This document shows, in pieces, positions 1 to 52,577 of a stretch of DNA of 52,577 nucleotides. How positions within the stretch are numbered: the first letter of the stretch is position 1; each line of letters begins with the position of its first letter. Origin of the DNA: Thraustochytrium aureum (lineage: Eukaryota). The translations under genes were made by a program, and so were the position numbers. The notes below the pieces were generated by a model that saw only the letters and a program-made list of their open reading frames with translations, ran no database searches and was not told where the DNA came from. The DNA lies in assembly GCA_012862495.1 (NCBI GenBank), contig BLSG01000137.1:208586-261162 (forward strand), in the 5' to 3' direction.

Positions 1-1
1 C

Positions 2-352
2 AAGCAGACTGGGTCCAAGGAGAAGAACGTCGTCTTTTTCGTCTTCCACGGCGGCTCGGGCTCGTCGCGCGAGGACATCCGCAAGGCGCTCGAGGCGGGC
101 ACCATCAAGATGAACATCGACACCACGTGCCAGTGGAACTTTTGGGACGGCGTGCGCACCTACGAGGCCAAGAACCGCGCCTTCCTCCAGGGCCAGATCG
201 GCAACCCGGACGGCGAAGACAAGCCCAACAAAAAGTACTACGACCCGCGCGTGTGGATGCGCAAGGCCGAGGAGTCGATGATCGCCGGCCTCAAGGAGAC
301 CTTTGAGGACTTGCGCGCCACTGGCGTGCTCGGCGCCAAGCCCAAGCTCTAG
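2..352 (+). CDS. fbaA: Class II fructose-bisphosphate aldolase, C-terminal part (5' end outside window)
   Basis: Frame from position 2 reads VFFVFHGGSGS..IKMNIDT..QW..WDGVR..LQGQIGNPDGEDKPNKKYYDPRVWMRKAEESM, the FbaA/Fba1 signature. The protein ends AKPKL*. Confidence 0.95.
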   Translation, partial: KQTGSKEKNVVFFVFHGGSGSSREDIRKALEAGTIKMNIDTTCQWNFWDGVRTYEAKNRAFLQGQIGNPDGEDKPNKKYYDPRVWMRKAEESMIAGLKETFEDLRATGVLGAKPKL

Positions 353-1300
353 CTCGTAGCTTCCTCTCGCTGGCCAGGGCCAGCTCTCTAAGCCAGTATC
401 TCTAGAGCAGAGAGTGAGTAGCCGAGATAGTCCTTCGCAAACATCAAACGCACGTGTCCACGTCCTCCGCTCCACTGTCGCCAGCGAGCTTGCGGGTTTT
501 ACTCTTGGCAAGCGAGCGCAAAACTGAGCCGAGACCACGCGTCGGCCCGGGCGAGCAACGTCCGCATGCCAGCGTCCGAGCGCACCGCTAGAAACGAATC
601 AAAGGCAACGAGAAAAATGCGTTGTGCAAAACTGGCACTCCTACCAGACTCCTAGTGTTTTTCCTAAGTAGCAGCGGGCGCGGCATTACGAAAGATCCGG
701 TGGCCTCGTCGACCCACCACCAGCTCGATGGCCCTCTGCCGTCTCTGTCCCGTGGCGGCGCGAGAATCGGCCCTCGTTTTCTAGCGTTTTTGGCGCTTGA
801 CTGCACACGAGCTACTGCACGGTTTGGTGCGGCGCTCGGACTTGCGCGAAAAAAACGCGGCGGATGCCACACATCAATGTGGCGAGTTTGCCGGCTTGAG
901 CGCTGGCTTTGAAGACTCAGCCTCGCCCCCAGTCAAGCCGGAGCGCTGCGCGGGAGGTGGGCGTGCCGTCTCGCCAACTCCTCACAACCCAATCCGCACA
1001 TCAACGAGCGAGCATCAGCGAGGCAGAACGAAGCGACAACTCAACCGTGCTGGCTCTGTTGCCCAACGCGAAAGCGGAGCAGCTGCTAAAGTGCGGCCAG
1101 GCGTCCAGCAGGTCCGATTTCGAACGCGCCACCACGTGCGCTTGCAAGACGCACGCAAGAACGCCCGAGCGGCCTCTGCGGCTGAGGAGTGCCGCCGGTG
1201 CGGCGCGAAGGTGGCAGCACGGCAAGCGGCCGAGCAATCGAGAGAGACTCGCGCGAGCCGGCAAGGCGCTGGCTCTCGCGTCGACTTCTGGAGACGCATC

Positions 1301-2195
1301 ATGCAATTTGAGTCTCCGGCCACTGCGTTCGAGACCGACTTTGAAACCGACAAGGAGCGCGCGGACTGCACAATGGCCTCCGTCTCGCTGAAAGGCGCGT
1401 CATCTGGTACACAGATTCCCTGCCCTGACGGCCAGCTCGTATTCCGATACCGGCAGGCGCGCGCCGCCGTGAGCATGCTGCCCGAAGTCGGCGCCAAGCT
1501 CGCCAAGCTGATGCCAGACAAAGCGGAAATCACGAGGTCTTCGGTCGACAGCACCGAGTCTGAGTCGAAACAACATGATGACTACATGGGACTTGAGGAA
1601 GACTACGCTGCTGGCACCGACCAGAGGGGGCAGGAGGAGGTCCAAGAGAATGCAGGGCCTCGGCGACCATATTCAGCCCAACCGCGCCGACCAGTTCGTG
1701 TACGTCAAGCGCTCAATACAGGACTTTTTAAACTTGCAGGTCCTCAGCCTTGAGAAGACCAACACGCGGCTGAAGGCAGAGCTCCAGACGAATCTCAGTT
1801 GCCTCGAAAGGCTCACGGCCCGCCTAGCCACGGAACAGCGCCTGCGCGGACTCGCGATACTCGCCAACTTGATCGGCCGCAGCAACCACCGCCGAATGAG
1901 CATTGCTTTCGGAGCTCTGCGCAGAGTGGCCGTGGAGGCTCGCATTGAAGAAGAGGCCGAGAGGCGCATCGAAGAGCACCGCGAGCTCGAGCGCGAGGCT
2001 CGGGCCGAGTACGAGCGGTCTGCGGCGGCTGAGGCTGCCCGCGGAAATGCTGCAAAGCAGGCTGAGCTCGTCGCGCAGTTGCGCGCAGAAAATCGCCGCC
2101 TCGAGGTTGAACTTGAGGATCGCTCGCGTGCTGCAGAGCTTTTGTGCAAGCGCCTCCTGCGCGTCGATGCTGCGGCGCGCTCAACGGGGCGGTGA
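1301..2195 (+). CDS. Hypothetical coiled-coil protein, probably one gene split by a frameshift near 1650
   Basis: Two overlapping ORFs. The second has long E/R/A-rich heptads (LEKTNTRLKAEL, IEEEAERRIEEHRELEREARAEYE). No family recognised; start uncertain. Confidence 0.45.
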
Positions 2196-2446
2196 CACCG
2201 AATTTGATCGTGCACATTTACGGAAGGGGTGTGGCCAAACACCGCTCCTGGACACGCGCGCAGCAGAGCTCTGCTATAGATGTATCCACTGGTATGTTGG
2301 GATTGTAAAGGGAAGGTATGCTTTTGATTGATAACGACAACCGACTCGGAAGCAGTCCCTTCCTTCAAGTCCGCTTCTCACTTGTCGCTGCAAGTCGGGC
2401 GCTCGCCGACTGCGAACGCTAAAATATATATGCCCTTTGGGCCCGA

Positions 2447-3435
2447 TCAGCCCGACACCCAGCCCGGCCCCCGCTTACCCTTGGTAATTACACGGCCCTT
2501 GCTGCCCCCGTTCCATTCTTGGGCACCGGACGAGATCACGGTGAAGCGCTCGCCCTTGCGGCTCACAATCTGTCCATCGAGGTAACGCACTTGGTTGTCT
2601 TGCTTTGCCTTGCGCTCTTGCTTTTGCTGGCGGCGCGCGGCCTTTCTCGTCTCTTTGGCGGCTGCAGCGCGGGACTTTTGGCTGCCCTCCATGACCTCTA
2701 CCTCGTCGAACCTGCTCATGAGCAGCTGCTTGACACGAAGGGCCTCTTCGGCTTGCTGCTTGGCGAGGTCCGCCGCGCGCTTGGCCTCCAGCGCGAGGTG
2801 GGCTTGGTACAACTCCTCTATGTGCGCCATTCCGTTGTCCAGGACGAGCATGGCCGCCCGGTCGACCTCGTTGTTGCAGTGGTGTTCCAAAACAAATTGA
2901 GCAGCGGCTTCGCTTCCTCCTGGCGGAAGAACGGCGCGCAGCTGCTCCATCTTGGGGTTGACGCGCGCGTCTGCGGCCTGTACAGCGGGCGGGGCGATAG
3001 CCGACGATGGCTCTTCTGCGGCCTCAGCAGCGCCTGGAAAGGCGGGCCTGGGGCCAACTTGTCTCTGCCCCAGGGAAGCGGCTGCGACGGACTCGACCTG
3101 CACGACGAGCTCGCTGGCCCGCTGCCACTCGTGCTGGTACCAGCTGTGCTTGCGCTGCCTGCGCTCTGCGACCTCTCCCGGCCGCATGCTACAAGCGCGT
3201 CATACCGAAGCCGAGCCTGTCTCGTCCCCTCGTCGCTCAGTTCGAGACTCGGCAAGAACCCTCGCACGACCTCTACAAAGTCGTCGAACCCGAGCCCTTC
3301 AGCGGCCCCCGTCGGCTCTTGGCTGATGCCGCTCGCCGCCTCCAGGTACTCGACCACGGTCTCGTCGGCGAGGACCTCAGCTTCGACGACCTGCCCCGTG
3401 GAGAGCTGGCACAACTCCGCGAGGAAGGCCTCCAT
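2447..3435 (-). CDS. CUEDC2: CUE domain-containing protein, CUEDC2-like (frameshift near 3180)
   Basis: Starts MEAFLAELC. CUE-like segment KMEQLRAVLP..AQFVLEHHCNNEVDRAAMLVL. C-terminal VRYLDGQIVSRKGERF resembles the CUEDC2 motif IRYIDNQVVSTKGERF. Confidence 0.75.
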
Positions 3436-4111
3436 CCGCCCGCAAGACCCGCGACCCCAGCAAGCTCTAACAGCGCGGGGCCTCGCGACCGCGTGCGCCG
3501 CGCCCAAGCCCGCGCGTTCCGACGGGAGCGGCGAGCGCCTGCGCTCCCGATGTCCGCCACGGCTCCGCTCCGCCTCAGGCCTTCCCGCGGCCGGTCGTCC
3601 TCGCAGATGCCGGTGCGCGACGCGCGCAGGCGAACGAAGCGCGCGGCACAACCCGAGACGCTCAGGCCTTCGCTCGCGCGCTCGCTGCCTTCGCTCTCGC
3701 GCAGGGGGCAGGCGGGCGTCCCTGGACTGGCCTCGAGCGCCTGGGCCTCGATCACGTCAACGGAATGGGCGCAACACGTTTGAAAATGGACCACCAGACT
3801 GAGCCCAAACCAACCCAATCCTCTCCGCGCGCGACCGTGGGATGCGGCCCGGTCGCGCGCTTGGCGCACAGCTCAGGCACGGCTCCTCGGCGCGTGCGGG
3901 GCTTGCCAGAGGTCGCTGACAACGCTGGCTTGGTCGGCGTTGGTTTGTCGACCTGCGAGCCCAGGAGCTTCGCTCGCGGACACACGCCGGACTGCGTGCT
4001 CGTGGAGCGGGCATCAGCGCCGTTCGGCCTTTGCTGTCGGTGTTGGATTGGATACCTGCTCGCCCGCGTCCACGGCCACGCAGTGGGACAGCCTGAGGAC
4101 AGCCCGCCCTG

Positions 4112-4985
4112 GTGGCGCGCGAAAGCGGGGCGGTTTCGCCTCACGTAGGTATCAAGCTTGGAGATGCCGAGGGGGAGCTCTCGGGGGGCTTTGGAAGGGC
4201 ACCGCAGTGGGCCGTTTGGGTTGTTCATCCGCGGCCCGTAGTCAAGGAGCGCCAGGGGGGCCTCGGCATCGCCATCGTCAACAGCCGGCCCAGAGTGGAT
4301 CTGCGCGCCTGCTTGCAGGAGCGTCTGGATGACCTCGACATGCTCTCTTACTATTGCAGCCATGCCGGCCACATCCGAGGCCTCAACCTGGCCGCCTGCG
4401 GCCAAAAGGATTCGCTCGCGCATCAAGGAGCGCCTTCGCGACCTCGACGCGGCCATTATTGACCGCCTGCGTGAGCGCTCTCGCCGCGCCATGTCCATCG
4501 TCGTCTCTGGCCTTTACAAAGTCTGCGCCAGCGTCCAGGAGGCGTTGGGCAACCTCGATGCGGCTGATCCTTCTGAAGAGCAGATTCCGCAGCGCAATAG
4601 GTACGCAAGGTCATTCTGCTCATATGCCCTGGGACCTGCTGGCCTCTGCGCCCGCGCGCAGAAGGACCTTGAAGACCTCAGAGCGGCTTTGCTTTGCAGC
4701 AGCCATCAACGCAGTGAAGCCATCGCGGCATGCGCGCCAGAGTTGCTGCCGTGCGTAGAGGCCTGCGCGTCAACGCATCGCATTCCCCCTCACGGCTCGC
4801 TCGTCTCGAGTTCGCGAGCCAGACCGCACCGCGGGGCTTGGCGGGGCCGTCGGCGGGGCCATCGGCGGCGCCTGGCGGTCGGTCGCCCTGTCGCTCCTCC
4901 TGCGCTGCGCCGTCAGTCTTGCGAGCGAACGGCATCGCAGCACACATTCTGTCCATCTGCACTGCCAATTAGACTCTGCGCGTGA
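4112..4985 (+). CDS. Hypothetical helical protein (two overlapping ORFs, structure uncertain)
   Basis: Protein-like composition (LQERLDDLDMLSYYC; RIKERLRDLDAAIIDRLRER). No family recognised. Confidence 0.3.
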
Positions 4986-5289
4986 CAAAAGCGCGCGCGA
5001 GCCCGCTGGGCGCGATCACGCACGCAGCCGCTCCAGCGCCGAGCGCAGGTGGCCTAAGCTCGATCGCGTGGAGTGCGCTCCGCGGGCGAGCGGGCTCGGG
5101 AGGCGCCGCGGGCGAGCGGGACCGGGCACGGGCTTGTGCAACATAGTGCGCGTTGTTGTCGCACGCTGTTGTCGCGCGCACCGCGCTCTCCTGCCCGCGC
5201 CGCGTCAAGGCGACGGCGGCGTTGCTGCGGTCCGCGTCTCTCGCAGCGGCGCTGCTGCTCGGGCGATCGCCCGCCGCGCGAAAGGCGCG

Positions 5290-6041
5290 ATGGACGAGGC
5301 CGACGCGGCGGACGCGCCTGACAGCGAGGTGCCGCCGAAGCTGCGCACGCTGTGCCTGAGCGCGATATGCAAGTACGCGAGCTGGTTCGAAAAGGCGCCG
5401 CTTCACGTAGATAGCGAGACGATCAAGGAGGTGCTGGCCCAGCTGGGCTCGCGTGTCACGCCCGAGCTGCTCCGCCGCTTGGAGCAGGACCATGGCAAAG
5501 ATCCCGCGATGATGTTGGCGCTCGAGCCGGGCTGGGAAAGGCTCGCGAGGGCGCGCTTCCGTGGAACTCTTGCGGACGAGTCGCTTCGCGCCCCCACATG
5601 GCGCAGAACGTTTCGGCGTCTGGAGCGCCGCAAACGCGAAATGCTCGACAAGTCGGNNNNNNNNNNNNNNNNNNNNNNNNNNNNNNNNNNNNNNNNNNNN
5701 NNNNNNNNNNNNNNNNNNNNNNNNNNNNNNNNNNNNNNNNNNNNNNNNNNNNNNNNNNNNNNNNNNNNNNNNNNNNNCTCGCCAAGCGGCGCCGCGAGGA
5801 GAAAAAGGCCAAGCCCAAGCGGTCAACAAAGCTCCTTGAAGAGGCGCCGCGAATCCCCAAAGTCAACAAGTTTGGCAAGGTTCAGCTCGGGTTTGGACGG
5901 CCCGCTTCGGCCTCAGCGTCTTCGTCGTCGACGGGATTCCGCAATGGCGGCTCCGCCAAGAGCGAAACCAAGATGAGCAAGCTCCTCAAGCAGACCAAGC
6001 GCTCTAACTTGGTCGCCAAGGCCAAGGTGCAGCGCCGTTGA
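5290..6041 (+). CDS. ELOA: Elongin A-like transcription elongation factor (spans an N gap)
   Basis: BC-box PPKLRTLCLSAI, then IKEVLAQL..VTPELLRRLE, W..L, TWRRTFRRLE, and a basic C-terminus ending MSKLLKQTKR. Confidence 0.75.
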
Positions 6042-6383
6042 CCTTTATCCGTTTGTCGCGAGCGGGCGCGGCGGTGGTTGTGCGCGCCAGGGTCCGGCTT
6101 TGCGTGTGGAGAGTTCGAGCACGCAGTGGCACCAACCCACATGCCTGCCCCTCCTGATCAGAGAGTAAAGAATAGAATGCTAACCGTTTTTCCATCCCGA
6201 GCGAGGATACCTACTTTCTTTCGCGCGGCCGGGCGCCCCCCCGGTCTGGGCTACTTTCCACCGTTCTGTCTTTGGACAGACTGCGCGAGTTGAGCCATCG
6301 CGCTTATTCGATCAAAACACGATTGCGTGGCCACTCCCAATAGGTGAAAGCGCAGGCGGCCGCTGAGCACCCAAGGTCAGGCT

Positions 6384-9300
6384 TCACCTCGGCGAATGCA
6401 CAAACCGGCCAGAGCCACTGCCCTTCCGGGGCTTCACTGGTCTCGTTGCGCCAGATCTCAAGTCCTCCAGCGCAGACCGTTCCTGAGTTGCACCTTGCCA
6501 GATCCCGCGCGGTGCACGCCCCGACCCGGCCCCCAAAGTGGCGACAAGAGGAAAGGCACGCCCCGATCCGCCCTGAGCGGCCTTGCTTGAGCCGCTGCGG
6601 TCGAGAGGGATGTGCTTTGACTTGGAACTGCGTTGCGAGCCACCGAAGTCGACCTGCCCGCCTGCTCCTGGCAGACCGAGGATTGTGGTGGCCTGCTGCA
6701 TTTTGACTGGCACCTTCCCCATGATGGCGAGCTGGCCAAGATCGCCTTTCCCTGGCCACTGCTGCTGCTGCTGATGATGATGCTGCTGCTGGCTTTGCGC
6801 CTGCTGCATTTGGAATTGCGGGGCAACGGGGATCGCATTCGTGCCAGGCGGTCCTATGCCGATCGCGCTTTGCGAGTACGACACAAGAGTCTCAGGAGCA
6901 AACGTAAGCTCAGCTCGCTCGCGCTCCTCAGGCGTTACCTCCTTGCCGTCCACAAACTTGAGCGTCTGCAGCGCGTGGATGAGTGTCGGGCGGTACAGCT
7001 GCTTGCGCGCAACGGGGTTGTTCCCCACCGTCAGCTCGAGCAGGAACGGCACGGATGCTAGCTTTTCAAGCGTGGCGAGATCAGAGATGCGGTTGTGCTG
7101 CAAATACAGCGAGTGCAGCTTGACAAGCCCCCCGAGATAGCCCAGTGTGCGGATCGAGTTGCCCTCGAGCCGAAGCGCGCGCAGGTTGACCAGGCTCTTG
7201 AGCACGCCGTGCGCGTTCTCGAGCGAGCGAATCTTGTTCTTGTCCATGACCAGCTCGCGCAGCTCGCACAGGCTCAAGGCCCTCGAACGACGTAATTTCA
7301 TTCGCCTGCACAAATAGAACCTTGAGCGACGGCAGAGCGGCCAGGTTGATCGCCGCAAGGTCGCAGATCCTGTTGGCGGCAAGCTGCAAGACCTGGATGC
7401 CGGCAAGGCCCTGGAGGCGCAGCTGTGCGATTCGGTTCTGGTTGAGCTTGAGAACCTCCAGCTCGGGAAGGTCGCACAGGCCGTCAATGTTGGTGAGCAA
7501 GTTGCGGTCCAAATTGAGCTCTCGCAAGCACTTGAAGTGATCGCTCGTGATTGTCCCCGCCTGCACGTTGCGGAGCTTGCAGCCGGAGAGGTCAAGCTCA
7601 TGGATGCTGCTGTACAGCTTGTGGCCGATCTTGTCCTCCAAAAAGTCGGCCGAAAGCCTGCCCTGGAACCTGTCCCGAGCATCTTGCTGCTCAGCTTGGT
7701 CCACGCCGACGCCGTCCAGCACCTTGAGCCGCTTGAGAAAATAGACCGTGTAGAGCCTGTACGTGGAGTCTGAGCAGATGGGGTTCCCGAGCAGGTCTGC
7801 AATGATGAGCTTGGGTTGGTCACGGAGCCGCTGCACCTCTTTCAGGACCGCGATGCGGTTGTTCCCGACGTAGAGCTCCATGAGCGACTGCAGCGGCTCG
7901 ATCCCGGACAGGCTCTCGATCGCGTTGTCCTCTAGAGACAGCTGCGTGAGGTTTCCTAGCCGCTCGAGCCCCGATATGCTGGTCAGCTTGTTGCGGCCCA
8001 GATCGAGCTTGCGCAGTTGCGTGCACTGAGACAGCCCCTCCACAGAGAGGATGCGGTTGCCTTCCAAGCAGAGCTCCTCCAGAGAGCCGCACTGGCCCAG
8101 GCCTTCGATACGCGAAATCTCGTTCTCCGCCAGGGCTAGGCGGCGCAACGCCGTGAGCGATGAAAGGTTCTCCAGGGCGCGAATGCGAGCGCGGGAAATG
8201 TCCAGCTCAACGATTGCATCCCACGCCGCTGGGGCTGCGACAGCAGACTGGCGTGAAACCTCTGGTCCAAATTTGCAGTGCTCCAGAATAGTGTTTGGGG
8301 TCAAACTGAGACGCTGCAGCTCCTTGGCGCCTCTCCGATCCGCTGCTGTTACCGCGCAGCCGTCCAGAACCCGAACTGCGGGCAGCTTTGAGAGCACCTC
8401 GCTGACGTAAAAATCAGCCTCGCAAAGTGCGTTGTTGCGCAGGTTTAGCTCCACGAGCCCCGCCTGGGAGCGCTCGAGCGTCTCAATGTCTTCGAGCCTG
8501 TACAGCAGGTTGTTGTTGAGCTCGAGCGCGCGCAGCTGCCCCAGCGACTCGATCCCCGCGATGCGCTTGATCATGTTGAAGCCCAGCTCGAGACGCTCGA
8601 GCTGGCCAAGCATCCCGAGCCCGCCCATATGGTTGATCTCGTTAAACGACGCGACAAGGGTGCGGAGGTTGGAGCATCGGTCCAGGCCCACGAGTTCACG
8701 AATGGCGTTGCCGTGCAAGTTGAGGTACACGATGTCCTCTGCGCGCGGGACGCGAGTCCAGTTGAGAATTGTCTGTTCGGAGAGGATCGCGAGCTTGGTG
8801 CGCGGTTGCACCCCCGAGTCGAGGTTGACGATCGCCATGCTTTCCTCGTCGCTCTCCGCGCTCGCCGACTCGAGCACCCCAAGCTCTCGCACGTACGTCG
8901 CAAGCGGACGCAGCAAGGGCCCAAGGTCGTCGAGCTCTTGCTGCGAGAGCGGCTCGCCTCCGGCCATGAGAGGCTCGCGCGCAATCTGCTCGACACTGGG
9001 CTCGACTGGGACCCGGTTCAGAGAACCTGCAACACCGCGAAGCTGGTTTTGCAGGTGCTCGTTTGCCGACACGTACTCAAATTCAACAACGTACTCGGGA
9101 AGCACCAGCGCGCGGTCGAAAACAAACCAGTCCTCGCAGCCAATGCCCGCAATACCTTGCGACTCCCGGAAGACGCCGTGGTATCCCACATAGTCGCGCG
9201 GGACAATCGCGCCAATGCCCGGCGCGGCTTGCTCTGCCCAAGAGCTGTCTTCCTCGTCGAGGCACCACGCCTCGCTGTCCGCTGCCTGAAGTGCTTCGCG

Positions 9301-11041
9301 CTCCTTCAAGAGCATCCCAGAATCATACTTGGGCTTTCGCCGCCTTGACGCCAATGCACCCGAGTCTGCAGAGCCACCGGTTTTCACCGCGCGCCCGACT
9401 GTGGCGCCTCCTGAGAGCATCTCAGAGACCGCCCGGGTCGAGTCGACCTGCACGCGGGCTTCGGACACGGTGTCGGAGCGAGGAAGGCACACTCTGGTGA
9501 TGATCGCTTTCGCGCGGCTCGGCAGAGCACCAGCGCGAGCCTTTGCAGAAAGCTCTACGCCTGTCATGTGGCTGTGCAAGGGGATCGCCGCGTGCCTGGC
9601 GTCAAACTTGGCTTGGTAATCGCTCGCCTTGAGGAAGCCATTCTGCACAATCTCGAGGTAGCTTTGGTTACCGACGTAAAGCAAGTTTGCCGTTCGCCCG
9701 TCGAGGGAGCCGTCTTCATCGGCGCTCGACTCGGACTGTAGAATGGATGTCGCTCGCTCGTCGAAACGCGTTTTGAGGAAACCTGTTGTGGACGCGCAGG
9801 ACGCGCGTCACCCGAAGGGCGGCAACGCCCGCCCCCTGATAGCCTGCTGCCGCGACGCGAGAGTTGAATGCGCGCACAGCGGCGTCATACCAGGCGTCTC
9901 CAGGCTTGCCCTCGGCGAGGCGCACGTTTCCGCCGGTCTCGAGCTCGAGTACGAGGTGCTGGATGGCTTCCTCTGATATCGCTCGGGCCTCCGCCTGCAT
10001 CGCCCTCGATCGCCTTTGCACGTCGTTGACTAGCGCGAGGCGCTGCGAAATACACTTGCGCAGCGCGTCACGCTTTGTTTGCAGCTTGTCCGCGCCGACT
10101 TTGGGGCCAGCTGGCGTGGCGTGAGCGAGCTGGAGGGCGCTTTCTTCGATCTCTCGCTCGACTTCCTTGAGCTGCCGCACGAGAACATTTGTAGTCATGC
10201 TAATTTTGCTGATTACAGCGTGCTGGCATTCGACCGCCTTGCGCACCACATTGGTGCAGTTGCGCTTGAGCGTTTTGATTCGCATGTTGTAGTACATTCG
10301 CTTCTTCAGGAATGTCGCCTCTGTGAGCACCTTGGCCTCCTCGTCCACGGCGATGGTGTCTAGGACGCGCACTTGCAAGTGGCACAATGCAAACGTTTGG
10401 TAGTTGCTCAGAGAGCAGACCGGGTTGGACCCAAAGTGCGGGTCTTGCAAGTAGAGGGTCCCCAGCTTTGGCAGCCGCGAGATGTTGAGCAGCTCCTTGA
10501 AAGAGCCGATCAAGTTGTCGCTAACGTTGAGTTCCGCAAGCTGCGTCATCGAGTCCAGCGCGTTGCCGATCTCGCGAATACAGTTTCGCGCCACCCAGAG
10601 CTCGGCCAGTTGCGGGAGCGCGCCGAGCCCGCTGAGGCTTTGGAGCTTGTTGTCGCAAAGCCAGAGCTTTTCGAGTTTCTCAAGGCCCTCGAGATGCTCG
10701 ATTCGCTGAATCTGGTTCGAGCTCAGGTTGAGCTGGCGGAGGTCCGCGCAGGATGCGAGCTCCTCGTCGATTTTCACCAAGGTGCAGGCGCAGACCCAGA
10801 GGCGGCGCAGCTGTGGACACGCCCCGATTCCAGCCAGCGAGGTCACGCGCTTCTGATCGTTGATGCACAGCTCGCGAAGCGCAGGAAACCGCGCGACAAA
10901 GCGCAGCGTCCGCGGCGTCACGAGTTGGAACAGCTCGATATCCTGGACCGTCTCGGCGTCCTCCTCCTGCTCAATACCATTAAACTCGCAGATTTCAACA
11001 AAGGGGTCCGTGAACGTCCGCACGCCATCCTCCTCCTCCAT
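6384..11041 (-). CDS. LRRC9: Leucine-rich repeat protein 9 (SDS22-like LRRs, central ART/PARP-like domain, further LRRs); frameshifts near 9779 and 7270
   Basis: Many LxxLxLxxNxI repeats with LRR caps (NPVC..Y..F..L.VLD) and the LRRC9-typical ATFLKKRMYYNMRIKTLKR. Three ORFs join after correcting homopolymer indels. Confidence 0.9.
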
Positions 11042-12391
11042 GGCTGCCGCGGGCGCCGGTGCGCCGCTGGAACGCTCACGCCTCGCCCAGCATGCAGCAC
11101 CTAGCCACCTCGGCGTGCCTTGTCACGGCGACGCGCGGCGCGTCTGCAGGCCGCCCACGCCACCCCCGCAATAGCGAAGCCGCACAGCGCCGCAGGCGCA
11201 CGGAGACCGACTGCGCCCTGCCCGCAGCAAGCCCCTCTGCCGCCCCGCCGCCTTGGTCCTCTGCCGCCCGGCCCGCGCGCGACGGCGTTCTTGTCCGGTG
11301 GCTCCTCCACATTCTCAACGGCCATTTCGACGCCACTCCTGTAGGGGGGGGTAAGGTGCGCTAAATGTGCGAAACGCGGTGTGCGCCACCGCCCGGACAA
11401 AGTGCGCGCGGACGAGCGCCGACTCAGCGGAACGCGCCCGTGCATACGCGCCAACATGCGCTACAGGGTGTGTACTGGCGTGCGAGGAATTGTGCGATGC
11501 GCGCGGAAGAGGCGCCGCCGCGAGGGCGACGCAGATGGGGTTGGAGGCTTGTGCGCGAGCGAGGACGCGGCGCGGGGTTGGCGCGAAGCAAAGACGCTGT
11601 GGGGGTTGGCGCTCGGTGAAGCGGCCGGGGCNNNNNNNNNNNNNNNNNNNNNNNNNNNNNNNNNNNNNNNNNNNNNNNNNNNNNNNNNNNNNNNNNNNNN
11701 NNNNNNNNNNNNNNNNNNNNNNNNNNNNNNNNNNNNNNNNNNNNNNNNNNNNNNNNNNNNNNNNNNNNNNNNNNNNNNNNNNNNNNNNNNNNNNNNNNNN
11801 NNNNNNNNNNNNNNNNNNNNNNNNNNNNNNNNNNNNNNNNNNNNNNNNNNNNNNNNNNNNNNNNNNNNNNNNNNNNNNNNNNNNNNNNNNNNNNNNNNNN
11901 NNNNNNNNNNNNNNNNNNNNNNNNNNNNNNNNNNNNNNNNNNNNNNNNNNNNNNNNNNNNNNNNNNNNNNNNNNNNNNNNNNNNNNNNNNNNNNNNNNNN
12001 NNNNNNNNNNNNNNNNNNNNNNNNNNNNNNNNNNNNNNNNNNNNNNNNNNNNNNNNNNNNNNNNNNNNNNNNNNNNNNNNNNNNNNNNNNNNNNNNNNNN
12101 NNNNNNNNNNNNNNNNNNNNNNNNNNNNNNNNNNNNNNNNNNNNNNNNNNNNNNNNNNNNNNNNNNNNNNNNNNNNNNNNNNNNNNNNNNNNNNNNNNNN
12201 NNNNNNNNNNNNNNNNNNNNNNNNNNNNNNNNNNNNNNNNNNNNNNNNNNNNNNNNNNNNNNNNNNNNNNNATACAAGTCATTGGAATGTTGTTGAGGCT
12301 GCCAAGGACGCTGCCGAGTCCCGCTAGAGCATCTTTTCCGTAGGTAACCCAGCAACACCACGGATGGATGACATCCCAAAATACCCAAGGC

Positions 12392-14011
12392 CTAAACCGC
12401 GCCGTACTCGTCGAGCCACTCCTGATACTTTGCGAGGTCGCGGCCGCCAACGCTGCTTTGCACCTTGGAAAGCGCCTCGACAAAGTCTGCATGGCAAACA
12501 GGCGGCGTGGACGGATTGTCTTCCTGCAGCTGCTGCATCCGAGCCAGCATCTCGTCGCGCCCACCGCCAGCCGCCATGACTGACTTCTTGGTCTGCTCGA
12601 CGAGGCGGCGGATGGGCATCATCGACGCGTCGTGGCAGACATTGCTGATGTCGGCGCCGCTGTAGCCCTCGCTAGCGTTGGCGAGGGCTTCAAAGTCGAC
12701 GTTGTCGCCAAGGCGGACGCTTCGCGTGGCGAGCCGGAAGAGGCTCTCCCTCCCGGCAAAGTCCGGCAGCGGAATGTAGATCCGCTTCTCTAGGCGTCGG
12801 CGGATGGCGTCGTCAAGGTCCCACGGCAGGTTCGTGGCTGCAAGGACGACGACGGTCTTCTCCGAGTTGGTCACGCCGTCCATCTGCGTGAGCAACTCGC
12901 TCTTGACCCTGCGGCTTGCCTCGTGCTCGGTTGAGCCGCCGCGGGCCGAGGCGATCGAGTCGATCTCGTCAAAGAAGATCGTTGACGGGGCGTAGTATCG
13001 CGCCATGTCGAAGAGGATGCCGACCATCTTCTCGCTTTCCCCACGCCACTTGCTGGTCAGGCTGCTGCTCGCTACATTGAAAAAGCATGTCCTGCACTCG
13101 GACGCGATCGACTTTGCAAGCATGGTCTTGCCCGTTCCTGGGGGGCCAAACAAGAGGACCCCTTTCCACGGGCGACGGATGCCTGTGTAGTATTGAGGCA
13201 TGAGTTGCGGGTACAAGACAGCCTCCTCAAGCACCGTTTTGGCCCCCTGCAAACCAGCGATGTCCTCTGACTTGACGTCCAGGCTATGTGTCAGCATCGT
13301 GCTCTCGATCGACTTGATGAGCTCCATGTCCGCGCTGCCTTCCATGTGCTCCGCGTACGAGGGGCGGCCGCCAGGGCCGCTACCTTTGGAAGCCCCCTCG
13401 ACGCCGCTGCGCTTTTGCCTCCCGCCCGCGCGGGACGCGCCTCCGGCTCCTGCTCCGTTGCCAGCGCTGCTTCGCCGCCCGGCCTCGCTTGCTCGCTTCT
13501 CCATCGAGGTCGGGCCGCCTCTGCTGCGCGGGGCGGGCTCGTTCCTCGAGTTGTTGCCTTGTCGCGAGTTTGAAGACGCCGTTGAGTGCCGCCGGCGTGC
13601 GCTGGACGGCGCCGCTTGTTGGCGCCACACGGGCACGTCGTCTTCCTTGGGCGTTGGCGGCGCAAACACAGCGGGATCGTGCGCGGGCTCGCTTGCCTCT
13701 TCGCGCGGCGAGGGTCGACGCCGCACGCCAGCAGGGCTGGCCTCCTCTCCAGAAAGCGTACCGCGGATGCGCCCCACCACCGACCGCTCTTTGAGCAGCA
13801 GCTTGGCGGCCTTCCTCCACTTCTCCGCCGCGTGCCTGGCCTCCTTGGAGTCAAACCCAGGCCTTCTCGCGCACTCCCTCGCCTGCTTTTCCGCCATGGC
13901 CACCGCCTGCTCAAACAGCGCCTCGCTGCGTCCATACTCGCCGAGCATGGCGCTCTCGCGCGCGAGCTTGACCACGTCCGGCAGCTCTTCCACGCAGCGC
14001 GCAGCGGCCAT
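12392..14011 (-). CDS. KATNA1: Katanin p60 ATPase subunit A1
   Basis: N-terminal VKLARESAMLGEY (MIT-like), TGIRRPWKGVLLFGPPGTGKTMLAK, SKWRGESEK, IFFDEIDS, EHEASRRVKSELL, RRLEKRIYIPLP. Confidence 0.95.
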   Translation of the reverse strand: MAAARCVEELPDVVKLARESAMLGEYGRSEALFEQAVAMAEKQARECARRPGFDSKEARHAAEKWRKAAKLLLKERSVVGRIRGTLSGEEASPAGVRRRPSPREEASEPAHDPAVFAPPTPKEDDVPVWRQQAAPSSARRRHSTASSNSRQGNNSRNEPAPRSRGGPTSMEKRASEAGRRSSAGNGAGAGGASRAGGRQKRSGVEGASKGSGPGGRPSYAEHMEGSADMELIKSIESTMLTHSLDVKSEDIAGLQGAKTVLEEAVLYPQLMPQYYTGIRRPWKGVLLFGPPGTGKTMLAKSIASECRTCFFNVASSSLTSKWRGESEKMVGILFDMARYYAPSTIFFDEIDSIASARGGSTEHEASRRVKSELLTQMDGVTNSEKTVVVLAATNLPWDLDDAIRRRLEKRIYIPLPDFAGRESLFRLATRSVRLGDNVDFEALANASEGYSGADISNVCHDASMMPIRRLVEQTKKSVMAAGGGRDEMLARMQQLQEDNPSTPPVCHADFVEALSKVQSSVGGRDLAKYQEWLDEYGAV

Positions 14012-14071
14012 CGTCCCGCGCGCGCGAGCCTAACCCAACCGGCCAACTGCCTCTACCTCGGCAGGGCAATA

Positions 14072-14401
14072 CCTGCCTGCCTGCCTGCCTGCAACTGCTC
14101 CTGCTCCTGCTCCTGCAATAGCTCCTGCTGCTGCTGCTCTTGCATAGCTCCTGCTGCTGCTGCTGCTNNNNNNNNNNNNNNNNNNNNNNNNNNNNNNNNN
14201 NNNNNNNNNNNNNNNNNNNNNNNNNNNNNNNNNNNNNNNNNNNNNNNNNNNNNNNNNNNNNNNNNNNNNNNNNNNNNNNNNNNNNNNNNNNNNNNNNNNN
14301 NNNNNNNNNNNNNNNNNNNNNNNNNNNNNNNNNNNNNNNNNNNNNNNNNNNNNNNNNNNCCTGCTGCTGCTCCTGCGCCTGCTCCTGCTCCCGCTGCTCC
14401 T
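14072..14401. repeat. (CCTG)n/(CTG)n/(CTCCTG)n microsatellite flanking an N gap
   Basis: Low-complexity runs visible on both sides of the gap. Confidence 0.85.
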
Positions 14402-14494
14402 GTCGTGTTATTCTTCCTTGTGGTACCGTTACAGTCCGACCAAGGACCCAGGTACTATTCTGTTTTTTAATATTGAAATTCAGGCTTTAGATTG

Positions 14495-14834
14495 TCGTAA
14501 GGTCAGGCGCGGATCTTGAATGTGGAGGACTTGGGATTGGTTGAAGAGTGTGGCTTGGTTGGGCAAGCGACAATCGATTCCGCGTGCTGGCGCTAGTGCT
14601 GGTGGTGGTGGTGGTGGTGCTGTGGTGGTGCTGGTGGTGGCTTGCTGGTCGCCATTGCCATCGATCGTAAGGTCAGGCGCGGATCTTGAATGTGGAGGAC
14701 TTGGGATTGGTTGAAGAGTGTGGCTTGGTTGGGCAAGCGACAATCGATTCCGCGTGCTGGCGCTAGTGCTGCTGGTGGTGGTGGTGGTGCTGTGCTGGTG
14801 CTGGTGGTGGCTTGCTGGTCGCCATTGCCATCGA
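14495..14834. repeat. Two tandem copies of a 170-bp unit containing (GGT)n
   Basis: TCGTAAGGTCAGGCGCGGATCTTGAATG...GCCATTGCCATCGA starts at 14495 and again at 14665, nearly identical. Confidence 0.95.
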
Positions 14835-15297
14835 TTGAAAGCGAGCGCGCCCAGATGCCGATCTATGAACCCGTGAGTTGCATGCAGGTGGGGCAACAAG
14901 AAGTTCGTCCAGGCGAGTGTGCTGGTGCTGATTTCGGGCCGTCAAGGCGCCGTTGTCATGGCGTCTTTCTTGAAATCAAATCAATCAAAAGCGAACGCGT
15001 CCAGTGCCGAGCTATGGTCGCGCGAGCTGCACGCAGGTGGGACCTGAGGCAACTATTAATGAGCAGCTTGGTTGACGAACAATGATTCATTCATTCTTCT
15101 GTTCTTGGACGTGATCAACGTCTGCGGCTTCGGAGCCAAGCGCGGATTGGTGCTCAGGACGCGCGGCGCTCGGCGAGGGCCACCACGGCCCGCTTGGCTC
15201 TTCATACGATAGGCACTCGCTAGTAGAACCTGCCCGATCTCTCGCCAGAGGTCTACGGCGTCGTGGTGCGCTGGCGCGGCCGCGAGACTTGGCAACG

Positions 15298-16262
15298 ATG
15301 GAGGCCACGTCCGCCAAACGCGCCAACGAGCCGGCAACGGCGGCTGACGAGGCGGAGGACGCCAAGCGAGCTCGAACGGACGCTGGCGAAGCCGAGAGGC
15401 TCGAGGAGGAGGGGGAAGAGGATAGTGATCTTGAGGAGGGCGAGATTGCGTTCGAGGAGGACGGCGAGGACGGCGCAAGGGCTAGGGCAAGCGAGGCGTG
15501 GATTCTCGATTTGAAGAAGCCCGCTTCGGGCAGGGTGGTGCGGAGCCCGCTGCAGTTCGCCTGCGAATCTGGCAAGCCGCTCGAGGGTATGTGGCTCGAG
15601 TTTGGGGTGTTTTCGGGGCGCACGATAAACCTCATGGCAGAATACGCGCCGTCGGGACGCAAACTGTATGGATTCGACACCTTCTCTGGGCTGCCCGAGG
15701 ACTGGCGCGACACGCACAAGGCGGGCCACTTTGACTGCAATGGCAAGCTTCCGAAAGTTGCTCCGAGCGTGTGTCTAGTTGAGGGCCTTTTCCAGGACAC
15801 GCTCGAGCCGTTCCTCGCGGAGAGGACCACACCTGCTGACGCGCGAGTTGCAGTCGCGCATCTCGACGCCGACCTGTACTCTGCGACGATTTACGTTTTG
15901 CAAAAGCTTGCACCGCGCATTGTTCCTGGAACGCTGCTCGTTTTCGACGAGCTCATCAACTACAACGGCTTCGAGGAGCACGAGTGGAAGGCCCTGTTAG
16001 AGGCTGTCTTTGAGTTTGGCTGGGAGTTTGAGTGGTACGTTTATTCGCTGGTTTGTTGTGCAGCTGCTGGCCCAGGTCCGTGCCCTGCGCTCTGAGACGC
16101 CCTGCTCTGACGCCTTGCTCTGACGCCTTGCGCTCCTCTATCGCTTCCTTGCCTCCCAGGATTGCACAAAGCGGACCGCTCGAGGATCCCGTAGTTGCAG
16201 AGATCGCAGAGACACAGCAAGTGGCGTTGCGGATCACCAAAGTGGGGAAAAGCGGTCCATGA
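15298..16262 (+). CDS. Class I SAM-dependent methyltransferase, TylF/MycF-like; two exons (15298-16034, 16160-16262)
   Basis: WLEFGVFSG, LYGFDTFSGLPEDW, LVEGLFQDTL, AHLDADLYSAT, GTLLVFDE. Splicing restores FEW|IAQSG...QQVALRI. Confidence 0.88.
16035..16159 (+). other. Spliceosomal GT-AG intron, 125 nt
   Basis: GTACGT donor, CTGAC branch-like motifs, pyrimidine tract ending CCCAG. Removal keeps the frame (TG+G = Trp). Confidence 0.8.
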
Positions 16263-16593
16263 CGCAGCGCCTCGAACGGTGACCCCGCGTCGTTCCAGGC
16301 GCTTGGCGCCAAAGCGCACGTTGTTGCTGGCGCGGTCCCACCGAGGGGGCTGTCCCGCCACGCACCTGATGTAAAACACTGGCTACGGGACAATCTATTT
16401 TCTTGTTCGCCCGTGCCTCAAAAATACCAGTCGCGCTTGCCCGTGCCTCAAAATACCAGTCGCGCTTGCGCTTCTCACGCTGCTCGCACGCGCTTGCTCA
16501 CGCTCGCTCGCCCTTGTTGCGCGTGCACTCCGGTTTCTCTCGCGCTTGCTCGCGCCTCGCACCGACCACCTGGCCTAGCCGCGCATACTACCA

Positions 16594-17574
16594 CTACCTA
16601 CGCGGAGGCCCTGTGCTCTCCATTTGTACAAGGCCGCAGTCCATCATGAGGCGCAAGCGCGGACCCCAAACCGGGTCGCGCATGTAGCCGGCGTACCGCG
16701 CCGGGTCGCCACACGCTTCAAGCACCTTTTGCGTCTCAGGATCTTGCAGGATTCGGCGAATCTCCTCACGCTCGAGCAGCTGGTCTGCCTGGCGCTGAAG
16801 CTTGGCCTCCTCTGCCGTTACGATGGCCGGCTGCTGCGCAGCGCGGGCTTGTTCTGCCTTGCGTCGCTCCTCCTCCTCGCCGAGCTGCGTAAAGTGCGTG
16901 CCGAGGACCTTGAGCATCTCCATGATGAACGTGCTGGCTTCAGGCGTGGTCCCAAACTCGCGCATTGCCGCATTTGGGTCTTGCTGCAGGCTCTTTAGCA
17001 ATGCCGCACTTCGAGGGTCTCGCATACCCTTGGCCAAGACCGGGTTGCTGGCGATAAGCTTGGACAAGTTTTCATTGGCCCACTCCCCGTCCGTGAGCTT
17101 GTCCATCATGGCTTGCTGCACCTCGGGCAGCTCGAGCCCGTTCCGCTTCTTGCGATCGTTTTCGTCGTTGGCCGGCCCTGCAGGCGACGCGCCCTTTGAG
17201 CCGATCATAGGCATGCTGAAAAGCTCGTATGCTTCCGGAAACGCCGCTTTCAGCTCGGCGACTAGCGCTTTGCCCTGCTTGGTTGCTTGACCAACGGCGT
17301 TGATTCCGCGCTCGAGCGCCCTGGCGCCTTCCGTGACCTCGCCCAGGCTTTTGTGTGCGCGAGACTTCCAAAGGTAGGCTTTAGCCCATTTTTGGTCGAG
17401 TTTGATCGCGCAGTCCGCATCATTGAGGGCTTGCGTCGCGCTTTCCAGCTTCAGGTGGGCAAGCGCGCGGTTGCTGTGCAGGGCGGCGAGGCCATCGTAC
17501 CAGGGCTCCTCCCCACCGGCAGGCGTCGCGCGCTTGATGGCCTTGCCGTAGCACTCGATGGCGTGCCGCCCACC
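16594..17574 (-). CDS. TPR plus STI1/DP-repeat co-chaperone-like protein (5' end in gap)
   Basis: TPRs AIECYGKAIK, LHSNRALAHLKL..ALNDADCAIKLDQKWAKAYLWK. STI1-like motifs NPVLAKGMRDPR, LQQDPNAAM, ILQDPETQKVL, YMRDP. Confidence 0.8.
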   Translation of the reverse strand, partial: GGRHAIECYGKAIKRATPAGGEEPWYDGLAALHSNRALAHLKLESATQALNDADCAIKLDQKWAKAYLWKSRAHKSLGEVTEGARALERGINAVGQATKQGKALVAELKAAFPEAYELFSMPMIGSKGASPAGPANDENDRKKRNGLELPEVQQAMMDKLTDGEWANENLSKLIASNPVLAKGMRDPRSAALLKSLQQDPNAAMREFGTTPEASTFIMEMLKVLGTHFTQLGEEEERRKAEQARAAQQPAIVTAEEAKLQRQADQLLEREEIRRILQDPETQKVLEACGDPARYAGYMRDPVWGPRLRLMMDCGLVQMESTGPPRR

Positions 17575-18330
17575 NNNNNNNNNNNNNNNNNNNNNNNNNN
17601 NNNNNNNNNNNNNNNNNNNNNNNNNNNNNNNNNNNNNNNNNNNNNNNNNNNNNNNNNNNNNNNNNNNNNNNNNNNNNNNNNNNNNNNNNNNNNNNNNNNN
17701 NNNNNNNNNNNNNNNNNNNNNNNNNNNNNNNNNNNNNNNNNNNNNNNNNNNNNNNNNNNNNNNNNNNNNNNNNNNNNNNNNNNNNNNNNNNNNNNNNNNN
17801 NNNNNNNNNNNNNNNNNNNNNNNNNNNNNNNNNNNNNNNNNNNNNNNNNNNNNNNNNNNNNNNNNNNNNNNNNNNNNNNNNNNNNNNNNNNNNNNNNNNN
17901 NNNNNNNNNNNNNNNNNNNNNNNNNNNNNNNNNNNNNNNNNNNNNNNNNNNNNNNNNNNNNNNNNNNNNNNNNNNNNNNNNNNNNNNNNNNNNNNNNNNN
18001 NNNNNNNNNNNNNNNNNNNNNNNNNNNNNNNNNNNNNNNNNNNNNNNNNNNNNNNNNNNNNNNNNNNNNNNNNNNNNNNNNNNNNNNNNNNNNNNNNNNN
18101 NNNNNNNNNNNNNNNNNNNNNNNNNNNNNNNNNNNNNNNNNNNNNNNNNNNNNNNNNNNNNNNNNNNNNNNNNNNNNNNNNNNNNNNNNNNNNNNCGCTG
18201 GCCCGGGCGAGGTGAAGCGGTTGCATTTTAGTTTCGCTGGCTTGATTCGTTGATTGTCGAGATCGCGCCGGGCCCGGCTCCGGCTTCGCGAGGCCGCCCG
18301 AGGGCGCGCGCTGCGTCGCCTGCTTGCCAG

Positions 18331-20032
18331 CTAGTCGGCCTTGGCCATGGCGCGCTGGTCTTGCGCCTGCAGGTGCAGGACGACGCTGTGGAGCCCCCGC
18401 GAAAGGTAGAAAAACGAAATGCCTGTGAAGAGGTGCCAGCAGCCGTGGCCAATCCGCAAATAGTCGCGGTCCTGGTCAAGCCCGCGCACGAACCCGAGGA
18501 CGCCAAGGAACAGCAGCGCGGCCGCTGTCGTGAAGTCGCCCTGAGGGTTGCTTTTGAGGGCGGCCCGCACGGCTGGGTGCTTGACGAGGTACACGGCCAG
18601 CATTATAGACGCGGCGAAAATGGGGATCAAGGTGCACTCCAGCTTCCACGGCCCGATCTCCTGCAGGAGGACGGTGAAAAGGACGAGGGTCGTCCGCAGC
18701 AGCTTGACCGCGTCGCGCGGGAGCGTCGCACTCATCACATAGATTTGCGTGTTGACAAAGCTGAGGATGGCAAAGATGTTGTCGAGCCTGTGCCAGTTGC
18801 CCTCGGTCATGCCCCCCACCGTGTCGTCGATCGTGTCTGCAAGGTGGTACAGCGTGCTGTACGCCATCGTGGAGAACCCGACGACGGCCGTGTACGGGCT
18901 TCCCGCGTTCCACACAAAGCTAGTGGCCGGCGCCCCGCTCGCATTGCTGAGCACGGTGATGACCATCATGGCCCAGATCGAGTCTGTCCACGGCCGCGGC
19001 TCGCGCTCCCAGTGGTGAAACGAAAGCGACGAGTCTGCCTGGCACCTCCTCGTTTCAGTGGCCTGCAAGCAACACCACGAGCCGCGCCTGACGCTGTTGT
19101 TGCGAAACAGTGCGTCTGTGGCCGAATGTGGCGCAAGCGCCGTGAGCGTTCCAGCGGCACAACACAGGCAAAGAACGGACGCGACGCCGGCGAGCCGCGC
19201 CCCGCCCCGCGCGAGGTTGGCATAGAGCGCGGCTGCTGGCAGGGCAAGTAGGGGCCAGCGCAGGCTCCAAAACAGCCGAACAGCAGCAGGCACAGCGCCC
19301 GCCTCGTCCGCCTCCATGCGCTGGTGTGGAGCGCCAAGTGCAACCACTGCAACGCCAGCTCCGAGCCCGACAAAGACCGCAGCGCGCACCCCGAGTCGTG
19401 GCGATAGGCTCGCAACGGCAGCGAGGCAACCAAGCGGGACGAGAATGCCAGCGCGAGGGGCCCAGAGGAACTTTTCCTGCGCAAAGGTAATGAGGCTGAG
19501 CATGCCGAACTTGGCCAGCTCGATCCACTTGTACTTGGCTTCGCGAGCGCCGTCGTCGCTCTCAGGGGCCTCCTCGGCGGCGTTTAGCACCACAAGCACG
19601 GCGAGATACAGCGTTGCCACGTTTGCAACGCGCATCCAGCCCAGCGGGCTCATGAACAGCAGCTCTCCAGCAACGTAGTCTGTCAGGCTCATTGCAACAG
19701 TTGCAGTTGCGGCGAAGCCCGCAGCCACCGCCACCTCGGCGCGGTGGCCCGGCGACCATCGCGGCGCTGCCGAGAGCAGCGCCGCGCTGGCAAGAGCAAC
19801 GACCAGCGCGAGCACCGTCAGCGCGGCTGGCCGGTCGTCGTCCGAGGCGGCGGTCCAAGCCCAAGCGCCAGGCCTCCACCTGAAACCATACCCGTTTGCG
19901 CCGCACGTGAGCTGAGCGTCAGCGCGGCCAGCGCCGACTGGCTCGCAGCAGATCGTGACGCTCGTCTTGGCTCCGCGGCCCTCCGCCGGCCCGCAGCTCG
20001 CCGCGAGCGCCAGAAGCGCGATCACGAGCCGT
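18331..20032 (-). CDS. Multi-pass membrane protein with two CREST-superfamily (TMEM8/myomaker, DUF3522-like) domains (start in gap)
   Basis: The C-terminal domain has SN..AP, STLYHLAD, WHRLDNIF and HGCWHLF. The N-terminal half is a degenerate copy. Confidence 0.7.
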
Positions 20033-20510
20033 NNNNNNNNNNNNNNNNNNNNNNNNNNNNNNNNNNNNNNNNNNNNNNNNNNNNNNNNNNNNNNNNNNNN
20101 NNNNNNNNNNNNNNNNNNNNNNNNNNNNNNNNNNNNNNNNNNNNNNNNNNNNNNNNNNNNNNNNNNNNNNNNNNNNNNNNNNNNNNNNNNNNNNNNNNNN
20201 NNNNNNNNNNNNNNNNNNNNNNNNNNNNNNNNNNNNNNNNNNNNNNNNNNNNNNNNNNNNNNNNNNNNNNNNNNNNNNNNNNNNNNNNNNNNNNNNNNNN
20301 NNNNNNNNNNNNNNNNNNNNNNNNNNNNNNNNNNNNNNNNNNNNNNNNNNNNNNNNNNNNNNNNNNNNNNNNNNNNNNNNNNNNNNNNNNNNNNNNNNNN
20401 NNNNNNNNNNNNNNNNNNNNNNNNNNNNNNNNNNNNNNNNNNNNNNNNNNNNNNNNNNNNNNNNNNNNNNNNNNNNNNNNNNNNNNNNNNNNNNNNNNNN
20501 NNNNNNNNNN

Positions 20511-20836
20511 GGGTACAGGCGCAGCGAGTGGATGATGTCGAGCGTCGTCTCCTTGCTGTCGTTGAGGACGAGCGAGATGCGCGCGTCAAACTCGCCCCAG
20601 CCAGTTTGCGTGACCACAAAGGGCGGCGCGTCGCAAGTCACTACTGGTATCGCGCAGCTCGGGTGCAGCGTGAACACGACGCGCTTCACCAGGTAGCTCA
20701 GGTCCTCGTCCTGCAACCCACGCACGTAGATGCTCCATCTGTGCGACTGCCCTTCGGTGGCCTTCTTGCCCAAAAAGAAAGCAATCGACCCGTAGACAAG
20801 CGGCACGCACACCGCCTTGCCCTCCAGGCGGCCCAT
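20511..20836 (-). CDS. YEATS4: YEATS-domain protein, Yaf9/GAS41-like (3' end in gap)
   Basis: PLVYGSIAFFLG..HRWSIYVRG..DLSYLVKRVVFTLHPS..PPFVVTQTGWGEF..HSLRLY. Confidence 0.92.
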
Positions 20837-21643
20837 CGCGTGCGCGCGACTCGGCGCAGCCGCCTCCGCTGCTGCGCGCCGCTGTTCTCGACAGCGGTTC
20901 AGATGGCCCAACGAACACCGAGCAGCTCTCGTCTGGCCTGTGGCGGACATTGGTCGGCCGATCCTACCAACATCTCCTTGTTCGCTCACGAACAATCAAT
21001 CAAGAGCTGGACTTGCAGGCCTCGCTCGCAGGCGCCGCCATCGCGCAGCTTTGCTCGTGCGACAGCTGCGTTCGAGCGTTCAGCCGATCAGCATCGACCG
21101 ACCATCGATTGACCTCGCGCGGCGCTGGCCCCAGCAGGTTGCCGCCGGGTGGCTCGCGCGCCTCGCCGTTTTCCGGCGAGTGGGCCGGCAAAGCGTGCTC
21201 TCTCGGTGGACCCCGGTGGCCCTCGTACGTGCGGTCCCTGTCGAGGGTTCGGCTGCATGCATGTGACATTGTGCATTTCATCTGCGTCCGCGCTTGGATC
21301 CGGCAAGTCCGTCACGATGCGGGAGATGAACTGCTTTCGGTGCGCTCCATGCCGCTCACGCCCTACTCTCGCTCCGGAGTCCGAGCGCTGCTGGTACTCA
21401 CCAAGCGCCTGGTCATCGACGGCCCGCTCTGCAAGATGGCAAAGAAGACGAGCTGGCACGTTCCGTCCGCGACGCAGGCGAGCGAGCAGCCCGCATCAGG
21501 CCCGACGCGGCTTCGCGCGAGACTGGAGACTGGAGTAGGTACCGGCCAACTCGTGCAAGTAGAGTGAGTGTTGTACTGAGCAGAGTACCTTTTGCGCCGG
21601 CCTGCAAACGGCATTGAGCAGATCCCTGCGTCGCGCATGGCGG

Positions 21644-21703
21644 CCCGTGGTCACAGCGCCTGAGAAGTGGCGACCCGTGGTCACAGCGCCTGAGAAGTGG
21701 CGA
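21644..21703. repeat. Perfect 30-bp tandem duplication
   Basis: CCCGTGGTCACAGCGCCTGAGAAGTGGCGA twice. Confidence 0.9.
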
Positions 21704-22771
21704 CCGCGACGTCGGCTTCACAGCTCGCACCGTGCGTGATGCTTGTCGCGCCGCGGCGGCCGGCGCAGCGGTGCATTTCTCCTCAACGTCACGGTGGCAA
21801 GCAGTACTCCAACGAAGTGCTCCATGCACGGTTGGCTGGCTACTCTGGAATGCTGCGCCAGGTGCTTGACTCCGCCCCCTCCTCACCTCCCTCACACTGG
21901 AAGGCGCAACGAACAGAGGGAACCCCGCACCGACCGGGATCGAATCGCCATCCAGGGGGCATCCGGGACAAACGCCGCGTCCCATCCCGTTCGCGGCCGG
22001 CCGGCCCACGATCCGCAAGGTGCATGCGCCGGGGAGCCATCTTGGAAAGCCTCGTCGCACGCGCACGCTGCCCCCCTGCAGAATCGCGCGCAATCGGCCG
22101 AGCCTTGCGTGAGGCGAGCCGCCGTCCCACTCAGAGAAACGCTCGGCGCGATTGTGAGGATCCGCCATGGGAACGGCGGGGCCAGGAGGGGAACGAGTTC
22201 CCAAAGCAGAACCACCCTCCTGCCCGCCTGTGAGGGGCTCCTGGAAGGCGCCAGGAAGGGANNNNNNNNNNNNNNNNNNNNNNNNNNNNNNNNNNNNNNN
22301 NNNNNNNNNNNNNNNNNNNNNNNNNNNNNNNNNNNNNNNNNNNNNNNNNNNNNNNNNNNNNNNNNNNNNNNNNNNNNNNNNNNNNNNNNNNNNNNNNNNN
22401 NNNNNNNNNNNNNNNNNNNNNNNNNNNNNNNNNNNNNNNNNNNNNNNNNNNNNNNNNNNNNNNNNNNNNNNNNNNNNNNNNNNNNNNNNNNNNNNNNNNN
22501 NNNNNNNNNNNNNNNNNNNNNNNNNNNNNNNNNNNNNNNNNNNNNNNNNNNNNNNNNNNNNNNNNNNNNNNNNNNNNNNNNNNNNNNNNNNNNNNNNNNN
22601 NNNNNNNNNNNNNNNNNNNNNNNNNNNNNNNNNNNNNNNNNNNNNNNNNNNNNNNNNNNNNNNNNNNNNNNNNNNNNNNNNNNNNNNNNNNNNNNNNNNN
22701 NNNNNNNNNNNNNNNNNNNNNNNNNNNNNNNNNNNNNNNNNNNNNNNNNNNNNNNNNNNNNNNNNNNNNNN

Positions 22772-25136
22772 GCCAGACCACTGGGACCGCTATTGTCGCA
22801 GCGACAGGCCTCGGCGCTGGCAGCGGCCGTGCAAGCATCAAGCGCAACCGCAGGCGCCCAGGATCGTTCTCCGCAGGAGGCAGTAGCTTTAGAATTGGGA
22901 GCACACATCCAAAACCTGCGACCACCAATCAACCACGAGGTCGGTTCGGACACAAGGTCGCTCGAGGCGACGCGATCTGCCGCTACAATGCTGGGCGGGC
23001 CGTCGAGCGCGGCTTTCGCTGCACAGCTTCTGACCGCCGCGTCGCAGCAAGGTTTGCTTCATCAGACTCTGCCCGTCGGCGCTTTGCAGCGTCTGAGTGC
23101 ACAGGAGATACTCAACCTCTTGAGCGCACTCAACTCGACAGAGGCCTCGCCTGGCGGAAGCGCCGCTATCGCGCAGCACTCCGCGGCGAGCTCCCAGTCG
23201 ACTCCCTCAAGCGCGGCAGGCGGCCAGGCTTGGCAAACGCAGTTCTCTCATCTGTTCGCCGCGGCTCCGCGAGGAGGTGTGCAAAACGCAGGCTTCGCGA
23301 CGCCTCCGCACGTCGTCAATGCTTCACAGACGCCCACTACGCTAGACAGCATCCTGAATCCGCACGAGTCTCACTCGGCCAGCCTGGGAAGTGTGCAGGC
23401 TGGCCTCGGGCGTGGGACCAGCGGCCTCGTCAGCGGCGCGGCATCTGACGGCGCAAGCAACGGGATCGCCGCTCCAGAGGATCATCCCGGCGCTGCCCGA
23501 GGCCGCGACGAGCAGCAGCAAATGGCGTCGCAGCGTGTCTCCGGCGGCGGAGCAGACCCTGATTCTCCGACCCCCGCACACAGCGTCGACGTGTTGGACA
23601 TGCTCACTCCATCTCCCATTCAATGGGCAACGGCGCGGACAGCGAGTTCCAGGGAACTGGCGCAGCTTCGCAAAGACTGTTCCCGGAGCAGCGCCAAGCC
23701 GGCCTCCGTGACGCGCCTCTTCTCTCGGCGATGGACGCGCGGCCGCAACCTGGTGGCGCGCCCGCCCCGGCCACAAAGGGGCCAGCATCTTCGGACGCAA
23801 CTGGTGCGAGGCCAAGCTCGTGGGCCCCACCAGGACCCAAACCGACAGTGTTTACAGGCGCGTTGCCCAGCAGCATCCGCGCGAATCCACATCGCAAAAC
23901 CTGTGTGGTGCCAAGCAGCAGCAGCGTGGCCTCCAACGGCAGTGCTGGCAGCGAAGGCAGCGGCGGTGCATTGGGCTCGCCGCGAGAGCGGACACGGTCG
24001 AACGGCAACAGCAGCAGCAACGACGGACCGCGCAGGTGGCTTTCTGAAGAAGACGAGCGGCTTCGCCAAGCCGTCGCCAAGTTCGGCGACAAGCGCTGGA
24101 AAGACATCGCCAGAGAAGTGGGGACTCGCGACAATGTGCAGTGCCTCCAGCGATGGCGCAAGAGCCTCAAGCCAGGGCTGATAAAGGGCCCGTGGCGCGA
24201 GGACGAAGACGCCTTGTTGCGGGAGAAAGTCAAACAGAAGAAGGCAGAGCCAAGCCGGACGTGGACCTGGGTCGCCAAGCACATAAGCGGCCNNNNNNNN
24301 NNNNNNNNNNNNNNNNNNNNNNNNNNNNNNNNNNNNNNNNNNNNNNNNNNNNNNNNNNNNNNNNNNNNNNNNNNNNNNNNNNNNNNNNNNNNNNNNNNNN
24401 NNNNNNNNNNNNNNNNNNNNNNNNNNNNNNNNNNNNNNNNNNNNNNGGCGCTGGCGAGTTTAACCACGTGCTTGAACGCAAAGGGCGGTCAGAGTCGACC
24501 ATCTCGCCCTCCTCGTCGTTTGTTGTTGACGGGGCGGCCGCAGCAGCGCCGTCCATCAACCCGAAAGCGGAAAAGCTCAAGCGCAAGAGCGAGTCTACGA
24601 GTGCGCTCGACAAGAAGCGTCGCATCGACGTGGACGTCATGCAGCACATGCAGGCTCCTTTTCAGCCTCGCCCGCTCCACATGCCGTCCGGCATCGCATC
24701 CTCCGCAGAGGCTGCGCCGTCTCCAGCAGCCTTCCGCACCGCGCAGGCGCCGCGCGACGTGGCAAAACCGCCACCTAGCACGTCATCCTCGTCCATTACA
24801 GTTTTGTCGCACGCACCGCTCGTGCGATCCACCTCGTCGCAGTCGGTTCCCGACCTCGACGCACTCGACCTGAATCGCGCGTCGCATGCGATGTCGCAAA
24901 ACCTTTGCCTTTCGGCAGAGGATCGTGGCATTGATGCGCTCAATCAGCGCGCGATATTGCAGCAACTGGGTTTGCTGCCGGCAACTGGGCCAACAGCGGC
25001 ATTTGCGGCTGGTGGGGGCGCCGTGAACGCCGCCTCCCCGCCGAATTTTGTGCACTTTCAGCAGCACCCGCACCAGCAGAACCAGCAGCACCACCAACGA
25101 GGCGGTCTGGAAGAGCGCGAGGGTGGCAGTGCTTGA
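22772..25136 (+). CDS. MYB-repeat transcription factor (start upstream or in gap; frameshift near 23615; gap within repeats)
   Basis: RRWLSEEDERLRQAVAKFGDKRWKDIAREVGTRDNVQCLQRWRKSLKPGLIKGPWREDEDALL..W..VAKHISG, resembling R1-R2 of 3R-MYB. Low-complexity flanks and an NLS-like KRKS..DKKRR. Confidence 0.88.
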
Positions 25137-25392
25137 GAGGCTGGAGTGGCCAGACACCCCCACCCCCCTAACAGATTTGCGTGGTGCGACGATCGTGATG
25201 CATGCATGCATGCATGCGCGCGCTCGCTCGATTATTCACTTATATACAACTACGAAAAGGCCATTGTTTCTTTGACCTGGCCTCCTCGCGCACGCAGTAG
25301 ATTCTGTGTGCCAAGGCGTCTTGCGAGTCGTTGGTGTGTCCTCCAGCGAGACCAAAACTGGCCCATGCAACGCGCTTCATACATAAACAGTT

Positions 25393-27500
25393 CTACAAAA
25401 CAACGTTGACGCCCCGATACCCCGGCAATCGCGCGTCTGCGCCACCAGCGCTGTCAGCGGTGTCGCCGGCGTCCCGACTTCCAAAGCTGCGACTGCCGCC
25501 GAGTTGCTCAAGAGAGGCCCGGTGAAAAATCGGCGAGAGCGAGCCGGGGCCGTGCTCTGGCGATCCGCCCCCCGCAGACGCCACGGACGGGCGGCGGGAG
25601 CCGCGGCGGCGGCCACCGAATACAGGCTTCAAGTACGTTTCGTCAAAGTGGCGCCACGCGGCTGACAGGGTGCCGTACTGGAACCCGTCCCCGTCCTCCG
25701 ACTGGTTCGGGTCAAAGCTCGCCAATGCGCTTGCGTCCGTGTTCGCCCTCAAATGAATCGTGTCAGGGGTCATCCCGAGGTGCAAGAGGCTTTCCGGGGA
25801 AGACATCGCTCCATAACCGAAAGCAGCCTTGCGCCGCTGCTCGCCGTGAAAGCTGAGCGGGGCCTTTTCATGGGCAACAACGCCCAGGCCTTGCGCGGCC
25901 CAAAACAGCGAGGAGCCCTGGACCACATAAGTAAAGAGGATGACAGAGATTGTCGTGGTCACCATCATCCCCTCGCGGTTCAGCACGGGGGCGTGCAGCG
26001 CCAAGGCAAAAGCCACAGCGCCTCGGAGCCCGGCAAGCGACATGAAGACCTGGGCACGCCATCCGATGTACGACGGGACAACCCTGTAGGCCGGCGGTGC
26101 GAGGTGGCCGCTGGTTCCGTCCCTGTACAGCGGGCGAGACTCGGCCTCGCTCTCCCGGCTCGCAGAACCTCGAAAGCAAGCAGACACCCCAGCACAAGCC
26201 AGGAACGAGATGGCGCGGCAGGGGGGCCACCGGGACCAGGAGGCGCGATGCGACGTCACCCACTTGGTCAGGTTGATAATGTTGCTTGAGAAGACAATAT
26301 GCACGAAGCGCGAGGCCAGGCACAGAACGAGCAAGACGACGATTAGGGTACCGTTCCACTCGCCCTCGGAGACGGAAAACACCGAGGCACCAAGGAAGAC
26401 AAACACAAAGGTCTCGGCAAGGTGCCCGATGGTCTTGAACCAGCTCGCTGTGGCCAGCTGGCTCATGTGCGAGATGTTGTAGAACGAGTAGTGGGTCATC
26501 GTGGCGCCGCAAAAGAAGAGCGCCACGACCGGGGAAAGCCCCACCTGGCGCGGCAACAAGTAGCTCAGATACGCAAACAGCAGCAGGATGGCCTGCTCGC
26601 GGCCAGGGCTGTTTTGCAGATGCACGGCCCGCCGCAGTGTGTACGCGCTTAGGAGCCCCATGGAAACTCCCGCCACCATGGACAGCGCGGTCACCGCAAC
26701 GAACCGGTAGCACAGCATTGCCACGTCACCTTCCTTCATCGCGTTCATGTCCCCGCGGGCCATCAGCACGGCGTGGTAGACGCGAAACTCGTTGTACAGC
26801 ACGACGGCGACAGCGCTGTTCAAAACGCTCTCCCCGAAAAGGAACGCATAGATCTGCCTGTCCACGTCAGCCGGGAGCATGCCGAGAACCGCGCCAGGGT
26901 CGACGGCGGAGAGCAGCGCCCCCAGGATCAAGCAGTCTACGAGGGGCATAAATACGCCACCGGGGTGGTTGTCGTGTTCAAAGTCAAGGAGCAGCCCGTC
27001 CCCGTCCGGCTTCCAGTCCTTGTTCGATGTGAACCGTCCTATGATCCCGGTCTGGAACGCCCAGTGGACCCCGACCCCGATCGCGACCGTGGAAAAGATG
27101 GTGCCAAGCAGCGAAAAGCACAAAATCCCGGAAAGGTTTCGAAAGAACGACTTGTTCTTGATCGAGAAGGCGTTGCTGAAGATGATGGCCGGCAGCAGAA
27201 AGTCAAAAAACACCCCGGAGAATCCGTACAGGATTGTCTCTGTCAGGTCTTCGTACTTGAACGCCCACGAGAGGGCGCCCAGGCACACCCCGATCGCGAT
27301 CGCCACAATCTGCTCAGGGAGGAAGCTCAACACGCCCAGCCGCTTGCGCCAGTACATGGCCACCAAGCAGAGCAGATTCGCGCCTGTCAGCATGACCATC
27401 TCCACGTCGGCGGCGACCCAGAGGCCGAACCCGCGATGCCGTACGGTAGCCCGAGCACCGTCAGCTCTGGCACGCCGCCCGTTGGCGCCGCCGTCGCCAT
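25393..27500 (-). CDS. Na+/H+ exchanger, CPA1 (NHE/NHX) family; likely start at 27500 with a frameshift near 27431
   Basis: FFDFLLPAIIF, FFRNLSGIL..LGT, LSAVDP, LFGESVLN, ETFVFVFLG, AGLRGAVAFALA. Confidence 0.93.
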
Positions 27501-27728
27501 CCTCGCAGCCGCCGTCCTCGCAGCCGCCCGTCGCTGCGCCTCTGCTTGCAGCGCCTCTGCTCGCAGCGCAGCGCAAGCGAGAGAGAAGATTGGGACGACC
27601 TAACCCATGACCTAACAGACCTCCATCCACTTGACGATCTATCAATCAATCAATCAATCCCCGGTGGCATGCACCGATGTCAACTGGCGGTTCGGCGTCT
27701 TGGGCCCGTCGTCGTCTCTTTTCTTGGA

Positions 27729-29219
27729 TTACTTTTCTACTTTACTTCCTGCAGCTGCCCTGCTCCTTGACACGGAGGACGCGACGCTTTGGGCGACAGC
27801 GTCGAGAGGCTCGTCGCCAGGAATGAAGAGCCGCTGGTCTTCGAGTTCAAAGAGCCTCGGCAGCAGCTCCCGCTCGGCCTCGAGTCTCGCGGTCCTGATA
27901 CGTGCTTCGACCTCGGCCTTGCTTCCCAAAAAGCAAGGGATCACTGTGCCCTTGACTTGTGCTTCGCGGCGCAGTGCAACGCGAGTCTCGTTGACGCAGT
28001 ACTTGGAGTCGAAAAAGTTGACCAGGTTGACGAGGATCACGATAGCAGGGGCTTCCTGGAGTACGCGCTTCATCTCTGCCGTGGGGTTGCTTGAGACCTC
28101 GAGGTTTCTGGCGTCCAAGAACGGCGCAAGCGCGTTCTGTTCGAGATCACGGCGAATCTTTTCTGCGTCATACTTGTTGTCGCCACGGTGCACGATGAAC
28201 ACGTCGTACTGGCGATCGCCAAGCCCCGATGAGGTGCTTGCTATAACTGCCATCGAGTTGCTCGCTGGTTCTGTTCCATGCTTGAGCGCGGCAGCAGCTC
28301 CAGAGAGCCTGCTCGCTTGTCGTCTCTTCCACGTCACGATACCAAAGGCCGACAGGAGGGCGAGAGTGACACCAACGAGACTGCCTCCAACTATGGTTTC
28401 AGCACTGAGGCCTTCAGAGCCTTGACTGCCGCGCAGGTTGCTGGCGTCCTCCTTGGTTGCGCTCGTTGGCGCCCTTGTTCTTTGGTCAGACACCGGAGCA
28501 GCGTTCCGCGNNNNNNNNNNNNNNNNNNNNNNNNNNNNNNNNNNNNNNNNNNNNNNNNNNNNNNNNNNNNNNNNNNNNNNNNNNNNNNNNNNNNAGGCGC
28601 TCGGCGAGGCGCTCGGCGAGGCGCTCGGCGCGAACGACGGCGCAGAGCTTGGCATTCGCGAAGGAGAAACGCTAGGCGAGGTGCTAGTAGGGGCGGTGCT
28701 AGGCGCGGTGCTCGGCGCCTGCGTCGGCGCACGCGTCGGCGAACCCGACGGCAACTTGGTCGGTTTCGAGGTTGGCCGGGGCACGCCAAGCGCTTGCCCG
28801 CAATCCGAGCAGTCGGTGCCCAGCTTGCAAACTGTGGATTTGGCAGTTGGCCTGCCATCGTCGCAGAGCCCAAAGCGGACAATTTCACACCCAACAGCGC
28901 CATCGTCCTCGATCCGTCCGTCGCAAGTATCATAGCAAAGGTCAGCCGTCGGGCTCGTAGGATCTGGGCACGTGTTGCAGGTCACTGGGCACTGCCGCCG
29001 AACGCGTGTCCCGAAGTCAGAGTCCTCGGCGCAGTACTCTGCCAGCTCCGAACAGGTACTTGCCCACTCTGATATGTACCAGGACGGGCATGCCCTGCCG
29101 ATGACTATAGTCGGGTTTCGGTTGTCACCAACGTGGCCTTCCCACCCTGGGCACCACTGCGAGGCAGCTCCGACAGCATACAGCGCGACGCCGGCGGCCA
29201 CCAGCCTCGCATTGCCCAT
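27729..29219 (-). CDS. Single-pass receptor: signal peptide, ShKT-like domain, Cys-rich module, PT/PS stalk, TM helix, TIR domain
   Basis: Signal MGNARLVAAGVALYAVGAAS. ShKT-like C..C..C..RRQCPVTCNTC. Module CDDG..CKLGTDCSDCG. Stalk PTRAPTQAPSTAPS. TM IVGGSLVGVTLALLSAFGIVTW-KRR. TIR YDVFIVHRG..PFLD..AIVILV..FFDSKYCVNE..VIPCF. Confidence 0.88.
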   Translation of the reverse strand: MGNARLVAAGVALYAVGAASQWCPGWEGHVGDNRNPTIVIGRACPSWYISEWASTCSELAEYCAEDSDFGTRVRRQCPVTCNTCPDPTSPTADLCYDTCDGRIEDDGAVGCEIVRFGLCDDGRPTAKSTVCKLGTDCSDCGQALGVPRPTSKPTKLPSGSPTRAPTQAPSTAPSTAPTSTSPSVSPSRMPSSAPSFAPSASPSASPSAXXXXXXXXXXXXXXXXXXXXXXXXXXXXXRNAAPVSDQRTRAPTSATKEDASNLRGSQGSEGLSAETIVGGSLVGVTLALLSAFGIVTWKRRQASRLSGAAAALKHGTEPASNSMAVIASTSSGLGDRQYDVFIVHRGDNKYDAEKIRRDLEQNALAPFLDARNLEVSSNPTAEMKRVLQEAPAIVILVNLVNFFDSKYCVNETRVALRREAQVKGTVIPCFLGSKAEVEARIRTARLEAERELLPRLFELEDQRLFIPGDEPLDAVAQSVASSVSRSRAAAGSKVEK

Positions 29220-30336
29220 ATTGATCGGCTCGGCGGCAGCTTTTCGCGCAGTGCTAGTTGTGTTGGTGACCAGCCGCGTTCTTCCTTCGGTCAAGGTCCT
29301 GTGCGCAAGCGTTTGGTGTCTGCTGTTCAGGCTGCTATCCTGCACGCTCGTGGTCGTGGTGGTGGCCGGCGTAGTCGTCGGTCGACACTCCCAAGCAAGC
29401 AAGCAAGCGATGCGGTTGCCGTTCTGGATGTCCTGCACGAGGCCTTGCGTTCCTGATTTTGACTCGCTTGTGCCGTTCTGGAGTGAATCGCAATTGCGAC
29501 TCGCGGCGAGCATCTCGATCGCAAGCTGTTCAACTTTCAAGGGAGGGAAAAGCGCTCGCGCGCCGGAATGGCGACGCTAGACTAGATCTTATCGAGCAGC
29601 AGCGTGCGAACTGGCCCAGCGCGCGAAAGCCCCCGTCCACCAGCTGACGCGTGAGTGGGTCGCGCGCAACACGTGTTCATCAACCCAACCACTGACGAAC
29701 TCAAGCCTGTCCGTTACTCGGCCTGAGAGGAGAATATGAAAGCCACCGGCAGAGAGAAATGGGGTGTGCATCTCACGCTGCTTCACATTCTTGAGAGTGT
29801 GTTCAGGTCGCCATCTGCTCGGTGCAGCTTCTTCGGTACTCTACGCTTGACGTAAGTACGTGAACATCAACGACTCGTCCAGCGCTCGGACGGTGATCTC
29901 GCGCCGCCCGGAGCGTTGGAGAGTCATTCAACCCTTTTATTTGAATGTGAGGCTTCAACGAAGCGACGAGACGGCAATACAGTTCGTCTGTCCGGAGAGT
30001 GGTGCGTCGCGGAGACGAGCTCTGCGCGGTTGAGCCACGAGAGAATGGTCTCCTGCCAGCCACAGTGTATGTGGCCTCAGGAGCAGGCTCAGAACAGATT
30101 CAAGCAACGCCGCTTCGACCCTCCGTTTGGACAATTTGCGAACGAAGTGTGCGTCAGCGCGGTCTGCCATCAAGCTGGCAAGCAAGCAGCGGGCCTTTGT
30201 TTGAAGAGGGGAAAGCGGTAGCAAAGGACCGCCGCCGAGTCGTGGGGCCGACATCATCGCCCCTACGGACGGCTTGGTTCGCTGCATCGGTTGTGAGCAC
30301 GTCTTTGCCGAAACTCTTTCTACTAGCTCGAGAGAG

Positions 30337-30385
30337 GTAGTAGAGAAAGAGCTAGCTCTCTAGTAGTAGAGAAAGAGCTAGCTCT
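30337..30385. repeat. 23-bp direct repeat containing the palindrome AGAGCTAGCTCT
   Basis: GTAGTAGAGAAAGAGCTAGCTCT at 30337-30359 and 30363-30385. Confidence 0.85.
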
Positions 30386-31340
30386 AGCTGCGAGCGGTCG
30401 TCCAACTCAAGCTCTACTAGAACTAGAGGGCTCCCGTGCGAAGAGCATACTAAAGGGCTCCCCTGCAGAAACATCGATTGCGGGAGCAATGCGACTGAGC
30501 GTCCTATGTATGGCCTTTTCGCAACCCGTGTTGACAAGGCAGCCTCTGGTTCCGGCGCGAGCTGCATTCTGAGCACGGCTTGATCAAGGAGCTTATCGCG
30601 GCTTGACAGTGATCGATCGATCCAGCACTAGTTGCTTCCGCCAAAGCGAGGCGTCGTGACGCGACGATGATGAAATGTTTCGGGGAGCAGGCATTTCGGC
30701 GAGGGAGAACAAGTTTACCACCAAATGGATGGCATGCGATCTCTGGTCGTTGAGGGAGCGGGTTGCCGCGGATCCGGCTGGCAGGCGACTGACGAAAAGC
30801 ACCTCCCCTCGTGGTACCTCGAATGGAGAACTGGTTTTGTTCCGAGTGGACGAACTGCTCGGTGTGCACTCCCCTATACCTCCAGAGTAGTGAGTGAGTG
30901 CGACGACGACGGATGAGAGTGGTGCCTGCCGTCCGGAGTTGGCCATGCACGACGGAGACATCATGATCCTGCTGCAATCATTCACTTTACCACCTCTTTC
31001 GGCTGTGGGAGCCCAAACTCTGCCCCTTTGGGCGGGGCTACATACACGAGTGAGTACTTCCGCCCACACCTACTCTCTACTCTCTCCGAGAGGGAGAGAT
31101 TACTAGGTACGCTGTAGCAGCGCGATCCTCCTTGGCAGCAGGCGCTGCAAAAACGACAGCCTGAGCGCCACTCGCAGGAGGATGGCTTGGCGAGTACTGC
31201 GCACCTACCCACGCGTCTCCTAGTCGACCATCCATTCCCGTTCAAGCTCGTCTGCAGGACTCGGAGTGAGAAAAGCGACAACAGCCGAGGAGGCACACAC
31301 GTTCAATTGAGAAAGATCAGATCAGCTTTGCGGTCGGCAA

Positions 31341-32861
31341 ATGGCGACGATTGCATTGGTTGATGCAAGTGCGTCGGCGACCTCCATTCGCTGGCAGTCC
31401 ACGAACGATCGACAGGGCGCCGCGCGCGCTCGACACGCGCGTAACAGCAGCGAGCACAGCCAAGTGCGCGCGGGAAGAACTGAGCAGAGCACAACCCGGC
31501 TCAGCTGGAAGCGCGCAAGGGAACTCGAGTTAGCGCGAGAATTTGCGCCTTGCAGAGATGGATAAAGTCACCGCGACAGCGATTTGCAGCGGCAAGTCGG
31601 ATCAGGCGGGCTGCAACGCGGAGCAGTTTTGCTTGTGGGACCCGCGGGCGGGGACTTGCAAACTGTCGTTTTGGTTCCAGTACTGCGCACTTGACAACGG
31701 CAAGCCAACCACGTGCGATTACGGAAAGTGCGAGTTCAAGACGGTCCACGGCTTGCCAGACTCGTGCATAGTCGCCCAACGCCCAGCCGGCTGGACGTGC
31801 GAGTACAGCGACTACGGAACCAATAGCGGGTGCGACTGCGACTGCGGCATCTGGGATCCAGGCTGCGCAACAGAACCGGACCAGCAAGACACCCCGGTCA
31901 AGTGCGGGCCGTGGCGTTAGGAGAGGCTGTTAAGGGCACGTACTGCGCGTTTCCGTCCAACACGTGCGTGACGCGGAGCCCCACAGGTTCGCCATCCAAA
32001 GGGCCAACCATGTCTCCGACCAAGGCGCCGAGCATGGGTCCAACAACAGGCTCTCCGACGCGAACCCCGACGCGACAGCCTACCGAGTCCCCCGAGAAAG
32101 CACCGAGCGCCTCGCCAACTTGGGCGAAGCCGTCCCAAGCACCTAGCCGCTCACCTAGCCGCGCCCCGTCGGTGAGCAGGGCTCCAACGAGTGCGCCATC
32201 CGGCTCGCCAGCTCAGCTCCTCAGCGCCGGGGCTGCGCGAGACGAGAGCGCCGGGCTTTCAACCACCCAAAGGGGATTCTATGCCGCAGGTGTTTTGGCC
32301 ATCATTCTTGCCGTTGTACTTGTCGTCGCTTGGAGGCGTCGCGGTCACCGGCAACAAGAGCCAGGAATACCAAGAAAACCCGTCGTCATTCTGGCTAGCA
32401 ACAATCAGAAAAAGCTGGCCACCAGTATCCAAGGCGGACTGCGATCGAAACGAATCGAGTGCGAGATTGTGCCTTCCCTGAACGGTGAAGCCAGCGTCGC
32501 CGGCCAGCCCTCGAGTATCCACAGCGCTCATGTTGTTATAGTTCTTCTCTCCTCCGTGCAGGAGCTGGCAAACTATCCAGCCTTTCGAACTGCTCTTTGC
32601 GAGCTGCGCGACCGTGTCACTGACGATGCGGAAAGTGCCAATGTCCGAGTGTTTCCGATGTATCTGACGCAGTTGCATGCCTTGAGGGCCGAGGAAAGAG
32701 CGTCGTCGCACGAAAATTCTGTAAGCTGGCTGTTCAGCGAGGTCAGCGGCTGGGAGGGAGCGCCGCTCCTCGCATTCAACCTTGACCAGCTTGTCGTCGA
32801 GGCTGTGGTACAGTACAACAAGACGGGCACATTCCCGCTGATCCAAGAAATCCACCTATAA
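31341..32861 (+). CDS. Single-pass receptor: Cys-rich ectodomain, PT/PS stalk, TM helix, divergent TIR-like domain (possible intron 31369-31555; frameshift near 31908)
   Basis: Cys-rich region including WTCEYSDYGTNSGCDCDCGIWDPGC. Stalk SPTGSPSKGPTMSPTKAPS. TM FYAAGVLAIILAVVLVVAW-RRR. Cytoplasmic alpha/beta pattern PVVILAS..LATSIQGGL..HVVIVLLSS..RVFPMYL..WLFSEV. Start and signal peptide uncertain. Confidence 0.72.
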
Positions 32862-32886
32862 AACTCGCGCGCTTGAACAGACAGAT

Positions 32887-33118
32887 ACCCTTGCCTCCGT
32901 GGCCCTGCGCATAGAATTGGGCCAACCGCCGACCCCAAGCAGCACAAGCTGGTCCTTGCTTGCAGCGTCGCGCAAGATCACCAACTCGTCGAACGTCGAA
33001 AAGCACATCGACACCCTTGCCTCCGTGGCCCTGCGCATAGTATTGGGCCAAACCGCCGACCCCGAGCAGCACAAGCTGAATTCTGACCCTTGCTTGCAAG
33101 ATCACCCGCTCGTCGAAA
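32887..33118. repeat. Diverged tandem duplication, unit about 126 bp
   Basis: ACCCTTGCCTCCGTGGCCCTGCGCATAG starts at 32887 and 33013, followed by shared AGCAGCACAAGCTG, CAAGATCACC and CTCGTCGAA blocks. Confidence 0.85.
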
Positions 33119-33873
33119 AAACNCACCGTGCCAGTCCACGAACAGCTCCCTTGTCATCNNNNNNNNNNNNNNNNNNNNNNNNNNNNNNNNNNNNNNNNNN
33201 NNNNNNNNNNNNNNNNNNNNNNNNNNNNNNNNNNNNNNNNNNNNNNNNNNNNNNNNNNNNNNNNNNNNNNNNNNNAAACGTCACGCTGGCGCCTCCCCGA
33301 ACGAAGGCTGCTCCCAGCAGCGCACATCATACCCTTGACTCCCTCCCTGTAGCCCCCCATTTCAATGCTTTGACCCAAACTAGCTCCACCTCGGGTTCTC
33401 TTGTGGGTTCCCTTTCGCGGTGTGTCGTATTCGTAGGAACGCACGCGCACCCCCTCGGCGGCCTGCTGTCCACTCGCGAGATGCTCCTGGGCGTCACTCG
33501 ACACGCGCTGGCGGAGACGACGATGATGTTGATGATGATGAATGAGGAGTGCTCGCTCGCCCTGATGATGCTGATGCCGATGATGCTGATGGAGATGATG
33601 CTGATGGAGAAGACGACGAGGAAGTGATGCCGCTGGACGCGCGGCAGACTCCGAACAGGTGACGACGACGACCGACCTCGGACTGGTCGACCGCCAGACC
33701 CTGAACGTGGCGCAGCACGACGAGCAAGTCCAAGCTCGTGTTGGACGGCAGTGGCGGCGCCTGGGCTCCTCGCGCGAGCTGCGCTTTGCACAGGAGTGCC
33801 TCGGGGCCCGAGTCGCCGAGGCCGAGCGCCGAGCAGGGTCGCGCACAAGCCGTCGCTTCGGCGTGCGGCGGGC

Positions 33874-34866
33874 ATGTTGGGCGGCGTAGGCTTCGACCTG
33901 GTGGTTACCGCGAATGGGCTCATGTACGCGCTGTCGATGGTGGCCGTGTTTGTGATGGGAATGCTCTGGGAGTCGTCCGGGTGGGCGGCGAGGAGCAAGG
34001 CGGTCGGGCTGCGGTACGCGAGCGCGCTTCTCGGAGGCAGGGGGAGCAGGTCGCCGGCGCGGTGCCGACTCGTGGGCGCCGGGCCGGGCGACCCGGCACT
34101 GCTGACCCTGGCGGCGAAGAGGGCGCTCGAGGAGGCCGACATCGTGATCGCCGATCGGCTTGTGCCAGCAGAAACGCTCGCGCTCGTCAAAGGCCGCGTG
34201 GTGCTCTCGCGCAAGTACAAGGGGTGCGCGAACAAGGCGCAGGACGAGCTGCACGAGTGGACGCTAGCCGCGCTACGCGAAGGGCTCGACGTGGTCCGCC
34301 TCAAGGGCGGCGACCCTTTCTTGTACGGCCGTGGCGCGGAGGAGATCGAGGTCTTCCGCAAGGCCGGGTTTCCTGTAGAGGTCGTGCCCGGCATAAGCAG
34401 CTGCCTCTCGGCGCCGCTGGCGGCCGGCATCGCCGTGACCACGCGTGGCGTTGCCGACCAGCTGCTCATTGCGACCGGGCACGGCATGAACGACACCGTC
34501 CCGCGCGATGTTGCGCCGTACTACGCTGGAAGGACCACTGTGTACCTGATGTCCGTGAGCCGCATGGAGGCGCTCATGAGCCGCCTTCAAGAGCCTCACG
34601 TTGGCTTCCCCAGCAGCACCCCGGTTGCCGTCGTTGAGAAGGCATCAACGAGCAAGCAGCGCGTCGTCCGCGGGACTGTCGGCACCATCACCTCCATTTG
34701 CGAGGCGCTCGGCGTGCAGTCGCCGGCGACGATCGTGGTTGGCCGCGCAGCTAGTGCGCTCGTCGACCCGTCGCTCGGCCCAGATGCCACCTCAGACTAC
34801 CAACCTGGGCAGGGCTCTGTAAAGTTCGCGGCCGTGCCGACGGTGCCGTCCCTTGCTCGCGTCTGA
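33874..34866 (+). CDS. cobA: Uroporphyrinogen-III C-methyltransferase (SUMT; CobA/MET1/UPM1 type) with hydrophobic N-terminal extension
   Basis: LVGAGPGDPALLTL..ADIVIADRLV, VVRLKGGDPFLYGRGAEE, VVPGISS, TGHG, TVYLM, PATIVVG. Confidence 0.93.
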   Translation: MLGGVGFDLVVTANGLMYALSMVAVFVMGMLWESSGWAARSKAVGLRYASALLGGRGSRSPARCRLVGAGPGDPALLTLAAKRALEEADIVIADRLVPAETLALVKGRVVLSRKYKGCANKAQDELHEWTLAALREGLDVVRLKGGDPFLYGRGAEEIEVFRKAGFPVEVVPGISSCLSAPLAAGIAVTTRGVADQLLIATGHGMNDTVPRDVAPYYAGRTTVYLMSVSRMEALMSRLQEPHVGFPSSTPVAVVEKASTSKQRVVRGTVGTITSICEALGVQSPATIVVGRAASALVDPSLGPDATSDYQPGQGSVKFAAVPTVPSLARV

Positions 34867-35484
34867 GTTGTCCGCATCGCATCCGCGTCGGTCGACCTGC
34901 TCCGCCGCGACCTACTGTTTGAATTAAAAAACCAACTGCCCTGCCATCATGTTATCAATGTCATCTTCAAGCGGCGCCCTACAAGCGGCCTGTGAGCAAT
35001 CTGCAGACGGTGAGTCCCGCATCCACGAGTGTCGTCGCGGGGCCCGTTCGGTCACTTTCAGGGCGTGCAGGAGGCGGTCGTCGCCGAAGGTTGGTTGACT
35101 CAAGGCCGCTTGATCCGTGCGGCAACCGCCCAGGCAGTACTCTTCTCTGCTAGAGCTCGCTGGAGTTGGCTCTGGAGCTGCTGGAGCTCGATGCGCGCAA
35201 ACATGTGCAGCGTTGCTCGATCGTCCTGTTCTGCCTGGGATGAACGAAACCTGGCACACACTGTCTACTTACTTCTAATTAGCACAATGCTGTAACGGGC
35301 AACTCCTCCGCCTGTGCAGAGCCCTTTCGAACGAGGCCACGGGCGGGGAGGCAGCTGCTGCTCGCGGCCAGGTGGGCGCCAGGCTGCAGAGGATTCTCCC
35401 ACGGTAGCGTCTGGTGCTCACGAGCAATCGCTCTGTTGGTTTGGACGTGCGGTGAAGGCTGGGTTGAAGGCTGCAGCCGCCGGG

Positions 35485-37925
35485 ATGCGGCCGACGCAAG
35501 TCGCGCTCTGCGCCGCGGTGCTCCTGGCTTGCGCAAGTGTGGCGATGGGGTGCTGCGAAAACAAGTGCAGCGGACACGGGCAGTGCATGAACGGGTGCAC
35601 ATGCACGTGCCACGCGCAGTGGACTGGGGCCGACTGCTCGTTGAGACAATGCCCCTCCGGGCTCCAATGGGTTGGACCTGCTAGTGCAACCGACACTGTC
35701 CACTCAACCATGGCAGTGTGCTCGAACGTCGGCAGGTGCGACTCCTCTACAGGGATTTGCGTTTGCCAAGACGGCTTTGAAGGTCTGGCGTGCGAGCGGC
35801 TCAAGTGCCCGCTGAACTGCAACAACCGCGGGCGCTGCGTCTCGCTGAGCGACGCAGCTGAAGAAAAGGACGACCTCAACTTTTNNNNNNNNNNNNNNNN
35901 NNNNNNNNNNNNNNNNNNNNNNNNNNNNNNNNNNNNNNNNNNNNNNNNNNNNNNNNNNNNNNNNNNNNNNNNNNNNNNNNNNNNNNNNNNNNNNNNNNNN
36001 NNNNNNNNNNNNNNNNNNNNNNNNNNNNNNNNNNNNNNNNNNNNNNNNNNNNNNNNNNNNNNNNNNNNNNNAAGGACGACCTCAACTTTTTCCGCAAGGT
36101 CTCCTACTCGGGCTGGGACGCCAAGCGCATTTATGGGTGCAAGTGCGAGCCGGGGTGGGCTGGGTACGACTGCACGCGGCGCGAGTGCCCGCGCGGCGAC
36201 GACCCTCTCACGACTGGACAAGTTGACGAGATCCAAGTTCTAGATTGCACCTGCGCAGACACGTGCTCTGGCTCGTTTTACTTGTCCTTCCGTGGTGAGG
36301 CTACGCAAGCAATCTCGTTCAACGCAAACGAGGTTGCTGTCAAAGAAGCACTTGAACATCTCCACACGATTCGCGGTGTCAGCGTTGCTTTTACTGACGG
36401 CACCGCGGTGTGCGACAACGACGGCGTCTCGACGGCGATCACGTTCACGCACAATCCAGGCGACGTCCCAACGATTCAGGTGATTCAAAACGACCTCGAT
36501 TCTTCTGGAGGAACCAAGACCATTGCAATTGTGCACAGCGGCCAGACCTCGGCGAAAAGCGTCGTTTCAGTGACAGGAACCAAGGAGAATGAAATCTGCA
36601 GCGGCAGAGGAGTATGCGACTTTACGTCTGGGCTTTGCACCTGCTACACCGCCTTTGGGTCGAGTGACGGAGTCGGGGGGAAGGCACCTTTGGGGACTGC
36701 GGCTACCACTCTGGGGCCGCAAGTGCCTGCCCCGGCTCAACATCCTGCAGCGGGCATGGCACATGCAGCGGCGCAACTGCATATGTCTGCACCTGCGACG
36801 ACGGCTGGACTGGGCGCGACTGCGCGACGCGAACCTGTCCGACCGGCGTCGCGTGGTTTGCCGAGGCCGGGACAACGCTTCCCGCCCTTGTCGACGTCAC
36901 CAATAGCGCCACGTCGGTGACCACCCATGGCGACGTGCGCTCAGTCCTCAGCCGCGGTGACACGCTTGTCATAAACGACCAAGTTCTCACTGTGTCCTCG
37001 GATACTTCCGATACCTTCGATGCCACAACGATCCCGCTCGCCTCGGCGTACACTGGTGAGACCGTTGTCTATGCGGAAGCGTATGCGCGGCCAGAGCAAG
37101 CCCATCACCTCGTCGAGTGCTCCAACAGGGGGCATTGTGACTACCAGCATGGGAACTTGCACGTGCATGGTCGGCTTCACAGGGTCGGCGTGCCAAAAGA
37201 CCAGATGCCCTGCTGCGTGCAGCGGGCGAGGGACCTGCATGTCTCTTGCGAGCCTGGCGGAGAAAACCGAGGTTAACGGCGACGCCACCGACTTTACGTA
37301 CGGGCGAAATCCATCGGTGATTGGAACATGGGATCACGACAAAGTCTTTGGTTGCCGCTGCGACAAGTCACTTCTGCAAGGTGGGCACTATGATTACTGG
37401 GGCCACGACTGTTCGCTTTTGGCCTGCCCGACAGGAGACAACCCTTCGACCGAGAACGGATACGACGAGGTTCAGAACATCACCTGCAGTGCCACTAGTG
37501 GCTCTTTCACGGTGTCGTTCCGGCAAGAGACCTCAGCCAGCATTGCCTTTGACGCGACGGCTGCACAAGTCAAGCAAGCCTTGGCTGCAATGTCAACGAT
37601 CGGCTCGGCCACGGTCACCTTCGATTCTGGCTCCGCAGCTTGCAGCAGCGGCGGCGTTGTCATCTCCGTGACCTTTACGAGCAGGCCTGGCGACTTGCCG
37701 CTCATGACAACGCAGACCTCGCTCTCGGGCGGGTCGGCCGACGCGCTCGTTGCCGAGGCGGTCAAGGGCACCAAGGAAAATGCAGAGTGCTCGCAGCATG
37801 GCCTCTGCGACCGCAGCACTGGCGCATGCAAGTGCTTTTCCGGCTATGTCTCATCAAATGGCCAAGGAGGTTACGGCACCCGCGGAGACTGTGGTGCTCG
37901 AGACGCCCTCTACACTGGGTCTTAG
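35485..37925 (+). CDS. Secreted tenascin-type EGF-repeat protein, Sig1/Ocm1 mastigoneme-like (frameshifts near 36683 and 37145; false gap)
   Basis: Signal peptide, then CSGHGQC..WTGADCSLRQCP, CSNVGRCD..G.C.C..GFEGLACER, WD..YGCKC..GYDC..CPRGDDP, EICSGRGVCD. The module occurs twice. Confidence 0.85.
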
Positions 37926-38000
37926 CAAACAAAAGTAGTAAAACAATCCGTCAAGCTTGTCCGAGCTGATTGGGGCCTCTCGCGAAGGGGGGCGGGCGCG

Positions 38001-38071
38001 TCCGCGATAGAAAACGAGGGTTCCGGTACTGTCCCGCGTAGATCCGGGTTCAATTCCCGGGAGGGGAGCCA
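38001..38071 (+). pseudogene. Degenerate tRNA-Asp(GTC)-like sequence followed by genomic CCA
   Basis: Perfect T-arm CCGGG-TTCAATT-CCCGG, loop CTGTCCC and 3' end GAGGGGAG-CCA resemble eukaryotic tRNA-Asp. The D-arm, anticodon stem and part of the acceptor stem do not pair. Confidence 0.65.
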
Positions 38072-39007
38072 AGCTGAGCCGGGCTGAGCACGCTGGATTG
38101 TGNNNNNNNNNNNNNNNNNNNNNNNNNNNNNNNNNNNNNNNNNNNNNNNNNNNNNNNNNNNNNNNNNNNNNNNNNNNNNNNNNNNNNNNNNNNNNNNNNN
38201 NNNNNNNNNNNNNNNNNNNNNNNNNNNNNNNNNNNNNNNNNNNNNNNNNNNNNNNNNNNNNNNNNNNNNNNNNNNNNNNNNNNNNNNNNNNNNNNNNNNN
38301 NNNNNNNNNNNNNNNNNNNNNNNNNNNNNNNNNNNNNNNNNNNNNNNNNNNNNNNNNNNNNNNNNNNNNNNNNNNNNNNNNNNNNNNNNNNNNNNNNNNN
38401 NNNNNNNNNNNNNNTATACAGTAGTACTCTTGCCGGTACCCGACGTTGGACGCGAGACGACCACGTCCAACTCGTCATCACGTGCACGCCTTTGACAAAG
38501 CGGGGACCTAGGCCACGGCCACCTCCGTTCACGAGACCATCCCGATCCAGTTCGACGGCCATCCGTGCACCAGCCGGCGAGGCCGCCCACCCACGCGTGC
38601 CAAGGTATCGAGGGCAACGGAGACAATCCCTAGGAAGCAACGCGTGGAGGCCGGTCTCGATCTTGAACCGCTCCTGCGCTCCTAGCCAGTTCGAGGTGTG
38701 CATTCCCGGCTTTCGATTGACGTGGGAGGATTGGCCGCATGGGCGCTTCGTCTCGTCGCCTCGTGTGGGTCGTGATCCCATTCGACTGCCATGGTGACTG
38801 CCGGGAATGAACACAAAAGTACTGAGTACAACGACCAACCAGCCATCAATCGATCGACCGAATGTTACTTGGCGGTGAGCGATGCGGCAGACCCGCATTG
38901 ATTGAGCGAGCCCTGCAGCACGGCGACGGGACACGTGCGGCGCAGTTGCGCGGATTTCGACGACGGACGGGGGTGTTTGGTGCAGGGACAGGCCGCGGAC
39001 GGGCGAG

Positions 39008-39973
39008 ATGGACGCCGCGCAAGCGATGAACGCGGTGCTCGCGACCGGCGCGGTGCCGGCGGTGGAGTTTGTCGCTTCCATGCTGGAGGGCGGCGATAAG
39101 GTGGAGTATCCCGCGCCGAAGAGCGGCGCGAGCGGCCCGGCGGGCAAGGGCGCCGAGGTCGCCCCGAGGCGCAAGGTACCGGCGGACGTGGAGCTGTTGA
39201 TGCACCTCAACATGACGGCGGAAATGGCTCGCGTCGAGTTTCGCGACGTGCGTTTCATTTGCGTCGGCGGAACGGACTCGCGGATGAAGGGCATGGCGGA
39301 CGCGCTCGGCGAGCGCCTCGGGTGCGAGGCGCGCGAACTCTCCCGCGGGCGCTTTGCTGTTTTCAAGGTTGGCAAGGTGCTCCTCGCCAACCACGGCATG
39401 GGGTGCCCTTCTGTTTCGATCTGCATGAACGAGCTTGTCCTCGGCCTCCGCCTCGCCGGCAACGAGGAGGCGGTGCGCATCTTCCGTGTGGGCACGACCG
39501 GCGGCGTTGGCGTTCCCGCGGGGACGGTGGTGGTGACCACAGAGTCGCTCAACGAGTTGCTCCAGCCCGCCTACGAGGTCATCTATATGGGCGAGCGCCG
39601 CTCGTACGCAACCTTCGTGGACCCCGAAGTGATCGCCGAGCTCGGCGCCTTTGAGAATGTAGAGATGGGCAAGACCATGACCGCCAACTGCTTTTACGAC
39701 AACCAAGGACGCGTGGACGGGCCGTTTGCGGAGCACACCGTCGAGGACAAGTTTGCCTTTCTTCGGCGCCTGCAGGCCGCCGGCGTGCGCAACATCGAGA
39801 TGGAGGGCACCTGTTTTTCGGCGCTCGCTCGGCGAGCGGGCTTGCGTCCCGCGATCGTGTGCATGGTCATCGTGAACCGCCTGGAGGGTGAAATCCCGCC
39901 TGCATCAGAGCCGCGCAACGCGGCGATCGACATCGTGTCCCAGTACATCGCTCGCCACCATGCCGACGCGTGA
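39008..39973 (+). CDS. UPP1: Uridine phosphorylase, eukaryotic UPP1 type
   Basis: DVRFICVGGT..RM, FKVGKVLLANHGMGCPSVSICMNEL, FRVGTTGGVG, FYDNQGRVDG, GVRNIEMEG, IVNRLEGE. Confidence 0.93.
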   Translation: MDAAQAMNAVLATGAVPAVEFVASMLEGGDKVEYPAPKSGASGPAGKGAEVAPRRKVPADVELLMHLNMTAEMARVEFRDVRFICVGGTDSRMKGMADALGERLGCEARELSRGRFAVFKVGKVLLANHGMGCPSVSICMNELVLGLRLAGNEEAVRIFRVGTTGGVGVPAGTVVVTTESLNELLQPAYEVIYMGERRSYATFVDPEVIAELGAFENVEMGKTMTANCFYDNQGRVDGPFAEHTVEDKFAFLRRLQAAGVRNIEMEGTCFSALARRAGLRPAIVCMVIVNRLEGEIPPASEPRNAAIDIVSQYIARHHADA

Positions 39974-40036
39974 GGGTTAATAATTATATAAGATAACTTT
40001 AACGTTTTGCGTTGACTTTGAACGCGGATTCGGAGC

Positions 40037-43000
40037 TCACATGAGCAAGACCGTGCACCGGTCAAAGTCGTGGTCCATCGACAGCGCGACGAAATAGAAG
40101 AGCGCCCGCGTCAAAAGAAACGAGTAGACCACAAACCCAAGCAAATAAAACCACCCCGCATCGAGTCGCGTCTCCACGCCAAAGCAGACCGACTCCTCCG
40201 GCGAGGCGCCCAGCTCGCCGAGGATGTCACCAAAGACCTGGGGGCAAAACGGCAAATTGTCCCCCACGACGCGGAAAAACTTGGGGATGTCGAATGCCAT
40301 GATGAGCACGGTCGCACAAAACACGTTGGTCGAGTTCCACGAGTTGCAGATCCTGTAGGCAAAAAGCAACGTGTGAGCGCGGCGCTTGGGAACAGGCGCA
40401 AACCAGAGGACGAGGCCGATCAGAATGCCCAGAGCAGGCGCCAGCAGAATGAGCACAAAGTAGGCGAGGCCCATGAGGAACAGGNNNNNNNNNNNNNNNN
40501 NNNNNNNNNNNNNNNNNNNNNNNNNNNNNNNNNNNNNNNNNNNNNNNNNNNNNNNNNNNNNNNNNNNNNNNNNNNNNNNNNNNNNNNNNNNNNNNNNNNN
40601 NNNNNNNNNNNNNNNNNNNNNNNNNNNNNNNNNNNNNNNNNNNNNNNNNNNNNNNNNNNNNNNNNNNNNNNNNNNNNNNNNNNNNNNNNNNNNNNGCCCA
40701 TGAGGAACAGGGCAAACCCATTGGTCTTGTTGGCCGGGTCCGCGTCCGCGAGCGCTGGAAGCACGCCGTAAGTCGAGGCAGTCCGCAGCTTGCCACCGTT
40801 CACGCCAAATAGCTCTGAGCCGAACCCGGCGACGCCAGTAAACTCAAACTCGTACACTGTCTGCGAGAACGCTAGAGCAAAGACCACCGGCCAAAGGATC
40901 AACCCGAGCGTTACAAGGGCGCGGCCGATACGCCGCCACATCGCAGCCCAGGTGCGCGCTTCTCGGTGGCCCAACAAGGAGGTTAGCGCCTCGCCACTGC
41001 CAGCGCCGCCGCCGCCGGAGCTGCCGGCCTCGGGGTTCGACCCGTCCAGGCTAAAGTCGCTCTCCTCGCCTTCGCCCTCACTGATGGGATTGTCTGGAAT
41101 ACTGTGAAAGTGCGTTCGGCCAGGCCCCGCCCCAAACGCCGCGCCATCCTCCGCCCCGCCGGCCGCGATGCTGGACAGATCGACCTGCATGGCCCGCATG
41201 TTTTCCGCCACGATGCGGTCGTGGTAGTAAATGATTAGGTGGTTGAGAAACACGGAGAGCAGCGCGGCGAGGAAGAAGGAAATGAGCCCCCACATGGGCA
41301 CGAACTCGACGTAGCCGACAAGGGCGTTCGGGGGGAGAAAGCTCATCTCGGGCTCTGGGTTCTTCACCGTGGTGTTCATCGAGGCGGTCATCAGCGCAAA
41401 CAAGTAAAAGATGGCCATGATCCACTTGCCCATGCTCTCCATGCCGCGCAGCAAGTAACCGCGGTGCGGGACGGTAAGCACGTTTGCCGGAACGACCCAT
41501 GCGTAGCCGAGGAACGCCACGCGCATCCACGGCAGGATGCCCGAGCAAAACCCTATAAACACAAAAAACAGGGCCGCGCCGGCTTCGGAAAGCAAATCGA
41601 TGCAATAGTCGAGCGTCATGGTAAGCATCGGGATTTCCTTGAGCTGCTCGCCCGCAACCTGAAGCACGATCGCGACGCGCCCCATGGTGAAAAAGTTGCC
41701 GGACACGAACAAGACAAAGTTGAACACGAGAGCGACCGCCACCGAGATGGCTACGCACGGCCCAATCGAAGGGTGGACTATCATGGCCCGGTCGCGCCCT
41801 AGGAGGTAGAGCGCATCGTTCTCGGAGACAACCTCGCGCGGGGACTGCAACACCGAGTTTCGCGACACGGAGCAGATTGAAACCCGCCTCCGAAACTGCA
41901 GCACGACCTCGCGGTGCGACGTGCTGGCCGTGCTCCCGCTGCCGTCCACGCCGCCCTTCCTCGCACCGTCCTCGCTGGACAACGTGTCTTGCGCCAGGAG
42001 TGCGGTGGTGAGAAACTCGCTTGCGGTGCGGTCGAGCGCCCTGCCCAGGTCTGCCCCTCTTCGTCGCAGTCCTGGTTGGAAATCCGAGGCCCCAGCGTCA
42101 GAGGAGCCTCTCCCGACTCGTCCTCTTCGCCAGACTCGCGGCCCGCTGCGGCATGGTCGTCCGGATCAAGCATGCCCCCCCCGCTGCTCGCCAGCACCTG
42201 GTCCACCGCAGCGCGCAGACCGCCGCTTGGGGAACCCTGATCGCTTGCGCCACTTGACCGCCGCAGCGCCGCGTTCGCCAAACTTGACCCGCTCGGGAGG
42301 CGAGCGCGAACCGCGGTTTTGGAGCGGGAAACCCAAACCGAGCCCGCCGCCGGAGCGCTCCCAGATCCCGGTTCTGGCGCTGGAGAGGCCAGCACTGAGC
42401 CAGGGGTTGACCGATTCGGCGTGCTGCTCCCTCCCGTGTTCAAATAGTCTGTCTGCAGCAGCGTGGTCGCCAGGCGCTGGCTCTGGAACTTGCGCAGGTT
42501 GTACGAGCGCCGCTTCGCGAGCAGCACCGACGTGGCAAATCCAAGCAGCATGAGCAAGGCAGAAACGACCATGAGGACCTTCATATTCGGCAGCCACCAC
42601 GGACGCTTCGCTTTGCTCTTGGTGTGCGGCTGCGGGTGTGGGGCATTGCCGGCCGCGCAGGCGGCGCGGAGCTTGGAGAGCAGGTTGTTGATGCCAAAGT
42701 TTACGTTGGCGCCGCCGAACAGCTCCAGGTCGCTCGAGTTGGTCAGCACCGCTGCAACGACTGGAATAAAACCGCCCAGAAAGTCCTGCAGGGCGCGCGC
42801 CGCATCGGGCTCTGACAAAAAGTCAAGAATGCTTGGCAACGTCGGCGAGGTGCACTGCCGGCAGGCGGCCGCTATCTCGATACCGCCAACTGCGACGACG
42901 AGTTCCTTCAGTGCAAACGGGGATTGCACGGAGGAAAAGTCCTGGCGCCGTCGGGGCGGCGCTGGCGCGAGTAGCGCGGCGCATGTGGACGCTAAGCGCT

Positions 43001-45140
43001 GTAGGTCGAACGCGGCTACAGCGGCCTCGCCGATCTCGGCGAGAACCGAGGCGTTCAAGGCTACGGCAGGCCTGGTTGTCGCGTTCGCGCCGCTCGGCTG
43101 CACCGGAACCGAGAGCAGGCGCAGGGCCACGGTGATTTCGTCGTGAATGTCCCGATCCTGGATATTCAGGCCAACGATATCGAGCGTTATGTCGGCCTCC
43201 ACGAGGAGCTCGCCGAGCGCCACCGAACTTGCAAGCTGCGCGTCACAACCTGGCACAGGCTCCAAAACGTCGAGGCCGATGATCGAGTCGGCCCCTCGAA
43301 GGGTAAGATTGGCGAGCTTGACCTGTGCGTTGGCTGGAGGAGTCAGGAACGGGAAGAACTCAAGCAAGTTGACCGGCCCGAGCGTTGCAAGATCACCCCC
43401 CAAGTGGAGCGTGCCGTTCTGCCACTGCGCTTCGCCAAATAGAAACTGCATTGCCCAGGCGGTGATGCGGTTCGCGCTCAGCGGCCCAGCGGAGCCGACA
43501 GCAGTGTCGAGAACCCAACGAGCGAGCGACAACACCAGGTTGTCTCTCCACACGATCGTCCTCTCATGGGCGCGCGGGTCCGAAGGGGGCGGCCAGGGCG
43601 CGAGCGGGCACTCTGCTTGTCGCAGTGCCGGCGTGAGGCGCATAGACGCAACTTGCGCGAGCTGCGCAGGGTATTTCTGTGCAACGCCCAGCGCTGGGCG
43701 AGCAAAGGTCTGCCAGACGACCGACGCCGCCGTTTGTGCCATGGCGAATACCGGGTCATTGCCCAGCAGGGCGATTGGTCCAAAGCCCATGGTTGGCGAG
43801 ACTTGCGCGAACGCCACGGTTGCATTCGCAAATACGGAGGCTGCGCACGCAAGAGGATGCTCCATCAAACTGGCAAGCGAAAGCCTCGTCAGACCCCGCG
43901 CGTCCAGGCCAAGCAAGACGGCGGCGGAGACGTTGATGCCGTGAAGGCTCGAATTGACCTCAAAAGGGGTTCGCAGACACGACTCTCCAGGCTTTTCGCA
44001 CGCCCCCTCGGCAAGCACAAACGCGCCGCGCACGGCCAAGGGGCTCTCCAAGGCGATAGCGTTGTTGACCGTGTACTTGCCCACAGGCCTTGCGAGCTCT
44101 ATTCCGCGCACAGAGTCGAGCCCGCTCAGGCGCAGCTCGACGAGCTCTAGGGCTATCTCTGCGCCAAGGACGTTGATGCGAAACAGGTCGATCGGCGCGG
44201 CCTGCGCGTCGACGAGGACCCAGTCAGAGCCCGGACCCCCTTCTAAGAGGTGGTCTTGAACGACGCGGTTCAGGGCCAGCTCGCTCGAGCCTGGCGCAGG
44301 CCGGCCCAAGACCTGCTGGACGAAGGCAGAGCCCAGTCTGACCGCAGAATTGTTGAGTGGGACGACGAAGTCGGCTCTTGTTCGGCTGCCCTCTTCCAAA
44401 GCGCTCCTGCTCTTCCGCGGTAACACCGACGCCTCAAGGTCCGAAAGCGACTCGGGCGAGCGCGGCATCTCGTGGTTGACAAACCAGTCCATGTTCCATC
44501 GCGCAAAGTCGAGGGCGAAGCTCGCCGCGGCAGTCATGGTGCGCGCCCCGACGCACAGGAGGGGGTCGATGACGAGCGGCCCCAGGGCCGGTGCGAAGGC
44601 GTTGAGGACCTGCTGGTCCATGAAGCTAAGAATGGCTTGCCCCCCGATGACGCGAAACGACTCGTGCGAAAAGCGCGCCCGAGGCCTGCAACGCGCGAGG
44701 TGGACGCCAGCCGGCAAATGCAGACCGCGATCGACGTGGCCAAACGGGCTGCGCGCCCACGTAAACTTCCAGGTCTGGTCCACGGCGCTGTCGGCCGTGT
44801 ACACTTCTAGCCCAATCTTGCCGCTGCCAATCAGCGGAGTTGCGCTCGAGTACGCCAAGACGCCGCTGCAGTCCGAGGCGAGCCCTGCGAGCACGGCGCG
44901 CACAGCGAGCGTCTGCGGCTGGTCGTCTGCGCTAAACTCGACGGCACCGATTTGCAGCTCGGGGCACTTGAGCTGAATCGAGCAGTTGACTTGGCCGCCG
45001 TCCAGCAACCTGAGCGGGAACTCTATCGCAGGGAGCGAAAAGTCCATGTCGCTCACCAGCCTGCTGATGAACTGCGACGGCTGCGGCCCCAGGCCCGCAC
45101 CAGCCGCACCCTGCGCGGCCGCCGCGGCAGCGGCAACCAT
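40037..45140 (-). CDS. Large membrane protein: long beta-rich extracellular region, TM helix, low-complexity linker, two PqiA-like multi-TM domains (frameshift near 42055; false gap)
   Basis: C-terminal FCSGILPWMRV..LLRGMESMGKWIM..WGLISF..A and a second copy LLAPAL..ICNSWNSTNVF resemble PqiA motifs. The start may lie further upstream. Confidence 0.65.
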
Positions 45141-46405
45141 CACAGCCGCCTTCGCGGCGGCTCGCCGCCTCCGCGGTGGCTGCGATCGTCCGNNNNNNNN
45201 NNNNNNNNNNNNNNNNNNNNNNNNNNNNNNNNNNNNNNNNNNNNNNNNNNNNNNNNNNNNNNNNNNNNNNNNNNNNNNNNNNNNNNNNNNNNNNNNNNNN
45301 NNNNNNNNNNNNNNNNNNNNNNNNNNNNNNNNNNNNNNNNNNNNNNNNNNNNNNNNNNNNNNNNNNNNNNNNNNNNNNNNNNNNNNNNNNNNNNNNNNNN
45401 NNNNNNNNNNNNNNNNNNNNNNNNNNNNNNNNNNNNNNNNNNNNNNNNNNNNNNNNNNNNNNNNNNNNNNNNNNNNNNNNNNNNNNNNNNNNNNNNNNNN
45501 NNNNNNNNNNNNNNNNNNNNNNNNNNNNNNNNNNNNNNNNNNNNNNNNNNNNNNNNNNNNNNNNNNNNNNNNNNNNNNNNNNNNNNNNNNNNNNNNNNNN
45601 NNNNNNNNNNNNNNNNNNNNNNNNNNNNNNNNNNNNNNNNNNNNNNNNNNNNNNNNNNNNNNNNNNNNNNNNNNNNNNNNNNNNNNNNNNNNNNNNNNNN
45701 NNNNNNNNNNNNNNNNNNNNNNNNNNNNNNNNNNGTTGGGGAGGTGGGAGAATCGAGCTCGGCGCGCGGGCGTCGAGACCAGACACGCTGTGGGGCTCCG
45801 TGCGGCTTGGGCTTGCGGTGGTCGGCAGTGCCTTCCATGCTGAGTTGATCGGGCGGCGCGGCGTCCGCGCACATGTGCGTCCAGGCCGAGGTGTCGGACT
45901 TGGGCCCCCACGCCGCTCACGGCTCTTGGATGTCGGGGAATCGAGCCCTCACCCTCCAGCTCGCTTCTCCCTCGTGAGCCTGAGAGAGAGCTAGAGCTCT
46001 CCAGGTCTTCGCCAGACGCAGAGACAGCGCGATCGGGCCCGGTCCGCGCCCTTGCCCCGAGCCAAGTAGCCTCCCCTGCAGATCGTGGGCACGCACCGCC
46101 TTGGCAGCAGACTCGACAGCATCCATCCCCATGGCGCCAGCGCACCTCGCCGTCCCCCGCGCTCCTTGGGCGCAGCAACGCGTCCGCCGCGTCCGCCGCG
46201 AGCGGCAGCGAAGCCTGGCGGCGGCGCCGAGTTGTCGAGACTTCGCGAAGGCGGGACAGGGCTGGAGGTCATCCATCCATTCAAGTACCACTCGCGGTCG
46301 CACGAGGACGGAGGTCTTGCGCGTCCAGATCCTGAACGCCGAGCGAGCGCGCTTGCCGGAGCGGCAGCGGGGAGGAGGAGGAGAAGGAGCAGGGCTCTGG
46401 GCGAT

Positions 46406-48594
46406 ATGGCGGCGTTCGCTGGCGGGTCTGGCGAAGTGCTGACGCTGCAGTTTGGCGCGGCGAGCAACCACGTCGGGGCGCACTTTTGGAACACCCAGGA
46501 CGAGCTGCTGCATACAGACCGAGAAGAAGACGACGGGGCAACGCATGGACAGCGGCAAGGGCTTGATGAAGAAGAGTACAGCGATAGCGCTGTCGCGGTG
46601 CAGCGCGAACTCCGCCCTGAAATGCTGTTCAAGGTGGGCCAGGCAGGCGCTGTGCCGCGGGCGGTCGTGGTGGACTTTCAGCACTGCGTCGGCTCGCTGC
46701 GGCCCACAGGAGCTCTTATGGACAGCAGGCCCGGGGCAGTCTTTGCATTGAGCGACGCGCAGCTTGTCGAGCAGGCGCGGAGCCTCTGGAGCGGCAACGT
46801 GGAAGTGCACCGCGAACCGGAAGCGCACAAGAGCGACTTTGTCAAGTGGCTCGAAGAGCAGGCGTACGGCGTCGAGCAGTCCGCGCTTGGAGCTGGGGGC
46901 GAGCCGTGGAACGCCAAGGCTGGCGGTGAAGGCGCCGACGCAAGCGACGACCGGGAAGAGGACGCACTTGAGCGGGGCGACGCACCCAAGCAGGGCGATG
47001 GGGAAGTCGCAGACGAGGACGACATCTACTGGACCCACCGTGTCAAGGAAGGCGACGTGCGCACGTGGGGAGATTTTTTCAAAGCCGAGCTGCACCCGCG
47101 ATCGGTCAACCTCTTGCACCGGTACGGCGACATGGACCTCGCCTCGTTCACATCTGGGGTTGAGGTGGCCGGCCCGCACAGCGCCGCCATGGAAGAGATC
47201 ATGGACTCGATCCGCTTCTTTTTGGAGGAGTGTGACCGTCTGCAGGGCGTACACTGCATCGTCGACGTAAACGGGGGCCTCGGCGCCGTTGCGCAGTCTG
47301 TGCTGCGAGACTTTCGCGACGACGTCAAGAGCTGCCCGCAAATTGTCTTTGGCACAGTAGGCCCTGCGCCGGAGGCCAAGTCGAAGGGCAAGCAGGACCT
47401 CTTCCTTAGCAGGCGTGACATGAACGAGGCCCTTGCGATGAGCTCGTTCACTGAGGACGGCGCTCTCTATGTCCCGATGCTCTTGTACGGTCTGCGCGGT
47501 GTGGAGGCCTGCCCCTACATCTCCCAGGACCGCTTTCGAGCGGACTCCATCTACCATACGTCATTCCTCGGCGCCGCGGCGATCGACTGCCTGTCGCTTC
47601 CCTACCGGCGCTCCAAGCCGACCCATGGGCCTGGGAGCGCGGTCTCCATGGGCGAGCTTGTGGGCCGGCTCTCCCCGCGCGACGATGTGCGCCTGGCCAG
47701 CCTGTCGATGAGCCTCCCTTTTCCATTCCCTGATGCAACCCGGCCGAGCTCGCGACGCTGTTCCAGAGTTACGCTGCCCCAGCAGCGATCAAGCGCAGCA
47801 CAGCGCTCGCTCTCTCGACGGTGCGCGAGTGGGTTCCAAGAGACGGGCTCGCAGAGCACACAACGTTCGGGTCTTCGCTCGTTTTGCGGGGGGTGACGGG
47901 TCGCTCGGGCGGAGCTCAGGAGGCCAGCCTGTTTGAGCGGGTGCTGGCAGAGTACGCGGCGCGCTCGCGGCCCACGCTCTCTCGACGCCGCTTTGCTGCG
48001 GGGTGCGNNNNNNNNNNNNNNNNNNNNNNNNNNNNNNNNNNNNNNNNNNNNNNNNNNNNNNNNNNNNNNNNNNNNNNNNNNNNNNNNNNNNNNNNNNNNN
48101 NNNNNNNNNNNNNNNNNNNNNNNNNNNNNNNNNNNNNNNNNNNNNNNNNNNNNNNNNNNNNNNNNNNNNNNNNNNNNNNNNNNNNNNNNNNNNNNNNNNN
48201 NNNNNNNNNNNNNNNNNNNNNNNNNNNNNNNNNNNCTGCGGGTCGAGCTGCTTTCCCAGTGACACTTGCGACACCGGACCTCTTCGCGAACGAGCTTTTG
48301 GGCCCGCGTGGCGAGAGCAAGCGGCGCTGCGCAGGTGAGGGCCGCGTTGCGCCACCAGTGTCATTGCCTGCGCTCTGCCAGTTGGAGACGAGCTCGCGTT
48401 CTGGCGCGGACGTCGCCCACGCGCACGAGACAGTTTCGCGCGCAACGCTGATGACCAAGTTTGACTTTAGCAAGGGCAAGGGCGGGCTGGACGCAGAGGA
48501 CTTTTCGCACCTGAGCGAGTCGCTAGCTCGCATGCGCGACGTCTACTGTAACGCGCTGGCCGACCCGCGCGAGGTCCCTAAAGACTGGCAGTAG
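46406..48594 (+). CDS. MSTO1: Misato/Dml1 tubulin-like protein (frameshift near 47740; gap)
   Basis: EVLTLQFG..SNHVGAHFWNTQD, PRAVVVD..GSL, VRTWGDF..LHPRS, IRFFLEECDRLQG, YHTS..AAAIDCLSLPYR. Confidence 0.92.
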
Positions 48595-49283
48595 CTGATG
48601 AAATGCAGCAGCACCCACCAACCTTGCGCCTTCAAGTTGTCCCAAAACTCGTGGCCAGCTACTTTCAGCGCCCACAGCAGTAAGAGCAGGGCCCTGTTCG
48701 CTCAAAGCTCGAGGGCCGCCTGGTCTTCGGGTGCCACGTTGCCTTGAGCCACAAGCCTCGCCCGTCTCGTCCTCCTCCAGCGTGCACCCTGACCGAGGAG
48801 AAGCAAGCCCACCAGCAAGCGAAAGAGGCGAGCTCTCTGCAGGCAAGCCAAAGGCCGGCGGGCGTTGCGCGAGCGCAGCCTTCGACCGCACGAGCGAAGG
48901 CAGCACGTTGATCTGCGAGTGTCCTGGTCCCCGCAGGACACAACGAGCAGCAGACCCTCATCGGCAGCAGCAGCAGCAGCGGCGGCAGCGGCAGCGGCAG
49001 CAGGCAGAGGAGGCGGAGGAGGCAGTAGCGGCGGCAGCACCAGGAGCGACAGCGCTGCCTGCCGGAGCAGGCGCGAAAAGGCGGCGGGCGGCGGTGTGGT
49101 GGTCGCCTCGTCGCCTGCGCTTTGCTCGCTCGCGCTTACTTATTTGTCGTTGCAGGTTGGCTGTTGCTCGCGGCGGAGCTGGGCGGGCGGGGTCGAGCGC
49201 GGCGCGAAGAGGTCCAAGGGAAGGCGGCGGAGGCGGAGGCGGGGGCGGGGCTGCGTTTCTGAAAAGAAACGCTCGGCGGCAGG

Positions 49284-51899
49284 ATGGGGGCCAGCGGATC
49301 GCGCGACAAGATGATTCCGGCTGAGGTGGCGTCCAAGTTCACGGCCGCCGAGCTGGACATGCTGCGCAAGTCGTTCAAGGACCTAGCGCAGCGGTCTCCA
49401 GGCAACACGATTGACAAGGAGACCTTTCTCAAGTTTTTCCCGCTGCCCGGGCTGCACGGCGAGCGGCTGTTCGAGGTGTTTGACCACAAGCACACTGGCG
49501 TCTTGGACCTGGAGGAGTTTGTGACTGGCCTTGCCGTGTCGGTGCGCGGCTCGTTCGACGAAAAGGTCAAGCTCATCTTTAACATTTACGATATCGACAA
49601 CAACCAGCACGTGAGCAAAGAGGAGCTCCGCACAATGCTCCACCAGGTCCCTCGGCAAGCCTTGTACGTGCTGAGCGCCAAGGTAGCCTCCGATGCCGTG
49701 CGCGGGCAGCTCATCGCCGAGACCGGCGCGCCGGCGCCAGGCAGTGCGGCCGCAGCAGCGGGTGCCAGCCGCACGCCGCGCCCCAAAGATGCCGCGCCGA
49801 GCAAGGTGTCAATAGAAGTGGTCAACCTGCTTGTTGAAGACGCGTTCAACTCGTTCGACCTGAACAAGGACGCAAAACTGAGTCCGAGCCAGTTTCGGCA
49901 GTGGGTCAAAAACACTCCAGAAGTGCTCGAGTTTCTCCAGTCGGTGTTCCCGCTGCACGAGACCCCGCCAGCGCCGCGCTCGCCGAGCAGTGCCGCGGAG
50001 CCGCTCTCCCCGAAGATCATATCGTCTGCGTCGTTCGCTGGCCAAACGAGCGATGAGGTGTATAGCATGACCTCTTGCCCATCTCCGCCCGCTTCGCCGC
50101 ATCGCCAGCGCTCGCGCTCGCTGCTGGACCGTGTGCAGAGAGGAGGGCGGTCCGGCTCGACGGACAGCACCGGCGGCAGCGGCCTCGGCTCTGCGCCTGG
50201 GAGCCCTCGAGCCCGGTTCTGGGCCAGGTCCCGCACCTCCTCTGCGGGCTCCGAGCTGAGTGAGAAGAGCGCCAGCAGCGCGCCAGCGGCGCAGAGCGCA
50301 GGCTCTGCGAGCGCGGCCGGAGCAGGGCTGAGCGCACCCAGCAGCGAGTCCGGAGAGCTCCCGAGGCCGCCGTCTCGGGCCTCGTGCGACAGTGGGATCA
50401 GCACGCCCGTGCGTGGGCAGGGCTCTGACGCTGCCACGGTGGCCGCGGTTGACCCAGCTGCTGTGGAGATGAGCGGTGTGCTGTACAAGGTGGGGCGGCG
50501 CACGCGGAGCTCGCTTGCGCGGTTTTTCCTGCTGCGAGGCCAAGTGCTGTACTACTACCACCCGGGCAAGATGGAGCAGCCTGCGGGGATCATCTTTCTG
50601 CAAGGTTGCTTTGTGGCGGCGTACGGTTCGGAGAGCGCAGCGACGCAAGACGCGGTCAAGTCGCTCCGGTCGCAGTTCTCGGAGGCCATAATTCGGACCA
50701 AAAAGGGCCTCACAGCAGACCAAGAGGTGTCGCGTGCCGCGTCGGGGCGGTCGCCCGTGTCGCAGCGCTTTGGGTTTGAGCTGATCACGAGCCAGGGCGG
50801 GGAGCGCGACTCGCGCGTACTGTTCGCGAAGAGCGAGGCGGAGCGACAGGCGTGGATAAGCGCCATCCGGCGAGCGAGCAACGTGGTCCCGTTTGAGAGC
50901 AAGTACCACCGGCTGGAGATGGTCGGTCGCGGCAAGTTTGCGACGGTGTTCAAGTGCGAGATGCTCGGCGAAAACGAGGGCAAGGCGGAGGCAGAGCGGC
51001 AGTACTATGCGGTCAAGGTGATTGACAAGGGCGAGCTGAACGAGGGGGAGCGGGATCTTTTGCGCACCGAGATCGCGGTGCTCAAGCTTGTCAATCACCC
51101 GAACATCATCAACATGGACGATGTGTTTGAGTCCCTCAACCACATGTACATAGTGCTCGAGTGGGTGGAGGGCGGCGAGTTGTTCGACCGAATCGTGGGG
51201 CGCGCGAGGCTGCAGGAGATCGAGGCGTTCCCGCTCGTGAAGCAGCTCGCGGAGGCGGTCTGCTACCTGCACATGCTGGGGGTGGCCCACCGGGACATCA
51301 AGCCGGAGAACATCCTGTGCAGTGGGCGGAAGGAGGACCCTGTGTGGGAGAGCACGCTCAAAATCTGCGACTTTGGCCTGAGCAAGCTCATAAGCCCTCA
51401 GGGAGTCATGCATCTCGCTTGCGGGACGCTATCCTACGTCGCCCCGGAGGTCCTCTCCAGCAAGGGTTACGGCAAGGCCGCCGACATTTGGAACATCGGC
51501 GTGATCTTGTACCTCGTGCGTCGCGGCAAGCTTCCCTTTGACGGCGAGACCAAAGACGAGGTCATCTTCAACACCATCTACAGCGAGCTCGACATTGAGC
51601 ACGACCCGATCTTCAGCAAGGCTTCGGCAGACCACGTCGACCTTTTGGAGGGCCTCCTTAACAAGGATCCTCTGGAGCGGCTCACAGCGCAGCAGGTCCT
51701 GGACCACCCGTGGATGGTCCGGATGGAGGTTGCGTGGCGAGCCATGCACCCGGACAAGCTCACATTTCTGGATGCGGGCAGCTATGCGACCATCTCCTCG
51801 CCGGCTCAGAGCGCTTCGTCGCTCGAAGACCAAACGTTGCTCGGTCAGGTGCCTTTGCCAACGAGTGCTGGTGCGGCTGTCAGCTCGGCGCAAGGGTAG
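49284..51899 (+). CDS. Ca2+-dependent kinase with EF-hands, PH domain and CAMK-group kinase domain (CDPK7-like)
   Basis: MGASGS myristoylation motif. EF-hands DHKHTGVLDLEE, DIDNNQHVSKEE, DLNKDAKLSPSQ. PH domain MSGVLYKVG..RFFLL..LYYY..ERQAWISAI. Kinase GRGKFATV, AVKVIDK, HRDIKPEN, DFG, APE. Confidence 0.92.
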   Translation: MGASGSRDKMIPAEVASKFTAAELDMLRKSFKDLAQRSPGNTIDKETFLKFFPLPGLHGERLFEVFDHKHTGVLDLEEFVTGLAVSVRGSFDEKVKLIFNIYDIDNNQHVSKEELRTMLHQVPRQALYVLSAKVASDAVRGQLIAETGAPAPGSAAAAAGASRTPRPKDAAPSKVSIEVVNLLVEDAFNSFDLNKDAKLSPSQFRQWVKNTPEVLEFLQSVFPLHETPPAPRSPSSAAEPLSPKIISSASFAGQTSDEVYSMTSCPSPPASPHRQRSRSLLDRVQRGGRSGSTDSTGGSGLGSAPGSPRARFWARSRTSSAGSELSEKSASSAPAAQSAGSASAAGAGLSAPSSESGELPRPPSRASCDSGISTPVRGQGSDAATVAAVDPAAVEMSGVLYKVGRRTRSSLARFFLLRGQVLYYYHPGKMEQPAGIIFLQGCFVAAYGSESAATQDAVKSLRSQFSEAIIRTKKGLTADQEVSRAASGRSPVSQRFGFELITSQGGERDSRVLFAKSEAERQAWISAIRRASNVVPFESKYHRLEMVGRGKFATVFKCEMLGENEGKAEAERQYYAVKVIDKGELNEGERDLLRTEIAVLKLVNHPNIINMDDVFESLNHMYIVLEWVEGGELFDRIVGRARLQEIEAFPLVKQLAEAVCYLHMLGVAHRDIKPENILCSGRKEDPVWESTLKICDFGLSKLISPQGVMHLACGTLSYVAPEVLSSKGYGKAADIWNIGVILYLVRRGKLPFDGETKDEVIFNTIYSELDIEHDPIFSKASADHVDLLEGLLNKDPLERLTAQQVLDHPWMVRMEVAWRAMHPDKLTFLDAGSYATISSPAQSASSLEDQTLLGQVPLPTSAGAAVSSAQG

Positions 51900-52577
51900 G
51901 GCGACACCGAGGCGCGCGTGTAGTATTTCGCGCGTGTATTTGTTTCTTAAAGCGAGTTGCGTTTGCGAGTTGTTGCGACGCCCGACCGAGTGGTGCTGGC
52001 CACTCGGGCAGGCAATTGTTACTGTTCCGGAAGTTGCACATTTCCAATGATCTCGAATCCTGCGCCGCTCATCAGGGGCAGCGGTGCCAAAGGCTGATCT
52101 GATCATCTGGGGCGAACTCCACGCTCCACCACCGGTCGGCGGCCACTGTCCCAGGCGAGTTGTCACGACTGACACGGCGATGTCGTCGGAGCCGCTCCGC
52201 CGACCACCAGAGTGCCCTGCTCGACGGCACTCTACGGGGGAAAAAGTCTTGGAACCGATAGTAGTACCCCGGCGCCGAGCTTGTGCTGCAGAGTTCACTG
52301 GCGTCTTGTGAGGCGTGTGGCCCAGCCAGCCAGCCGTCGTCCTGCAGCGGACGACGTCGCGGCCGTAAAAAGTACTCACTACTTAGAGTTCTACCTACCA
52401 CCTTTCACCGCGAAGTGTCTTGTACCGCACTGGCAGCTCATGCACAATCAGTACTGCACCTGCTTCGGCGGCTAACAAAGGCGGTGGGGAGCCGCCGCCA
52501 TCCACTACACCCAGACCTGGAGAGCATCAGGTCGAACTGGTGGTCTGTAGAGGATAATCGAGGAGAGCATCTTGTCA

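Follow-up and report, generated by a model that had tools for sequence, protein, structure and literature searches.

A head-to-head gene pair of Thraustochytrium aureum that likely encodes a predicted LRR-free receptor duo of Toll-like layout

Surface recognition of viruses, bacteria or other cells of their kind by unicellular eukaryotes is a largely open question. In Thraustochytrium aureum, two genes, A (minus strand) and B (plus strand), are head-to-head neighbours on contig BLSG01000137.1, within a window of 52,577 nucleotides (the whole stretch of DNA that was analysed), and they raise the question of whether their products form a membrane receptor pair. The divergent orientation given in the original prediction was confirmed, both genes being found on opposite strands and at the coordinates given there. 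The separation of about 2.1 kb that it stated fits an upstream ATG at 31341, whereas the distance from the ATG of A at 29219 to the first in-frame ATG of B at 31558 is 2,338 nt. The pair lies at the strand switch between a Na/H exchanger gene (minus) and a tetrapyrrole methylase gene (plus). A mobile element was rejected because there are no terminal inverted repeats around the pair. The features of the locus are the following:

27729..29219, minus strand: gene A, TIR protein of type I membrane topology, 496 codons, 28 of them unknown (sequence reading)
29160..29219, minus strand: gene A, predicted signal peptide, residues 1-20 (hydropathy scan)
28968..29090, minus strand: gene A, ShK-like six-Cys module, residues 44-84 (weak Pfam ShK match; six Cys read directly)
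28800..28937, minus strand: gene A, second module with 7 Cys at residues 95-140, without family match (direct reading)
28404..28781, minus strand: gene A, stalk in which Pro/Ser/Thr/Ala make up 69% of known residues (composition)
28335..28394, minus strand: gene A, predicted transmembrane (TM) helix, then a basic cluster (19-residue hydropathy peak 2.07)
27765..28208, minus strand: gene A, TIR domain (Pfam TIR_2, TIR)
27987-27989, minus strand: gene A, catalytic-position Glu of helix C (invariant column, 20 of 20 alignment rows)
29220..31557, no strand: upstream region common to both genes, between their starts; may contain an unrecognised first exon of B
31558..32861, plus strand: gene B, membrane protein with a predicted diverged TIR, 434 codons counting the base missing at 31914; 5' end uncertain
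31558..31967, plus strand: gene B, Cys-rich region with 16 Cys, without family match or detectable homology to that of A (direct reading)
31971..32264, plus strand: gene B, Pro/Ser/Thr/Ala stalk, 66% (composition)
32274..32330, plus strand: gene B, predicted TM helix, flanked C-terminally by basic residues (hydropathy peak 2.69)
32376..32830, plus strand: gene B, predicted diverged TIR domain (profile, Atlas, steered model)
32601-32603, plus strand: gene B, candidate catalytic-position Glu (MAFFT and HMMER, with a four-residue insertion)

Gene A presents, in this order, a predicted signal peptide, an ectodomain with 14 Cys, a stalk, a predicted TM helix and a TIR domain. The first module of the ectodomain matched Pfam ShK (PF01549) with E=0.014 and 16.4 bits, under the cut-off of 20.9, with the six Cys present; the Atlas search with the ectodomain returned scores under 0.8 only. 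The stalk is interrupted by a gap of 84 N (28511-28594), which is bridged by one X1 contig. The Pfam check proposed for the tail was carried out, and both TIR_2 (46.1 bits, cut-off 28) and TIR (32.4 bits, cut-off 21.3) were above the cut-off. The solved structures nearest to this domain are plant enzyme TIRs. We consider it quite probable that gene A encodes a surface TIR receptor with NADase potential.

Gene B repeats this order from the Cys-rich part onwards, with a 16-Cys region, a stalk (Pfam PT repeat, 25.5 bits, slightly below the cut-off), a TM helix and the tail. The common layout agrees with the claim of one architecture with different Cys-rich ectodomains, since the same order of parts was read in both genes and homology between the ectodomains was undetectable. 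In the window, gene B is split by a frameshift; X1 and X2 contigs carry one extra base behind 31914, so that the frames join into 434 codons. This frameshift is an assembly error, and its reading as a pseudogene frameshift was rejected; the frame is intact in two other runs. From the ATG at 31558, the hydropathy scan found no signal peptide (best 10-residue hydropathy 0.83, vs 2.19 for A), and the splice scan upstream of B did not reveal a convincing first exon. Two candidate exons were not accepted: 30945/30963-31049 is signal-like, yet has an 11-nt deletion in X1, and the best acceptor for 31341-31368 yields no good signal peptide.

Are both cytoplasmic tails TIR domains, as originally proposed? 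For A this is clear in Pfam. The tail of B had no TIR match in Pfam, and three weak, concordant tests predict that it is a diverged TIR. When A was excluded from the profile of TIR hits, the tail scored 7.2 bits, a value reached by 1 of 2000 shuffles; when the window was cut into 444 six-frame tiles, the two of A were the only ones above it (best unrelated tile, 2.5). With A included, the score was 7.0 bits and none of 1000 shuffles reached it. In the ESM Atlas, the nearest clusters were at 0.90-0.92 and the ten best family-bearing matches all belonged to the TIR clan, with 134-145 of 256 features shared, below the 170 usual within a family. Given a TIR alignment, AlphaFold2 produced a five-strand alpha/beta layout (pLDDT 71), a good model that was steered by that alignment. 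Its best match was chain A of 4C6T, which by its length would be RRS1; Z was 13.5, with an rmsd of 2.7 and 136 aligned, against Z 10.8 in the next row. Foldseek ranked a response regulator first for the same model. With hhalign the tail reached a probability of 1.4% (E 0.037). The single-sequence model (pLDDT 41) matched tautomerase-like folds only, which we rejected as noise, the model being too poor; a PRPP-synthetase Pfam match on B (E 0.1) was also rejected.

The likeness between the tails that had been noticed by eye is not significant in a pairwise comparison: the two domains share 23 of 138 aligned residues (17% identity), and BLASTP gave E=46. MAFFT aligned the motif pairs of beta-C and beta-D in the way proposed, while the third pair was four residues off. 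It should be noted that, in MAFFT as in HMMER, four residues must be inserted for the Glu of B to fall in the catalytic column; a shift of one helix turn would put Ala there.

As to whether these tails could associate, the A-B TIR heterodimer passed the alignment-free ESMFold2 prediction, a check put forward with the original prediction: the complex scored 0.64 against 0.01 for the best of three controls, which left out A-A, B-B and A or B with another TIR. At least 76% of the contacts agreed between runs, with a partner pLDDT of at least 74. Of 78 solved complexes, 51 attained the mark applied, as did 2 of 108 mismatches. For eukaryotes, the figures were 39 of the 65 solved pairs for which no similar older complex existed, 71/105 solved pairs in all and 2/126 unrelated pairs; in the test of the tool, 7 of 44 blind neighbours and none of 84 distant cousins passed. 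In both chains, the predicted interface is made up of the beginning of helix A together with the loops that follow strands C, D and E. It resembles the symmetric AE interface, a feature of enzyme TIRs (PMC8635717), and docking of the two domains is predicted to occur by way of such an AE-like face. Because a like complex has been solved (RPS4/RRS1, 4C6T), the predictor may have passed this pair by having memorised it. As the TIRs of A and B are predicted to pair, the two genes likely make up an LRR-free receptor duo of Toll-like layout.

The RPS4 and RRS1 genes are also arranged head-to-head. In this Arabidopsis pair, the TIRs form a heterodimer by way of the AE interface and keep one another inactive; the likeness consists of two TIR proteins with an AE-type heterodimer, for A and B a predicted one. 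RPS4 and RRS1 are, however, cytoplasmic NB-ARC-LRR proteins with an integrated decoy, whereas A and B would sense outside the cell, and Pfam found neither NB-ARC nor LRR domains in the two ORFs. Animal and choanoflagellate Toll-like receptors consist of a signal peptide, an ectodomain, one TM helix and a C-terminal TIR (PMC6040629). From the ectodomain onwards, the order of parts is the same in Toll-like receptors, IL-1 receptors and A and B, with one TM helix followed by a cytoplasmic TIR in A and by the predicted diverged one in B, but LRR or Ig are missing: Pfam assigned no LRR family to the ectodomains, both of which read as short Cys-rich modules, and for Ig there was no family match, a 33-residue PDB match (E 0.084) not being significant. 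Furthermore, animal TLR TIRs are non-enzymatic scaffolds (PMC11249213), in contrast to the enzyme-type TIR of A. The label Toll-like fits the layout only, because the TIRs resemble enzyme-type plant and bacterial TIRs.

The original prediction knew of no described system like this in stramenopiles. An LRR-free ectodomain-TM-TIR architecture is known, because such proteins, cogent1101_i1 among them, have been published for the haptophyte Gephyrocapsa huxleyi (PMC12489294). There, 5 of the 15 listed TIR genes have one TM helix and 6 have several, the ectodomain-TM-TIR genes are induced early in virus infection, and a receptor-like role is proposed. Compared by description, A shares with cogent1101_i1 the protist origin, a non-LRR extracellular region, one TM helix and a cytoplasmic TIR_2 with the conserved Glu. 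The ectodomain described there is periplasmic-binding-protein-like plus EGF, whereas A and B bear small Cys modules on a mucin-like stalk; in the sections of PMC12489294 consulted, no gene pairing or heterodimer is described. Dictyostelium TirC is another protist membrane-tethered TIR, an active Glu-dependent NADase, but it lacks an ectodomain and carries a single N-terminal helix, and TirB and TirD did not regulate it (PMC13142454). The early induction of the haptophyte genes and the activity of TirC are precedents for the receptor logic proposed below. The sponge Sd-TLR, with a TM helix, and the TIR-only membrane proteins of Hydra are LRR-free TIR receptors like A and B; theirs are animal scaffold TIRs, and Hydra relies on separate LRR partners.

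Relatives were also searched for in sequence collections. Among candidates of near length in a set of 5.8 billion sequences, no homolog was found for the A tail (0/1932), the B TM helix plus tail (0/1611) or the A ectodomain (0/92). JGI metagenome contigs queried with both tails, and viral contigs queried with the tail and the ectodomain of A, yielded no relative. The search against 50% representatives matched 42 generic TIR proteins, of which 19 were Pfam-scanned; the layout of A was absent from the 15 inspected by eye. An exact look-up of 7 proteins encoded in the window found none of them in the collection. In the published literature, subscription papers mostly excepted, we found no head-to-head TM-TIR pair in a protist, no ShK-TM-TIR protein and no labyrinthulid TIR. 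No published counterpart was found for the ectodomain types of A and B or for their divergent head-to-head pairing. The proposal of an LRR-free TIR surface pair retains its TIR tails, the lack of LRR and Ig matches and the heterodimer prediction. It is weakened by the haptophyte proteins and by the TM-tethered NADase of Dictyostelium, since a prior description of the architecture had been named as a refutation and this applies in part.

The reading that we prefer is that A and B, both predicted to cross the membrane once, function jointly in a single heteromeric receptor; its odds are close to evenly balanced for us, with a slight lean to doubt, and that they work as a functional receptor pair we propose tentatively. 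In such a receptor, the mucin-like stalks would keep the small disulfide modules at a distance from the cell. Binding of a multivalent surface (a virus, a bacterium, prey or another cell) would cluster the receptors. Once assembled in this way, the enzyme-type TIR of A could cleave NAD+, which would produce a signal molecule or deplete NAD+. By analogy with RRS1 for RPS4, B might be a co-receptor that widens recognition and restrains the TIR of A until the ligand arrives, and the shared upstream region may co-regulate both genes.

B may not be the dedicated partner of A, because A has further paralog-like contigs, with its TIR matched in X1, X2 and X3 and its 5' part in X1. These contigs fit a different explanation, in which A and B belong, each on its own, to a family of membrane TIR receptors that has expanded and evolves fast. 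Each would signal as a homo-oligomer, and the two would be adjacent through an old local duplication with inversion, followed by ectodomain swaps. The 11 of 15 listed G. huxleyi TIR genes with TM helices indicate that such families expand; the position at the strand switch between the exchanger and the methylase, and the fact that symmetric AE contacts are generic to enzyme TIRs, are also in line with it. We regard this explanation as rather unlikely, since the A-B heterodimer passed a prediction that no distant cousin in the test of the tool did, and since the low identity of the tails and the lack of detectable ectodomain likeness mean that A and B stayed neighbours through long divergence.

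Another possibility is that only A works as a receptor, B being a decaying or truncated copy that has lost its signal peptide, or else a TIR that is tethered to the ER and never displays its Cys-rich part. The missing signal peptide at ATG 31558 and a TIR under Pfam detection would agree with this, as would the GC at third codon positions (0.63-0.78, vs 0.80-0.84 in five housekeeping genes), although A is low too (0.67). The 15 listed differences of B from other runs, a small sample that may include a near-identical paralog, have a near-neutral ratio (11 non-synonymous, 4 synonymous). However, they bring no stop into the open 434-codon frame, remove no Cys and leave the TM helix and basic cluster intact; the sole indel in B is the one that restores the frame, while 9 of the 12 listed indels are in the spacer and none in gene A. 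X2 contigs, guessed to be RNA, span three stretches of B; for gene A itself and the spacer no X2 or X3 contigs (RNA by guess only) are listed, which is evidence neither way. Decay or ER retention of B therefore seems improbable to us. We give even less credit to non-immune surface sensors for prey, adhesion or mating recognition, with TIRs that are scaffolds as in animal TLRs and not enzymes. Cys modules on Pro/Thr/Ser stalks are common among protist surface proteins, and no tested feature ties A or B to infection; on the other hand, A retains the catalytic-position Glu and resembles enzyme TIRs, and comparable algal genes respond to virus.

Returning to the receptor pair, its most specific form is that A and B are a dedicated, co-regulated cell-surface sensor/executor pair within a larger variable receptor family. 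The logic of RPS4/RRS1 (head-to-head genes, an AE-face TIR heterodimer and an NAD+-cleaving output) would have been rebuilt by a protist in a membrane scaffold of Toll-like layout, where exchangeable disulfide modules substitute for LRRs; this is possible, and we rate it as unlikely. Any receptor with direct coupling of an external sensor to NAD+ cleavage by a TIR would unite the layout of animal receptors with the enzyme output of plants and bacteria, and, if the two proteins are indeed paired, they would represent a further independent origin of paired-receptor control.

Genes A and B form a head-to-head pair between a Na/H exchanger gene and a tetrapyrrole methylase gene, in a eukaryotic window of ~60% GC with few introns and with N scaffold gaps. 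The features are as follows:

25393-27645, minus strand: Na/H exchanger
27729-29219, minus strand: gene A (ATG 29219, stop 27729), with hydrophobic N-terminus, Cys region, stalk, one TM helix, basic cluster and C-terminal domain
31558-32861, plus strand: gene B
33781-34866, plus strand: tetrapyrrole methylase, extended at its N-terminus by a hydrophobic stretch

Five housekeeping genes of the window have a third-codon-position GC of 0.80-0.84, compared with 0.63-0.78 in A and B. Midway along the A/B spacer, at 30337-30466, there are two short direct repeats, of 23 nt and 18 nt, each in two copies, and a unit of ~126 nt occurs twice at 32884-33117, directly after the gene B stop and toward an N gap. 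Further along, 40420-46268 contains two long ORFs on the minus strand that encode hydrophobic segments; stretches of 490 and 1130 residues from them were scanned and gave no Pfam match. A secreted EGF/teneurin-repeat protein encoded at 35296-37925 resembles the flagellar-hair proteins of stramenopiles; identical peptides flank its N gap at 35885-36071, which looks like an artificial overlap. Flagellar-hair proteins of stramenopiles have tenascin-like EGF domains, according to a section of PMC5756292. In addition, the Atlas leads for the A ectodomain were diatom clusters, with scores <0.8. A stramenopile origin of the window is plausible.

In gene A, residues 23-140 hold 14 Cys; the first Cys module is ShK-like with a score under the Pfam cut-off, and Pfam and ESM Atlas searches assigned no family to the second one. 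Of the known stalk residues 69% are Pro/Ser/Thr/Ala, and the 84-N gap in the stalk keeps the frame and is spanned by a contig from another sequencing run (X1). The C-terminal domain of A is a TIR domain, scoring 46.1 bits with Pfam TIR_2 (cut-off 28), and has plant TIRs as the nearest solved structures (best E 0.0005). Among 1.84 billion representatives it had 42 matches at E ≤0.001. The best of them, P0007, shares 31% identity and is a singleton of 2120 residues with a TIR, a Schlafen-type helicase, a second TIR and a NACHT-like domain; its first TIR has the longer loop of A after strand C, and a stretch before strand E similar to that of gene B.

In the window, gene B is split over two frames, with an overlap at 31827-31920. 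One contig each from X1 and X2, runs that belong to different studies, carries an extra base behind 31914, which gives a single frame of 434 codons from ATG 31558; both contigs are of depth <5 and are concordant. The exchanger gene likewise has one base fewer at 27404 than the X1, X3 and X4 contigs, a second assembly error of the same kind, and this gene actually starts in a different frame. Gene B encodes 16 Cys and a stalk of which Pro/Ser/Thr/Ala make up 66%; basic residues follow its single TM helix. No signal peptide was found at ATG 31558, and none of the upstream first exons scanned was convincing; this absence is the chief anatomical doubt about B.

The original prediction took both tails for TIR domains and aligned them by eye. 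In a pairwise comparison the likeness was not significant (BLASTP E 46), and the tail of B had no Pfam TIR match and an hhalign probability as a TIR of 1.4%. A TIR profile built from the 42 matches, with A excluded, gave it 7.2 bits, a score that 1 of 2000 shuffles attained, and ranked it directly behind A among 444 window tiles; with A included it scored 7.0 bits, which none of 1000 shuffles reached. Its nearest ESM Atlas clusters were TIR proteins (0.90-0.92) and the best ten family-bearing matches all belonged to the TIR clan, although the shared features were below those usual for one family and one third of shuffled proteins also gave ten of ten. AlphaFold2 steered with a TIR alignment gave pLDDT 71, and the closest of 48,161 chains to this model was 4C6T chain A, of the solved complex of the Arabidopsis paired TIR-NLRs RPS4 and RRS1 (Z 13.5, rmsd 2.7, 136 residues); Foldseek returned TIRs mixed with response regulators. 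The unsteered model was unusable. These three weak tests are concordant, and the tail of B is very probably a TIR domain.

In an ESMFold2 prediction that used no alignments, the two tails together reached 0.64, whereas the best of 3 controls, which comprised neither homodimers nor other TIRs, reached 0.01; the runs agreed on at least 76% of contacts, with a pLDDT of at least 74 for B. The pass mark admits 51/78 solved complexes and 2/108 mismatched pairs, and for eukaryotes 39/65 solved pairs that have no similar earlier complex (71/105 overall) and 2/126 unrelated pairs. Both chains contribute the first part of helix A and the loops that follow strands C, D and E to the predicted interface. 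As RPS4/RRS1 has already been solved, the pass indicates likeness and is not proof that these copies bind. The RPS4 and RRS1 genes are also arranged head-to-head. The predicted contact is pseudo-symmetric and similar to the AE interface that PMC8635717 treats for enzyme TIRs and RPS4/RRS1.

As had been proposed, A and B share the layout of Toll-like receptors without having LRR, and unlike paired NLRs they lack NB-ARC; by membership they are neither. Nor is the single-gene architecture undescribed. Sections of PMC12489294 report proteins of the haptophyte Gephyrocapsa huxleyi that have no LRR, combine an extracellular region and a single TM with a TIR that carries the Glu, and are induced at an early stage of virus infection; its TIR table has 5/15 with one TM, 6/15 with several and 4/15 with none. 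Parts of PMC13142454 describe a TM-tethered TIR of Dictyostelium that acts as NADase, and a eukaryotic TIR atlas (n=7,432) that may include such architectures. LRR-TM-TIR is confined to choanozoans according to PMC6040629. Excerpts of a further group of papers describe repeated shuffling of TIR architectures and, among them, TIR plus TM region as a known class (PMC5094078, PMC2858798, PMC6043800, PMC9153377, PMC11249213, PMC2939053, PMC10732462, bioRxiv 10.64898/2026.10.11.758280). The literature searched yielded no protist head-to-head TM-TIR pair.

A and B might instead be independent paralogs, which we consider rather unlikely. At 85% likeness, among the matches listed, X1, X2 and X3 contigs match short parts of the A TIR and then diverge, and one X1 contig departs from A at a point 32 nt before the start codon; this suggests several paralogs of A, though the contigs may stem from other organisms in the runs. 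No close relative appeared in any sequence collection searched. That B is a decaying copy seems improbable: of 12 listed indels, 9 fall in the spacer of 2,338 nt, while gene A has none and gene B just the one that restores the frame, so both frames look constrained. Yet the 15 listed substitutions of B (11 non-synonymous, 4 synonymous) fit relaxed or diversifying selection. Three X2 contigs, from a run only guessed to be RNA, span parts of B at ~97-98%. Least probable are non-immune sensors with the TIRs as scaffold. The Glu at the catalytic position is invariant in the alignment of A with 19 of its 42 matches, picked as short ones; the candidate Glu of B reaches this column only via a four-residue insertion.

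The novelty lies in the head-to-head pairing of two deeply diverged genes whose ectodomains are unrelated and whose TIRs are predicted to form a heterodimer. A and B probably function in the manner of an enzyme TIR receptor, and the best explanation, which we hold tentatively at somewhat under even chances, is that they act together as one heteromeric TIR receptor.

What the first reader, a model, noticed from the sequence alone, without database searches (positions are those of the whole stretch)
27760..28212. Receptor 1 TIR domain retains the catalytic glutamate motif: candidate ligand-gated NADase
Seen: YDVFIVHRG (beta A), PFLD (beta B) and FFDSKYCVNET, with the Glu codon at 27987-27989. 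Established: S-x-W/Y-C-x-x-E carries the catalytic Glu of NAD+-cleaving TIRs (SARM1, plant TNL, bacterial TIR), whereas TLR TIRs act as scaffolds. YDVFxxHRG also resembles plant-type TIRs. Inference: ectodomain clustering could switch on NAD+ cleavage or cyclic ADP-ribose signalling directly from a membrane receptor.
Basis: partly seen in the sequence, partly recalled or inferred. Interest (0 to 1): 0.78.

Follow-up and report, generated by a model that had tools for sequence, protein, structure and literature searches.

The report
Protist surface receptor with enzyme-type TIR
A gene of what is likely a thraustochytrid-like protist encodes a predicted cell-surface receptor whose inner TIR domain keeps the glutamate that NAD+-cutting immune enzymes use, so it may signal by cutting NAD+; the glutamate is common in such domains, activity is untested, and a receptor of similar layout is already predicted in an alga.

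Summary
A 496-codon ORF (29219-27729) encodes a signal-like start, a Cys-rich ectodomain (ShK-like, below cut-off), a Pro/Ser/Thr stalk, one membrane helix and a real TIR domain (Pfam TIR_2 E 5.7e-12; model pLDDT 89; best folds are plant TIRs). Glu411 (27989-27987) aligns with the catalytic Glu of plant TIRs, and most pocket residues are kept. The BB-loop Gly needed by AbTir is Ser here. The Glu is not special: 44 of 44 retrieved homologous domains have it. An ectodomain-TM-TIR(Glu) receptor is already predicted in Gephyrocapsa huxleyi, and this scan noted three similar layouts in other protist genomes (unchecked). The host is likely a labyrinthulomycete. No close relative was found. A second receptor with a degenerate TIR-like tail lies head-to-head 2.3 kb away. 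Verdict: new member of a known kind; clustering-gated NAD+ cleavage about 40% likely; interest 0.35.

The parts
27729..29219 (-). Receptor 1 ORF, 496 codons counting the N gap, apparently intronless: signal-like start, Cys-rich ectodomain, stalk, TM helix, TIR
   Evidence: one run-X1 contig joins the two sides of the N gap in frame
29157..29219 (-). Moderately hydrophobic N-terminus, likely signal peptide (no dedicated predictor run)
   Evidence: 12-residue hydropathy peak 2.11 at residues 6-17
28968..29090 (-). Six-Cys module with ShK-like spacing (C44, C56, C63, C77, C81, C84); weak match only
   Evidence: Pfam ShK 16.4 bits, E 0.014, below the cut-off of 20.9, seen only when the module is scanned alone; Cys positions
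28800..28937 (-). Second Cys-rich module, seven Cys (C95-C140), no family assigned
   Evidence: no Pfam, NCBIfam or PDB match of note; no homologue in a word-based search
28407..28781 (-). Pro/Ser/Thr-rich stalk (54% P/S/T over 96 read residues) containing the 84-N gap at 28511-28594
   Evidence: Pfam PT repeat below cut-off
28338..28394 (-). Single predicted transmembrane helix (residues 276-294), followed by a basic WKRR stretch
   Evidence: 19-residue hydropathy 2.07; sequence
27753..28211 (-). TIR domain (about residues 337-489)
   Evidence: Pfam; AlphaFold2 model pLDDT 88.7, pTM 0.84; Foldseek; Atlas 0.96 to TIR clusters
27987..27989 (-). Glu411, in the register of the catalytic Glu (RUN1 E100, AbTir E208), on helix alphaC
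27999..28001 (-). Tyr407 at the conserved Trp position (AbTir W204, RUN1 W96)
   Evidence: Trp in 25 and Tyr in 12 of 44 homologous domains
28092..28094 (-). Ser376 in place of the conserved BB-loop Gly (AbTir G174)
   Evidence: Gly in 39 of 44 homologous domains; alignment without gaps
31558..32861 (+). Receptor 2, head-to-head: Cys-rich part, stalk, TM (about 32274-32330), degenerate TIR-like tail (32370-32858); frame break near 31914 in the window; no signal peptide in frame

Best explanation
This is a predicted single-pass surface receptor of a likely labyrinthulomycete protist, whose cytosolic TIR domain keeps the catalytic glutamate and would likely cleave NAD+ once several receptors are clustered. 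Shown: the ORF, the TIR, the Glu register and most pocket residues. Inferred steps: (1) the protein enters the secretory route and sits with the Cys-rich modules outside on an extended stalk; (2) an unknown multivalent surface, such as a microbe, virus or substrate, clusters the ectodomains; (3) clustered TIRs pack head to tail, which completes the two-subunit active site as in plant TIRs, SARM1 and AbTir; (4) NAD+ is turned at a low rate into ADP-ribose or a cyclic isomer that acts as a signal rather than draining the NAD+ pool. The aromatic residue at 407 is compatible with a cyclic product.
For: TIR above both Pfam cut-offs. Confident model with the Glu on helix alphaC, residues 74-89 of the domain. 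Top folds are the plant NADase TIRs L6, RUN1, RPP1, RPS4 (E 2.8e-7 and up, TM 0.6-0.7). By way of the RPV1 alignment and the RUN1 numbering in bioRxiv 10.1101/2021.10.02.462850 (passages), of six RUN1 pocket residues whose mutation impairs NADase, four are identical here (R34=R345, S94=S405, C97=C408, E100=E411) and two are changed to residues common in relatives (F33 to H344, W96 to Y407); D60 is kept as D369. This mapping assumes RPV1 and RUN1 share numbering offsets (recalled as near-identical). Tyr at the W204 position occurs in 2 of 12 cyclising TIRs (bioRxiv 10.1101/2022.05.07.491051, passages). The gene looks intact: a run-X1 contig joins 28507 to 28604 in frame, and its contigs show no frame-breaking indel over about 1,390 coding bases against 9 indels over about 2,090 intergenic bases (P about 0.01). 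Protist TIRs can be active enzymes, and membrane-tethered Dictyostelium TirC is an NADase.
Against: The Glu is the default state (44 of 44 domains; these were found with this query, so the count is biased upward). Base rate of detected activity among Glu-bearing TIRs is low: 25 of 154 overall, 4 of 29 in non-animal unicellular eukaryotes, a lower bound because only three products were measured on isolated domains. TLR2, IL-1R9, IL-1R10, TirB and TirD keep the Glu and showed no activity. The BB-loop Gly is Ser376; G174A leaves AbTir with no or very low activity, and G601P closes SARM1. The plant AE-interface His (RUN1 H45) is Lys here, and the Leu after the Glu is Thr (0 of 44 relatives among the listed residues). 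The model was built from an alignment of TIRs, so it is not independent of the sequence match, and the side-chain direction of the Glu was not measured. No ligand or oligomer is known.
Confidence: 0.4

Rival explanations
1. The receptor is real but its TIR works as a scaffold: clustering recruits other TIR proteins, and the Glu is a retained structural or vestigial residue, as in TLR2, IL-1R9/10, TirB and TirD.
For: BB-loop Gly lost. Most Glu-bearing TIRs tested showed no product. MAL and MyD88 adaptor TIRs are also among the fold hits. Long branch, 1.58 changes per column.
Against: At a median of 28% identity to relatives the pocket residues R345, D369, S405, C408, E411 and an aromatic at 407 are all kept, whereas MAL has Gln at the Glu position. 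No adaptor partner can be looked for, since no genome is held.
Confidence: 0.35
2. The TIR is an enzyme, but is gated otherwise than by simple ligand clustering: either held off by the membrane tether and switched on by release, as proposed for TirC, or controlled by receptor 2 as a degenerate-TIR partner in a head-to-head pair.
For: Truncated TirC without its membrane helix lysed amoebae while the full-length protein was tolerated (bioRxiv 10.64898/2026.04.30.722052, abstract and passages). Receptor 2 lies divergently 2,338 bases away with the same overall layout, and its tail is TIR-like (Atlas 0.92; 7.0 bits against 0 of 1,000 shuffles) but lacks the His/Phe-Arg, Asp and Ser-x-Trp-Cys pocket residues.
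Against: Adjacency is the only link between the two genes. Their TIR regions show no direct pairwise similarity. Receptor 2 is frame-broken in the window and has no in-frame signal peptide. Its tail still places a Glu in the catalytic column, so it is not a clean pseudo-enzyme.
Confidence: 0.18
3. The ectodomain and the TM-TIR half are not one gene (mis-join across the N gap), or the locus is a decaying pseudogene.
For: An 84-N gap lies inside a repetitive stalk. The bridge rests on one contig at depth 3.5 from one sample that may be the window's source or a close strain. GC3 is 0.67 against 0.80-0.84 in four housekeeping genes of the window.
Against: The contig joins both sides in frame with 179 and 56 bases on either side. 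Stalk-type sequence lies on both sides of the gap. No stop or frameshift in receptor 1; of two listed coding differences one is silent and one lies in the stalk.
Confidence: 0.07

Closest known systems
Gephyrocapsa huxleyi cogent1101_i1 and related ectodomain-TM-TIR proteins (PMC12489294, section 20 and passages read)
   Same: Unicellular eukaryote; extracellular region, one TM helix, intracellular plant-like TIR with the conserved Glu (E836); proposed there as receptor that makes signalling molecules; activity not tested in the section read.
   Different: Haptophyte, much longer protein, leucine-binding and EGF-like ectodomain, expression induced on viral infection. Here: likely labyrinthulomycete, ShK-like and unnamed Cys modules, no expression data. 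Sequence homology between the two was not tested.
Plant NLR TIR NADases (RUN1, RPV1, L6, RPP1, SNC1)
   Same: Best sequence and fold matches; Glu register and most pocket residues.
   Different: No NB-ARC or LRR; TIR is C-terminal behind a membrane helix; BB-loop Gly and AE-interface His not kept; outside the land-plant TIR clade in the tree of hits.
Toll-like receptors (animal and choanoflagellate; TLR4)
   Same: Signal peptide, ectodomain, one TM helix, C-terminal TIR; TLR4 TIR also has the Glu and made cADPR in E. coli.
   Different: No LRR ectodomain, the defining TLR feature; TIR scores and folds closer to plant and bacterial TIRs.
Dictyostelium TirC (bioRxiv 10.64898/2026.04.30.722052)
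   Same: Protist TIR with a membrane helix and a catalytic Glu.
   Different: TirC is a CAP12/Pycsar-type TIR with no ectodomain and shown NADase activity; this TIR matches TIR_2/TIR only.
Bacterial TIR NADases (AbTir) and SARM1
   Same: Glu, aromatic at minus four, His-type betaA end as in AbTir; nearest Atlas clusters are bacterial TIR_2 proteins.
   Different: No coiled coil, ARM or SAM oligomerisation domain; AbTir G174 and R178 positions are Ser and Thr.

Membership tests
TIR domain (PF13676, PF01582) | Score above Pfam gathering cut-off | tested here: met
   46.6 against 28 and 33 against 21.3 bits
TIR domain (PF13676, PF01582) | Parallel beta-sheet with alternating helices, matching solved TIRs | tested here: met
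   Model pLDDT 88.7, 56 Foldseek matches at E up to 0.001, listed ones all TIR-containing; model used a TIR alignment
NAD+-cleaving TIRs | Glu on alphaC in the catalytic register | tested here: met
   Glu411 aligns with the Glu of RPV1, SNC1, AtTIR and, by way of P0033, AbTir E208
NAD+-cleaving TIRs | Supporting pocket residues (RUN1 F33, R34, D60, S94, W96, C97) | tested here: met
   R345, D369, S405, C408 identical; H344 and Y407 are common variants
NAD+-cleaving TIRs | BB-loop Gly (AbTir G174) | tested here: not met
   Ser376; Gly in 39 of 44 relatives; G174A nearly inactive in AbTir
NAD+-cleaving TIRs | Glu side chain points into the pocket | not testable with these tools
   Model coordinates are not returned; the structural aligner was busy
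NAD+-cleaving TIRs | Measured NAD+ cleavage on self-association | not testable with these tools
   Needs a bench assay
Toll-like receptors | LRR ectodomain | tested here: not met
   No LRR match in the N-terminal 208 residues
Toll-like receptors | Signal peptide, single TM helix, cytosolic TIR | tested here: met
   Hydropathy only; TIR
Plant TIR-NLRs | NB-ARC and LRR domains | tested here: not met
   Absent from the ORF
Plant TIR-NLRs | TIR within the land-plant clade | tested here: inconclusive
   Outside a 100/98 clade of 21 plant-type domains, in an unresolved 82/84 group with algal and unnamed domains; long branch; only 44 hit domains as context
SARM1 | ARM and SAM domains | tested here: not met
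   No such match
Protist ectodomain-TM-TIR(Glu) receptors as in G. huxleyi | Extracellular region, TM helix, plant-like TIR with Glu | tested here: met
Protist ectodomain-TM-TIR(Glu) receptors as in G. huxleyi | Sequence homology to those proteins; induction on infection | not tested
   Sequences not held; no genome or transcript for this organism
ShK domain (PF01549) | Six-Cys pattern scoring above cut-off | tested here: inconclusive
   Spacing fits; 16.4 bits against 20.9

The most novel reading that the evidence does not exclude
Receptors 1 and 2 are a head-to-head sensor-enzyme pair at the cell surface of a stramenopile: ligand binding to Cys-rich ectodomains switches on a TIR that makes a cyclic ADP-ribose signal directly at the membrane, with the degenerate TIR of receptor 2 as brake or co-receptor. 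This would be paired-NLR logic rebuilt independently from membrane receptors.
Probability: 0.08. Interest if true: 0.78.

Novelty: new member of a known kind. Interest (0 to 1): 0.35.

Why it matters
No intact surface receptor was shown to gate TIR enzymatic activity in the papers read here: TLR4 and the protist TIRs were assayed as isolated domains, and the G. huxleyi receptors are predictions. A small, apparently intronless receptor would be a convenient test case for ligand-gated NAD+ cleavage and would extend receptor-type TIRs to labyrinthulomycetes, whose antiviral and antibacterial sensing is little described. The Glu motif itself, the point of the finding, is ordinary and adds little.

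Tried and rejected
No whole genome is held, so paralogues and partners outside the window could not be sought. Word-based protein searches found no relative of the TIR among 288-2000 aa proteins (0 of 2,835 candidates) nor of the ectodomain (0 of 121); these are weak negatives. HMMER over 1.84 billion representatives gave 30 hits at 21-40% identity; none shows an ectodomain-TM-TIR layout by Pfam. Locus searches found nothing: TIR in metagenome contigs (0 of 210 pattern matches), alignment in viral contigs (0 of 42), neighbouring Na+/H+ exchanger in metagenome contigs (0 of 36); synteny is untested. No RNA holder listed. The single-sequence model of the receptor 2 tail was poor (pLDDT 39.9) and its fold search gave nothing meaningful. 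The VIA-align comparison and the complex prediction (TIR dimer with NAD) were not available; TIR self-association stays open. Literature searches for a TIR receptor in thraustochytrids (none of 20 listed papers, of 155, holds 'TIR domain') and for ShK with TIR (15 listed of 190, all animal TLR papers) found no description; some searches found the precedents cited. Supplementary tables of the bioRxiv preprints could not be seen; those of 10.64898/2026.04.20.719644 include thraustochytrid TIRs and might hold a relative. Rejected: membership of TLRs, TIR-NLRs and SARM1; horizontal transfer from plants or bacteria (tree unresolved); an upstream in-frame ATG, because the extension is hydrophilic; receptor 2 as a clean Glu-less pseudo-enzyme.

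Full report
Observation. The motifs lie on the minus strand in an ORF from the ATG at 29219 to the stop at 27729. YDVFIVHRG is at 28208-28182, PFLD at 28124-28113, FFDSKYCVNET at 28016-27984, and the Glu codon GAG at 27989-27987 is residue 411. The seven-residue motif occurs a second time elsewhere in the six frames, so it is weak alone. The domain is a clear TIR: Pfam TIR_2 E 5.7e-12 and TIR E 6.3e-8, both above cut-off. An AlphaFold2 model built on a 21-sequence TIR alignment has pLDDT 88.7 and puts the Glu on helix alphaC. Its best structural matches are plant TIRs L6, RUN1, SNC1, RPV1, RPS4 and RPP1, with MAL, MyD88, AbTir and SARM1 lower.

Gene anatomy. The N-terminus is moderately hydrophobic, a likely signal peptide. 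Thirteen Cys form two modules: six with ShK-like spacing (Pfam ShK E 0.014, below cut-off) and seven with no family. A stalk with 54% Pro/Ser/Thr follows, then one hydrophobic helix at residues 276-294 and a basic stretch. The stalk holds an 84-N gap. One contig of run X1 joins 28507 to 28604, skipping 96 positions, which keeps the ectodomain and TIR frames together. It is a single contig at depth 3.5, and X1 may be the source sample or a close strain. X1 contigs show no frame-breaking indel in about 1,390 covered coding bases against 9 indels in about 2,090 intergenic bases (lengths taken by hand from the tables; P about 0.01). GC3 is 0.67, lower than 0.80-0.84 in four housekeeping genes.

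Host. The window is eukaryotic, gene-dense and GC-rich. Its katanin p60 falls in a 100/100 clade of 8 of 30 sequences (29 chosen from 120 listed hits) whose named members are Hondaea fermentalgiana and a record labelled Durusdinium trenchii on a 7 kb contig, which I infer is a labyrinthulomycete contaminant. One gene only, so 'likely labyrinthulomycete'.

Relatives. HMMER over 1.84 billion representatives returned 30 proteins at 21-40% identity: land-plant TIR-NLRs, green-algal TIRs, bacterial TIRs and one unnamed TIR-helicase-TIR-NTPase protein. None shows the receptor layout by Pfam. In a tree with their 44 TIR domains the query is a long branch in an unresolved group with algal and unnamed domains, outside the well-supported plant-type clade. 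'Plant-like' is therefore resemblance, not shown descent.

Is it an enzyme? For: mapped through RPV1 to RUN1 numbering (bioRxiv 10.1101/2021.10.02.462850, passages), R34, S94, C97, E100 and D60 are kept as R345, S405, C408, E411 and D369; F33 and W96 are H344 and Y407, both common among relatives. Tyr at the W204 position occurs in 2 of 12 cyclising TIRs (bioRxiv 10.1101/2022.05.07.491051, passages). Against: the BB-loop Gly, present in 39 of 44 relatives, is Ser376; it matches AbTir G174, whose Ala mutant has no or very low activity. The AE-interface His is Lys. The Glu is present in 44 of 44 retrieved domains, a count biased by the search.

What is in print. bioRxiv 10.64898/2026.04.20.719644 (parts 1-4 of 6 read; tables not seen) reports that most eukaryotic TIRs outside TLRs and interleukin receptors keep the Glu; that 25 of 154 Glu-bearing TIRs, and 4 of 29 from non-animal unicellular eukaryotes, gave a product in E. 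coli; that TLR4 TIR makes cADPR; and that TLR2, IL-1R9 and IL-1R10 keep the Glu without activity. PMC12489294 (section 20 and passages) describes G. huxleyi proteins with an extracellular region, a TM helix and an RPS4-like TIR with the Glu, and proposes the same receptor-enzyme role. bioRxiv 10.64898/2026.04.30.722052 (abstract, section 5, passages) shows that membrane-tethered TirC is an NADase and that TirB and TirD, which keep the Glu, are not. PMC6040629 (passages) gives the LRR-TM-TIR definition of TLRs and choanoflagellate examples. PMC9153377 (passages) lists TIR plus transmembrane proteins as a known architecture. No paper on a labyrinthulomycete TIR receptor appeared. The scan's own notes list three Cys-rich, TM, TIR proteins in other protist genomes, not checked here.

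Receptor 2. A second gene starts about 2.3 kb away on the plus strand with the same layout: Cys-rich part, stalk, TM helix, cytosolic tail. It is frame-broken near 31914 in the window, but one X1 contig (depth 2.2) has an extra base there that joins the frames; the neighbouring exchanger gene shows a similar one-base difference in two runs, so these may be assembly errors. The tail is probably a degenerate TIR: Atlas top score 0.92 with TIR clusters, 7.0 bits on a TIR profile against 0 of 1,000 shuffles, but E 0.6 among 493 window ORFs, hhalign probability 6%, no Pfam TIR match and a poor model. It places a Glu in the catalytic column but lacks the other pocket residues. Any partnership with receptor 1 rests on adjacency only.

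Mechanism and verdict. Most likely (0.40) a surface receptor whose clustered TIRs cleave NAD+ to a signal; the rivals are a scaffold TIR with a retained Glu (0.35), an enzyme gated by release or by receptor 2 (0.18), and a mis-join or pseudogene (0.07). It works like a TLR-shaped receptor with a plant- or bacterial-type TIR, but is not a TLR, TIR-NLR or SARM1. It is a new member of a class already predicted in protists, with an unusual ectodomain and no close relative found. Interest 0.35.

Noticed in passing
window 31558-32861 (+): Second receptor-like gene head-to-head with receptor 1; degenerate TIR-like tail; frame break near 31914 absent from one X1 contig; no in-frame signal peptide, so a 5' exon may be missing.
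   Followed up: partly
window 25393-27645 (-): Na+/H+ exchanger gene (Pfam E 2e-52) directly downstream of receptor 1; contigs of X1 and X2 both carry one extra base at 27404, so its 5' end may be mis-framed in the window.
   Followed up: partly
window 49263-51896 (+): Kinase with EF-hands, a PH domain and a C-terminal kinase domain.
   Followed up: no
window 33628-34863 (+): Tetrapyrrole methylase with a hydrophobic N-terminal segment, next to receptor 2.
   Followed up: no
window 7081-11122 (-): Long LRR protein split over adjacent frames; no link to the TIR genes tested.
   Followed up: no
window 35862-36920 (+): EGF-like, teneurin-type repeats in a partly N-masked ORF.
   Followed up: no
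P0005: Best TIR hit is an unnamed 2,120-aa protein with TIR, helicase-like, second TIR and NTPase domains.
   Followed up: no
P0020 and P0031: Two Enallax costatus TIRs share the unusual Val-His-Arg-Gly end of betaA; P0031 also has Ser at the BB-loop Gly position.
   Followed up: partly
P0047: A katanin labelled Durusdinium trenchii groups with Hondaea and the window's gene, suggesting a mislabelled or contaminant contig.
   Followed up: partly
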